A stretch of 64,000 bases of DNA from Raillietiella orientalis (Eukaryota), in assembly GCA_036172245.1 (NCBI GenBank), contig JAYWIR010000010.1, forward strand, positions 1 to 64,000. Reading direction: 5' to 3'. Below are positions 1 through 64,000 of this stretch, in pieces; the first letter of the stretch is position 1, and each line of letters starts with the position of its first letter. The notes beneath the pieces were generated by a model. The model did no database searches, was not told where the DNA came from, and saw only the letters and a list, made by a program, of their open reading frames with translations. A program made the translations under genes and the position numbers.

Positions 1-606
1 GTAATTTGAGTGAATTCAGCATTTCCTACTTAAGTGTGACCCCACATGTGGATGCATTTGTTGTAAAGTTCAAAGTTGCACTGAACTTTTCCCTCTTTCC
101 TAATAGAATCACTCACAATTTGAATTTGCCACCAAAAAAGTTGGAAGCATTAATAAAAGCATTTGTTGTTTTTTATCAAGTGTAAGATTATTTACCATTG
201 CAAGTTTGCCTGGAGGATTTTTATTTGCTGCTCGTGTACCTCATCAGTTTAATAATTAATTGTAATAAAAGCAGGCCGACGTTTTCTTAACTTCGGATTT
301 CTGTATTGCAAGTTTTTTCCAGGAGTAAACTTTGCAATCTGTTATTGTATTAGCATCCCCTAAAGGTGGGAGTTGTGTTGCAACATTTTCCCTACTTGCC
401 GCGTTTTTCAAATTGCAGACCTTGAAAATACTTTGATCCATAAGTGCAACAGCCATTTTAGAGTCATCAGTTGCCTTTTCAGGCACTTGATCAGCTGCCT
501 GTTTTTATTATGAGTATGTGTATTCCAATTGTAACAGTGTAGCCAAGACACTGTTTTATGTTTCTGCCCATGAAAGTGTATTCAACAGTGTTCATTCTGT
601 TTGAGG

Positions 607-982
607 TCAGCACGACTTGTTTCGCACCTTGATCGAAGACGTTCTGGCCTAGCTTTCATATACTGTGATAGCTTGATATCTGGTAGTCAGAAATCGCAAA
701 CCCAAATGTAAGTACTTTGGTGCTAAAATGGCAACTGTTAATTGTTTTGTAGCCTGGCATCCATAAAAAGTAAAACCTGCAAGAAGTGCCATTCATTTCT
801 GCATCCTGGATTTTCCGCACAGTATAGATTGCGTTCAATCCATTGGGTTTGATTCATTGCAGAGTTCAAAGTTCATTGCTGTGTTCCAGCGCAAAGATAG
901 AGGGCAAGTAAGAGCAGGTGAGTGAGAAGGTACAACCTGCAGCTTAATAAGTAAAAGTGTGCACTCCGGCGTAGAAAGATGA
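607..982 (+). pseudogene. RPP21: RNase P/MRP Rpp21/Rpr2-family pseudogene, copy A (exons 2-4; exon 1 lies before the window start)
   Basis: Exon 607-707, a 45-nt GT-AG intron (708-752) and exon 753-846 splice to SARLVSHLDRRRSGLAFIYCDSLISGSQKSQTQILASIKSKTCKKCHSFLHPGFSAQYRLR. This matches the Rpp21 LAxxYC...sxKrxxCxxCxsxLxPG motif. The in-frame acceptor is GG, and the last exon has an internal TGA. Confidence 0.75.
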
Positions 983-1063
983 TAAAAGGAGAAAGTAGAG
1001 AACGTTAAGACGACATTATCTTTGAAGCAAAAAGGATCATCAAGAGCACATTTGAATGTGGAA

Positions 1064-2900
1064 ACGCGAAGTGGCTTCCGAATAGGCAATGTCCACATCT
1101 GGACTCAGTCTTCCCCGCTTACAAGAGGAAGACTCGAAGATGCGAGGGAATGCAGGAAGGCGGCAGTCCGTGTCCAGGCGATTCTGAAAGAATTCTGTAC
1201 TTAAAGCAGTACGCGATAGGGAGTACGCAGGAAGGAAAACGGAACCAAGGATATGTGAGGATTCGTCAAGTAGGGCAACTTCTTTTCTAACTGTTTCCTT
1301 TATTTCCTGGTAGCAAACCAATGCAGTCAAAGTGGAGTATCCTCTGGATGCTGTCTGTGGGAAGAGGAAGGCGTGCATTGCTGGCGGTAACGGCAACTGA
1401 AGGGCGCGTGCACCGGTGGGCCGCAGAGAACACCACGAGGGATTGTGGCGCACCTGGATGCCCCGTATCCTTTGTCCAACCGTCCGCCCACGGCAGAAAA
1501 AGGGTTGGAGCACCGCTGCGACCGAGTTGCCGTTCTGCCACCATCTCAGCGCATGCCATCTTTTTGCGGTGGAACGCCCGTCCTTTGCAGCTTCCCAGCA
1601 GCACCGAGCACGGTCAACTCTACAAGAATCGCTCAACAAAAGCACTCACCAGAAGTGTGCTGCACTCACCCGTTTTGAGCCTTCCTGTGCGGATGCTGCA
1701 TGATGTGGACCACGCTTCTCCGTCGCGTCCGTGGTGCACTGTCGGGTGGACATCGCTCGAGGAATGCGACCAGCAAACTGGAGTGCCTTGCGGCAGCCAG
1801 TGAGATTGACATACACGTTGCTTTGGTCGAGTGGCGCGTTGTGGTGAAGTGATGCACAGCATCACTGCTGAATAAAGAGGCTGGGCAGCAGCTTTTCCAA
1901 CAAAGTTTTCCGTGAATGGTTGGGTATTCGCCTACGCCCTTTGTGGGCGGCACGTCAACTTTGCCGACAGCAGCTTGCAGGTAACGGAAGAGTGGAAGCC
2001 AAAGAAGCAGCCGGGCTAGTGGCAGGATAAGGAAGGAGGCGTATCCTGTCGGCTGGTGGTGAAGTCTCAGCAGAGAGCCGTTGCCACCGAATTTACTTGT
2101 TGCGGAGAAGGGAGCGCGCCATGCCGGCGCCGCGCACGTCGGCCGGCGCGCCCCTCTTTCTCCGGTGTTCCTGCTCTGCTGGTGTTACGGTGGAGGTGTT
2201 CTGCGATCAGCTGCTGAGTTCCTCGGCTGGATGCGGGGGAGGAGCCCCGGCCTCGCTACCTGGTCGATGCGAGGTGAGGCGTTCTCTCAGGCAGCGAACG
2301 TCAGCGGGGAGGACTGGGTGGAGGGAATGGGGCTAACAGGGGGACTTCAGGGGATGAGGGGTGAGGGAGGAGCACGCACGAATGCGTAAACTCCGCGGTC
2401 CGTGAAACGGAGGCTAAAAAGCTCCTTGTTGGGCGACGGGCGGAGGGCGGAAAGGCGAGCAGCTACTCGCGCGCCTCCTCGTCTAGCGAAGGAGCCGTGA
2501 GGGCAGCGTATAGGAATCTCGCGTAATCGCGAATCCTGAAAGCCGACAAAATAACCATGAGCACAGCAAACGAGCGCTGCCAGAAGTTCATGATTCTTTT
2601 TTCTGATGGAAAGGGTTTCCGTGGTTACGCTCAAAGAGGGGAAGGCGGCCAGGCGCATGCGCCTCTGGCGTGGTTCAACGTGCATTTCTGGCGCTCACCG
2701 AAGTAGCGTTCTGTCATGGAATTCTGTGGAGGCGCTGAAAGAGCGTGGCCGCCAACATCAACGATGTCCTGCTTTCTCTCCATGCTCCTATTGACTGCGC
2801 GTATTCACCTGGAGCTCCTTTTTTCCCTCCTTTTTGCATCCCCGTGGTTTTCAAGGCTCTCTGAAGTAATATTATCTTCCGAAAGACGGTGACCGGAAAA
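1064..2900 (-). mobile_element. Decayed Ty3/Gypsy gag-pol fragment (also in unit copies 2 and 3)
   Basis: ORF 1040-1645 reads ...GQRIRG...LPLP...GYSTLTALVCYQEI...LDESSHIL...STEFFQNRLDTDCRLP. This resembles the Gypsy RT blocks (gxiRiC, yPlP, fStLD..gY.qi, saPEiFQ.rmd). Gag-like FVGFQDSRLRE lies in ORF 2347-2685. Catalytic Asp residues are lost. Confidence 0.55.
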
Positions 2901-3646
2901 CCGTCAAGCGCCAAAGCCCTGTTTGCGTGGAAGAAAAGGCTTCACGAGTTGAGGAAGGTAGGGAATTGATTTCTCTTTCTGTATTGGTGCACGGGATCGA
3001 AAACAGCTGAGAAAACCTTCTCTTTGTCATGGAATGGGCAGCTGCTCTTTGTTCCATGTACACCCAGGAGAAAACGGCTGCATTTATGACGCTCTGTCTT
3101 CTAATTTTGGGGCTCTTTCGACATGGAATTGTAAGTCGGCGCTGCAAGGGCGTAGGCAATCGAGAGCCTTCTTTCGTGAACGCTCTTCTTGCGCCTCTCA
3201 CATAGTGCAAGAGCTCACTATGGCGCTGGCGTTGTCTGCAGAATGGCGCATTCCGTGATGATATTTTTGTCTCCCGCTGCCGTTGTGCAGATTCTTTCCG
3301 TGCAACAACGCATTGCATTGCACGCAGGAAGGGGGAGCATTTGTGGCGCCTGCCGATGGTACGAAGCAGAGGTGTTTCCATTGGGTTTGTATTGCGGCTG
3401 CGTGGATTGATGTCTGTCGCCCGGCTTTCTTCTATTCTTTTTGATGCGTAATCGGAAGAGTGGTTTCCTTGACCCAGGCTTCGATCTGCAGTAATGATCT
3501 CGTCTCTTCGTGCCTCTTAACTCTATGAGGACCTGTGTATTCCTCAGCACTGGGACCCTCTCGATTACTTCCCGAAGGATGCTCAGGAGCTCACCCCAGC
3601 GCAACAGTCGCTTCAGTGGGCTACTTCGGGTCGCGGCATCAGCTCG

Positions 3647-4440
3647 CTGGCCCGTTGTGCAACCACTTTGCTCTCTCTCTGTATCTGAAATCCTACATCG
3701 GACCTCCCATTCCGCGGCCTGGCTACTGCCCAAGTGCTCCCTGTGGTTGTGCCGCCTGTGCTGGGAGGACCAGCTAGTGTTACGTGTCTTACGCAGCGGA
3801 GAAAAGCAGAATCAGAAGACTTTGGCGAGTCGGAAGGCGACTTTGGTGATGGAAAATCTGCGTGAGACGAACGAAGAACTCCTCCCAGCCGGGAAAAGAA
3901 GGAGGATGCCCAGTCATCGTTGATGGCCTTTTTCCTGTCGATGACATTTGGAAAGCGGGAACTTGCAGCTGGGGAACATCAACGGACAGCCGTACAGCGA
4001 CGACTGCATTTTTCCACAAATTGTGGGACCAAAGAGGAAAAGCGGTCGGCAAAAGACCAAATTCTTCAAACACAGACAAAAACTAGAAGTGAATGGAGTT
4101 TTGCACGTAAAGGATGCAATGTGAAATTCAGTTGTTCAGTAACTTCACGCCAACGCTTGTTCGTACCTGGGAGCATTGCTCGAGTGACAACACTGTCGCT
4201 ACGAACAAAATGGGGCTTTCAGCTGTCTGGTGCCCATCGGTGAAGGAGAGAGCTGCAACTGCCACCACTATTGCCGAAATGAAAAAGTTACTACAATTAT
4301 TTGGAATTTCAGGTTGGAATACTGGTGGGGATGGACGAATACTGGCTACTACTCGTCTTCAAAGGAAAGCGGAGCTCTGGAGTGCGCTGTGCGCATCCGC
4401 ACGCGGAATTTTTCTTGCCTTGTCGAGCTCGGTGAGCCTC
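3647..4440 (+). mobile_element. Decayed Gypsy (Mag-like) gag knuckle / protease / pre-RT fragment (also ~14600-15385)
   Basis: CRLCWEDQLVLRVLRS resembles CxxCGKxGHxxRVCRS. TDSRTATT..FHKLW and QKLEVNGVLHVK resemble protease. ARGIFLALSSSV resembles aRpvPfAl...V. The segment is a direct copy of 34960-35754. Confidence 0.45.
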
Positions 4441-7319
4441 TCGTGTGGGACGCATTTGGACTTGTGGTAGCCCTGGGGTTCGCGGTCTGCCTACTCGAGT
4501 GGGTGTTCGCGACGACGGCTTCTATGCTCGTCATGCTACTTGGCAACCTCGCTCTCTGCTTCTGTGCATGGTGTGAAATGAAGAATGATTCGGGAATGGC
4601 ATGATGTCATTGAGGACGGGCGAGAAATCTGCCTTGCGGCTTCCGAATCCTGTATCATGTGGGTTGTGCTGCCAAGCGATCAGCGAAAGGCGGTAGTCTC
4701 TTGAATTTTTGGACTAGGAATGTAGGGACGAAATGAGGGGGGGAGGAATGAAGTGTTCGAGGCGTGAGAAGGCTGCGGAAGAACCTTTGGATGTCATCTT
4801 GACCGAATCTCACGCTCCTGAACGAGATCTCCGCTTGCCGCCTGGAGGGGGCTGAGAGTTCGCGGTCGATCGTGGAGACGTCCCGTGCGCGAGCACGGCC
4901 TTTCTGCACTTTTCCCGCCGACGGTTCTCAGCGTGTGCCTGCGCAGCGGTTTAAGCCTTCTTCACCGTCGGAATCTCAATCGGGGGTGCCGAGACGTTCA
5001 TTCATACGAAAATGAATATTTTCTATCCCTGCATTTGGACCGGTTGTCCAACCAGTTTTATTTCAACCTCCGGGTTACGGGTTGCAGACTGGTGGGGTCC
5101 TTCACAACAGCATAAAGGAGGGGCCAAAACAAGGAAAAGCGAAATTAAAAAAAAGAATTTCAGGGTGGACGGGGTGTTCAAGTGAGGAGTTGCGCAGTGG
5201 CGGCTGGACCTGAGTCTTTGCGGCGTCAGGGATGCGGCATAAGGGAAGGAGAAGCCGGGCCTAAACCTGGTGCTGTCGACTGCCAGATGGTCCGCCATGT
5301 TGAGTCGGGACGAAGAGGCAGTACACCCTGAAATTCCTTTTTTTCATTTCGCGTAAAGGAGGGTTGGTTTTTGTCGCACAACTGCGCCAGCGGCCTCCGG
5401 GCAGGCTGTGGTCTCGGTTGCGCCTTCCATACTGCATCGTCCTGGCAGCCGGTGGTACATCCACCACCTCGAGGTCGTGCTCAGTCGCTCGACATCGGAC
5501 GTCCGTGAGCTTTCATCTGACCTTCCCTAGTTGCAGATATTAGGGCACACAGGCGACCTGGAGGCGAAACGGAGAGAAGGTCGACGCCTGCTTGGAGGTT
5601 GCGAGCTTCTCCGAGGGTGGACGCTGATGCGACGCGATGATATCTCATCTAGCGGTATAACTGGAAACGGAATGGAAATGGAGCTGCTGGACGCACCGGA
5701 AATGCACGGGACTGCGGGGGAGTCGCCGCCCGTCACCGTGCAGATCCGCGTCCCGACTGCCACGAGCACGACCGACCACTCCGCATTCATGTCGCGGCTC
5801 GCGCGCCGCGCCTGTGTGTGGAGCAGCCGTAGCTCCCGGTTTCCGCGAGTTCCACTCGACTCCGTGGCAGCTCGCTCTGCTCTCGAATCCACGCCCAGCA
5901 ACAGCTTTGCGACGATTTTGGTTCGGCGCTTGTGCTGGCCGAGGTGTCTGTTGAGGGAGAACTGGGATCGCCGACGCCTCCTTCTGCCAGCCAAGTTCGG
6001 ACGGGTCACTCGCGTCTCGAAAGGCACTTCCGCTCCCCATCGAGGATGTTGCGTGGAATGAGTGCTGCGAATCGCCGGATAGTTCGTTTCCATGGGTATC
6101 GAATTACGGCGTCCCCCCTCATCCGCTCATGCTGGATATTTCGACTGCTGCCTTGTTGGTCAAATAACCACTTTTGCCGTGGTAACCGCCCTTTGTAGCT
6201 TCGAAGCAGGAATGACCTGAGTCAATGTATCGTTCATCGCTGCCGCTGGCCGGTAGCCCTGGTTGCAAGCCTGCGGGGAAACGCGCGCTCGTCTTCCAAT
6301 CCCGACGGATCCGCTTGCTTTGACTTGCAGCGTCTTCCCGTCTGCGGCCTTTGCCCTTCTCACTTGGTGAATCGGGGACTCGAGGAGGTTTCCTGCATTT
6401 GGAGGCTGGAAGGGACTTTTCTTCACTGCTATGAAATGTGGTCACTCAAGACGATGACCATCACTTCTTGCATGGAGCGGATGGGTAAAACGTGAGTGTG
6501 CTCTCGTTGACCTGTGGTCAGGGAAGCAGGGAGCAACGGGAACCGCGCATAGTGGGGAATGATACATCCGTCGTTTGGATCTAGCGTTCGTCTGTTCGAC
6601 GCGCGTACCAAGTACGTCTTCTCCCCGATCCCGGGAGTTTGCGTTGCCTCGCTCTTGGCGTGCATACGTACTTCCCGCATGATTCCGCAGGTAGGGTGAT
6701 GCGCATTCCGTCAACAGCTCGCTGGCAGCTCAAGCTTACGTCACGGACGACGGTAGCCTGCGATGCTGAATCTTGCGCGTGCGATTTGCGTGCTTGCGCA
6801 GAGTGGCCGATCCTCCTTCAAGGCGTGAACCATCAGCAACTTGGAGGCATTTTTGCAAGAGGGCATCTTTAAAACAATTACGAGAAGGGGAGACGCTTGA
6901 AGAAAAGTAGCTGGCACCGGCACAGGCAAGCACTGAATGGGGAGCGCCCATGGAGTGGAAAGTGAAAGTAGATATGGAATAGGGTACCCACACTGGCCTA
7001 GCCGCAAAGATTTCGAAAGAAAGGACATGAACCTTGGGAGACTAGTGATGATTATCACCCGGTTATGCCGTGGGATTTGTCACTGGGTTAATAAGAATAC
7101 ATGCTGTGGTAGAACCATCAAATCTACCACGCGCAATGAACTTGCTGAGGACCGGTACGCAGTCCGGCGAGGTCCGCTACAACAGCGTAGGGTGAAAGAA
7201 GACAAAGGCAAAACGGAGGAGGAGGATTTTCACAAGGGAGGGGAAATCGCGGAAGGGATCACGGTAAGCTGCAGGGCGTTCTCGGCATCCTGTCCAGTTA
7301 GCTGGCAAGTTCCGTCAGG

Positions 7320-9790
7320 ATAGTTTCCTGGTGAGGCCATCACGAGGCGGTCCTCAGGAAGACTCGCGCTCAGGGGATGCTCTCAGGACGAACATTCCGA
7401 ATGCTTCTTCCAAAGTTTCAGGTAGCAATGATACTGAGAAGATACAACAGAGCTGAGAGGGACGCGGCTGGAGTCAGAGGGGCACGCGAGGAGTTTAAAA
7501 ATGTCCCTGCAATCGCCCGCCGAAGTTTTCAGGATCGTCGCGAGGCGATGCCCAAGCAGCTGGAGGGTAGCACAGCCCAACAGCAAGTGCGGGAAGGTCT
7601 CCTTCTTCGCACACCTGCCACACTTAGCAACCACACTGTGTCCAGTGTGCCTGGCACGCTTTTGCACGGGATTCCTCCAAGCAACACCAGCAGCGACGAC
7701 TCTTGCCGCTTGAGGGAAGGGCGCCGCTCTTCCAGCAAGGTAGGGTGCCCTTCACCTCCTCCGAACGGACGCCAAGGAGCTCTCCTCATGCTACAAGTGC
7801 ATGGAGCTCACCCCATTCGGGGTCACAACGTCCACCACTTCGCGAGTTGTCCACCTGCCCGGAAGTTTCTTGTTTGCTCCCATCCAGCACGTCAGTTCTC
7901 ACCTCACTTGGATGACGCAGTCTTTGGCGTCTCTCAGGAAAAACAGCAGTGGGCAAAGGGAGAGAAACGAGAACCACTGCATCTTCTGCAAGCGGGGACG
8001 ATCTTCTTCAACGCTCAGGATTGTTCGCGCATCATGCTCGCTTCTTGGAATTTCGCCCAGGAAAAAGCGACTCCTGGAGACAATAAGTGTAGTTTGCAAG
8101 GCCAGCTTTGGGTGATCTCCTCTACCAGGGAAACCACCTAGCAGGTTGGCGGGTACCTGGAACGTGTCGACGCTCTCCCGCGAGCGACTAAAAGGGATGT
8201 GCGTTCGTCGCAGCCGGTTGACATCTTCTCGAGCAGCCGTCTTGCATAGCACCAAGGCGTTGTCAAGAGTTTCGCAAAGAGGACGAGTCTTGTGAGTTTC
8301 CGCTGACACTGCATACCCTCCAGTGTAAGGAGGGCTAGTTCGCCTGCCTTACGTGAAGAAGCGCTGACGAGTACGTTATCAATCGGCGCATTCAGTGGAG
8401 AGAACCAGGGAATTTCCACGGAGGCGCCGGCAGCATGTGTGAAAAAAGCTGTGGTATTTGCCTTCGGGATTCTTCTCACGACCATCTTTGGAGTTTTCAC
8501 AGATGCGCTTAGCGCTCCTTTCACGTCCATCCGTTTTGTCCACTGACCTCGAACGCTTCTATCCAGAACACATGAAACATCTGGCATCCCGGAACAGGGG
8601 AAGCTCGTTTGAGGTCTTCTTGCCGTCCTCGCCAGTCAGATACTCCCAGCACCTCTCGAGGCACCAGCCTGCAGTGTTCTGGGCTGTCAGCTTCCAGAAA
8701 CAGGAGCCTATGGAAGTTCTCATTGTGGCTGCTAACAGACCTGGGTTTTGTCTTTCCCAGGCAGAAATGCCGCAGGTTGGATGCAGCGCTCCATCAGTGC
8801 TTGCTGGAGCTCTAATCAGCTCAGATCTGTGGAACCCTACTACAGTAACCAAGTTTCCCTTTTGGGATACATGTGATGACCCACTGATGTTAGTATCTTC
8901 TCTTCCTGAATGTAGGAAGCAACATGCAGGGGATGCTCAGGCAAGAGTTTTGTCATGTTAGGGATTGCGAATGCTTCCCGGTGACCTGTTACGGGTCGCA
9001 GTAACAGGATCAAACACGCATTCCACGATCCTCAGCAGCGGATTCCCAACCGTGAGGGTGTGTAGGAGTTTGCTTGACAACTCGGTCCATCCTGCCATAC
9101 TGCATTCGGTTCCATGAACTCAAGAATCGCAGGTAGTTAGAGCACCCGCTTTCTCAAACCAAAAGTCAGTATCAACAGGATGCATGGCCTAGAGGACGCT
9201 TCCCTAGGAGATGACAGAAGCGGAAATTCCTCTAGTCTCACCTTTGTCTACCCATCCTTGCTGCAGTCCTTTGAGAACAACACCAGTCGGAAAGCTCATG
9301 GAGTTCGAATTCGGAGAGCAATACGGGAAGCATTTCGAGTGAGATACAGGACTGATGCGAGGGATCGATCAGCAATGGAACGGAAAAAGAACGGAGAGGA
9401 TGAACAAGGAGTTCGCTCCGACTCTACATTGGGTGCGAATGGCCTTAGCGTTCCCGTCAGAATGTCACGGGTAAAGCGTCGCAAATCGCTTGCAGATGCG
9501 CGGATGGGCATCTGCAAGCGTTCCTGAGTCACGAAAGTTCTAGATGGAATTCCGCTACGTGCAACAGCCGCTAGGCAACGAGAGACTAGGCTACAAAGCT
9601 GTGGGATTCACGAAAGACGGAAGGAATGAGAATTCAATCACCCGCTGCGTTACTACTCCAAGCAGCTGGAAGCGGAGATCTCTATTCACTTCCGACTGAT
9701 GACTTTGCGTGAAGATCATAGAGAAGCAGTGGTAGATGAGAAGGCGGGAGCACCTTAGCCTGTCGGGGAAGAATCGATGGAACATGTCCA
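7320..9790 (+). mobile_element. Decayed BEL/Pao LTR-retrotransposon: gag knuckles, then RNase H/integrase, with RT deleted
   Basis: Degenerate knuckles RRCPSSWRVAQPNSKCGKVSFFAHLPHLATTLC. Integrase-like pieces occur in the expected order: KFPFW...PECRK, VCLTTRSI (cf. TCLTTRAVH), VLDGIPL (cf. vlNsRPL) and KQWxMRRREHLSL (cf. FWxRWxxEYL). Confidence 0.55.
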
Positions 9791-10628
9791 AGGATATCAG
9801 GCGAGCCCAAGGAAAATGAAGCGCTGTCTGTTAGTGCATAACAATTCATTTCGGGTGTGCAACCTTTTGAAATGTTACACTGTATGATTATGTCAACATT
9901 CCAACTGAATCCTGTGCACAAAACGCTTTGAAATATCTGTAACTTATCCCGAAAACCATGAATTTTATTTACGATATAAGCATCCATCCAAAGGTTGCGA
10001 TAAATTACCTACTTGCAAGTCCTCGTATGAGATTCAAGGAACTTGGAAGTTCTAGCGTTTGACAATTCGGAAATACTCGCAGCTTACCAAGAGCAAATGA
10101 ACAGTTTAAAACTTGGAGTGAAGTGCTGAAAAAGTGCCGAATTTTGGCATCTCTCAATAAAAAGAGAAAACCCGACTGGGAATGACATTGCCTTCAAGCA
10201 GATTATGATGTATGCTCAGCTTCCGAATTGAGTGAAGCAGTTCCGAGAACACGATGGGATCTTTACGAAAGAGTCACAATGATCTTTTGATTACAAATGT
10301 AGAATTTCTCTTTTGTGCAATCGAAAATCGAGAACAATCCTGAAGTGTCGATATATATTTACGTGACGTGCTGCGATATTAGAACATAACTATGTAAGAA
10401 AGAGTGTTTTCAGAAACTCGGATGATGTTCTTTGGTTTGCTTTGTCATATTGCTCCTGGTTTTCTCGAAGAGCATTGCCCGCATTTGGTAACCCTTATTC
10501 GTTTCTGTGCTGAAGGCTGCGCCGCCGAGTTGCATGCGGAAAGTCTGTCAAACAGTGGGAATGTGCGCAGCGAGCCGCACCAACCGGTGCTCGGCCACCC
10601 TTTCCCTGTTTTCAGAGCGTCTTGTGTG

Positions 10629-11934
10629 ATGGCCAAAGGATGCAAAAAGAATCAGAACAGATACATGCAAAGGCGTATTCATCATTGATTCCAGGTATAC
10701 GAAAGTGTTCTTGAAACGTCAGTTACCATGAGTTTGTTCAATTGTTTTTGAAAATTATTTGATGGTGCTTTATGTTTGAGGTTCGTATTCGTGTAGTTAA
10801 GAAATTTGTATTCGTTAAGAAAGTGCTTCAGTTTTGGTTTATTTTATCATGTAAATTCCTCTCTAAATATTTATGTATGCCAGTGGGGCCTCAAACTAAA
10901 GTTGAATCACACGAAGCAAATATTGTGCGAATCAGGTCATGTCAACTGGGTTGTAACTTGAGTGAATTCAGCATTTCCTACTTAAGTGTGACCCTACATG
11001 TGGATGCATTTGTTGTAAAGTTTAAAGTTGCACTGAACTTTTCGCTCTTTTCTAATAGAATCACTCAGAATTTGAATTTGCCACGAAAAAAGTTGGAAGC
11101 ATTAATAAAAGCATTTGTTGCCTTTTATCAAGTGTAAGATTATTTCCCATTGGAAGTTTGCCTGGAGGATTTTTGTTTGATGCTCGTGTACCACATCAGA
11201 TTAATAATTAATTGTAATAAAAGCAGGCTGATGTTTTCTTAACTTCGGATTTCTGTATTGCAAGTTTGTTCCAGGAGTAAAGTTTGCAATTTGTTATTGT
11301 ATTAGCATCCCCTAAAGGTGGGAGTTGTGTTGCAACATTTTCCCTACTTGCCGCAGTTTTCAAATTGCATGCCTTGAAAATACTTTAATCCATAAGTGCA
11401 ACAGCCATTTTATAGTCATCAGTTGCGTTTTCAGGCACTTGATCAGCTGCCTGTTTTTATTATGAGTATGTGTATTCCAATTGTAACAGTGTAGCCAAGA
11501 CACTGTTTTATGTTTCTGCCCATGAAAGTGTATTCAACAGTGTTCATTCTGTTTGAGGTCAGCACGACTTGTTTCGCACCCTGATCGAAGACGTTCTGGC
11601 CTAGCTTTCATATACTGTGATAGCTTGATATCTGGTAGTCAGAAATCGCAAACCCAAATGTAAGTACTTTGGTGCTAAAATGGCAACTGTTAATTGTTTT
11701 GTAGCCTGGCATCCATAAAAAGTAAAACCTGCAAGAAGTGCCATTCATTTCTGCATCCTGGATTTTCCGCACAGTATAGATTGCGTTCAATCCATTGGGT
11801 TTGATTCATTGCAGAGTTCAAAGTTCATTGCTGTGTTCCAGCGCAAAGATAGAGGGCAAGTAAGAGCAGGTGAGTGAGAAGGTACAACCTGCAGCTTAAT
11901 AAGTAAAAGTGTGCACTCCGGCGTAGAAAGATGA
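10629..11934 (+). pseudogene. RPP21: Rpp21/Rpr2-family unprocessed pseudogene, copy B
   Basis: Exon 1 (10629-10694) reads MAKGCKKNQNRYMQRRIHH*FQ|gt (compare Rpp21 QRLNFLYQ), with TGA at 10686-10688. Exon 2 starts at 11559 after a non-canonical GG. The zinc-ribbon exon CKKC...LHPG follows. Confidence 0.75.
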
Positions 11935-14900
11935 TAAAAGGAGAAAGTAGAGAACGTTAAGACGACATTATCTTTGAAGCAAAAAGGATCATCAAGAGCA
12001 CATTTGAATATGGAAACGGGAAGTGGCTTCCCAATAGGCAATGTCCACATCTGGACTCAGTCTTCCACGCTTACAAGAGGAAGACTCGAAGATGCGAGCG
12101 AATGCAGGAAGGCGGCATCCCGTGTCCAGACGATCCTGAAAGAATTCTGTACTTAAAGCAGTACGCGATAGGGACTACGCAGGAAGGAAAACGGAAGCAA
12201 GGACATGTCAGGATTCGTCAAGAAGGGCAACTTCTCCTCTAGCTGTTTCCTTAATTTGCTGGTAGTAAACCAATGCAGTAAAAGTGGAGTATCCTCTGGA
12301 TGCTGTCTGTGGGAAGAGGAAGGCGTGCATTGCTGGCGGTAACGGCAACTGAAGGGCGCGTGCACCGGTGGGCCGCAGAGAACACCACGAGGGATTGTGG
12401 CGCACCTGGATGCCCCGTATCCTTTGTCCAACCGTCCGCCCACGGCAGAAAAAGGGTTGGAGCACCGCTGCGACCGAGTTGCCGTTCTGCCACCATCTCA
12501 GCGCATGCCATCTTTTTGCGGTGGAACGCCCGTCCTTTGCAGCTTCCCAGCAGCACCGAGCACGGTCAACTCTACAAGAATCGCTCAACAAAAGCACTCA
12601 CCAGAAGTGTGCTGCACTCACCCGTTTTGAGCCTTCCTGTGCGGATGCTGCATGATGTGGACCACGCTTCTCCGTCGCGTCCGTGGTGCACTGTCGGGTG
12701 GACATCGCTCGAGGAATGCGACCAGCAAACTGGAGTGCCTTGCGGCAGCCAGTGAGATTGACATACACGTTGCTTTGGTCGAGTGGCGCGTTGTGGTGAA
12801 GTGATGCACAGCATCACTGCTGAATAAAGAGGCTGGGCAGCAGCTTTTCCAACAAAGTTTTCCGTGAATGGTTGGGTATTCGCCTACGCCCTTTGTGGGC
12901 GGCACGTCAACTTTGCCGACAGCAGCTTGCAGGTAACGGAAGAGTGGAAGCCAAAGAAGCAGCCGGGCTAGTGGCGGGATAAGGAAGGAGGCGTATCCTG
13001 TCTCGGCTGATCGAATGGTCTCAGCAGAGAGCCGTTGCCACCGAATTTACTTGTTGCGGAGAAGGGAGCGCGCCATGCCGGCGCCGCGCACGTCGGCCGG
13101 CGCGCCCCTCATTCTCCGGTGTTCCTGCTCTGCTGGTGTTACGGTGGAGGTGTTCTGCGATCAGCTGCTGAGTTCCTCGGCTGGATGCGGGGGAGGAGCC
13201 CCGGCCTCGCTACCTGGTCGATGCGAGGTGAGGCGTTCTCTCAGTCAGCGAACGTCAGCGGGGAGGACTGGGTGGAGGGAATGGGGCTAACAGGGGGACT
13301 TCAGGGGATGAGGGGTGAGGGAGGAGCACGCACGAATGCGTAAACTCCGCGGTCCGTGAAACGGAGGCTCAAAAGCTCCTTGTTGGGCGACGGGCGGAGG
13401 GCGGAAAGGCGAGCAGCTACTCGCGCGCCTCCTCGTCTAGCGAAGGAGCCGTGAGGGCAGCGTATAGGAATCTCGCGTAATCGCGAATCCTGAAAGCCGA
13501 CAAAATAACCATGAGCACAGCAAACGAGCGCTGCCAGAAGTTCATGATTCTTTTTTCTGATGGAAAGGGTTTCCGTGGTTACGCTCAAAGAGGGGAAGGC
13601 GGCCGGGCGCATGCGCCTGTAACGCGGATCAACGTGCATTTCTGGCGCTCACCGAAGTAGCGTTCTTTCATGGAATTCTGTGGAGGCGCTGAAAGAGCGT
13701 GGCCGCCAACATCAACGATGTCCTGCTTTCTCTCCATGCTCCTATTGACTGCGCGTATTCACCTGGAGCTCCTTTTTTCCCGCCTTTTTGCATCCCCGTG
13801 GTTTTCAAGGCTTTCTGAAGTAATGTTATCTTCCGAAAGACGGTGACCGGAGAACCGTCAAGCGCCAAAGAAAACCCTGTTTGCGTGGAAGAAAAGGCTT
13901 CACGAGTTGGTGACGAGGTAGAGAATTGATTTCTCTTTATTGGTGCAGGATCCAGAAAACAGCTGAGAAAACCTTCTCTTTGTCATGGAATGGGCAGCTC
14001 TCTTTGTTCCATGTGCACCTCTTATGGGAAAACGGCTGCATTTATGACGCTCTGTCTTCTAATTTGAGACTCTTTCGTAGATTAACCTCAAAAGATCTAT
14101 AAATGGGGCGTAGGCAATCTAGAGCCTTCTTTCGTGAACGCTCTTCTTGCGCCTCTCACATAGTGCAAGAGCTCACTATGGCGCTGGCGTTGTCTGCAGA
14201 ATGGCGCATTCCGTGATGATATTTTTGTCTCCCGCTGCCGTTGTGCAGATTCTTTCCGTGCAACAACGCATTGCATTGCACGCAGGAAGGGGGAGCATTT
14301 GTGGCGCCTGCCGATGGTACGAAGCAGTGGTTCGTGTTGGGTTATGTGCGGCTGCGTGAGTTGATGTCTGTCTACGCCCGGCTTTCTTCTTCTTTTTGAT
14401 GCGTAATCAGAAGAGTGGTTTCCTTGACCCAGGCTTGATCTGCAATGTGATCTCGTCTCTTCGTGCCTCTTAACTCTATGAGGACCTGTGTATTCCTCAG
14501 CACTGGGACCCTCTCGATTACGTCCCGAAGGATGCTCAGGAGCTCACCCCAGCGCAACAGTCGCTTCAGTGGGCTACTTCGGGTCGCGGCATCAGCTCGC
14601 TGGCCCGTTGTGCAACCACTTTGCTCTCTCTCTGTATCTGAAATCCTACATCGGACCTCCCATTCCGCGGCCTGGCTACTGCCCAAGTGCTCCCTGTGGT
14701 TGTGCCGCCTGTGCTGGGAGGACCAGCTAGTGTTACGTGTCTTACGCAGCGGAGAAAAGCAGAATCAGAAGACTTTGGCGAGTCGGAAGGCGACTTTGGT
14801 GATGGAAAATCTGCGTGAGACGAACGAAGAACTCCTCCCAGCCTGGAAAAGAAGGAGGATGCCCAGTCATCGTTGATGGCCTTTTTCCTGTCGATGACAT

Positions 14901-17900
14901 TTGGAAAGCGGGAACTTGCAGCTGGGGAACATCAACGGACAGCCGTACAGCGACGACTGCATTTTTACACAAATTGTGGGAACAAAGAGGAAAAGCGGTC
15001 GGCAAAAGACCAAATTCTTCAAACACAGACAAAAACTAGAAGTGAATGGAGTTTTGCACGTAAAGGATGCAATGTGAAATTCAGTAACTTCACGCCAACG
15101 CTTGTTCGGACCTGGGAGGATTGCTCGAGTGACAAGACTGTCGCTATGAACAAAATGGGGCTTTCTGCTGTCTGGCGCCCATCGGTGAAGGAGAGAGCTG
15201 CAACTGCCACCACTATTGCCGAAATGAAAAAGTTACTTCAATTATTTGGAATTTCAGGTTGGATTACTGGTGGGGATGGACGAGTGTTGGCTACTACTTG
15301 TCTCCAAAGGAAAGCGGAGCTCTCGAGTGCGCAGTGCGCATCCGCACGCGGAATTTTTCTTGCCTTGTCGAACTCGGTGAGCCTCTCGTGTGGGACGCAT
15401 TTGGACTTGTGGTAGCCCTGTGGTTCGCGGTCTGCCTACTCGAGTGGGTGTTTGCGACGACGGCTACGCTGCCCGTCATGCTACTTGGCAGCCTCGCTCT
15501 CTGCTTCTGTGCATGGTGCGAAATAAAGAATGATTCGGGGATGGCATGATGTCATTGAGGACGGGCGAGAAAGCTGCCTCGCGGCTTCCGAATCCTGTAT
15601 CATCTGGGTTCTGCTGCCAAGCGATCAGCGAAAGGCGGTAGTCTCTGGAATTTTTGGACTAGGAATGTAGGGACGAAATGAGGGGGGGAGGAATGAAGTG
15701 TTCGAGGCGTGAGAAGGCTGCGGAAGAACCTTTGGATGTCATCTTGACCGAATCTCACGCTCCTGAAAGAGATCTCCGCTTGCCGCCTGGAGGGGGCTGA
15801 GAGTTCGCGGTCGATCGTGGAGACGTCCCGTGCGCGAGCAACGGCCTTTCTGCACTTTCCCCGCCGACGGTTCTCAGCAGTGTGTGCCTGCGCAGCAGTT
15901 TAAGCCTTCTTCACCGTCAAATCTCAATCAGGGGTGCCGAGACGTTCATTCGCCACAGAAATGAATATTTTCTATCCCTGCATTTGGACCGGTTTTCCAG
16001 CCACGTTTATTCCAACCTCCGGGTCACGGGTTGCAGACTGGTGGGGTCCTTCATAACAGCATAAAGGAGGGGCCAAGACAAACAAACAGCGAAATTAAAA
16101 GAAAGAATTTCAGGGTGGACGGGCTGCTCAAGTGAGGAGGTGCGCAGTGGCGGCTGGACCTGAGGCTGTGCGGCGTCAGGGATGCGGCATAAGGGAAGGA
16201 GAAGCCGGGTGTTACCCTAATGCTGTCGACTGCCAGATGGTCCGCCATGTTGAGTCGCGACGAAGACGCAGTACACCCTGACCCTATCGCGTTAAGGAGG
16301 GTTGGTTTTCGTCGCACAACTGCGCCAGCGGCCTCCGGGCAGGCTGTGGTCGCGGTTGCGCCTTCCATACTGCATCGTCGTGGCAGCCGGTGGTGCATCC
16401 ACCACCTCGAGGTCGTGCTCAGTCGCTCGACATCGGACGTCCGTGAGCTTTCATCTGACCTTCCCTAGTTGCAGATCTCAGGGCACACAGGCGACCTGGA
16501 GGCGAAACGGAGAGAAGGTCGACGCCTGCTTGGAGGTTGCGAGCTTCTCCGAGGGTGGACGCTGATGCGACGCGATGATATCTCATCTAGCGGTATAACC
16601 GGAAAAGGAATGGAAATGGAGCTGCTGGTCGCACCGGAAATGCACGGGACTGCGGGGGAGTCGCCGCCAGTCACCGTGGAGATCCGCGTCCCGACTGCCA
16701 GTCCGCATTCATGTCGCGGGTCGCGCGCCGCGCCTGTGTGTAGCAACCGTAGCGCCCAGTTTCCGCGAGTTCCACTCGACTCCGTGGCAGCTCGCTCTGC
16801 TCTCGAATCCACGCCCAGCAACAGCTTTGCGACGATTTTGGTTCGGCGCTTGTCTGGTCGCTTGGTGTCTGTCCAGGGAGAACTGGGATCGCCGACGCCT
16901 CCTTCTGCCACCCCAAGTTCGGACGGGTCACTCGCGTTTCGAAAGGCACGTCCGCTCCCCATCGAGGATGTTGCGTGGAATGAGTGCTACGAATCGCCGG
17001 ATAGTTCGTTTCCATGGGTATCGAATTACGGCGTCCCCCCTCATCCGCTCATGCTGGATATTTCGACTGCTGCCTTGTTGGTCAAATAACCACTTTTGCC
17101 GTGGTAACCGCCCTTTGTAGCTTCGAAGCAGGAATGACCTGAGTCAATGTATCGTTCATCGCTGCCGCTGGCCGGTAGCCCTGGCTGCAAGCCTGCGGGG
17201 AAACGCGCGCCCGTCTTCAAATGCCGACGGATCCGCTTGCTTTGACTTGCAGCGTCTTCCCGTCTGAGGCCTTTGCCCTTCTCACTTGGTGAATCGGGAA
17301 CTCGAGGAGGTTTCCTGCATTTGGAGTCTGGAAAGGACTTTTCTTCAATGCTATGAAATGTGGTCACTCAAGATGATGACCATCACTTCTTGCATGGAGC
17401 GGATGGGTAAAACGTGAGTGTGCTCTCGTTGACTTGTGGTCAGGGAAGCAGCGAGCAACAGGAACCGCCCATAGTGGTGAATGATACATCCGTCGTTTGG
17501 ATCTAGCGTGCGTCTGTTCGACGCAAGTACCAACTACGTCTTCTACCCTATCCCGGGACTTTGCGCTGCTGCGCTCTTGGCGTGCATACCTGCTTCCCGT
17601 ATGATTCCGCAGGTAGGGTGATGCGCATTCCGTCAACAGCACGCTGGAAGCTCAAGTTTACGTCACGGACGACGGTCGCCTGCGATGCTGAATCTTGCGC
17701 GTGCGATTTGCGGTGAGTGGCCGATCGTACTTCAAGGCGTGAACCATCAGCAACTTGGAGGCATTTTTGCAAAAGGGCATCTTTAAAACAATTACGAGAA
17801 GGAAAGACGCTTGAAGAAAAGTAGCTGGCACCGGCACAGGCAAGCACTGAATTGGGAGCGCCCATGGAGTGGGAAGTGAAAGTAGATATGGAAGAGGGTA

Positions 17901-18234
17901 CCCACACCGGTCTAGCTGCAAAGATTTCGAAAGAAAGGACATGAACCTTAGAGGACAGGTGATGATTATCACCCGGTTATGCCGTGGGATTTGTTACTTG
18001 GTTAATAAGAATACATGCTGTGGTAGAACCATCGGTTCTACCACGCGCAATGAACCTGCTGAGGACCGGTACGCAGCCCAGCGAGGTCCGCTACAACAGC
18101 GTAAAGTGGAAGAAAACAAAGACAAAACGGGGGAGGAGAATTTCTACAAGGCAGGGGAAATCGAGGAAGGGATCACGGTACGCTGCAGAACGTTTTCAAC
18201 ATCCTGTCCAGTAGGCTGGCAAGTTCCGTCAGGA

Positions 18235-20745
18235 TAGTTTCCTGGTGAGGCCATCACGAGGCGGTCCTCAGGAAGACTCGCGCTCAGGGGATGCTCTGAG
18301 GACGAACATTCCGAATGCTTCTTCCAAAGTTTGAGGTTGCCATGATCCTGAGAAGATAGAACAGAGCTGAGAGGGTCACGGCTGGTGTCACAGTGGCACG
18401 CGAGGAGTTTGGATATGTCCCTGCGGTTGCCCGCCGAAGTTTTCAGGATCGTCGCGAGGCGATGCGCAAGCAGCTGGAGGGTAGCACAGCCCAACAGCAA
18501 GTGCGGCTAGGTCTCCTTCTTCGCACAGCTGCCACACTTAGCGGCCACACTGTGTCCAGTGTGCCTGCCGCGCTTTTGCACGGGATCCCTCCAAGCAACA
18601 CCAGCAGCGACGACTCTTGCCGCTTGAGGGAAGCACGCCGCTCTTCCAGCAAGGTACGCTGCCCTTCACCTCCTCCGAACGGACGCCAAGGAGCTCTCCT
18701 CATGCTACAAGTGCATGGAGCTCACCCCATTCGGGGTCACAACGTCCACCACTTCGCGAGTTGTCCACCTGCCCGGAAGTTTCTTGTTTGCTCCCATCCA
18801 GCACGTCAGTTCTCACCTCACTTGGATGACGCAGTCTTTGGCGTCTCTCAGGAAAAACAGCAGTGGGCAAAGGGAGAGAAACGAGAACCACTGCATCTTC
18901 TGCAGGCTGAGGACGATCTTCTTCAACGACTCAGGATTGTTCGCGCATCGCTCGCTTCTTGGAATTTCGCCCAGGAAAAAAGCGACTCCTGGAGACAAGC
19001 AGTGTAGTTTGCAAGGAGGCAGATCTGGGTGATCTCCTCTACCAGGGAAACCACCTAACGGAGTTGGCGGGTACCTGGAACGTGTCAGCGCTCTCCCGCG
19101 AGCGACTAGGAGGGATGTGCGTTCTTCGCAGCCGGTTGACATCTTCTCGAGCAGCCGTGTTGCATAGCACCAAGGCGTTGTCCATAGTTTCGCAAAGAGG
19201 GCGAGTCTTCTGAGTTTCCGCTGACACTGCATACCCTCCAGTGTAAGGACGGCTAGTTCGCCTGCCTTACGTGAAGGAGCGCTGATGAGTACGTCCGCAA
19301 ACGGCGCTTTCTGTGGAGAGAACCAAGGAATTTCCACGGAGGCGCCGGCAGCGTGTGGTATTTGCCTTCAAGATTCCCCTCACGACCATCTTTGGAGTTT
19401 TCACAGGTAGGCTTAGGGCTCCTTCCACGTCCATCCGTTCCGTCCATTGACCTCGAACGCTGCTATCCAGAACACATGGAACATCAGGCATCCCGGAACA
19501 GGGGAAGCTCATTTGAGATCTTCTTGCCGTCCTCGCCAGTCACGGAAACCGGCGCACTCGAGGGGCACCCGAAACACCGCGGTGTTCCTGAGACAATGAC
19601 TTGGGAGAGCAGGAGCTATACAGGAAGTTTCTCATTGTAGAAACGCCTTCTTGGACTATGAGGTTGTCTTTCTACGAGCCGGAAATGCATAAGGACACGG
19701 ATGCAGAGAGCGCGACTCCCATCGGAGTGTAGCTGGGAGCTCAACGTCGCAGCTCGAGATCTCCGTGGAACCCTCACCTTCTACCAGTAAGCTTAGTTTG
19801 CCTCTTACGCACTGGGATGCGCTGTGAAGTGACCACATGATCGTAGGGACCGACTGCTCTTCCTGAATGTAGGAAGCAACATGCAGGGGCTGCTCAGGCA
19901 AGAGTTTTGTCATGTTAGGGATTGCGAATGCTTCCCGGTGACCTGTTACGGGTCGCAGTAACAGGATCGAACACGCATTCCACGATCCTCAGCAGCGGAT
20001 TCCCAACCGTGAGGGTGTGTAGGAGTTTGCTTGACAACTCGGTCCATCCTGCCATACTGCATTCGGTTCCATGAACTCAAGAATCGCAGGTAGTTAGAGC
20101 ACCCGCTTTCTCAAACCAAAAGTCAGTATCAACAGGATGCATGGCCTAGAGGACGCTTCCCTAGGAGATGACAGAAGCGGAAATTCCTCTAGTCTCACCT
20201 TTGTCTACCCATCCTTGCTGCAGTCCTTTGAGAACAACACCAGTCGGAAAGCTCATGGAGTTCGAATTCGGAGAGCAATACGGGAAGCATTTCGAGTGAG
20301 ATACAGGACTGATGCGAGGGATCGATCAGCAATGGAACGGAAAAGAACGGAGAGGATGAACAAGGAGTTCGCTCCGACTCTACATTGGGTGCGAATGGCC
20401 TTAGCGTTCCCGTCAGAATGTCACGGGTAAAGCGTCGCAAATCGCTTGCAGATGCGCGGATGGGCATCTGCAAGCGTTCCTGAGTCACGAAAGTTCTAGA
20501 TGGAATTCCGCTACGTGCAACAGCCGCTAGGCAACGAGAGACTAGGCTACAAAGCTGTGGGATTCACGAAAGACGGAAGGAATGAGAATTCAATCACCCG
20601 CTGCGTTACTACTCCAAGCAGCTGGAAGCGGAGATCTCTATTCACTTCCGACTGATGACTTTGCGTGAAGATCATAGAGAAGCAGTGGTAGATGAGAAGG
20701 CGGGAGCACCTTAGCCTGTCGGGAAAGAATCGATGGAACATGTCC
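18235..20745 (+). mobile_element. Second tandem copy of the BEL/Pao relic
   Basis: Collinear with 7320-9790 at an offset of ~10.92-10.96 kb. Confidence 0.55.
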
Positions 20746-21590
20746 AAGGATATCAGGCGAGCCCAAGGAAAATGAAGCGCTGTCTGTTAGTGCATAACAA
20801 TTCATTTCGGGTGTGCAACCTTTTGAAATGTTATACGGTTTGATTATGTCAACATTCCAACTGAATCCTGTGCACAAAGCGCTTTGGAATATCTGTAAAT
20901 TATTCCGCAAACCATGAATTTTATTTACGATATAAGCATTCATCCAAAGGTTGCGATAAATTACCTACTTGCAATTCCTCGTATGAGATTCCTCGTAAGA
21001 GAACTTGGAAGTTCTAGCGTTTGACAATTCGGAAATACTCGCAGCTTACTAAGAGCAAATTAACAGTTTAAAACATAAATTGAAGGGCTGAATAAGTGCT
21101 GATTTTTGGCATCTCTCAATAAAAAGAGAAAACCTGACTGCGAATGACATGGCCTTCAAGCAGATTATCATGTATGCTCTGCTTTCGAATTGAGAGAAGC
21201 AGTTCCGAGAACACGATGGGATCTTTACGAAAGAGTCACAATGATCTTTTTATTACAAATGTAGAATTTCTCTTTTCTGCAATCGAAAATCGAGAACAAT
21301 CGTGAAGTGTCGATATATATTTACGTGACGTGCTGCGATATTAGAACATAACTATGTAAGAAAGAGTGTTTTCAGAAACTCGGATGATGTTCTTTGGTTT
21401 GCTTTGTCATATTGCTCCTGGTTTTCTCGAAGAGCATTGCTCGCATTTGGTAACCCTTATTCGTTTCTGTGCTGAAGGCTGCGCCGCCGAGTTGCATGCG
21501 GAAAGTCTGTCAAACAGTGGGAATGTGCGCAGCGAGCCGCACCAACCGGTGCTCGGCCACCCTTTCCCTGTTTTCAGAGCGTCTTGTGTG

Positions 21591-22896
21591 ATGGCCAAAG
21601 GATGCAAAAAGAATCAGAACAGATACATGCAAAGGCGTATTCATCATTGATTCCAGGTATACGAAAGTGTTCTTGAAACGTCAGTTACCATGAGTTTGTT
21701 CAATTGTTTTTGAAAATTATTTCATGGTGCTTTATGTTTGAGGTTCGTATTCCTGTAGTCAAGAAATTTGTATTCGTTAAGAAAGTGCTTCAGTTTTGGT
21801 TTATTTTATCATGTGAATTAGTCTCTAACTATTTATGCATGCCAGTGGGGCCTCAAACTAAAGTTGAATCACATGAAGCAAATATTGTGCGAATCAGGTC
21901 ATGTCATCTGGGTTGTAATTTGAGTGAATTCAGCATTTCCTACTTAAGTGTGACCCCACATGTGGATGCATTTGTTGTAAAGTTCAAAGTTGCACTGAAC
22001 TTTTCCCTCTTTCCTAATAGAATCACTCACAATTTGAATTTGCCACCAAAAAAGTTGGAAGCATTAATAAAAGCATTTGTTGCCTTTTATCAAGTGTAAG
22101 ATTATTTACCATTGCAAGTTTGCCTGGAGGATTTTTATTTGCTGCTCGTGTACCTCATCAGATTAATAATTAATTGTAATAAAAGCAGGCCGACGTTTTC
22201 TTAACTTCGGATTTCTGTATTGCAAGTTTTTTCCAGGAGTAAACTTTGCAATCTGTTATTGTATTAGCATCCCCTAAAGGTGGGAGTTGTGTTGCAACAT
22301 TTTCCCTACTTGCCGCGTTTTTCAAATTGCAGGCCTTGAAAATACTTTGATCCATAAGTGCAACAGCCATTTTAGAGTCATCAGTTGCCTTTTCAGGCAC
22401 TTCATCAGCTGCCTGTTTTTATTATGAGTATGTGTATTCCAATTGTAACAGTGTAGCCAAGACACTGTTCTATGTTTCTGCCCATGAAAGTGTATTCAAC
22501 AGTGTTCATTCTGTTTGAAGTCAGCACAACTTGTTTCGCACCCTGATCGAAGACGTTCTGGCATAGCTTTCATATACTGTGATAGCTTGATATCTGGTAG
22601 TCAGAAATCGCAAACCCAAATGTAAGTACTTTGGTGCTAAAATGGCAACTGTTAATTGTTTTGTAGCCTGGCATCCATAAAAAGTAAAACCTGCAAGAAG
22701 TGCCATTCATTTCTGCATCCTGGATTTTCCGCACAGTATAGATTGCGTTCAATCCATTGGGTTTGATTCATTGCAGAGTTCAAAGTTCATTGCTGTGTTC
22801 CAGCGCAAAGATAGAGGGCAAGTAAGAGCAGGTGAGTGAGAAGGTACAACCTGCAGCTTAATAAGTAAAAGTGTGCACTCCGGCGTAGAAAGATGA
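21591..22896 (+). pseudogene. RPP21: Rpp21/Rpr2-family unprocessed pseudogene, copy C
   Basis: Exon 1 is 21591-21656 with TGA at 21648-21650. There is a canonical AG acceptor at 22519-22520, exon 2 at 22521-22621 and a 45-nt intron at 22622-22666. Exon 3 starts at 22667 (LASIKSKTCKKCHSFLHPG). Confidence 0.78.
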
Positions 22897-24709
22897 TAAA
22901 AGGAGAAAGTAGAGAACGTTAAGACGACATTATCTTTGAAGCAAAAAGGATCATCAAGAGCACATTTGAATGTGTAAACGCGAAGTGGCTTCCGAATAGG
23001 CAATGTCCACATCTGGACTCAGTCTTCCCCGCTTACAAGAGGAAGACTCGAAGATGCGAGGGAATGCAGGAAGGCGGCAGTCCGTGTCCAGGCGATTCTG
23101 AAAGAATTCTGTACTTAAAGCAGTACGCGATAGGGAGTAAGCAGGAAGGAAAACGGAACCAAGGATATGTGAGGATTCGTCAAGTAGGGCAACTTCTTTT
23201 CTAACTGTTTCCTTTATTTCCTGGTAGCAAACCAATGCAGTCAAAGTGGAGTATCCTCTGGATGCTGTCTGTGGGAAGAGGAAGGCGTGCATTGCTGGCG
23301 GTAACGGCAACTGAAGGGCGCGTGCACCGGTGGGCCGCAGAGAACACCACGAGGGATTGTGGCGCACCTGGATGCCCCGTATCCTTTGTCCAACCGTCCG
23401 CCCACGGCAGAAAAAGGGTTGGAGCACCGCTGCGACCGAGTTGCCGTTCTGCCACCATCTCAGAGCATGCCATCTTTTTGCGGTGGAACGCCCGTCCTTT
23501 GCAGCTTCCCAGCAGCACCGAGCACGGTCAACTCTACAAGAATCGCTCAACAAAAGCACTCACCAGAAGTGTGCTGCACTCACCCGTTTTGAGCCTTCCT
23601 GTGCGGATGCTGCATGATGTGGACCACGCTTCTCCGGCGCGTCCGTGGTGCACTGTCGGGTGGACATCGCTCGAGGAATGCGACCAGCAAACTGGAGTGC
23701 CTTGCGGCAGCCAGTGAGATTGACATACACGTTGCTTTGGTCGAGTGGCGCGTTGTGGTGAAGTGATGCACAGCATCACTGCTGAATAAAGAGGCTGGGC
23801 AGCAGCTTTTCCAACAAAGTTTTTCGTGAATGGTTGGGTATTCGCCTACGCCCTTTGTGGGCGGCACGTCAACTTTGCCGACAGCAGCTTGCAGGTAACG
23901 GAAGAGTGGAAGCCAAAGAAGCAGCCGGGCTAGTGGCAGGATAAGGAAGGAGGCGTATCCTGTCGGCTGGTGGTGAAGTCTCAGCAGAGAGCCGTTGCCA
24001 CCGAATTTACTTGTTGCGGAGAAGGGAGCGCGCCATGCCGGCGCCGCGCACGTCGGCCGGCGCGCCCCTCTTTCTCCGGTGTTCCTGCTCTGCTGGTGTT
24101 ACGGTGGAGGTGTTCTGCGATCAGCTGCTGAGTTCCTCGGCTGGATGCGGGGGAGGAGCCCCGGCCTCGCTACCTGGTCGATGCGAGGTGAGGCGTTCTC
24201 TCAGGCAGCGAACGTCAGCGGGGAGGACTGGGTGGAGGGAATGGGGCTAACAGGACTTCGGGGGATGGGGGGTGAGGGTGGAGCACGCACGAATGCGTAA
24301 GCTCCGCGGTCCGTGAAGCGGAGCTAAGCTCCCTTGTTGGGCGACGGGCGGAGGGAGGAGGAAGGTGAGCAACTACGGCGCGCCTCCTCGTCTAGCGAAG
24401 GAGCCGTGAGGGCAGCGTATAGGAATCTCGCGTAATCGCGAATCCTGAAAGCCGACAAAATAACCATGAGCACAGCAAACGAGAGCTGCCAGAAGTTCAT
24501 GATTCTTTTTTCTGATGGAAAGGGTTTCCGTGGTTACGCTCAAAGAGGGGAAGGCTAAGGGGGGATAATTCTTTGGCTTGCAGAGGCGGAGGAAATCCGT
24601 TCTGGTGAATGATTCTCTCCTTGCATGAAACCCAAGATGGCAAGATGAACAACAGCAATAGAGAAGGTTCAGTTCGTTGTTCTATTACTACTTTACTAAT
24701 TGCATCAGG

Positions 24710-26270
24710 TAAACACTGTTCTAAGAAAGAGAACATGGGTGGATCTCACGAAGGTGTGGTCAAGAAACGATAAGCGCGTACAGCTGTGGTCCAACGCAGG
24801 ATCCCTTCTAAACGGTAGCTTAGCAAACCATCTTCGTTTTCGCTTGGGATATTTTAGAAAGTAGCACGGATTTGGTAGTTTCAATTCGTTAGCCATGCAC
24901 GTACTCTGAGCAGAGTTGGTTGCTGATCGGCTGAGGAGCAGTCAATTCCGGCATTGGATCCACTCCTTGAGGTTTGCCCCTGAAGAATATAGAGTTCCCA
25001 GGAGAACTCGGAAGGCACTCGACCTGTCCGTCTCACCATAGCAAAGACATGCTTTTGTCTTTGCTGCCGACAGCGGACGGAGTCCGATTTCCATCCATGC
25101 ACCGTTGGACAGCCTGGTGGCCTTCAGTCCACGGTCTTGTAATTTTGGAAATGGGTTACGTTGACTGGCGGCAGCAGCGCACTTTTCGTTCACCCCTTTG
25201 GCATTCGGCAACTCTTCTCTGTCATGTCGAATTTCTGAATGGGGCGTCCGTGAGATTCGTTGCCTGGAAGCGGTTGCTGCGATCTGAGAACCGCGTATGC
25301 GCGTGTCCATTACGAATTGAATCGCTTTCGTAGCGGACCTGCATGAAAGGCACTGCACTCGAGCTTTTCGTCCATAGCGTCTTCGTGGCTCGACTAACTC
25401 TGCATACAATTCCCTCTCTGGTACGTGTTCGGAAGAAGAATCCCAGTGAACGTGAGATACGACCTCTGGGAATGTGACCGTGAAATGCCGTTTTGCGAGC
25501 GTCTGATGAACGAAAAGCCGAATAATAGGAGTCGTTTTTTTTCTGGGGGAGATTCCACGGAGCGAGCGATGCATGAACATTCGTGAGTCGTTGAAGAGAT
25601 CGTTTTCAACCTGCTAAAGATGCGGCGGTTCTCGTTTCTCTTTCTTAGTCCAGTGCTGCTCTTCCTAAGAGACGCCAAATACAGCGTCATCAAAGAGAGT
25701 TGAGAGCTGACGTGCTGCATGGCAGCAAAGAAGAAACTTTTGGGCAGGTGGACAACTCGGGAAGTGGAGGACGTTGTGACCCCGAATGGGGTGAGCTCCA
25801 TGCACTTGTAGCATGAGGACAGCTTTTTGCCGTCCATTCGGAGGAGGTGAAGTGGAAGCTACCTTTCTGGAAGAAGGGCCCCCTTCACTCAAGCGGCAAG
25901 AGTCGTCGCTGCTGGTGCTGCTAGGAGGAATCCCGTGCAAAAGCGCGCCAGGCACACTGGACACAGTCTGGACGCTAAGTGTGGCAGGTGTGCGATGAAG
26001 GAGACCTTTCCGCACTTGCTGTTGGGCTGTGCTGACCTCCAACTCCTTGGGAATCGCTTCGCGACGATCTTGAAAACTTCGGCAGGCGACCGCAGGGACA
26101 CTCGCAAACTGCTCGCGTGCCACACTGACACCCTCTCAATTCTGTTGTATCTTCTCAGGATCATGGCAACCTAAAACTTCGGAAGAAGAGGTCGGAATGT
26201 TCGTCCTGGGAGCATCCCCTGAGCGCAAGTCTTCCTGAGGAATTCCACGTGATGGCCTCGTCAGACACTA
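24710..26270 (-). mobile_element. Decayed BEL/Pao gag-protease-RT fragment (inverted relative of 7320-8080, plus the RT N-terminal half)
   Basis: 25540-26270 is a diverged reverse complement of ~7320-8080. Downstream on the minus strand are SSAFRVLLGTLYSSGANLKEWI (cf. ttKlRvVfDaS..g.sLNd.l), PTLLRVRAW (LlRfR), IRATF*NI...EDGL and VRAYRFLTTP..PMFSFL (YrF.rvpFG..sPFL). Confidence 0.65.
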
Positions 26271-27499
26271 TCCTCACGGATCTTGCCAGCCTCCTAAACA
26301 GTAGCCTCCTCCCAGCCTCCTCCCAGCACAGGTTGGACTACCTGAGGGAGCACTTGGTCTGTAGCCATCCGAAGGAACGGGATTCCCGATGCAGGTTCTC
26401 AGTAACAGAGAGAGAGCAAAGTAGTTGGACAACGAGCCAGCTAGCTGATGCCGCGACCCGAAGTACTCCACTGAAGGATCTGTTGCGCTGAAGTTAGTTC
26501 CTTAGTAACCTTCGGGAAGATATCGAGAGGGCCCCAGTGCTGAGGAATACTCAGGTCCTTCCACTGAAATGGCAGCAGTCGGCGTTCCTAGTGTTGCACT
26601 GGGGATTCCTCAGCAACGCCCGCCGATGTCACTAGAAGTGGGAACAGTGGACCCGCGAACAGTGTCAGGTACGGGCAGCGGGATTCCCTCCCGCACCTGC
26701 TTCTTTACTGCGTTGCCATCCAGCCCCTGTTGTTGCGTTTCTCAACGGCCCAAGGTTCACCTTCGAACGCTCCCGGAAACGTGATCAAGCACCTCTATGC
26801 GCGCAACGTACTTTCGTTTCCTCAACCCTAAAAGCCCTTCGCTGCCTGCGTAAGATTGTGACTGTTTGGAGCTACGCCACCGGTGACCAGCACGATAGGT
26901 ACGCCGTCTGTTACACCCTTGGCTTCCTTAGGACGGCAGTCGGATGAACCCATCTGGGACGTATTCAGATGGAAATCGCGACTATCCTGGATAGGATATC
27001 CAGAGATAGGTGATATCCAGAGGAAAGTAATCCCTTCCGCGGCATCCCCTGCTTTAGAAAATAGTGTTTCTTTTTTTGTTTTTGCTTGTCCCCTCTCCCT
27101 CCTCGGCCGAGTCGATCCTCGCCGGCCTGCGTGCCTGTCACTCGGCAAGTTCCAAATTTGTTTGGCGTTTCTGTAGGGCCTATTGCCATACACATACATG
27201 TTTATTTAGAAAATAAACGAGTGAAACGTCAGACCAATTTGCCTGTCACCAACCCTCTGATTCCCGGTCGCGCCTATCTGAGCGGGTTGTGGGCCTTAAA
27301 GCGCTCCCTTTCTTCTGCTGTACTGCAGACAAATGCCTCGTTGGAAAGCAGAACAACGATAGAAGCTGCTTCCACCGTTTCTCCGTGGTGCGCGGACTGA
27401 GCGACTCTGCGGATGTGACCATTTCATGCGCGAACTCCGTGGTTTCTGCTTTTCAACCGCAGTCGGAAAGCTTTACATCACCGCGTCTGGGAAAAGAGG

Positions 27500-28000
27500 T
27501 AATTCCCTCACACTCCATTGCTTCCTTTACTTCTGTGGCTTCTTCTTCTACTGCCTATCTAAGAGATTCGCCTCCACAGTCCTGCCACCCTCCACATTCG
27601 CCGAATGTGAAGGGTTAGGGGCAGCAACGCCTGCGAGACGCCTTACTATTCCTTTCCTGCACTTCGACAGGCGGAGGCAGTCCTTGGGCCACGATAAAGT
27701 TGAAGTGTTTTTCACAGACATTCCTATGGCCCGACATTTTGCAGTGATAACACCGTGAGGGCACAAAGCAATCCTCAAACAAGTGTCCGATTTCGACGAA
27801 GTTGAAGCAACAGGTCTTACGCCGGGCGCCAACGCGTACGGGAGCTCTTTGCAGCCGTTCCAAAGGTGCAACCAATGCCGCACCTGCACAACCTGAGAGT
27901 GTTTCCGATAGCAAGGATTCCCGGAATGCTGACATTAGCTAGAAGCTTGATTCGCAGAATGGCCTCCCCACAGATGTCGTCCATACGTTGGCGTAACCCT
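27500..28000 (-). mobile_element. BEL/Pao-like gag zinc knuckles plus protease remnant
   Basis: CFNFVEIGHLFEDC and CYHCKMSGHRNVC are CCHC-type knuckles. They are followed by ANLLD/(frameshift)GSRRRS, which resembles LLDSGSQRS. Confidence 0.6.
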
Positions 28001-28788
28001 AACATCCTCATCTCAGCGTACTGGCAGAAACACTTCCACACCTGTTTTTGGCTTGTGACGCAGCGTACAGCGAACACGTAAACAGTGATGTCACTGAAAC
28101 AGCTGCCTTATTGCATTGGCATTTGCGGCGTCGCCGGAAGCAGGGACAGATCCTCGCTTTACAGAGGGACTACTCTCTTCGGAGCCACATTGTACCCCCA
28201 GGCGGTTTTCCGCATCATATAAGGGATACTCGAAGCTCAAAGTCGCCCAATTGAATGATGTCACATTTACAAAGAGACATGCGACTGATGCATGCATGCA
28301 ATCGAGCTCTCCTACTTGCCAAAACACGCGCACTCAGCTTTCAGCAGTACGGAGGCGATGACGTGTACCTCGCGTTCATAAGGATACCTCAAGAACGGGC
28401 AAACGCGCGCAGCAATTCGGTGACCACCAGCTAACGCAGTCAAGAAACTTCCTCCAAATTAGGAAATTCTTTAGAAATACTGCGCACTGATGAGTGTAGT
28501 GGTAAACGTTTCTTCTGAGTTCACAAAAGAAGGGATTTCTGCAGCCAAACCCGGGACATTTTATTGTTTCGTACCATCCAAGATAACCTTGCATCGCAGC
28601 AAGAACTTCCGCTGCACTTTGAAAAGGTGCATCAACCACGACCGTGTGTTCGGAAGCACCGACTGCCTAAGAGCAGCATCACCACAAGAGCACTTCCAAT
28701 CCATGCCATCTCACCGGAACGGTGGTAACACCATAGAGCAAGTGCGAAAAAAACCGGAGGCGACCAGAAGTAGAAGGGTTCTCCTTCC

Positions 28789-31243
28789 CTATAGAGTTAA
28801 GAGGCACGAGGAGACGAGATCATCACTGCAGGTCGAAGCCTGGGTCAAGGAAACCAATCTTCCGATTACGCATCAGAAAGAATAGAAGACACCCGGGCGA
28901 CAGACCTAAATTACGCAGCCGCAATAGAATGCAAATGAAAACATTTCTGCTTCGTACCATCGGCAGGCGCCGCAAATGCCGGCGCCTTCCTGCGTGCAAT
29001 GCAATGCGTTGTTGCACGGAAAGAATCTGCACAACGACAGCGGGAGACAAAAAAGTCATTACGGAATGCGCCATTCTGCAGACAACGCCAGCGCCATAGT
29101 GAGCTCTTGCAATATGTGGGAGGCGCCAGAAGGGCGTTCACGAAAGAGGGCTTTCGATTGCCTACGCCCTTGCAGCGCCGACTTACAATTCCATGTCGAA
29201 AGAGCCCCAAAATTAGAAGACAGAGCGTCTTAAATGCCGCCGTTTTCTCCTGGGTGTACATGGAACAAAGAGCAGCTGCCGATTCCATGACAAAGAGAAG
29301 GCATTCTCAGCTGTTTCCGATCCCGTGCACCAATACGGACAGAGAAATCCATCCCTTCCTTCCTCAACTCGTGAATCCTTTTCTTCCACGCAAACAGGGC
29401 TTTGGCGCTTGACGCTTTTCCTGTCACCGACTTTCGGAAGATAATATTACTTCAGAAAGCATTGAAAACCACGGGGATGCAAAAAGGCGGGAAAAAAGGA
29501 GCTCCAGGTGAATACGCGCAGTCAATAGGAGCATTGAGAGAAAGCAGGACATCGTTGATGTTGGCGGCCACGCTCTTTCAGCGCCTCCACAGAATTCCAT
29601 GACAGAACGCTACTTCGGTGAGCGCCAGAAATGCACGTTGATCCACGCCAGAGGCGCATGCGCCTGGCCGCCTTCCCCTCTTTGAGCGTAACCACGGAAA
29701 CCCTTTCCATCAGAAAAAAGAATCATGAACTTCTGGAAGCGCTCGTTTGCAGTGCTTATGGTGATTCTTTCGGCTTTCAGGATCCGCGATTACGCGCGAT
29801 TCCTATACGCTGCCCTGACGGCTCCCTCGCTAGACGAGGAGGAACGGAAGTAGCTGCCCGCCTTCCTGCCCTCCCTCCGTCGCCCGAAAAGGAGCTCCTT
29901 GGCCTCCGTTCCAGGGAACGCGGAGTTTACTCATTCGGGCGTGTGCTCCCTCACCCATCATCCCCTTAATTTCCCCCTGTTAGTCCCATTGCTTTTACCC
30001 ATTCCTCCCCGCTGACGTTCGCTGCCTGAGAGAACGCCTCACCTCGCATCGACGCGGTAGAGAGACCGACGCCCCTCCCTCGCATCCAGCCGAGGAACTC
30101 AGGAGCTGATCGGAGAACACCTCCATCGGAACACCAGCAGAGCAGGCATACCGGAGAAAGAGGGGCGCGCAGGCCGACGTGGGCGGCGCCGGCTTGGCGC
30201 GCTCCCATCTCCGCAACAAGTAAATTCGGTGGCAACGGCTTCGTACAGACACATCACCACCAGCCGACAGGATAGGCCTCCTTCGTTATCCTGCCACTAG
30301 CCCGGCTGCTTCTTTTGCTTCCACTCTTCGGTTACTTGAAAGCTGCTGTCGGAAAAGTTGACGTGCCGCCCATAAAGGGCGTAGGCGAATACCAAGCATT
30401 CACGGAAAACTTTGTTGGCAAAGCTGCTGCCCTGCCTCTTTCTTCAGCAGTGATGCTGTGTATCACTTCACCACAACGCGGCACTCGCCAAAGCAACGTT
30501 TATGTCAATCCCACTGACTGCCGCAAGGCACTCGAGTTTGCTGGTCGCATTCTTGGAGCGATGTCCACCCGACAGTGCACCACGGACGCGCCAGAGAAGC
30601 GCGGTCCACATTATGCAGCATCCGCACAGGACGGCTCAAAACGGGTGAGTGCAGCACACTTCTGGTGAGTGCTTTTGTTGAGCGATTCTTGTAGAGTTGA
30701 CCGTGCTTGGTGCTGCTGGGAAGCTGCAAAGGACGGGCGTTCCACCGTCAGAGGTTGGCCAGTTCTCAGGCGGTGGCAGAACGGGCAGCTCGGTCGCAGC
30801 GGTGCTCGAACCCTTTTTCTGCCGTAGGCGGACGGTTGGACAACGGATACGAAGCATCCAGGTGCGCCACAATCCCTCGTGGTGTTCTCTGCGGGCCACC
30901 GGTGCACGCGCCCTTCAGTTGCCGTTACCGCCAGCAATGCACGACTTCCACTTCCTACACACAGCATCTAGAGGATACTCCACATTTACTGCATTGGTTT
31001 CCTATCAGGAAAAAAATGGAGGAGAAGTTTCCCTTCTTGACGAATCCTGACATATCCTTGGTGCCGTTTCCGTTGCTGCGTAGTCCATGTCGCGTACTGC
31101 TAGTCGTACATAATTCTTTCAGTTGCGCCTGGACACGGACTGCAGCCTTGCTGCATTCGTTCGCATCTTCAAGGCTTCCTGTTGTAAGCGTGGAAGACTG
31201 AGTCGAGATGTGGACATTCCCTATTGGGAAGCCACTTCGAGTT
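28789..31243 (+). repeat. Inverted, diverged copy of unit segment ~1063-3530 (Gypsy relic)
   Basis: Plus-strand ORFs at 28999, 29402, 29631, 30697 and 31208 match minus-strand ORFs 2872, 2714, 2347, 1040 and 835. Confidence 0.92.
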
Positions 31244-31699
31244 TACTTCTTGAAATGGCAGGAACGTCGTCCGCGACGTGAACGTGGATCCCTAGTAGAG
31301 AATTTGCCAGTCAACAGGCTTAAAAGGAAACGTTGTTGCTGCAGCTGCATTCTTTCTACCGCAGCCAGGATGCGCGCTTTTATCTTCGCTGCCCCCCGAT
31401 CACCCTGCAGTGCGCAACCACTGTAGCGGTTCTTGCTATTCTGCTGGACTCAGCGGCTCCCAATATCCCGAAGTCTCCATGAAAAGAATGGATTTTAGAT
31501 AGCTTACCAAGAAGGGATCCATGTGGTGCAGCGACTCCCCGGTCGTCGCGGCAAGGGCGAGAAGAGTGCATTTCTGATGAGAACTTTTCTGCTTTTTTTT
31601 GGCTCTCAATTCGATGCTTTCCCCGGTTTACTTCCTGGAAGAAGGAAACAGACATCCCACCGCGAAAATTGTGGGCGGCGCAAAGGCAGTCTGTCGTTC

Positions 31700-31950
31700 T
31701 GACCTCTGTCTCGTGCATTTCTCTGCCGTGTTTATTCGAGTGCAGAAGTGGCAAGTGGCAATCCGTCAGGGCTCAATCCCTCGTGGCGTTGTCAACGTTG
31801 CGTCTTCTTCCACTCTCTTGTATTCTCTGCGGCCCGCCGGTGCACGTGACCCGTGTAACGTGTTCGCTTGCGCTAGCGATGCAGGCTTCTCTCTCTCGAG
31901 AAACTGCGTCATCTACCGCAGGACCTACTCTGCCAAGGTCGGTGTGCTCC
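31700..31950 (+). mobile_element. Possible further Gypsy RT fragment
   Basis: VQKWQVAIRQGSIPRGVVNVA resembles V.K.dg.iR.c.dyr..VN.a. It shares DNA motifs with 30870-30915. Confidence 0.3.
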
Positions 31951-32949
31951 TATGAAATAGAAAAAACAGTCACGCAGAAAAAGTACTCTGTTGCCTGATG
32001 CTGACAGAAAGGCATTCTTCTTTCCCTTTTTAATGCCTGTTTGGTCTCGATCGCACGTTGCTTACCATATGTGTTCGTTTACACGTTCGTTCAACCCCTT
32101 ACTACAGCGTCTCCTCAGCCTGTGGAATTTCCCTGAAGTGTTCCTGAAGACGCAGACGGCAGGAAAGGGTTTTCCGAGAGAAACGATGTTATCATTGCAT
32201 TTAGGAGTGTCCTTGTTCTTAATTGCGCAGGGTTGTCTACCCGTGAACATTCTGCATTGGTATCCCTTGGGTACCCATCCTCCACTTGCAGAACAGCTGC
32301 TTTTCTCCACATTGTGCATGCATCTGCAATGTGCTTCTTATATCACTGTTGTGGACATCGATGGCGATTTCTCTCTCGCATTCAGCCGCAACTGCTGGCA
32401 CGCAAGTTGGAAAACGTGCGCCAGAGGGGCGGCTTCGTTGAACTCAAGCTGAACGCTGGACATTCATCCTGCACTTCACCTTGACCTCACGTTCCCAGGT
32501 CTTCTGTTTCCTGGACTCATGAGAAAAGGTGTGGAAAAAGAGTTCCTGGATGCGAGCCGAGCGTCACTGCTCACTCCACCAGGCGCACTTCCGTGGTCTT
32601 TGTGATTCCGTTGCACCTGCTGTTGGTTCCGTCCACTTTGTACTAGGAGGACGTTCATCGTGGATGTATTTCCTCGTTTGCGGGTAAAAAAAGAAATAAT
32701 TAGGTGCAGCATTCAAAAAGACGTTTCTTAGGGTGAAACCTCCTTTTCCCTTTTTCTGTCCTCAGCTGCATACGTGGCAGCGTGTATTTACGTGTCTGCA
32801 CCCATGCGCTTATAGCTGTGTGCATCTGCTTGTCTTGGGTTCTGCAGGTCGCACCGATCATTTGCAGGAAACGCGTTGATGCGTGGTCCCATCAAGAAGC
32901 TGCTGGGTATCGTTCACAGTTTCTCGTTCCAATCTGCACCACGAAGGTT

Positions 32950-33450
32950 TGAACACATTAGGGAAAGAATGGTTTCCGTTTTCGTGATGGACCTTCATGC
33001 CCAATAAGAAAAGCTTGCTTAGGATCCACGGGAATGGGTGGACTTCTGGAATCGTGGGGTGCACGGTCAGCGAGCCGGAAGTCTGCGTGTGAGAGAAACA
33101 AAATGCGGAATGGCGGTTTCCGATGGGGCGTGGTCGGTTCCGAGCTTTGCCGATTGTTGGGCGCGTGTCGTCCTTCTTTTGACGTCACATTTCCTTTTCC
33201 TCATCCGCAAGCGCCAGTTCGATTTCCACCTTGCGTCCTTAATAGTTTTCCGAAACGAAGGGATGCTCCTTCACCTTGGGAATCGCATTTTTCCAAAAAA
33301 CGCGCCATGCTGGTCCCTAAGAACGCCGCAATGCAGTGCCTTTCGTGCCTCCAGGCGCAGGTGCAAACCGCCGTCGCAGGCTGATGGCCGATGTCGCCAT
33401 TTCACTTGGCTTCCCTGCTTCGTGCCCTTCTATCTCCAACTGCACGCCTA
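32950..33450 (+). mobile_element. Possible BEL integrase C-terminal relic
   Basis: GMGGLLES (cf. PwxGGxwER), LLTSHFL (cf. LTPxHFL) and FRNEGMLLHL (cf. WxxEYL) occur in the expected order across frames. Confidence 0.3.
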
Positions 33451-34225
33451 TACCGTGCGCTTGCTGGTAAACCGCTGGCGAAAGAGTACGTCGACGCCAC
33501 ACATTTCCGGGTAACACGGTTTTCCTTTTGATGGGATGTTGCCTGCTCATGCTGCGAGGAATCCCTCAAAGTTCCTCGTGCTTTGAGGTCTTGATTACTT
33601 TTTAGCTTCCATGATCACTACGAAGAGGGATGCAGGAAGTCTTTTTTTTTTTCAGCACCCGTTGGTATACGTGTCAAACGAGACCAAAGAAATCCTGGTG
33701 CGACAGGAGGCAAGCAAACTCCACAAGGGCAATTTGGGGTGTGTTACCGTAAAATCAGGTACCCCGGCTTTCGCTAAAATGCGATGCTTTCATCCTTCTG
33801 CTCGTCAACCGCGCCTCTGCTCCTTTCAGCCATGAGCAACCGGACTTTTGACCTGTGACACAGCTCTACAACACATTCTGGTTTCCTCCGGTTGGAAATG
33901 ACTTTTCGTAGTCGCATGCCATCACCTCCCGTCTGTGACTCGCTACCGACTGCTGGCCTGTGAGAAGAAACGCCACTTTCGCTCTCTCTGAAGACGATGC
34001 CATCCTCCAGCGAAAGAAGCAGTTCCATCTGTGCCGCCTAGTACCTTTTACTTACCGTATTCTGGTTCTCGCGCAACGTTCCTATTCAACTGATGGCTGA
34101 AGCAGCAGAAACGTACTCGTGCTTCCTCGCTCTTCTCGACTTGTGTACTGAAGCACGCTGCCTGTTGTCCATGCAGTTCGTTTTAAGCGCAGAGTTTCCT
34201 CTACCACACGCTTCCTTTCGTCGTC

Positions 34226-36100
34226 GTGCAGTCCGTCGACATGCAACAGGCGATGCGCCATCGGAGGCTCACGCGCCAACGGTCGCTGTTTGCCTTATCG
34301 GGCACCATTGTCACAAAGGCGTCCTCTTCGCTGGAACCGCTTTCAGAACTCCTCCCAGGAGAAACTCTTGTGTTACTTGTAACGGGCATTTTTCATGCGG
34401 ATTTCGAGTCGGGGGACGCAGACAGTTTGGGGCTGGAGCAAGAAGGCTCCGTATCGAGTGCAGGGCATGCTCGCCTAATACCCGCAAGCTATTTGCGGAC
34501 GCGGAACTCGGCATCAAGGCACCTCCTCTTGAATTGCCTTGCGAGTGCAGGCCGAGAGGAACAATTCAGTAGGCGGTGCCTTGATATTGAGTGCCGCAGC
34601 TACAAACAGCTTGGCCGCCCCATAGTCGCTGCACACTTTGAGAACCACCACAAATCCATCCGATATGGACGTGTCTTCCGCCGACCTCCAGCTTATGGCA
34701 AATTTCCTGCCTATCGAACTAAACGCGCGCCGAAGCGAGCCAACTGTACACGCAGTAGAATCTTTTTGAAAAGGTTTCATTTTCGCCGAAGGGCGCGCAC
34801 AGATGCGTCGAGCCGCCTGCGACGCAAAGACATCGCGGTCGGACACACCGAACGCGATGCTTTTCAAATGGTGGACGAAATGAAAACAGCGATGGTAAAG
34901 GTGTCGAGACATCTACAACGCCACAGCAGCTCTCTCTTCTTTCTCTCTCGAACGTGCCGCTCTGGCCGTTGTCCAACCACTTTGCTAGCTCTCTGTACCT
35001 GAAATCCTACATCGGCCCTCCCGTTCCCCCGCCTGGCTACTGCCCAAGTGCTCCCTGTGGTAGTCCCGCCTGTGCTGGAAGGACCAGCTAGTGTTACGTG
35101 TCTTACGCAGCAGAGAAAAGCAGAATCAGAAGACTTTGGCGAGTCGGAAGGCGACTTTGGTGATGGAAAATCTGCGTGAGACGAACGAAGAACTCCTCCC
35201 AGCCTGGAAAAGAAGGAGGATGCCCAGTCATCGTTGATGGCCTTCTTCCTGTCGATGACATTTGGAAAGCGGGAACTTGCAGCTGGGGAACATCAACGGC
35301 CAGCCGTACAGGGATGACTGTATTTCCCCACAAATTGTGGGAACAAAGAGGAAAAGCGGTCGGCAAAAGACCAAATTCTTCAAACACAGACAAAAACTAG
35401 AAGTGAATGGAGTTTTGCACGTAAAGGTTGCAATGTGAAATTCAGTTGGTCAGTAACTTCACGCCAACGCTTGTTCGTACCTGGGAGGATTGCTCGAGTG
35501 ACAACACTGTCGCTACGAACAAAATGGGGCTTTCAGCTGTCTGGTGCCCATCGGTGAAGGAGAGAGCTGCAACTGCCACCACTATTGCCGAAATGAAAAA
35601 GTTACTTCAATTATTTGGAATTTTAGGTTGGAATACTGGTGGGGATGGACGAGTATTGGCTACTACTTGTCTTCAAAGGAAAGCGGAGCTCTCGAGTGCG
35701 CTGTGCGCATCCGCACGCGGAATTTTTCTTGCCCTGTCGAACTCGGTGAGCCTCACCGAGTCGATTTGCAATACTCGTGCATGCCGTGCATCAACGAACG
35801 TTTCTTGGAACAGGTGCTTGCAGAATGCAAAATGAGGTGCCTTTCAAGTTGAGTGTTGAGTGTCCCTTCACGGATGCGTTTCGCGAAACTCCAAGCATAG
35901 CATGCGCCAACGAACCGTGTCTTTGAGGCAAGCGCGCGTTCCACGCACCGATTCCCGTTGCTTAGCAAAGGAGATTTTTCCTGACGGAAGAATTTGCTGT
36001 GTGCTGCTTGCGAATTCGGTTGTCGGATCGACTCGCGCATTTCGTGGAAGAGGTCGCAACTCGGAGTATCGTACTGCTGCGTAATCCAGCGCTTATCTAC
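34226..36100 (+). mobile_element. Decayed Gypsy (Mag-like) gag-protease-RT
   Basis: The 258-aa ORF has AAHFENHHKSIRYGRVFRR...ANC...SRLRRKD...AFQMVDEMKTA, a Mag-type gag pattern. The knuckle/protease block shared with 3647-4440 follows, then VPRTDS..LAK..DGRICCVL, which resembles the start of RT. Confidence 0.5.
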
Positions 36101-36514
36101 TTGTGCGTCTACTTGTGAATTCGGAAGTTCGTAGCGGATAGCGAATCCATCCCAACCGGAAGTAATTCGCATCCCTGCGAATCCGGAGCTTCGGATTCGG
36201 TTCCGAAACCAAACGGAAAGCGAGTCTTGTCGCTCGTGACCCCGGAAAAAACACATCTCGCCTATCCTGCCGCCGAGGTATCCAGGAAGGATTACCGTAC
36301 TGCCAACTTAGAAAAGCCAGTGGCTGTAATTTAGCAGGAAAGGAAAGCAGATCCAGAAACAAAGCTGAGCACCGGTAAGATGAATGCAAGGTCCGTGAGA
36401 ATGTGGGAAATCAATCGTGTGGTGCACGTGTGACGCAGGAAGTGATTCGTGGCTTGTGCACGACTTCCAGGTCGAGTCCCTCGCAATTGGGAAATGTGCT
36501 CAGCCTGGATTGGC

Positions 36515-37372
36515 ATGTCTTCCCTGCGTATCGGGAAGGAGGAGTCCGAATCGCCGAAGCAAAAAGCTTCGTTTCGGACCGCAGACACTGAGAGTCTGTA
36601 CGCGAAGGCATCCTCTGCGACCGTGTCTTCTCCGAGAATCCAGAAGCAAACGGAAGAGGAGTGGCCACCGGAGAGCAGCAGTGAGCCTTCCCGCACGGAA
36701 CCCAAGCCGAAGAGATGGCTTTGGTTCAGCTGGAAGAAAGGCAAGGGCAAGATGAACGGAGCGGAGGAAGCGGGGAGCGGACCAGCCGCGACAGTACCTG
36801 TTGCGAACGGCTGCCCGACTACCGACAAAAGCTGCAAGAAGCTCGTGAAAGCAACCTCGTTCTTCAAAAGCAACCTCACTCCACAAGAGAAGCAGAGCAA
36901 GGAATGCAGAAAGAGGGGGAAAAAAGCCAGCAAGGAAGCACGGAAGCGAGACAAGAAACTGAAAGATGAACGGAAGAAGAAGAGAAACGAGGAGGAAAGA
37001 CAGAAAGCGAAAGAGAAACGGGAGGAAGATCGGGAATGCAAGAAGAAATCCGGAAGCAAACGGAATCGGTTGGTGTTGAAGAAGCCAAAAGTTCAGGAGC
37101 AACAGGAGACGAAGGAACACGTGCCTGAGAATTGCAAAAGGCAAATGGTTCCGGGTGACGACAAGGAGGCGGCCGAAACGATTGCTTCCAAGCAGGAGCA
37201 TGGAAACGGCGAACGAACGAAGACCACGAAAGCAAAGGTGAACAGACGAAAAACGATGGCTTGCTTCCGGTTCTTTAAACACAACGGAAGGAGAACCGGA
37301 GAAGATGTTACCCTGGCAACGTCCTTGCCATGGAACGAACCTAGGAAACGCGAAGTGTCGAACAAACTGTGA
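36515..37372 (+). CDS. Hypothetical Lys/Glu-rich low-complexity protein (~285 aa from the ATG at 36515)
   Basis: The frame stays open for 307 codons and has a strongly biased K/E/R central tract (KKASKEARKRDKKLKDERKKKRNEEERQKAKEK). No domain was recognised. Confidence 0.4.
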   Translation: MSSLRIGKEESESPKQKASFRTADTESLYAKASSATVSSPRIQKQTEEEWPPESSSEPSRTEPKPKRWLWFSWKKGKGKMNGAEEAGSGPAATVPVANGCPTTDKSCKKLVKATSFFKSNLTPQEKQSKECRKRGKKASKEARKRDKKLKDERKKKRNEEERQKAKEKREEDRECKKKSGSKRNRLVLKKPKVQEQQETKEHVPENCKRQMVPGDDKEAAETIASKQEHGNGERTKTTKAKVNRRKTMACFRFFKHNGRRTGEDVTLATSLPWNEPRKREVSNKL

Positions 37373-38419
37373 GACAAAGACGGAGGCGGCGACGTAGCCA
37401 GGGAGCAGGAAGAGCATTGCTGCTCGATGCTGCTCACGGAGCCGAAGCGGAACGAAGGAAACGACTGCCGCCATTCCCGTGTCTGGGGAGTCGATGGCGC
37501 CGAACTGCCCTCGGCAGCTGTGGATGGGTGCGCAGGCACACATAGCCTCGAACTGCGAAGAAGAAAGCAGACCTCTCCAGATGGGTGGCTGGTCAGCCGC
37601 AGCGTTCAGTGCGACTATGGAGATTATTGCCGAGAAGGTTGGTGGAACGGGTTCTGCATTCCGGCCACTGCACACGCGTCTGCTCCCGTTCGGTGCCCCG
37701 GGTGGAGTTTGCGGATGCGCGTCGCTCGTTCTGCACGTTCGCGCACGAACGTACGCGTACGTGTGCGTGGCTCGTGTGGAGCTCGCAACGCGTTTGCATG
37801 CGTTTGGTCGAGAAACTTGCTTTTTGTTCGCTTGTGCGCGAAACAAGGAAGGACGGAAAAGAAGAGCCGTTGCACGTGTTCTTGACCGGAAGCCGGTAGA
37901 AGGGGTGCGCATTTCGGAAAAGTGCAGGCTTGTCTGGAAAGAGCGCCGCTGCGTTGCCTTCGGGAATTTCACAGGCGCGCTTTGTTCTTCAAACTCTTTC
38001 CGGAACCAGGTGGCCATTTATCCGAGTGCAAGCTGCTGCGAGAGCATTTTGTCGAGCCGAACGTTCCGCAAGCAAGGCAATTGCACTTGGGATGCGAAGA
38101 AAAGCAATGATAATTTCCCTTCGCATGAACGTTTCGTGTGCTTCTCTCATGGCAGCGTTGCGACGTGATGGCGGTGGCGGGAGCGGTGCGCTGACGGCTT
38201 GCGAGGCACGCGTGTTGCCACTCGCGTTGTCCGATCGGTTGAATGCATGAAAAATGCTAATGAGACGCTTCTTGTTTTTCCCAAAGGGCAAATCGAGTCC
38301 GTGGTCCCGGCACTGGAATCCATCTTAATACTATTGGAGAAAGTAGCCACGAAGCTGGAAGCTACAGCAACAGAGGCCGAACAAAGGGCATCCTCTCATT
38401 TTTGCCTCACATTTGAATC

Positions 38420-41400
38420 TAACGCTTTTTAACTGCTTCCAATGTCAATATGCACCCTGCGCGGTGAAGTGAGAGCCAACTTTCGTGAAACCACTGCTCT
38501 CCAAAGTCATAAAGATGTAGTTTTAGCCACAGCGGTTTCCATCCAGAGGTGACCAAGGCACCAACAGTCAGAAGATTGAACGGCGTTGCGCTCCACGTAC
38601 ATATTGGAACCCTCCTCCCCATCTTCTGTTCCCCTTGTTTGGGAACACAGTTCCTAGATGATATTATTAATTAACGTCCCGGCGCAACCGGGTAATAAAC
38701 GTACATATTGAGAATCCAAACCGGCATGCCTTCCAAACATTCCGTACCAGGCGAACACATTTTCCACTTTTCTCCCACTCATGCACATTAGTGGCGCAGC
38801 CTTGTGCAGCCTCAATATTCTTTCGAACCGTAGTGGGAAGACTTTCAGACTATGTGCACTGATAGTGAGACTATTCGAATGACTCGAAATAGGAGATTGG
38901 GACTGATCTCGTGGTTTCTGCCTGAATGCCCTGTTCCCTGTTGCACGCAGCATCAACTTGCTAACTGAATTCCCTTCAGTAGCCATGATGTCGGTAGACT
39001 GGAGCCGTGATCCAAATACCCACGGAAAAAAAAACTTATTTGGCTCTCGGATTCGTGCGCGCTACCGACACTCATTGAACCCCTTGTAAACCCCGAGTAC
39101 GACTGTGTCTGAATTACCATGCGCTCTTCTCTGACCGATGCTCACTCTGTAGTATACTTCAGATTGCTTAACCCTTCACTTCTCGCCCCGTTCCGAGAGT
39201 GTGTCCAAGGTTGCACCCCCTATCCTGACGCAGGCACGGCAGGGGTAAGGGGCCATTTAGAACCAGCAGCCATATGGACAAAAGGGCTACCAGACGACAA
39301 ACTTTATATTCATCCAAAGTGATTTCATTTCCATTGCCAATGCCACGAGCAGTAGACTTTCCTCTTGAAATTCAAGGCCAGTGGTTCGGAACTTGAGGAA
39401 ACTACAAGAATAAGAAATTCGAGAAATTCTAATCTGGAAAACTAACACCTTACTCCATCACCATTTCGGGATGCGCATACATGCTAGGCCACATGTCTGA
39501 AACGCAATGTGGCCTAGCATGTATGTGCATCTACAGATCCCTACAGAAGCCCATTTTCAGCATGAACCATCAACCACTACCCACCAGCACCCTCTTCTTG
39601 GTGTGTTCAGCAAAGTGAAGGTTTTCGAACACAGTACACGAGAATGCTACCCACACTCGGCTTTCGAACCGAGCGTCCATCTTGATTCCGTAGAATGCCT
39701 TTAATCTCTACATATGGATTTGCCCTCATTAGTAGAGACAATTGGTTACTGGTTATTTGCCAGTAAGCTTCAATTGAACGGAATAATGATGAAACTCTAC
39801 TTTCTGGCTTCACCCATCCCTGATCCTTTATCATCCTGAGAGTCGGCAACATTTATGGCATGCACTTTTATCCTTACATGCCACAGTATTCCTACGATCC
39901 TTTTCCAAAATTTCTGTTTCCCTCTATTGGACGTTCTATTTTTGTGCTGGCTGCCATTCGCTCACCAGCTTTCAACATGGAACATTCTTCTCGTTCCATC
40001 TTCATCCTCAAATTTTCCTTGATTTTGCAACGCGCATCACCAACGGCTGCCACCAGAAAAATCTCCGCATTCAGAAAATGCGAATTCACCAACAAGGCTC
40101 TCTACTTCCAACTGCAACGAGATTTCGCATCACGAACTCTCCTGAAGATGAACAAGTCTGTTTGGGTGAACCTCCAGTGCAGACGAAAACAGCTGATCCT
40201 CACTTGCTCCTGCCACGCAGTGCCATCAAACTGACTACCGCCTCCTGTTTCTTTCACTTCGGGTTTTTCCAGTCTTCCGTTCCCTGAAGAGATCTGGATT
40301 GCGATTGCCTGCATGGGAGTTGCTTGCAAAAGAAGGTACAACTATCAGCCTTTGTTTTCTTCACAAATTCCTGGCATACCGACAACATTCCTTGTGGCAA
40401 CCTCCTCACGCCTGAGTTGTTTTCCCATTTGCACTAGATGAACAACGAAATCGAACGGACATTGGAGGAAAGTAATTTTAGAAGCATTGCAATCTTTCCG
40501 AAACTTGGAATGTTTGCTGGCGTGCCTGGACATTGCGGGCAAAGTACTTGCGATGGTGCCTGGGATCAGTGAAGGAGATGAAGGAATGCGGTTGTATGAA
40601 CGCAAAAGAATGACGTCCGCATGTACACTAGGAAACCTCCTCGGGTCACAGAGAACTGCACGCTCCTCGCTTTCCACATGCAGCTCGGTTGGAGGTGCAG
40701 CTCTTTCCGCAACACGCAGCTCGATTGGAGCGTCGACAACGGTTGGCGAAGAAGGAGGGCGTCAGCAGCGGAAGCGCTTGCTGCACGCCCTGCATGCACC
40801 ATCGAAAGTGCTTTCGCCTTTGGGTGCAACAGCAAAGACATCGAAGCAGGAGACCCCATGCTGACAGAACGCACAGCGCAGTGATCAGCGGGAACGCCAT
40901 CAGGAGTGGTGCAGATCGCGATCGAAGCAGCTGCAATTCAAAAATCCGGTGAACATCATCCGCTGCGCTCCTTTCTTCCGCTTTCGCAACTACGAGAGAA
41001 CCGTTCTTTTGCTCGCAACAGGCACGCATTTCCCCATGATCGAAGCACTTGCAACAAATGCGGCCCACCTCGTGCGGTCCTCGCTGCACGGTCAAACGAA
41101 CCCCTCAGGAAAAGGGTCAACTTGCACGTCGAAGCGCTGTCCTTGGAAGCGATTCGGTAGGAAGGCGATTCGGTCGGTGACTGCCCTCTGGCTTTCCTTC
41201 TCCTGCGCCTGCTGCTCATGGGTGTCCTCGGGCAGAGGGGACCGAACCTGGATGACCAGCCTTTGCGCTTGAGCTCGCCTGCACTCCCGCTCAGTGTGCC
41301 CGAGTGCTTTCGGAAGTAACACTGCAGCGGCCTCGCGGGTGCCCGAATCAGGTGACCTTGATTTCTGCGCTTGTAGCAGGGCGCCTTCGGGCGGTGACCC

Positions 41401-41450
41401 AACCAACCGTATGCGATACGAATGGATGTCGATGGACATGACCCGGGGAT
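38420..41450 (-). mobile_element. Decayed Ty3/Gypsy internal region in gag-PR-RT-RH-IN order
   Basis: Frameshifted knuckle QCYF/ALGHTERECR (~41300). AVLCDPRRFP, ATP...PEV, FRRVRDAK and DARCKIKENLRM are RT-like. LRMIKDQGW...LFRSIE is connection/RH-like. VFPLRFERILRLHKAA...FAWYGM...QYVRLLPGC resembles the integrase HHCC region. Confidence 0.65.
39470..39531. other. Hairpin: 25-bp stem (one G-T pair) and 12-nt loop
   Basis: gatgcgcatacatgctaggccacat-gtctgaaacgca-atgtggcctagcatgtatgtgcatc. Confidence 0.9.
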
Positions 41451-42779
41451 CTTTGGGTCTTCAAACAACCGAATGCAAACCATCGCTTCTCCGGCGAAGA
41501 TCCCGTCCATGTGGTTGCTGAACGCCAGCTTCTCCGTACTGGTAGAATAAATTCCACACATCTTCCTGATTGATCTAGTGAGGCACTTTTCGTCTACGTA
41601 GTGAGGATTTGGTGTCTCCGTGACTGATGCTCCAAAAAAAATGGTCATTTCTTTATAGATTAATAATGGTTTTTGTGTTATTCTTTAACAAAAATATGGA
41701 AAGGAATACCACTGCGGACTTTCATTTATTCTAATATTTTGGTGCTACTGGCTGGAAAAGGAGAACATGTCTACAGCTCTGCTATGAACGCTTCAAATTT
41801 AGAACTATCCATCAAAAATAGGTATGCTCGAATGCTTAAGATGGTTTGGATTTGATCAATTTATTATCGTTCATGAACTTACCACAAATGTATACATCTA
41901 TTTAATTATACTAAGACGATTCATAATGTGATTTATAATAATTATTAGTGCAATTATTGCATACGTCTTTTTCTGAATGTTTCATGTTTTTCAGCAAGTT
42001 CTATTAAATTTGCTATATATTATGGTTTTAGAGGAATGGATAATATTGCTTCCGTCCATATAAATAACCGAACTTCCACTTGTATGTGATACTCTAATTG
42101 GAAACCTGCGAGTCAGATACTCAGCATTCAATGCTGATATTTATCTGCCGACTTTGGGAAACCCAAGATGCTTTGCCGATTTGTCTCCTCGATCGATACT
42201 GATATGTACCTCGAGAGGTATAAGATTGTATCATTTTCATTTTCAAGATATTTACTATTATTATGAAGTACAGTGAGTCCACAATGAGTTTTCTCGGCAA
42301 ACAGAAATCTAAAGATTCTTTATTGACTAGATTTAGAGTGATAATGAAAGAATAGGTTACTATGTTAATGGGCTGATTAAAAATTTCCTTTGATATCACC
42401 GACTATCATTCATTTCGCTTGTCAATAAGTTGAAAACCAACGGCTAGAAGCTGTCTATGGACAGTTTTTCAACATAAGCGATATCCCTCTACCGCTGCAT
42501 TCCATTCCCTTAGGATGGATCAAAGTACTTTGAAATTTTCAAATTTCTTTAATAGTATTAGAGAAGAAAAAGATAATAATTGCACATTTATGTAAATTTC
42601 CTTTTGCAGAAGGGAAACACGAAGGCTTCCGGGAGTAGAACAAGTATTGAAACTTTGATTGCATCACGCTCGCTAAGTTTAGAAAAAACACGAGCGAAAA
42701 GAGATCAACACGATGACCTCGTTTACATCTACAAAGGATGCTAAGAAGAAATTGCGATTAGAGATTGGAGTGGAGCATG

Positions 42780-42814
<35 letters not shown>

Positions 42815-42850
42815 AGAAGGGATGGGCATCAATTTTTTTCTTCTTCTTTC

Positions 42851-42885
42851 ACTCCAGTGATCCATTTTTGATGGATCACTGGAGT
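42851..42885. other. Perfect 15-bp inverted repeat with a 5-nt loop
   Basis: actccagtgatccat-ttttg-atggatcactggagt. Confidence 0.9.
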
Positions 42886-44119
42886 AGAAGAGTCTGGGCT
42901 GCAAGCCAGAGTAGATTCCGTTCCTCGGAAACGTCTTCCTTTGTTTTGTATTTGCATTCGGAGTTGCTTGTTTTGCTTTTTTCCTGAATTCCATCTCCAT
43001 CTGTATTTATTCAAATCAAAATAGCTACTGAGCTGCCAGCAGAGTTCCTGAGGTGACTGCACGTTAGGGAGACGACCATCTACCAATAATCTGCGTGGGA
43101 AAACAAGAGTATACAAGATGATGAATAAGGCGAAGGACTAATACAGCACTAATACAGCTTGCACTTGTTAATGAAGTCCTTCTGACGGCGCAAAAATTTT
43201 AGGAAATGGAAAAGGGATATTTCGTTTATGAATAAAGATATTAGTAATGATAGAAAAATGGGACAGTAAGCATATGATGAGTAAATGATGATGATTCATA
43301 TGCTTAGTTTGGGGATGAGTGTTCAGAAAGCTTTAACATCTCACTGAGGCTCGTTATTACTCTTCGTGCTTATATTCTCATAACTGCTATTGCTATTTCC
43401 TTATAAATTCTTGGAAGCTGAATGCTGTGCCATTTTAACTTTGATTTCGCACACGAAAATTTATTTTCAAGCAAAGAGGAATCTTACGTCATTCGGGGGC
43501 TTTCTATCTACCATTTCATCAGACTCATGTTCATCTTTATTTTCTTCACATCTCACATGTTCGCGTTGTTATTCACGTTGAGGGTTTTCCGCTACTCTTT
43601 CCAATAATTTCTCTAAACTCCTTCGTTACTTCTGTTTTTTGCTTGCCAGACAAAAAACAGCAAAAGAATAAGCGACTGCAAGGAAATGAAGGATCGCCAA
43701 TGTTTTTTGACTTATCGGTCACAGTTACTGAAGCGCGGTGTCACTCATAGTTCCCATATTCTATTAGAGTGAAATGATTACGCATATGTATGTACAATTA
43801 TTCCGCATTAAAGAAGTGAGCCCTCCCCTCGATACATTGCAAGCCATTAGTGAAGGGGTTTGATTTTGTACAGAATTTCAAATGTGTGATCTTCTTCAGC
43901 ACGTATTGCGGAAATTCGATATCCTAAGACCGTGACAGCAGTTGGATTATTTGAACTCTGTCCTCCATAAAGCTCGTGAAACTGCACTTTCCGCTCACCT
44001 CTTGAGATCGCTGTGAATGAGAAAATCAATGAAAATCAAAAGATTTATTTAAATATCTTCCAAGGGACAAAAAATCCGTTAAACAGATCATCCAAAAAAT
44101 CACGCACGCAGTCGAGAAA

Positions 44120-45447
44120 TTACGAATACTTGAGTTGTAATTTGAATAGTGAATGTTTCCAGTAACTGAGAACATACAAGCAATTTTTGTGATCCAAATA
44201 AATTCCTGACGGGCGTATTATATTACAAGGCAGTTTCACTACGCAGAGGAAGTGCCCATGGTGATCGAACACCTGAAAGGAACGGACTATTCATCTCAGA
44301 AGATCATTACGAAACCTGTATTCGGTGATTGCGTGAATCTGCGACTACCAGGTTTCCATGGTGATCGAAAGCGATTCCGGATGGATCCATGAATTCCCCG
44401 TCTCCTTTCCCACGGGCTCCCAGAGTCGCCTTCACCTTGCCGTTGAGCCCAGCCAGGATGATCCTGTCTGCTCCCAAGTCCACCACAGCCAATGTGCCCT
44501 GTCTGTACGCAAGAAAACGGCACTTTGTGGTGACACCCTTGATGGGCACCAGCTGCAAATAATTTCGCACAATGCTATTCTCATCGATGCTTATAATGCA
44601 TATGTTGTTCTTCTCTCCACAGACTTCTAGGGTGATTAGCTGCCCTTTTTCGTCGCACGCTAAACCTGAACGAAACATGTGTTCCAAGACAGTGATGCTG
44701 CAATCTACCAAATAGCTTGCGAAGCCAGATACTCTTTACGTTTTCCAGTCTGTCGAATTTTTCACGGTAAACGTGGATTCCTCGATCATCACGCACAGCC
44801 CAATATTTGTTATGAGTGGTGGCGATGGCAGAAGGACGAAAGTACTCTGAATAGCAATTAATCACCTCATGCATGCATTTTTTTTTTTTTTTTTCGGTTC
44901 ATACGTTCACATATCTGTACTGTTTGTGTCAACTGCCCCTGATTATTAAACTGCTTAATACAATGATTGCCCGTATCACAGACGAAAACACCAGATCCTG
45001 CCGCTGCAACTCCGATCGGATAACGTAATGATTTTTCACTGTTCTCCGAGTCGAACCTCCACACGAGATCTGCATCAACCTTCTTGATTTTTCTCTCGAC
45101 AAAGTGTCTTTCCTTTTCTTTTTCTTTTTCTTTTTTAATAAAACCACATGTTTTCGTATCAACTGTTCCGCTTACCTTGATTTAATGCTGGCTTATTTGT
45201 CTTGAGGAGCTTACGATGGAAATCGCTATCCAATTTACTTTTCAGTTCTTTTACCCACGCTAAGATTCCATCATCGTCATCTGCAATTGATCTTCCTAGA
45301 AATCCAGCAGAACTACGTGTCAGAATAAAACCGAAAGAACTCACTGTTTTTTGTAGGGAAATGCTCTGTTCTCTTTGAGTAAGGCAATATGGAATTTCTT
45401 GTTCTTTGGCATGAGAAAGACTCAGAAGACTCAACATGGGAGGACAT
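44120..45447 (-). CDS. NHL-repeat beta-propeller protein (6 exons, six NHL repeats)
   Basis: The frame-consistent GT-AG spliced model has repeats YPIGVAAAGSGVFVCDTGNHCIKQF, RPSAIA, LFGLACDEKG, KCRFLA...VVDLG, DPSGIAFDHHGNLVVADSRNHRIQVFD and RPSGIYLD. The stop TAA is at 44120-44122. The start codon is tentative. Confidence 0.88.
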
Positions 45448-48283
45448 TTTACGAGATTGCTTTTCCTTCTTTGGCCTCACCGTACGCTTACCTCACCGGA
45501 GGAAGTATTTCCTTACATCAAACCACAAACAGAATTGCAGGGCTGCAAATTCGTACAGAACATTTATCAATTAAAATAAATTACGAAAAATGCGCACATC
45601 CTGTTTACAGTAATGGGCATTTTCGGGGCAGGCAAGAAATTTCCCCTCTCAGTATACGGTAACGGGAATAATCTGATTTTCGTTATGTACGATGCTTGCG
45701 GTATATGAGCGCCCTTACAAATATGATACACTTTCAAGAGATCAAAGCTCCCTCACATATGAGCTTATTTGGCCTGAATCATCAGCGACGGAGTGTTACA
45801 GAGTCAAAAGCCACAAGACCTGGCACGCAATGATCATGGCATTCCCACAGTACAGTGGGTAACCTCGGCATCTCAGATGACGGTACTGCAACGCACATGT
45901 ACCAGAATCAGAGGTCTTCAACATTTCTGATGCCGCAATTTTGATGGTTTCCTTGCAAAATTAAACTTTTTCTTATTAGGCCTTGTTTATGTATTCCAGA
46001 GTACTAAGGACGTTGGCAAACACAGTACGACCGCAAGCTGCCTTGCAAGGAGTTGCTTCAGATGAAGTAAGCTTGTAGGCAAAGGGAAGCTGCTTTTCTT
46101 GTACCTTCCTGTTTCTTATATTGCAGTTTTTGCATAAGTCATGCGAGTTCATGAGTTGGTCTGCCGAATGCACGCGCTCAATGTGCAAATTGAACGATAG
46201 TGTAATCTCGCGTACTCTGAAATAAGACTACTCCTCTCCCTATTTAGAAAGGCCATCGCCAAAGCAACCTTCATTCAACTTTGTGGATCTCCGAACACCA
46301 CACAGTAGCAACCTCTTTGCGGTCGGTAAGACCCACTGAATCCAAACTCGCGCATCCATCCTCCCCCCCCCCCCCCATTCACCACTGCTGCTGCATCTAA
46401 GAATTTTCTAATTGCCATTCTATTTTATTTTCTGAAAAATGAAATCATTCCTTTTCCGGAGGGGATACCTTCCACTACACGCGTAATGTGCTTTGGGTAA
46501 GTTATTCCATTTGCATGGAAACTTCTTCTAATACGAAATTGTGCTCTCAGCCATCAGCTAAAGTGACTCTTGCTGTGTGCCTGACGCCAATTCGGTGTTT
46601 CTAATTAGAATGGAAACCATATCTTCAAAAGTAGCCAATACCCTCGAGAGAGCGATTCCGCTCCCCGAAGGTTTGGTCAAACGCAGATTTTACTTCATAG
46701 GACCCAATTCAGTTTCGATAACCCAAACTTCAAACTGTATGTTTAAGTAGATTTTGCAAAATAAACCTCACGAACTATCTACATTTTATTCTATTTTTTT
46801 TTACTTTTGGATTGAAATCATGCTTGGGTTGCAATAAAACGAATTCCTCTACCGGATGTGCTCAGTAAGCATCATCCCTTTTCCTTCTACTACCCTTCGC
46901 GGCTTCGCAAAAAGAGAGAGAACCGATTTGAAATTCAAATCCGACCCCCAACAAATTTGAATTGAGGGCTCGGTATGCACTTTCTGCGTACGGACCGCGT
47001 CGGAAAAATGCGACCGCGGAGGAACACCAAGTAAAGAATTGACCTGTAAGCGTCCGCCTCGATATTCTTTTGATAGGGAGCATACTGACGTGGCAACTTT
47101 TATCGAGTAAAACAAAAAAAAGAAAAAGTCTTTACTACTTGGATTTGAATTTTGATGCTTACCGCTCAGAGGACGGAAAGTCGCACCTCGTTGTACGGAC
47201 TATTTCTGCTTATGCATCTATTATTGTATACTCCCAATAATACCCTCAAAACAATTGTCAATTAACAAATGAACATTTATTCCATGCAAAATCGTTTTTG
47301 TGACAATGCGACAGAAAAACCGAACACAATGTTACATTAACACATATACGAGGATTATTTTCCAATCACGAGGCTCTGTGATGGGGTTCCCGCACGTTAA
47401 AGAGCTCCCCCCCCCCCCCGGCCCTCCCCTCCCGCTAATTTACCAGATGAGGAATGGGACTGAATTATTTTATTCCAGAAACGCTGATTTTTGCCAAAAC
47501 TCCATGACCTGTAAACTATGCCTCCACAATGAAAAGAGGACAAAGACTCAGGACAAGGCGGTTCCTGTTTCTCAATGTACAACGCTGTCAACAAAACCTG
47601 CAACCTAGGGCGTTTCGTGCTTGCAGCCAAATACGGTCCACGGATTTACAGTGCAAAGCCCATACTTCACCATCTTCACACAAGAAATGCATGCAATCAT
47701 CTATGAAGAATTATATGGCATGGAAAATAGAAAAAAAAAAAAAACTGTTGCATGTCTTTCAAAGTACTGCAGTGCAAAGAGATAAGAGATCCAGCAAAGA
47801 ACCGCATTAGTGTTCAAAACATTTACATCGGAACATCAACCAGCACTGATTGAGTTCTCACCAAAAGCTCAGAACATGGCTGAACAATACCAAACAATTG
47901 ATAGAGGTGATCCTCATATAGCCAGCGTCCTTATAACCAAGGCTGATCATCAATATCGGATCTTCGTTGAACTCATTGAAATTCTGTCAATGAGAATGAA
48001 AAGCAAGTAAATGTTCACGGAATGCAGATCACACAGAACAATGCACACATCACAGTTCCCATTTATTCTATTCAATATAGGCATATCCAGCCAGGGGTAG
48101 AGGATTTACTTTCCAGTTCAGGTGCCCTCATTGGATCTCATGGGTTTATTGTTGGTGTCCATTCTGTTTTATGTGTCACTCTTAATTTAAACATTCAGTC
48201 ACTGCACAAGTTTAGGAAACAATATAATTGCCAAATAAGCATGCTTCAGATATTGCAATTACTTGCTGAATGGATGAACTAAA

Positions 48284-51200
48284 CTAGTGCCTAAATGCTT
48301 CGTACACGTGTAAATCCGATGGTCGAATACGAGGCTGGACTCTCTTGAAGGCAGTCATGAAATGTCTCATTGCTGTAGTTTCACTGAGCATATCTTCCTC
48401 CAAGGCTGAGAGGCCCGCTTCATTACAAAGGGCTGTTATCTATTTCAAACGAGATTTAGGAAAAAAAAATAAAACCGAATGCATTCTACTTCAGCTCCAC
48501 TGAATTGTTCTGTCATTCGGACTAATTCTTTTACATCAACATCAGATGAAATCGGCATTTGACGAAATAATACTTGAAATATGCAATTTCTTGTAGCTTC
48601 ATCTGGAAGGGGTAAATAAATGAGGCGATCTAAACGACCCGGTCGTAACAGAGCCTAAAACTAGAATCATTAAAAAAAAAAAAAAAAAAATCAAGACAGT
48701 TCAAGCAACCTTATCGAGCATATCAGGTCTATTTGTTGCTGCAACTACAGTCACTTCACAAAGTGGCTGAATTCCATCCATTTCGGTTAGCAGCTGCGCC
48801 AAAACACGTTCACCAACTTTGCCATTACTTGCAGCACTTCGAGAAGTGGCTAATGCATCTATCTCATCGAAGAAAATTATAGAAGGTGCTGACTCTCGGG
48901 CTTTACGAAATACTTCACGAACCGCTCGTTCGGATTCTCCAACCCATTTGCTGAATAATTCAGGTCCCTGAAATCGAACGTCACATTGAAAAATATGGCA
49001 AAACATTACTTTTATTGAAATAAAATTTAATCCAGTTTCTGTTGCCAAAGCTTTGGCTATCATAGTTTTTGAGCAGCCAGGAGGGCCATACATAAGCACC
49101 CCTCGAGGAGCCTTCACACCCAACCGTTTAAAGGCGTCTGGATTAACGATGGGCCACACAACAGATTGCTGAAGTCTATGTTTGACATCTTCTCTTCCTC
49201 CAATATCAGACCAATGTACTCGAGGAACTTCCAGTAAAATTTCTTTGAGAGCACTGGGCCGAATTCGCTGTAATGCATGCTGCATATCTTCTGATGTTAA
49301 TTTACTCTGTTTATCATATTCACAGCGCTTCCACGCCATTAGAGCAGCTTCTTGAACTAATGCACTTAAATCTGCGGCCACAAAACCGTGTGTATCTCGT
49401 GCAACCATCTGTTTTTGAAAATCTGTAACATTATGAGGTATAGTTGTCAGTAAATAACTCAATAATTGCAATCGTTGTGGAGCACTGGGGACTGGTACTT
49501 CTATTTCTTTATCAAATCTACCAGGTTTTCTTAAAGATGGATTTACTTTCTCTAGGTTTGTTGCAGTCGCCAATAAAAAAATACTGAAGAAGCTATGACC
49601 TACTCCAAACATTTTAATTACTTACTTTGAATCTTGATCTAACTGATCAATTAAATAGATCAGCATCTTAATAACATGAGTGTGTAAAGAATGTTTTTCT
49701 TCATATGAGCATAACATGTCGATATTATCCCACAAAATAACACTGAAACTTGGTGCACTAAAAGATCAGTTATCATAGTATGCAATAAAGATTGAATATC
49801 GTTAGTATTGTCAATTCAGTATTCAACTTAGCTAAGTTGAATTACTTAACACAGTATTTCTTACATCATATAGCACACACTTTGTAACAGCTCAGAGCTC
49901 TAGAAAATATGTACATTCTTCTTTGAAATTTTTACGATCTTTAACAGACACTAACAGGTGCAAAGAAATATGAACTGTAAAGTACAAGGATTAGAAGTGC
50001 AGCCAAACAGACTTAAATGCTATATTTCGTAGCAAAACTTTACCTTTCAGCGGCCTTTTCGAAGATGTGGAGTACCTTCTGCTTTACATTGTCACCACAA
50101 CTATCACACAGTAAAGATTCTTCTATCTGAAAAACTCTAGGAAATTCCTGAGCCATGGTTTGTGCAATAAGAGTTTTTCCACATCCACTAGGACCAAACA
50201 GCAGAAGACCTCTTGGGACTAGCAGTCCTTTTACAAAATAGTTACATTTCAAAGATATGACAAAAAAGCATGTTTTTTTACACTCATTAAAGACACGTAC
50301 ACCAATAAACCTTTAACACTTGAAAAACTGGAAAATAAGAACTTGCTATCAAACAAGCTTCATTTGTAATTCGTAAATAATAAATTGAAAAAAATTTACC
50401 GTATTTCTTGGCTTTCTGCCGATTATACAGTACTACATTTAAGACATCTAGCAACTGTTCCATGACAATATTAGAAACATGAATATCTTTCAGGGTTTTA
50501 TGTGGTTTCTTCACAATTGCATCACCAGCAAGTGATTGAAAATTGATCTGCGTTTTTCTAGTCACCAAATAATAAACACCAACAAATGTATTCGACGATA
50601 ACTGCTTTGAATTTTCTGCAACAGTACGGTTTTTTTGTTTTTGAAATGGAGTTGATGTAATAAACAAATTATCGACTTCCAAGTTTTCCTTTTCTCCAAT
50701 TTCAGTTGTACTATCACTGCAAGAATAAGTGTCACTGAGAACAATCAAAGAGTCTCTGGAATCCAGGGGATCAGTTAGAGATAGTTGCTCAAACTCAATA
50801 TGAGCATCAAAGTTAGGCTCAAATTTAGTTATAAGCAATCTGTATTCTTCTCCAAAATAATCTAATATTATTTCATTGCCAAGGGCATATACATTTCCAC
50901 AAAGTTCATTGCAAATGTACTCTTGAAACTGACTATTCTTCTTGAATATGAGTTTCTTTGGAAATGATAAAAAAATTTTATTGGCCTCAGTGTAACCTTT
51001 CAAAGGTTGAATATAGATATCACATCCAATGGAAGAAGGAAATAATTTCTGTGCTGAAATAAACAAAATGGATTACTGTGTTCAAACGAGCGTTCATACA
51101 ACCTTTTTTAGAAAAATAAACATCAGTAAAATGCAAATCGGATGCAGGCCAGGCATGGAATACATAGACTTTTTCAACAAATTTAACACAGGCAAATTCT

Positions 51201-52012
51201 TTGAGATGAATGCCAAGTAAGGTCATCATTGAAGGACTCATAAATATCACATTAGAAATTCCAGGCGGAGACTCAGCTAAAAACGAGAGACTACGAATAA
51301 TAAATGATCGATAAGGATGAAAACTTTTTTACACTCATCAAGAAAACGTAAGCATTTCTTTCTAAGAAATACTTAACAAATACGCTGTTGAATCATACAT
51401 TCAACTGGAAATGTAAAATTATTGTTTAGAGTTTCAAGATTTCTCAGAAATCAGAAATAGAGAACTGTGAAGCAACTTAACATTACATTACAATCAACAT
51501 TAACATGTAATTTGTAAACAGAGTCGACTGGCAACATATACATAGAATAACATTCGCAATATTTTGCCATCTATGGTTCTGCTCACAAGAACGTAAAAAA
51601 TGACTTTACTGCTCATTTGACTTTGCAACTTACAGAACAGTTGCAAGCCACAGAGACTGATATTCAGTTTCAATGAATAACCAAAATGAATTTCATTTTT
51701 GCTTTCATCTGTAAAAATTTATATATTTCTTTTTACAGAAAAATCTATGGAAAAACACTAGGTAAATTTCCTTTCCCATATGTCCATAAGACATTGCAAG
51801 TCCATCCAAAAGTTCTTTCGGGTCATGCTGCAAGAAATACATGCAAAAAACACTAAAAGATAAAAAAACTATGCACAGATCTTGAAACAAGAACCTGCTG
51901 GAGCAGAATCAGATCAGTTCGATGAATTCAAGGAAAAATTCAGTTTGAATGCATGAAGACGCAAAACTTATGGTTTATTTTGATGCATTTGCTAATGCAT
52001 GTTAATTCTCTT

Positions 52013-52044
<32 letters not shown>

Positions 52045-52927
52045 TGAATGCACAACATATTCTCAAATCTTACTGTTGATGTTTCAACTTAATTAGACAT
52101 TTGGTTCACAATTCTGAGTACTGTTAACTCTCCACATTTTAATAACATGTGGACTTTGAATACACTTTACAGTATTAGTTTCTGCACTACATTGTTAGCT
52201 TCAAAGAACTGGAGGAAAGATAATCAGTCACCAAGAAAGTACAAAGATGTTGCCAGAATATTCAAGTTTATAGAAAAAGAAAAAATTCGTTATTTCTGCC
52301 AATGTCATTTCAGTCAAGTAACAAAGCATTTAATTAGATCCACATTTTTTTGGTGCTTTGGTGCTGTGCAAAATTTAACCTGATAGTCCTTTGTCTAATT
52401 CATTGTGCAATATGATCAAATTGCAGATGAACACCATACATAACGAAAATAAAAGTAGAGAACATGATGCTTACGGTGAAGGTTCTTATTTCTCAACCAG
52501 AATACACGAAGGTATCAAAGTATCTACAGAATATGGATGTCAAATACTTTGCAACTCAGAAGTTTATAACTGTATATAATAAGTAAAATTAAATATGAAC
52601 AGGAAAGTAAACCTGAAAAACAATTCATGCCTGATCAGATCTTGAACTAAAAAGGAACTTTGAAGATTTCCAGTATTTCTACTATAAAATTTCTTTTGAT
52701 GAAACTTCCGTAATATATTAAGTATTAATAAGATTAAGTGAATCACCATGAGTCTGTCTAATGACTGCTCTTGCATATTCTTCAGTCACATATCCATGAT
52801 CAAAGTCCGTCATATGTTGCAGATGACATTGTTTTTTATGTATTTCAAGTGCTGTAAAAGAAAAAAGCGCACTACACAAATTGCACCTAATCCATGAATC
52901 TTTTTTTAATCTATTTTTGCAACTCAT
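48284..52927 (-). CDS. SPATA5: AFG2/SPATA5 (Drg1-type) double-AAA+ ATPase, multi-exon
   Basis: D1 has GLLLFGPSGCGKT. D2 has GVLMYGPPGCSKT (the CSKT variant typical of AFG2/SPATA5), GPELFSKWVGESE, IIFFDEID and LLRPGRLD. The last exon reads ITALCNEAG...YEAFRH*. Exon 1 (MSCKNRLKKDSWIRCNLC...) joins the exon at ~51278 in phase 1. Confidence 0.92.
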
Positions 52928-55900
52928 CTCAACTGCGTTCTGAAAATATATTATAAAGTAATCAGTAAAAGATCTAGGATTACACAGTAAATACATTTAA
53001 TCATTAAAACTAAGGAAAATACAATCAATTTAATCAAAATTACATTCCAGCATGAAGTATTTTATTCACAATCATCATGTATTCCTTTAAATAAAGCATC
53101 ATCAATGTTGCAACACATTTCCCAACAGAAAACAATCTGTATACTAAGGGAGTATGTTCCTTTTTGCCTCAAGTGGAAATTTTTCAGAAAATTAAACAAA
53201 AATGATTTAAAATTTGAATTAATATTAAGCATCTATATTTACAATGCCATATTACCTTCTAATTAGTTTACTAATCCGTACCATATACACCTGATAGTTT
53301 CTTCACTATTGTTAGTTCAGTATGCTATGAGATAAGAGTTCTTTCCAATATCTCTGGGGGTATTCATAATGTCTACTACTTACTTTTATACTTGATTCCA
53401 CTAAGCTAGCAAACTTGTTTACATGATTTTATCAAAATGACAAAAAAAAATATTGAGTCTTCTTGAAAAGTCATTGAATAATTACAAATCATATTTAATT
53501 CTCAATTTACTTGTTGTAACTGTTTAGTTATACGTGAGTCGTAATATCAATTCCATTCATGATCGGTCATACACAATTTAATGAAGCAAGTATGAAAACA
53601 TGAACCCAAATGTGAGACCAGCAATGTAAAAAACTTTTAGAATTTTCATTTCAAAATTGAAATATAAGTCTAAATATTAAATATAAAATGACATTAACAC
53701 ATGTGCCTATTTCTATACCAGCTTGAATATCCCATAAAACAACCTAATGATGGAAATTTCAATTCCTGAGAGATTATATCATTTACTTTTCATTCAGTGT
53801 GCATTAGACAAAATTAATAAAAGTATTTTTTAAAACTTACATGCTCAAAAATAATTGGTTATGCTCTAAGAAGTTGCTTTCAATTCTGTGCTCACACATA
53901 GTCCCATGAATACAATGCTTCATACTGTTTTTGTAACTATTATTGCAACTTGCATATTTCCGCATAATTTCAATACCCACGTTGTTTGTGATAAATTCGG
54001 TAACAAGAGAAATTCCACATTAACATGTTTTCGGATTTACTTTTACTTTTTAGGTTTTGATGTATGCCATATTTTTAATCCAAGCATATGATCTTCATTC
54101 TGAAAAAGTGCAGTTTTCCACTCAACTTGCTTCGTGATATCAACGCTATATTCTTCCGAATATTCTTCAGTATTCAATAATTGAAATTCGGATTTTAAAT
54201 CCTAGTATTTTGCAACTCTAGTTTACATCCATATTACATCATCATCCTACTTTACATATAAACACAAATATACATAATCCTTTTTTATTAGTTTTAAAGC
54301 TGAAGAAAGCTGTTACAATCTAGAAGTTATTCTACATATCTTTCATACCCAAAGTTAGATTATCTGGTCTTCTTTGAGTGCAAATTCTGATAGGCTGATA
54401 AATAATCCTGCTGGAATCATAACAATTATGATACCAGCATTGTAATCAATACAAGTTACAATCTATTTTCGTGTTTTCTCAAGTGATGAAAACAGTCATT
54501 TTACCTTTATTTCAAAGCAAATAAATGAAGCATCTAAACCATATACATGCACATAAACACAATACAAATAAAAAATAGCAATTCCAGTAAAGCTGAAGCA
54601 ATAGCATTGGCTTATCAACTGCTGTTACAGGATTTTATAAACCTATGATTATCTTCAACAAATCTTCCAACTCAAATTACTCTAAAAGGAAATAACAAAC
54701 CAAAAAAATGTTATTAATAGCGCGCAATCATAATCTTGTATGCAATAGGATAAAATTATAATTTGTGCTTAAATCATCTTTTATAAATTTCATTGTGGAA
54801 TTCACACTTTCAACATTAAATACCGAAGTAATAAAGGCCTAGTTTTAGAAAAATGACTCAAATGCTTTCTCACTCATTGAAGAAGGATACTGAACATTAT
54901 ATTTAATCTTAATGTCAATATATACAATTAAAAGAAAGAAAAAAAAAGAATCCCAATTGCTGCTTTGATGTCTGACTTTTCATATCACATGCATATTCAA
55001 AACAATCAATTTTGCATCCACTTCTTCCAGAGCATGCACACAGCATGAATGTATTATATTTCATCCAATATATTACTTACATTAGTTTAGTAATTAAAAA
55101 GAATTCAGCACCAACAATAAAATCAAAGTACAAGCACAAGAGTAGCATTGAATTTTAGGAGGATATTACACATGCATGCAACATATACAACTTTTATGGC
55201 CTTCAATTTGAGCATCACTTTCCCAATGCATTTACCTAACATTCTACCCTAAAATCACAACCACCTCACATACAAAAATCACATCAGTGTCTGCACACAA
55301 GAGCATGATAATTGTACAAACTGTAACTCAAATGATGTACTGTGTCATTAAATAAATACTATAATCTTCATTAATTTTCTTTTGGATTTTAAAATTTCCT
55401 TTCCCTATCATAAAAATTATTATTGTAGTAAAATTTCATGTTCAAAACTTCCTTTGCAGTAAAAGTAAAAAATCAACAAGTTTTCAGAAACATTTAACCA
55501 AAAACAATTAATTAAAAATGCTGTAAAGTATTTTTAACAATTCGAAATAAATCTGATGTGAATAAAATATCAAATTTCGAGAATGTCATTAGAATAAACA
55601 ATGGAGTAAGTTCAGTCTGAGCACACAAGCATCTCAAGAGACATTACTGAATATTAAACCCAAGAAATTATTTGCACAAGTTTTTTACAAACACATTGAA
55701 CTTCATATAATTCTTTCAGTCATTTTTTAATACGTTGTAAATCTTTACAGTGCTTTAGAAAAAAAAAGAAATTGCTTAATAGTGAAAATGGCATCCAGGT
55801 TTTAAGCAGCATCCAGTATATTTACAACAGTTTTCAATGCGTAAAACAAGTTATTTATATAATGGAGTCATAAATTAATTCAGAAATTAATCCATCAATA

Positions 55901-56133
55901 AATGGCAAGAAGGCATAAAGTAATCTGATTTTTCAAGGTACAATGGAAACACTACAATATCATTTGAATAAGAACAGCACTTTTGACTGAAAAACCATAA
56001 AAGTAAGAAAGAGTTGTGCTCTTCTATAATAATAAAATCCAACAACTAGTAAAGCTTGTTACCACAGGCACCACTGCCTAAAAGATAAAAAACAACATAT
56101 TTTATCAAAAACTTAGATTTAATAAAATATTAT

Positions 56134-59100
56134 TTATTTATTCAAAGAAGCACAACTGCTCATATCATACATGACCCAAAATGTCAAATTGATACGCTCT
56201 GCTTTTCCCACTGTAGGATCTTTAGGCACCTGGAAAATAAAAAATCAACAAAAATTCGAAAGAGCTTTAAAAACCTCATGCATCCAGTCTTCCTGAACTG
56301 CACCTTCCATTACTAATAAGCTTCCAGGGAATAAAGGAAATCGAATAAAAAGGGAACTACTTTCCTTACGAGCCAACTCAAAAACTCGTATAGCCCCTGA
56401 AACCAGAAATTTCTGAATCATCTAGTGTTATTGTTATTACCTAATGATACAGATGCAACAGGTGGACATCGCCCTAAGCCTTTATTGTCATCACAGTGCC
56501 AAGAGCAATAATCATGTCCACTTCGATATAAATTCAGGAAACAACAATTAAATTCGTGCCCTGTAAATTGATTCAACCTAAAAGATTTCTGCTTCAACAT
56601 GTATGAGAGATTTAATGCACCTGTGCAACAAATCAATAAGCTCTGGAGACCACTTGTCATTTTTTGGTAGCAGCATCCCACGATGCGAGTAATCACATGG
56701 TCCATACCAAGAAACAAGTCTACTTAAAGTATACCAAACACGGTTAAACACAATGCGTTTTTGTTGCCATTTGACACTTTGGCGAAGACATTTGAACATA
56801 CACTGAAGGAATAATACATGCATATTTGGAAATTATGACATCTCTGCTTACTGAATTTCCTTTGTCAGTAAGAAAACGAGGCCAGTAGCGCAACACAGCT
56901 CTTCCATTATGTGTTTCACTGATTACCAACTCTCCACCTTCTCGCACAAACCACTCAGGAACATTGATGCAAGGATTGACTGCTGGATCAGGTACTAAAG
57001 GAAGCTAAAGATGCATTACAATAGGAAACTTTTGAATATATCTTTTACTTCAGCTGGAACAACTGCCTCTGGGGAGCCAAGAGGACTGGCCAGTCCACTA
57101 TTAAGTCCATTAGGTGAATCCTTATGAGAAATAATATATTTTGATTTCCGACCCTCTAAATATTCTGAAGATGAAGAATGTCTACGCTTACGATGCCTAC
57201 GGGGCGGCTCTGTATCTCTTTCTTCACCTTCCTCTAAAGAATCATCTTCACGATGATGTCGATGAGATTCTATCCTGAGGGACATATTTTGCTCTTGGGA
57301 TATATATTTTTATGAAATGCGCTTACCTATCTTCTTTCTTTTTTCTAATTTCTTTATCTTTTTTTCTTTTTTTCTCTTTGCTTTTTTCTAAACTTTTTTT
57401 TCTTTTATCCTCACGATCTTTGTCTTTTTCTCTTTCCTTTTCTTTTTCTTTCACTTTTTCAACGAAATCCGCTTGAACACCAACATTTTTACGCCAATTG
57501 CGCTCCAACTTATCAGAAGGAGTCTGGAATTCAAGGTGCTCAAACTCTTCCAGAGCTTTACGATATTGATTTATATTTCCAAATTCTTCCAAGAAATCCA
57601 CACGGCGTCGAGCAAAAAACAATTTGTCAGCAGGCCGCAGTTCCTTGTTGACTAGAGCTAATTCAGTGGCAGCACAAAATCCTTGTATATCAACCGGATA
57701 ACGCTGATAGCAAACATCCAATACTTGCTGATAGAGTCTAGCATTGCTACGGTCTTTTTTCAATGCTTGCCGAAGAATGGAGAGAGCTTTTTCTGGCTTT
57801 CCTAACACCTGGAAGCAATACCAAGTGGTATGAAAACCAATATAGGAAATACCTTAAAAGCAAAACGGGCATACTTGATAGCAAACCAGGAGCGCAAGGA
57901 CTTAGAATTGGCTCCTTCAAAGTAATTTCGATACAATTCTGCTACTGCATCGTAGTTATTATTTCTACGTTCTAAATCAATACGCTGCATCCGCGGAAGT
58001 AGAAGTTCTGGAAACTGCTGCTCAACTTCAGTTATCAGTTCTCTTGCTCTGTCCAAATGATTCTGTTCTTCTTCAAATGCAGCCCACTGCAATCGAATGC
58101 ATGGTCGACGGGGGCAATGCACAATACATGCTCTTCTGTATACTTCTCTTACAGCTTCAAATGGATTCTTCTGAATTAAAGAGAAACCTGGACGAAGTCC
58201 ATCATTTTCCATTTGGACTGCCACACGGCACTCTAGCTCATGAAGTTTACACTTAGGAATGAAAACTTTTTTCTCATCTCCGTCCAGACCAATTTGTTCT
58301 TCTTCTTCATCGGGTACAGACATGTATTCACGAATACTTGCTGCAATACTTCCTTCAATGGGTTTTTCTTCCATCTCAGGCAAACTAAGCAAATCTCTTG
58401 CTTTCTGAAATAGCTGGATTTTTTCCTCATCGCTTATTTCATCAAGAGTAGTTGCAACATTTTGATCTGATTGGCATATCTCTCCTAGGGCATAAAGTTC
58501 CATATAACGAGCATAAAAGCACCAAAGTTCTTCATAAGCAGCACAGGCAATCAAGCATCGTTCAAATAATGTAACCACACGTTGATGGTTGCCTTCACTA
58601 ATCTCGAACTCTAAATATTCTCGCCAATTGCGCAACTGTTTCTGATCCAATGGCTTCATGTGGAAATATGGTCTCTTAATCTACAGGAATTGTTTTATGA
58701 TTTTATCATCATATATTTACATAAATACCCTCTCTTCAAACTTCCAGCGCAACTCCACATCTCTTTCAGTGCGTTCATGAATGCGAAGAACACCTACTAT
58801 CACTTTTTCCTTCATAATACTGGTCAGTCTTCGATCAGATTTGGTACCCATAAGGATATCTGATGAGGACAAATTCAAATCTTGAAGTGTTTCTGAACAC
58901 AGCATATTGTATTCTTCCTCACTCAAAATGTCTTTAAGTTCATTATTATGCAAATGTTGCAAAAAACTGTAAATGCATTAGCTTATAATTAACCATTAGT
59001 TGCTTACTTATCCCAATGCTTGTTGCACAGTTTGGTGGGTGTGCTCAGCACCTTGCGGTATACTGATGTTATGTTGACCAAATTGTTATTCTGAACTTCC

Positions 59101-60836
59101 CATTCTAAATAAGCTTCCCATAAGGGATCAGAACGAAATTCTAATCCAGCTGTAGCAATAGCCCTTTCACATTGTCTTGTAAAGAAAACATGAACAAATT
59201 ACGATATTGTTGCAAAAAGGATTACTTGCGCATTAGTTGCTCCGCATTCTCAGTATCACGATGCATCTCCCAAAATAAATTCAAATATGCCAGCCACAGA
59301 TCAATTGAAAGTGGGATTGCTTCTAAGCCACGCTCCAAAATCTGTAAAGATCGTTCAGTATGGCCAAATTTTTTTTCCAATTCACTATAGCGTTTCCAAT
59401 AGGCATAGCAATAAGGATATAAAGGCAAAAATGCGTTGAATACACCTCGACATGCCTCTACATTTTCCTGTAATATATTTCAAAACAAATATGAACAAAG
59501 CATATTTGAACAAACCAATGTTTCCACATGGTTCAGAAGCAACGTCCAACCACCAAAATTATATGGATTTTCTTTTACAAAATTCCAGTATTGATCTAAA
59601 ATAATTCTCTGCTGTCCCTGATATTCAGGATGATCAGGAGGATAAGGATTTTGTAACAGTGATGGGCCAGCCTCAAGAAGCTGGTCATCAAAGGGATCCA
59701 CAGATTCCTGAATTGCTTCTTCCCGCACCATTTGTGGAACAGGATACCGATATGGTGCTGGTTGATCTTCTCTTCCAGGAAACATAATCTGAGGAGGAGG
59801 CATCCTTAAAAAAGCTGGTGTTATATCGTTTGGATCACAAAATGGCGGTGGTGCTGGTGGTCGATAATATGCAGTGAAAGCTGGCATGTTGACACCATAT
59901 GGATAGGTAACTGCATTAGGGGCTTCTTTAGAGATATTCTCTTGTATTTTTGACATTTTATGAAGTTCTTTTAATTCAGGTGATTTCTCCTTGGACTTTT
60001 TACTCTTCTTTTTCTTCCTTTTTTTCCCATCTTCAAGCTCATCATCTTTACATTTTGTTCTATCTTTTTCTTTTTTTGCTTTAGTTTTTGAATGAACTGG
60101 CTCACCTAATCAATGTAAGTTTAAGCATCAATATTTTGTCACTAATAGCATCTGCATACCCGATCCTTCATAAAATGAAGCGATGCTACTATATGTTGTG
60201 TTGGTAGTAGTATATCTCATGTTTTCTGATTCATTACCCACATAATTATGATTAGGTGAAGTTTCATTTTGGTCCAATTGATTAGAATGCAAACTTGGGG
60301 GCTTGACAGGAACAGATAAAATTGGAGGAGGATACGTCCCTGATCCTGAAGTGGATCCCAAAAAATTTGGTGGTGGTGTATTGATAAGCATTGGAAGGGG
60401 TGGGCCAGACTGCATTGTTGGAGGAGGAATATTTGGTAAATTTGGTGGGGGTCCATTCTGCAGAGCTACTGGAATTGATTTCATCTGAGAGGGAATTATT
60501 GGTGGCAAACTTTGGTAACCAGAAGAATACGCTGTTCCTCTCACTGGAGCACCATAAGGACCTCTTGGGCCAAGGTTTGGAAATTGTTGTCCCATGTATG
60601 GTGCTTGACTTGAAAACTGCATTGGACTAGGAGCAAATTGATCTCGTGAACCAAAAGGGTTGGGATGAGCAGACGGGAAGTTTTGATTAGGATATGGGTT
60701 GGCTGGATTGTAGTTCTGTGGGGGTCTAAGTGGAAACTGTCCCAAGTTTGGAGTCCCCTAAGAAAGACAAGGCAATACACAATTCACTAACATTTCAGAT
60801 TCCTACCCCATAGCCATATGTAGGGGCAACAGACAT
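56134..60836 (-). CDS. PRPF39: PRP39 (U1 snRNP HAT-repeat protein) fused to a C-terminal AlkB/ALKBH3-like 2OG-Fe(II) dioxygenase; 14 exons, roughly 1,350 aa
   Basis: PRP39 motifs: YPYCYAYWKRY, AIPLSIDLW, AGLEFRSDPLW, FEERIKRPYFHMKPLD..QLRNWREYLEFE, LFERCLIACA and FLEEFG. AlkB motifs: SRLVSWYG, NLYRSGHDYCSWHCDD, VASVSLGAIRVFEL, GSLLVMEGAVQEDWMHEVPK and RINLTF. All 13 introns are GT-AG, short and frame-preserving. An in-frame TAA precedes the ATG at 60836. The 3' end may use an extra exon near 56078. Confidence 0.88.
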
Positions 60837-63800
60837 GATCGGAAATTCTTACTTTGAAGTGAAGAATTGATGATGGTTTTTTGTGAAAAGTGTTGGGCAA
60901 CTAGAAATTAAAAAACATGCAATTTGCAAAAAAAAAAAACTTGACTTTCCAGAAATATCATATATTTTTGGAAGATTGGTTGACAATTCTGGGATTTAAC
61001 GTTAAGCATACTTTAGTTTACATTTATAAGCAAGCACACAAGTTGGTAATCCATATGCAATCTCTAACATTCTAAAATTACTGGTCAAAAATCTACAAAT
61101 AGCTCATTTAAAACAGCTCTTAAATTTAAAATCTTTCTTTATTGAGATGATAATACCTTTCTCAAAAATTTTTTTGCTGAAAAAGATAACTTCCATGCTC
61201 AGCATGAACAAATTTGCAAACATTGTTCAGATGTTATCTAGTATTAACGTATAATCAAGAATATACAATTGTGAAATCTAAAAAATTATCAAAGCTGAAA
61301 ACAGTCTTAATTACTCAACTTCTATCATCAAGTCCCAACAAAATCTTAATGAAAAAAGTAGAAAAACTATATAAAATAAATTTTAACACTTCAATTTACA
61401 ATAATACAACACTACAGAAAACATTAGTAAAATTGCTAGCTTGTATTCAAAAACCAGCTGCAGGTAAACTATCAAACTGGAATTCAAGATAATTTAACTA
61501 AAAATTATTGGACTTTAAAAATGATTTCAGAAACAGAAAGGTTCATATGTGAATCATATTTGTTGTACTTTAAAGTTGTTTTTCTTTGCCCTTCCCATTT
61601 TATATAACCAAGGATTAACTTCTGCAAATCACTAAGTTCAAACTGCCTTAAGAATAAAAATAAAAATCATTTTTTAGAAAATAAGATAATACAGAACTAG
61701 TTAAATTAAATATAACTTCTTCATTTCTATTGGCTGTATCAAAAAACAGTTCATTTTATTATACAGACTTCTGCTGACAACATAAACTCAAATTTAAAGC
61801 TTTAATATCTTATATAACTCTTCTGCTTGATACAATTTATTATGCTCATGGCATATGAATTTTCTTCCTTGATCATTAAACTGAAACATCAAAATTCTGA
61901 GTGTAGCTGAAAAATGTACACATGGCTTACAATTTCACTGATTTTAATGCAAAAAAAAACCATCCATATCACAACACGAAATTTAACATGCACACATGAT
62001 AATATATACTAATCCATCAGGACACACAAGATATAAATAATCGTAACAAAAGACCAATTAATATTTCTAATCAATACAACTCCAAAATAAAAGCTCTTAC
62101 AACAAACCTAAGATTTCTAATTTGAAATTAAGACTTTTTTCGGAGATTTTAAAAAACCTTCTACTATTTTCTTTTTTTTGCAAACTGATAAGTTCCAATG
62201 CAGTGGAGAATTTTAAACTTAAGAAACCAACACAAATACATTTGAAGTTCCCCTCCCTCTCTCCCAAAGGTCACATGATTTCACACATACTCACAGATTA
62301 AGAAACACATTTGATCAAAATGCCCAACACATGAAACAATACCAGAGCACACTGGTTTTATTTCAAATATTCATATGAATTCATTCTGGAAAAACAATTT
62401 AATAATCACTCTGAAAACTGCTTTTAAAAAATGTAGAAAACTCAAAATATTTGAAGAACTTTCTAATATACATTCATATTTTGTAGCTTTCAACAACACA
62501 CTGAATTACTAGTAAAGACTGAATATTTGTCCAATGGTATGGTGCAAGCCACTTGTGCATGTATGTACTGCACAAACATGATTGAATCACATACCTTAAA
62601 TGAAGTGATAACCGGAAAAAAATTCACAATAGAAACCCATTTCATTACTTTTAAATAACATTACAAAACAAGTTTCAACATTTCCACAAAAATATACACT
62701 CAAAACCCGGCAAATTCTTACTAGAACACTGTGAAAAAGAAGGATCAAGTGAATTCAATACTAACTACTAATAGCAACAAGTTACTCTTTTTACAACAAG
62801 CATACATGTGATTCAAATTAATGATCAAGAAAAAAGTTTCACTAATAAAGTATTTCTTTGATGTTTTGCACAAAAATTTTATAAAATAATAGGCCAAAAG
62901 TTTTATAAAATTATGTGTTCACCAAGTTTAAAATGATTTCTACATGAGTACTGTTTGCAAAGCAGCCAGTATGATCTGTTATGACTTGTACTTCAAGATT
63001 TCACAAAAACTATTTCAAATTGGCTAATTTTTTTTTCATCCACAAACTAAGTTTAGAAACTTATATGATCAATCAGATATCAAATGCCCTTAAAAACTTA
63101 ACATGTTAAATAAATCAGTATCTTCAAATTACATCCAGTGTGACTTTTCAAATGAACAACACTGAATTCACAACTTTGGAAATACAGTGTACATTGGAAA
63201 TTTGTTGTCCTTTAATTTTTAGCTTTATCCAAATCATGTAAAACAATGAATCAATTGTGATTAAAAAAAAACAGCACAAAATGACTTTAAGTTATCCACG
63301 CTTAGTGAAAATTAAAGTATTAAGCTGATGAAGATGACTGCTTCTTATCCAGAAAAATCAGCATCTTACTTAGAAATTACCCAATTTGTTATTAAATTCA
63401 TAAATTCAAATCGATTATTTCTCCTATTTGAGAAATTCTTTTGTTAATAAAACAAATCTAATTTCTGTAATGGCTCTGTTGAATAGGAAATAAGCATACA
63501 CAACTTAGCAATAAAACTACAAATTAGGAAGAGCCTCTTTTGAAAATTCAAGGATTACATAATAATTTATTGGACAACAAAAAGATATAAAACTTCTGAC
63601 ACAATGCACAAATTAGAGCATACAATAAGAAACCAAAATTTTAATAACTTGCTACTACTTGGAATATCATCAGGAAAACCTTTTGGGGAAATGTTAAAAT
63701 AACAAAGGGATGAATAATATTTGGAAAGCAACACAGCAGAATGCACTATGCATTTCAAGTACACTGGATTACTAAACAATTAACCACATTCTTTAATGAC

Positions 63801-64000
63801 CAGCAATTATGGGTACTATTTACTATACAGACACAATTGCATCAAGCAAAAAGATATGCTACTTCCATCAACACCCCCAAAACACAGATGGATCTTAATA
63901 ACAGAATTCCATACAACATTAAACTGAGTTGTATGTAAATGGCTTAATTAAAATCATAAGATACAAGATTCTGCAAGTTAAAATGATGAGAAAAGAATCA

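Follow-up and report, generated by a model that had tools for sequence, protein, structure and literature searches.

The minus strand of the window (i.e. the whole 64-kb stretch of DNA analyzed) carries a predicted gene that joins a PRP39 paralog to an AlkB-type domain. Its coding span (56134..60836) starts with an ATG at 60836-60834, ends with a TAA at 56136-56134 and comprises 14 exons and 1363 codons. These are exons 1-5 (60836-60807, 60757-60160, 60105-59516, 59467-59226, and 59175-59008), exons 6-9 (58966-58729, 58680-57853, 57808-57327, and 57274-57049), and exons 10-14 (57004-56852, 56802-56621, 56577-56441, 56396-56275, and 56229-56134). Spliced in silico, they yield a frame of 4092 nt, corresponding to 1363 codons plus TAA, with zero internal stops. 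All 13 introns are of the GT...AG type and 41-54 nt long. GC content was 0.37-0.50 in exons, 0.21-0.36 in introns, and 0.28 in the flanks; on both sides, more than 2 kb of DNA of 28% GC borders the gene. A cluster of three hexamers resembling poly(A) signals (56118..56142, minus strand; AATAAA at 56142 and 56138, ATTAAA at 56123) lies at and just past the final stop, and no poly(A) hexamer was found on the minus strand between 59975 and 56616. A search of the whole window with Rfam gave no match at gathering thresholds, and hence no spliced-leader or other RNA clue.

An in-frame stop is located 5 codons upstream of the ATG. The window protein lacks the N-terminal motif QG..L..SFV.P carried by most members of the fused family described below. 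Neither tblastn with the N-termini of nine fused relatives nor a motif scan of positions 60701-64000 gave a match to this motif upstream on the minus strand, and the ATG at 60836 was therefore retained as start.

The first part of the protein is PRP39-like. A low-complexity region, rich in P/Q/N and in K, occupies exons 2-3 (59516..60757, minus strand), with the onset of the HAT repeats at its very end; Pfam places the onset of HAT_PRP39_N at residues 170-195 of exon 3. N-terminal HAT repeats follow in exons 4-5 (59008..59467, minus strand), recognized by PF23240 (HAT_PRP39_N) with 89.8 bits for exon 4 and 61.1 bits for exon 5 (cutoff 27.7). The C-terminal repeats span exon 7 and continue into exon 8 (57540..58680, minus strand), where PF23241 (HAT_PRP39_C) scored 160.9 bits on exon 7 (cutoff 33). 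This region is the counterpart of the dimerizing HAT-CTD of mouse PRPF39 and holds an acidic insert that varies by lineage in the alignment. Single exons and database relatives served as queries for the Pfam and PDB comparisons.

The HAT part is connected to the AlkB part by a K/E-rich linker at the end of exon 8 (57327..57539, minus strand) and by the R/H/S-rich exon 9 (57049..57274, minus strand), for which no Pfam match was obtained. Exon 9 is entered in phase 2+1 and left in phase 0; without it, the reading frame would be lost between exons 8 and 10. Two short introns on the minus strand flank this exon, namely (i) the critical one between exons 8 and 9 (57275..57326, 52 nt, GTAAGC...CAG) and (ii) one of 44 nt in front of the first AlkB exon (57005..57048, GTAAAA...TAG). 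Compared with its relatives, the window protein has a much shorter linker, devoid of the motif VPPTWE..YGYG..EY..LE..GY carried by most family members and also missing in Notodromas; exon 9 bears SKYIISHK, a weak vestige of Y-[IV]-x-PP-[KR], another linker motif of the family. BLASTP with the linker (model residues 1001-1150) against 147 proteins gave zero matches at 1e-3. The preliminary description of this locus had placed both introns exactly, and both conform to GT-AG. Its claim that the HAT region runs through the linker into AlkB without a stop is confirmed for the gene model by the joined 14-exon frame. It had further stated that the AlkB part has neither intergenic space nor an ATG of its own; the former was borne out, but the 52-nt intron contains an ATG (57285-57283) that shares the frame of exon 9.

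Exons 10-14 (56134..57004, minus strand) encode an ALKBH3-like AlkB (2OG-Fe(II) oxygenase) domain. The Pfam model 2OG-FeII_Oxy_2 (PF13532) scored 28.7 bits on one short exon and 17.7 bits on another, each singly below the cutoff of 31.2. Compared with copepod fused proteins that carry PF13532 among their precomputed domains, the window AlkB part showed 60-64% identity over 214-224 aa (E about 1e-100). Human ALKBH3 chains were the best matches of exons 11 and 12 (E = 1.2e-4 and 3.7e-10); exon 12 matched ALKBH2 at 1.5e-4, and the relative P0017 matched ALKBH3 at 6.8e-41 and ALKBH2 at 6.6e-20. By these sequence comparisons, the AlkB part is closer to ALKBH3 than to ALKBH2. It is preceded by the motif PCINVPEWFVREGGEL (56927..56974, minus strand), which occupies nearly invariant alignment columns. 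This pre-AlkB motif, PC[VI]NVPEWF..GGEL, is common to fused proteins of copepods, barnacles, decapods, amphipods, and Collembola and belongs to neither parent family (PRP39 or AlkB).

Several catalytic motifs can be located on the minus strand. The HxD motif with Fe(II) ligands 1-2 (56490..56498; CAC TGT GAT, i.e. H-C-D) is intact and aligns with the ALKBH3 motif WHSDD, and the third Fe(II) ligand His (56278..56280, CAT) is intact as well. The 2OG-binding motif RINLTFW (56176..56196) aligns to RxNxTxR; its first Arg (CGT, 56196-56194) and its Asn match this pattern, but Trp (TGG, 56178-56176) occupies the position of the second conserved Arg. In AlkB enzymes, this second Arg contacts 2OG.

The same architecture recurs in a family of database proteins. 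PRP39-HAT and 2OG-FeII_Oxy_2 were found together in 29 of the 33 long proteins matched by a copepod AlkB query. Where a source is named, it is one of 16 species, all of them pancrustacean (copepods, ostracods, barnacles, decapods, amphipods, and Collembola), and a second survey added a 17th named pancrustacean species. The other four long proteins are truncated, yet their HAT region, linker, and the N-terminus of AlkB still read in one frame. Five proteins (P0144-P0147 and P0008) were considered as natural HAT-only isoforms and rejected; they break at differing points inside AlkB, and unrelated tails follow. PF13532 was also present in 8 of 120 PRP39 relatives among the matches listed. A search for stand-alone crustacean ALKBH3 among shorter proteins (best 120 of 395 matches, 745 candidates) yielded mostly fragments of fused genes, along with one partial krill protein and 'AlkB' metagenome proteins of ~200 aa at 41-46% identity. 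Among named matches, the fused family appears restricted to Pancrustacea. With public annotation in 17 named species, the fused architecture is already in sequence databases and thus not new there.

The window protein shares domain order, pre-AlkB motif, and HAT-tree clade with the annotated fused proteins compared, i.e. those of Eurytemora (P0124), Tigriopus (P0128), Lepeophtheirus ('PRPF39', P0132), Cyprideis (P0001), Amphibalanus (P0006), Procambarus (P0134), Hyalella (P0140), and Orchesella (P0004). Identity to these was 49-64% for the AlkB part and 40-57% for the HAT part. Since none of the listed matches exceeds 64% (AlkB) or 57% (HAT), the lineage of the window is absent from them, and the window gene taken alone is one more member of the family.

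In HAT trees, the window protein clusters with other PRP39 sequences but belongs to a distinct clade on a long branch, outside the canonical pancrustacean one. The fused clade forms one branch (SH-aLRT 100, stem 0.67-0.86), within which the window protein is nested as sister to the ostracod Cyprideis (support 93-94). The fused and canonical pancrustacean clades were sisters at 95 in one tree and formed an open fork in another; a long-branch flatworm PRP39 attached to the fused clade in two trees. Canonical PRP39 coexists with the fused paralog in a barnacle, an amphipod, and a springtail (Amphibalanus, Hirondellea, and Orchesella dallaii). The orthologs support the proposed fusion, with one ORF in 29 of 33 long relatives and the window protein inside their clade. 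The protein is not the U1 snRNP scaffold itself, as the preliminary description had it: judged from the trees, it represents a second, divergent paralog of PRP39, existing beside canonical PRP39 in the three crustacean/springtail taxa. The long stem branch would allow for a loss of canonical U1 functions.

Conservation of the catalytic residues differs strongly within the family. All eight scored positions are kept in 13 copepod-type rows of the alignment, and the window keeps seven of eight (H, D, H, first Arg, and the NxY and RxN residues). The Fe-binding triad is intact in the window and in copepods, but 14 of the 32 aligned members no longer have it complete. None of the nine malacostracan rows retains the first His, barnacles show HxH and SxF, and Notodromas is without H, D, and both Arg. 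Despite these losses, the AlkB domain and the pre-AlkB motif stay conserved. Because the triad is broken in so many members, including every malacostracan row, a demethylase role is not general, and demethylase activity as the common function of the family is doubtful. A tethering of RNA demethylation to 5′ splice-site recognition, as suggested in the preliminary description, is hypothetical. Catalysis was probably ancestral in the fused family and may persist in the window copy, whose demethylase activity is uncertain.

It is well possible, though we would not call it probable, that the fused protein is real and its AlkB domain non-enzymatic in the window species, acting as a binder of single-stranded nucleic acid or modified bases or in a purely structural manner. 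The Trp at the second Arg of RxNxTxR points in this direction, as does the persistence of domain and pre-AlkB motif in malacostracans, barnacles, and Notodromas after residue loss; in malacostracans and barnacles, the domain is most likely non-enzymatic. For the window, however, the seven retained positions and the complete set in the copepod-type rows argue for an enzyme, and Trp is one base change from Arg, so that a polymorphism or sequencing error is conceivable.

A regulated retention of the 52-nt intron, giving a HAT-only paralog besides the full fusion, would complement the reading as a fused protein. With the 52 nt retained, the protein would end exactly after the K/E linker, and levels of mouse PRPF39 are tuned by an alternative exon (PMC6582350). 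We nevertheless consider such regulation unlikely, given that truncated relatives break at varied AlkB points and resemble read-through of gene callers into introns rather than a conserved isoform.

Very improbable, in our view, is the presence of two cistrons, with PRP39 ending at the TAA at 57325-57323 and a separate AlkB protein starting at ATG 57285 (MSLRIES...). Such a pair could have arisen by secondary gene fission or represent an operon-like arrangement resolved by trans-splicing. The in-frame TAA, read from the unspliced AG|GTAAGC donor, and the ATG are 37 nt apart, an AG 9 nt upstream of this ATG would be a conceivable trans-splice acceptor, and the short window linker without the conserved motif of its relatives would also fit. 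However, a TAA within AG|GTAA is a by-product of the donor consensus, the 52-nt intron combines a strong donor (GTAAGC) with a CAG acceptor rich in pyrimidines, and its length falls in the 41-54 nt range of the remaining 12 introns. No poly(A) hexamer occurs for ~700 nt past the would-be PRP39 stop, as opposed to three at the final stop. Moreover, the spacing of just 37 nt contrasts with flanks of more than 2 kb at 28% GC, and every examined relative reads through in a single frame. That the database fusions are annotation artefacts, i.e. adjacent PRP39 and AlkB genes merged by predictors, is hardly credible: many named entries are automatic predictions, but six pancrustacean groups have the architecture, together with a conserved linker and pre-AlkB motif, and unbroken ORFs of 1235-1655 aa lie on contigs that exceed the ORF by just 100 to about 1500 nt (e.g. 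1587 aa/4868 nt, 1537 aa/4780 nt, and 1235 aa/4082 nt). Contigs of this size cannot accommodate introns or an intergenic gap and must represent spliced transcripts or intronless genes.

We thus favor, with good confidence, one gene encoding one protein, predicted to consist of a PRP39 paralog, a short charged linker, and an ALKBH3-like AlkB domain. Its HAT-CTD would keep the PRPF39-type dimer surface, and the fused protein would pair with itself or with canonical PRP39 on the U1 snRNP, similar to Prp42-Prp39 in yeast. This would bring the AlkB domain close to the single-stranded pre-mRNA of 5′ splice sites. With a complete catalytic set (copepods, Cyprideis, possibly the window species), it would strip pairing-blocking methyl groups of the m1A/m3C type; where residues are lost (malacostracans and barnacles), it would serve as a non-catalytic module for single-strand binding. 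The full chain, from HAT-CTD pairing on U1 via placement at 5′ splice sites to demethylation or binding, is put forward as a tentative and rather doubtful model.

The pairing step was modeled with barnacle proteins. PRPF39 dimerizes via concave HAT-CTD surfaces (PMC6582350). The predicted complex of canonical barnacle PRP39 (P0293, residues 225-525) and the HAT-CTD of the fused paralog (P0006, residues 540-900) reached a score of 0.72, a value attained by 51 of 78 solved complexes and by 2 of 108 mismatched pairs; it concerns barnacle proteins, not those of the window, and like complexes are already solved (the mouse PRPF39 homodimer and yeast Prp39/Prp42). The best of three controls for this pair scored 0.00, runs shared at least 64% of contacts, and partner pLDDT was at least 74. 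As a model, this result suggests a retained PRPF39-like surface, not binding.

PRP39 and ALKBH3 are each well studied. A literature search of titles and abstracts found no report on a PRP39-AlkB fusion or linking ALKBH3 with PRPF39. That copepods, ostracods, barnacles, malacostracans, and springtails have conserved the fusion is strong evidence, on evolutionary grounds, for a benefit of an AlkB-type domain beside a U1-type scaffold. As the catalytic residues were lost repeatedly and the domain was retained, the family spans a natural range from active enzyme to pseudo-enzyme, along which the role of the domain can be probed. A broader proposal, which we regard as quite unlikely, is that a Prp42-like second PRP39 with an ALKBH3 domain pairs with canonical PRP39 on the U1 snRNP in Pancrustacea and there clears, or senses where catalysis is lost, the pairing-blocking lesions m1A and m3C in the single-stranded region of the 5′ splice site or at the 5′ end of U1 snRNA, a Rosetta-stone case for a functional coupling of ALKBH3-type RNA repair to 5′ splice-site recognition in animals at large. 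If true, the fusion would explain the link of human ASCC-ALKBH3 to the U1 machinery.

Compared with PRPF39, Prp39, and Prp42, the window protein has N- and C-terminal HAT repeats recognized by PRP39-specific Pfam models, its relative P0017 matches the mouse PRPF39 structure 6G70 (E = 4.1e-48), and motifs of the HAT-CTD dimer surface are kept in the fused paralog. It differs by the additional C-terminal AlkB domain, the long low-complexity regions, and the long stem branch. As a second paralog beside a canonical copy, it resembles yeast Prp42. Metazoans are described as having no Prp42 ortholog and as using a PRPF39 homodimer instead (PMC6582350, accessible part); arthropods, crustaceans, paralogs, and AlkB are not mentioned in that part of the text. 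The simple picture of a single metazoan PRPF39 homodimer is contradicted, because the animals with the fused protein keep two paralogs.

For the AlkB part, human ALKBH3 (2IUW, 8JNR and others) is the best solved relative, and the core motifs NLY, WHxD, DW.H, and R.NLTF align. Human ALKBH3 stands alone, with a length of about 286 aa, whereas the window domain forms the C-terminus of a predicted HAT protein of 1363 aa, is preceded by the PC[VI]NVPEWF motif, and has Trp for the last Arg of RxNxTxR. Human ALKBH3-associated factors and the U1 snRNP represent a non-covalent precedent; this link is indirect, through other proteins, whereas the AlkB domain of the window would be covalently part of a PRP39 paralog.

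The gene at 56134..60836 on the minus strand was read as one spliced frame of 14 exons, extending from the ATG at 60836 to the TAA at 56136-56134 and comprising 4092 nt (1363 codons, no internal stops). All 13 introns are of the GT-AG type and 41-54 nt in size; GC content was 0.37-0.50 in the exons, 0.21-0.36 in the introns and 0.28 in the 2-kb flanks on each side. Exon translations matched the Pfam families HAT_PRP39_N (89.8 and 61.1 bits) and HAT_PRP39_C (160.9 bits), and two short exons gave partial matches to 2OG-FeII_Oxy_2 (28.7 and 17.7 bits). For exons 11 and 12, the best matches were human ALKBH3 chains (E = 1.2e-4 and 3.7e-10), with ALKBH2 weaker (1.5e-4). A family-specific motif, PC[VI]NVPEWF..GGEL, precedes the AlkB part at 56974-56927. 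The continuous frame from PRP39 into AlkB proposed in the preliminary description is borne out by the stop-free spliced frame and these domain matches, and re-splicing reproduced exactly the two introns it had placed at 57275-57326 (52 nt, before exon 9) and 57005-57048 (44 nt, between exons 9 and 10, GT-AG), both on the minus strand. The last codon of exon 8 is interrupted after its second base and completed by the first base of exon 9; as exon 9 then exits in phase 0 and exon 10 is entered in phase 0, the frame from exon 8 to exon 10 is kept only if exon 9 is included.

Whether related invertebrates carry this architecture had been left as a question, and database searches answered it. When exon 7 was used as query among longer proteins, at least 120 PRP39 relatives were listed, and 8 of the 120 also carried PF13532. 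The AlkB domain of P0005, a database relative, returned 33 proteins when only proteins of 872-2778 aa were considered; PF23240, PF23241 and PF13532 occurred together in 29 of them, while the other four, which lack PF13532, were truncated: a single frame takes them from the HAT repeats via the linker into the start of the AlkB domain, after which unrelated tails follow. Fused proteins were found in (i) the copepods Eurytemora carolleeae, Tigriopus californicus and Lepeophtheirus salmonis; (ii) the ostracods Cyprideis torosa (AlkB search) and Notodromas monacha (added by the exon 7 search); (iii) the barnacles Amphibalanus amphitrite and Pollicipes pollicipes; (iv) the decapods Procambarus, Cherax, Palaemon, Halocaridina and Panulirus; (v) the amphipods Hyalella, Trinorchestia and Hirondellea; and (vi) two species of the collembolan Orchesella. 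None of the 33 proteins of the AlkB search came from insects, Branchiopoda, Remipedia or Myriapoda. Several contigs are little longer than the open frame they carry (1587 aa in 4868 nt, 1537 aa in 4780 nt, 1235 aa in 4082 nt). As they have no space for introns or intergenic DNA, the fused frame in these animals is present either as a spliced transcript or as a gene without introns. The architecture is already public for 17 named species, under names such as 'PRPF39', 'Pre-mRNA-processing factor 39' or 'AlkB-like'. In a literature search that covered titles and abstracts, mainly of open-access journals, we found among the papers listed none on a PRP39-AlkB fusion and no description of a second pancrustacean PRP39 paralog; nor did any of them join ALKBH3 and PRPF39.

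Some records have unusual compositions. Additional domains are present in the fused protein of Lepeophtheirus (P0132, PF05485) and in two unnamed copepod-type forms (P0144 and P0147, PF02037), and the Amphibalanus record P0428 joins canonical PRP39 to endonuclease G under two names; each may be a real fusion or a merged gene model. The database proteins P0002 (594 aa, HAT only) and P0197 (215 aa, AlkB only) are of the same source type, and for each of them 7527 nt is given as the longest contig; gene calling may have split a single fused gene on one genomic contig into these two parts.

The main rival to a single gene is a pair of cistrons, in which PRP39 stops at the TAA at 57325-57323 and a separate AlkB gene starts 37 nt further on. 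Such an arrangement is formally possible because the 52-nt intron, if left unspliced, leads from its donor (AG/GTAA) into this stop codon and contains an ATG at 57285-57283 in frame with exon 9 (reading MSLRIES...), which contradicts the earlier statement that the AlkB part has no ATG of its own. However, this intron ends in a CAG acceptor and opens with GTAAGC, a donor shared by two more of the gene's introns. Moreover, no AATAAA or ATTAAA occurs on the minus strand from 59975 to 56616, whereas three are found at 56142-56123, at the final stop. Kilobases of AT-rich DNA isolate the gene, and a spacer of 37 nt between two separate genes would not fit this setting. We thus consider two cistrons very improbable, and the relatives together with the local sequence signals argue with good confidence for a single-gene fusion in the window.

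Elsewhere in the window, positions 1 to ~26000 are occupied by a GC-rich unit (~0.50-0.56 GC) of ~10.95 kb in tandem, present in three copies (93-100% identical, spacings 10914-10962), with partial copies near 34966-35748. The repeat contains ORFs of 170-270 aa; none of the five tested matched Pfam, and an identity as rDNA was ruled out, as there was no Rfam match. An open frame of 306 aa at 48701-49621 on the minus strand matched the AAA ATPase family (PF00004, E = 1.6e-40) plus the AAA lid; it probably forms one exon of a gene for an ATPase with two AAA domains, located downstream of PRP39-AlkB.

In its AlkB part, the window protein shows 60-64% identity with copepod members and 57% with Cyprideis; in its HAT part, identity with fused members is 40-57%. 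Trees of the HAT region (quick searches with IQ-TREE on 632 and 648 columns) joined the window protein and every fused protein in one branch (support 100) with a stem of 0.67-0.86 changes per site, and the window protein adjoined the ostracod Cyprideis (support 93-94). No near-identical protein was present among the matches listed, so the proteome of the organism itself is not among them; the position in the trees suggests a crustacean close to the ostracods. These comparisons add the window gene to the fused family, and its lineage has no representative among the hits. The window protein lacks two motifs of most fused relatives: the linker motif VPPTWE..YGYG..EY..LE..GY (57049-57539) and the N-terminal motif QG..L..SFV.P (60807-60836). 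In proteins of barnacles and springtails, the latter is followed by a YGYG stretch, to which residues 1-10 of the window protein (MSVAPTYGYG) are similar.

With canonical PRP39 of Orchesella dallaii (P0114) as query, a full HMMER search yielded 150 representatives. In a FastTree of these 150 rows, a canonical arthropod clade of 45 rows (support 99) included P0293, P0280, P0282 and P0297, whose cluster names are Amphibalanus amphitrite 'pre-mRNA-processing factor 39-like'; a label, Tk07494; Portunus and Scylla; and Hirondellea gigas. Likewise, canonical crustacean copies grouped with insects and canonical Orchesella in a 34-row IQ-TREE (support 98), apart from the fused clade. Since their canonical copies group in this way, the trees indicate that Amphibalanus, Hirondellea and O. 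dallaii each possess the fused paralog in addition to a canonical PRP39, and a canonical copy is expected in the window organism as well. The branching order of the fused and canonical clades differed among the trees. Of the U1 snRNP scaffold originally claimed, the PRP39-type HAT protein stands, but the trees place it as a paralog beside a canonical copy and not as the only PRP39. In the main paper on the structure and evolution of PRPF39, metazoans are described as having no Prp42 ortholog and using a PRPF39 homodimer formed via concave HAT-CTD surfaces (PMC6582350); the words 'arthropod', 'crustacea', 'paralog' and 'AlkB' do not occur in that text.

For the catalytic residues, 32 AlkB domains were aligned (one from the window and 31 from relatives, after two of 33 had been set aside because the motif used for trimming was not found), and eight positions, Fe and 2OG ligands according to the AlkB literature, were mapped through ALKBH3 alignments. 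The HxD...H triad was intact in 18 of 32 rows, namely the window, Cyprideis, both Orchesella and 14 copepod-type rows. Among the 14 broken triads, Notodromas has R, E and H, three barnacle rows have HxH as well as SxF in place of NxY, and one unnamed barnacle-like row has HxE; all nine malacostracan rows have lost the first His (now M, T, N, S or Q). All eight positions were kept by 13 copepod-type rows, and the first Arg is lost in Orchesella. The window keeps seven: its RxNxTxR motif reads RINLTFW, with Trp at the second Arg encoded by TGG at 56178-56176, one base from an Arg codon. Hence, the demethylase domain previously assigned here has its triad intact, but the enzymatic premise fails in many members. 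Both the AlkB domain and the PC[VI]NVPEWF..GGEL motif stay conserved even in lineages that must have lost catalysis. A non-catalytic role of the domain in the window species is conceivable, though we rate it somewhat below an even chance. The malacostracan and barnacle copies (P0006, P0134-P0143 and P0193) provide a natural enzyme-to-pseudo-enzyme series in one fused family.

As a proxy for the window protein, the HAT-CTD of the fused barnacle protein P0006 (residues 540-900) was modelled with that of the canonical barnacle PRP39 P0293 (225-525). The model supported binding with a score of 0.72, against 0.00 for the best of three controls (of 78 solved complexes, 51 attained this value, as did 2 of 108 mismatched pairs); given that a similar complex is already solved, it shows a PRPF39-like surface kept in the barnacle paralog and not binding as such. 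Runs shared at least 64% of contacts, with partner pLDDT of at least 74. Among the residues in contact are those of two conserved helices, FxEEFG and KxARFxFK, which the window protein has retained. On this model, the HAT part would still behave like PRPF39; on U1 snRNP, either as a homodimer or paired with canonical PRP39, it would hold AlkB beside the single-stranded pre-mRNA of 5′ splice sites. The substrates of ALKBH3 are m1A and m3C in DNA and RNA that is single-stranded. These lesions block the Watson-Crick pairing that U1 snRNA needs to recognise 5′ splice sites; a domain with a complete active site could remove them, and one with an incomplete site could only bind. As a whole, this chain from HAT dimer to lesion removal or binding is a tentative proposal that we consider rather doubtful. 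Human ALKBH3 and U1 snRNP offer an indirect parallel to the covalent PRP39-AlkB fusion.
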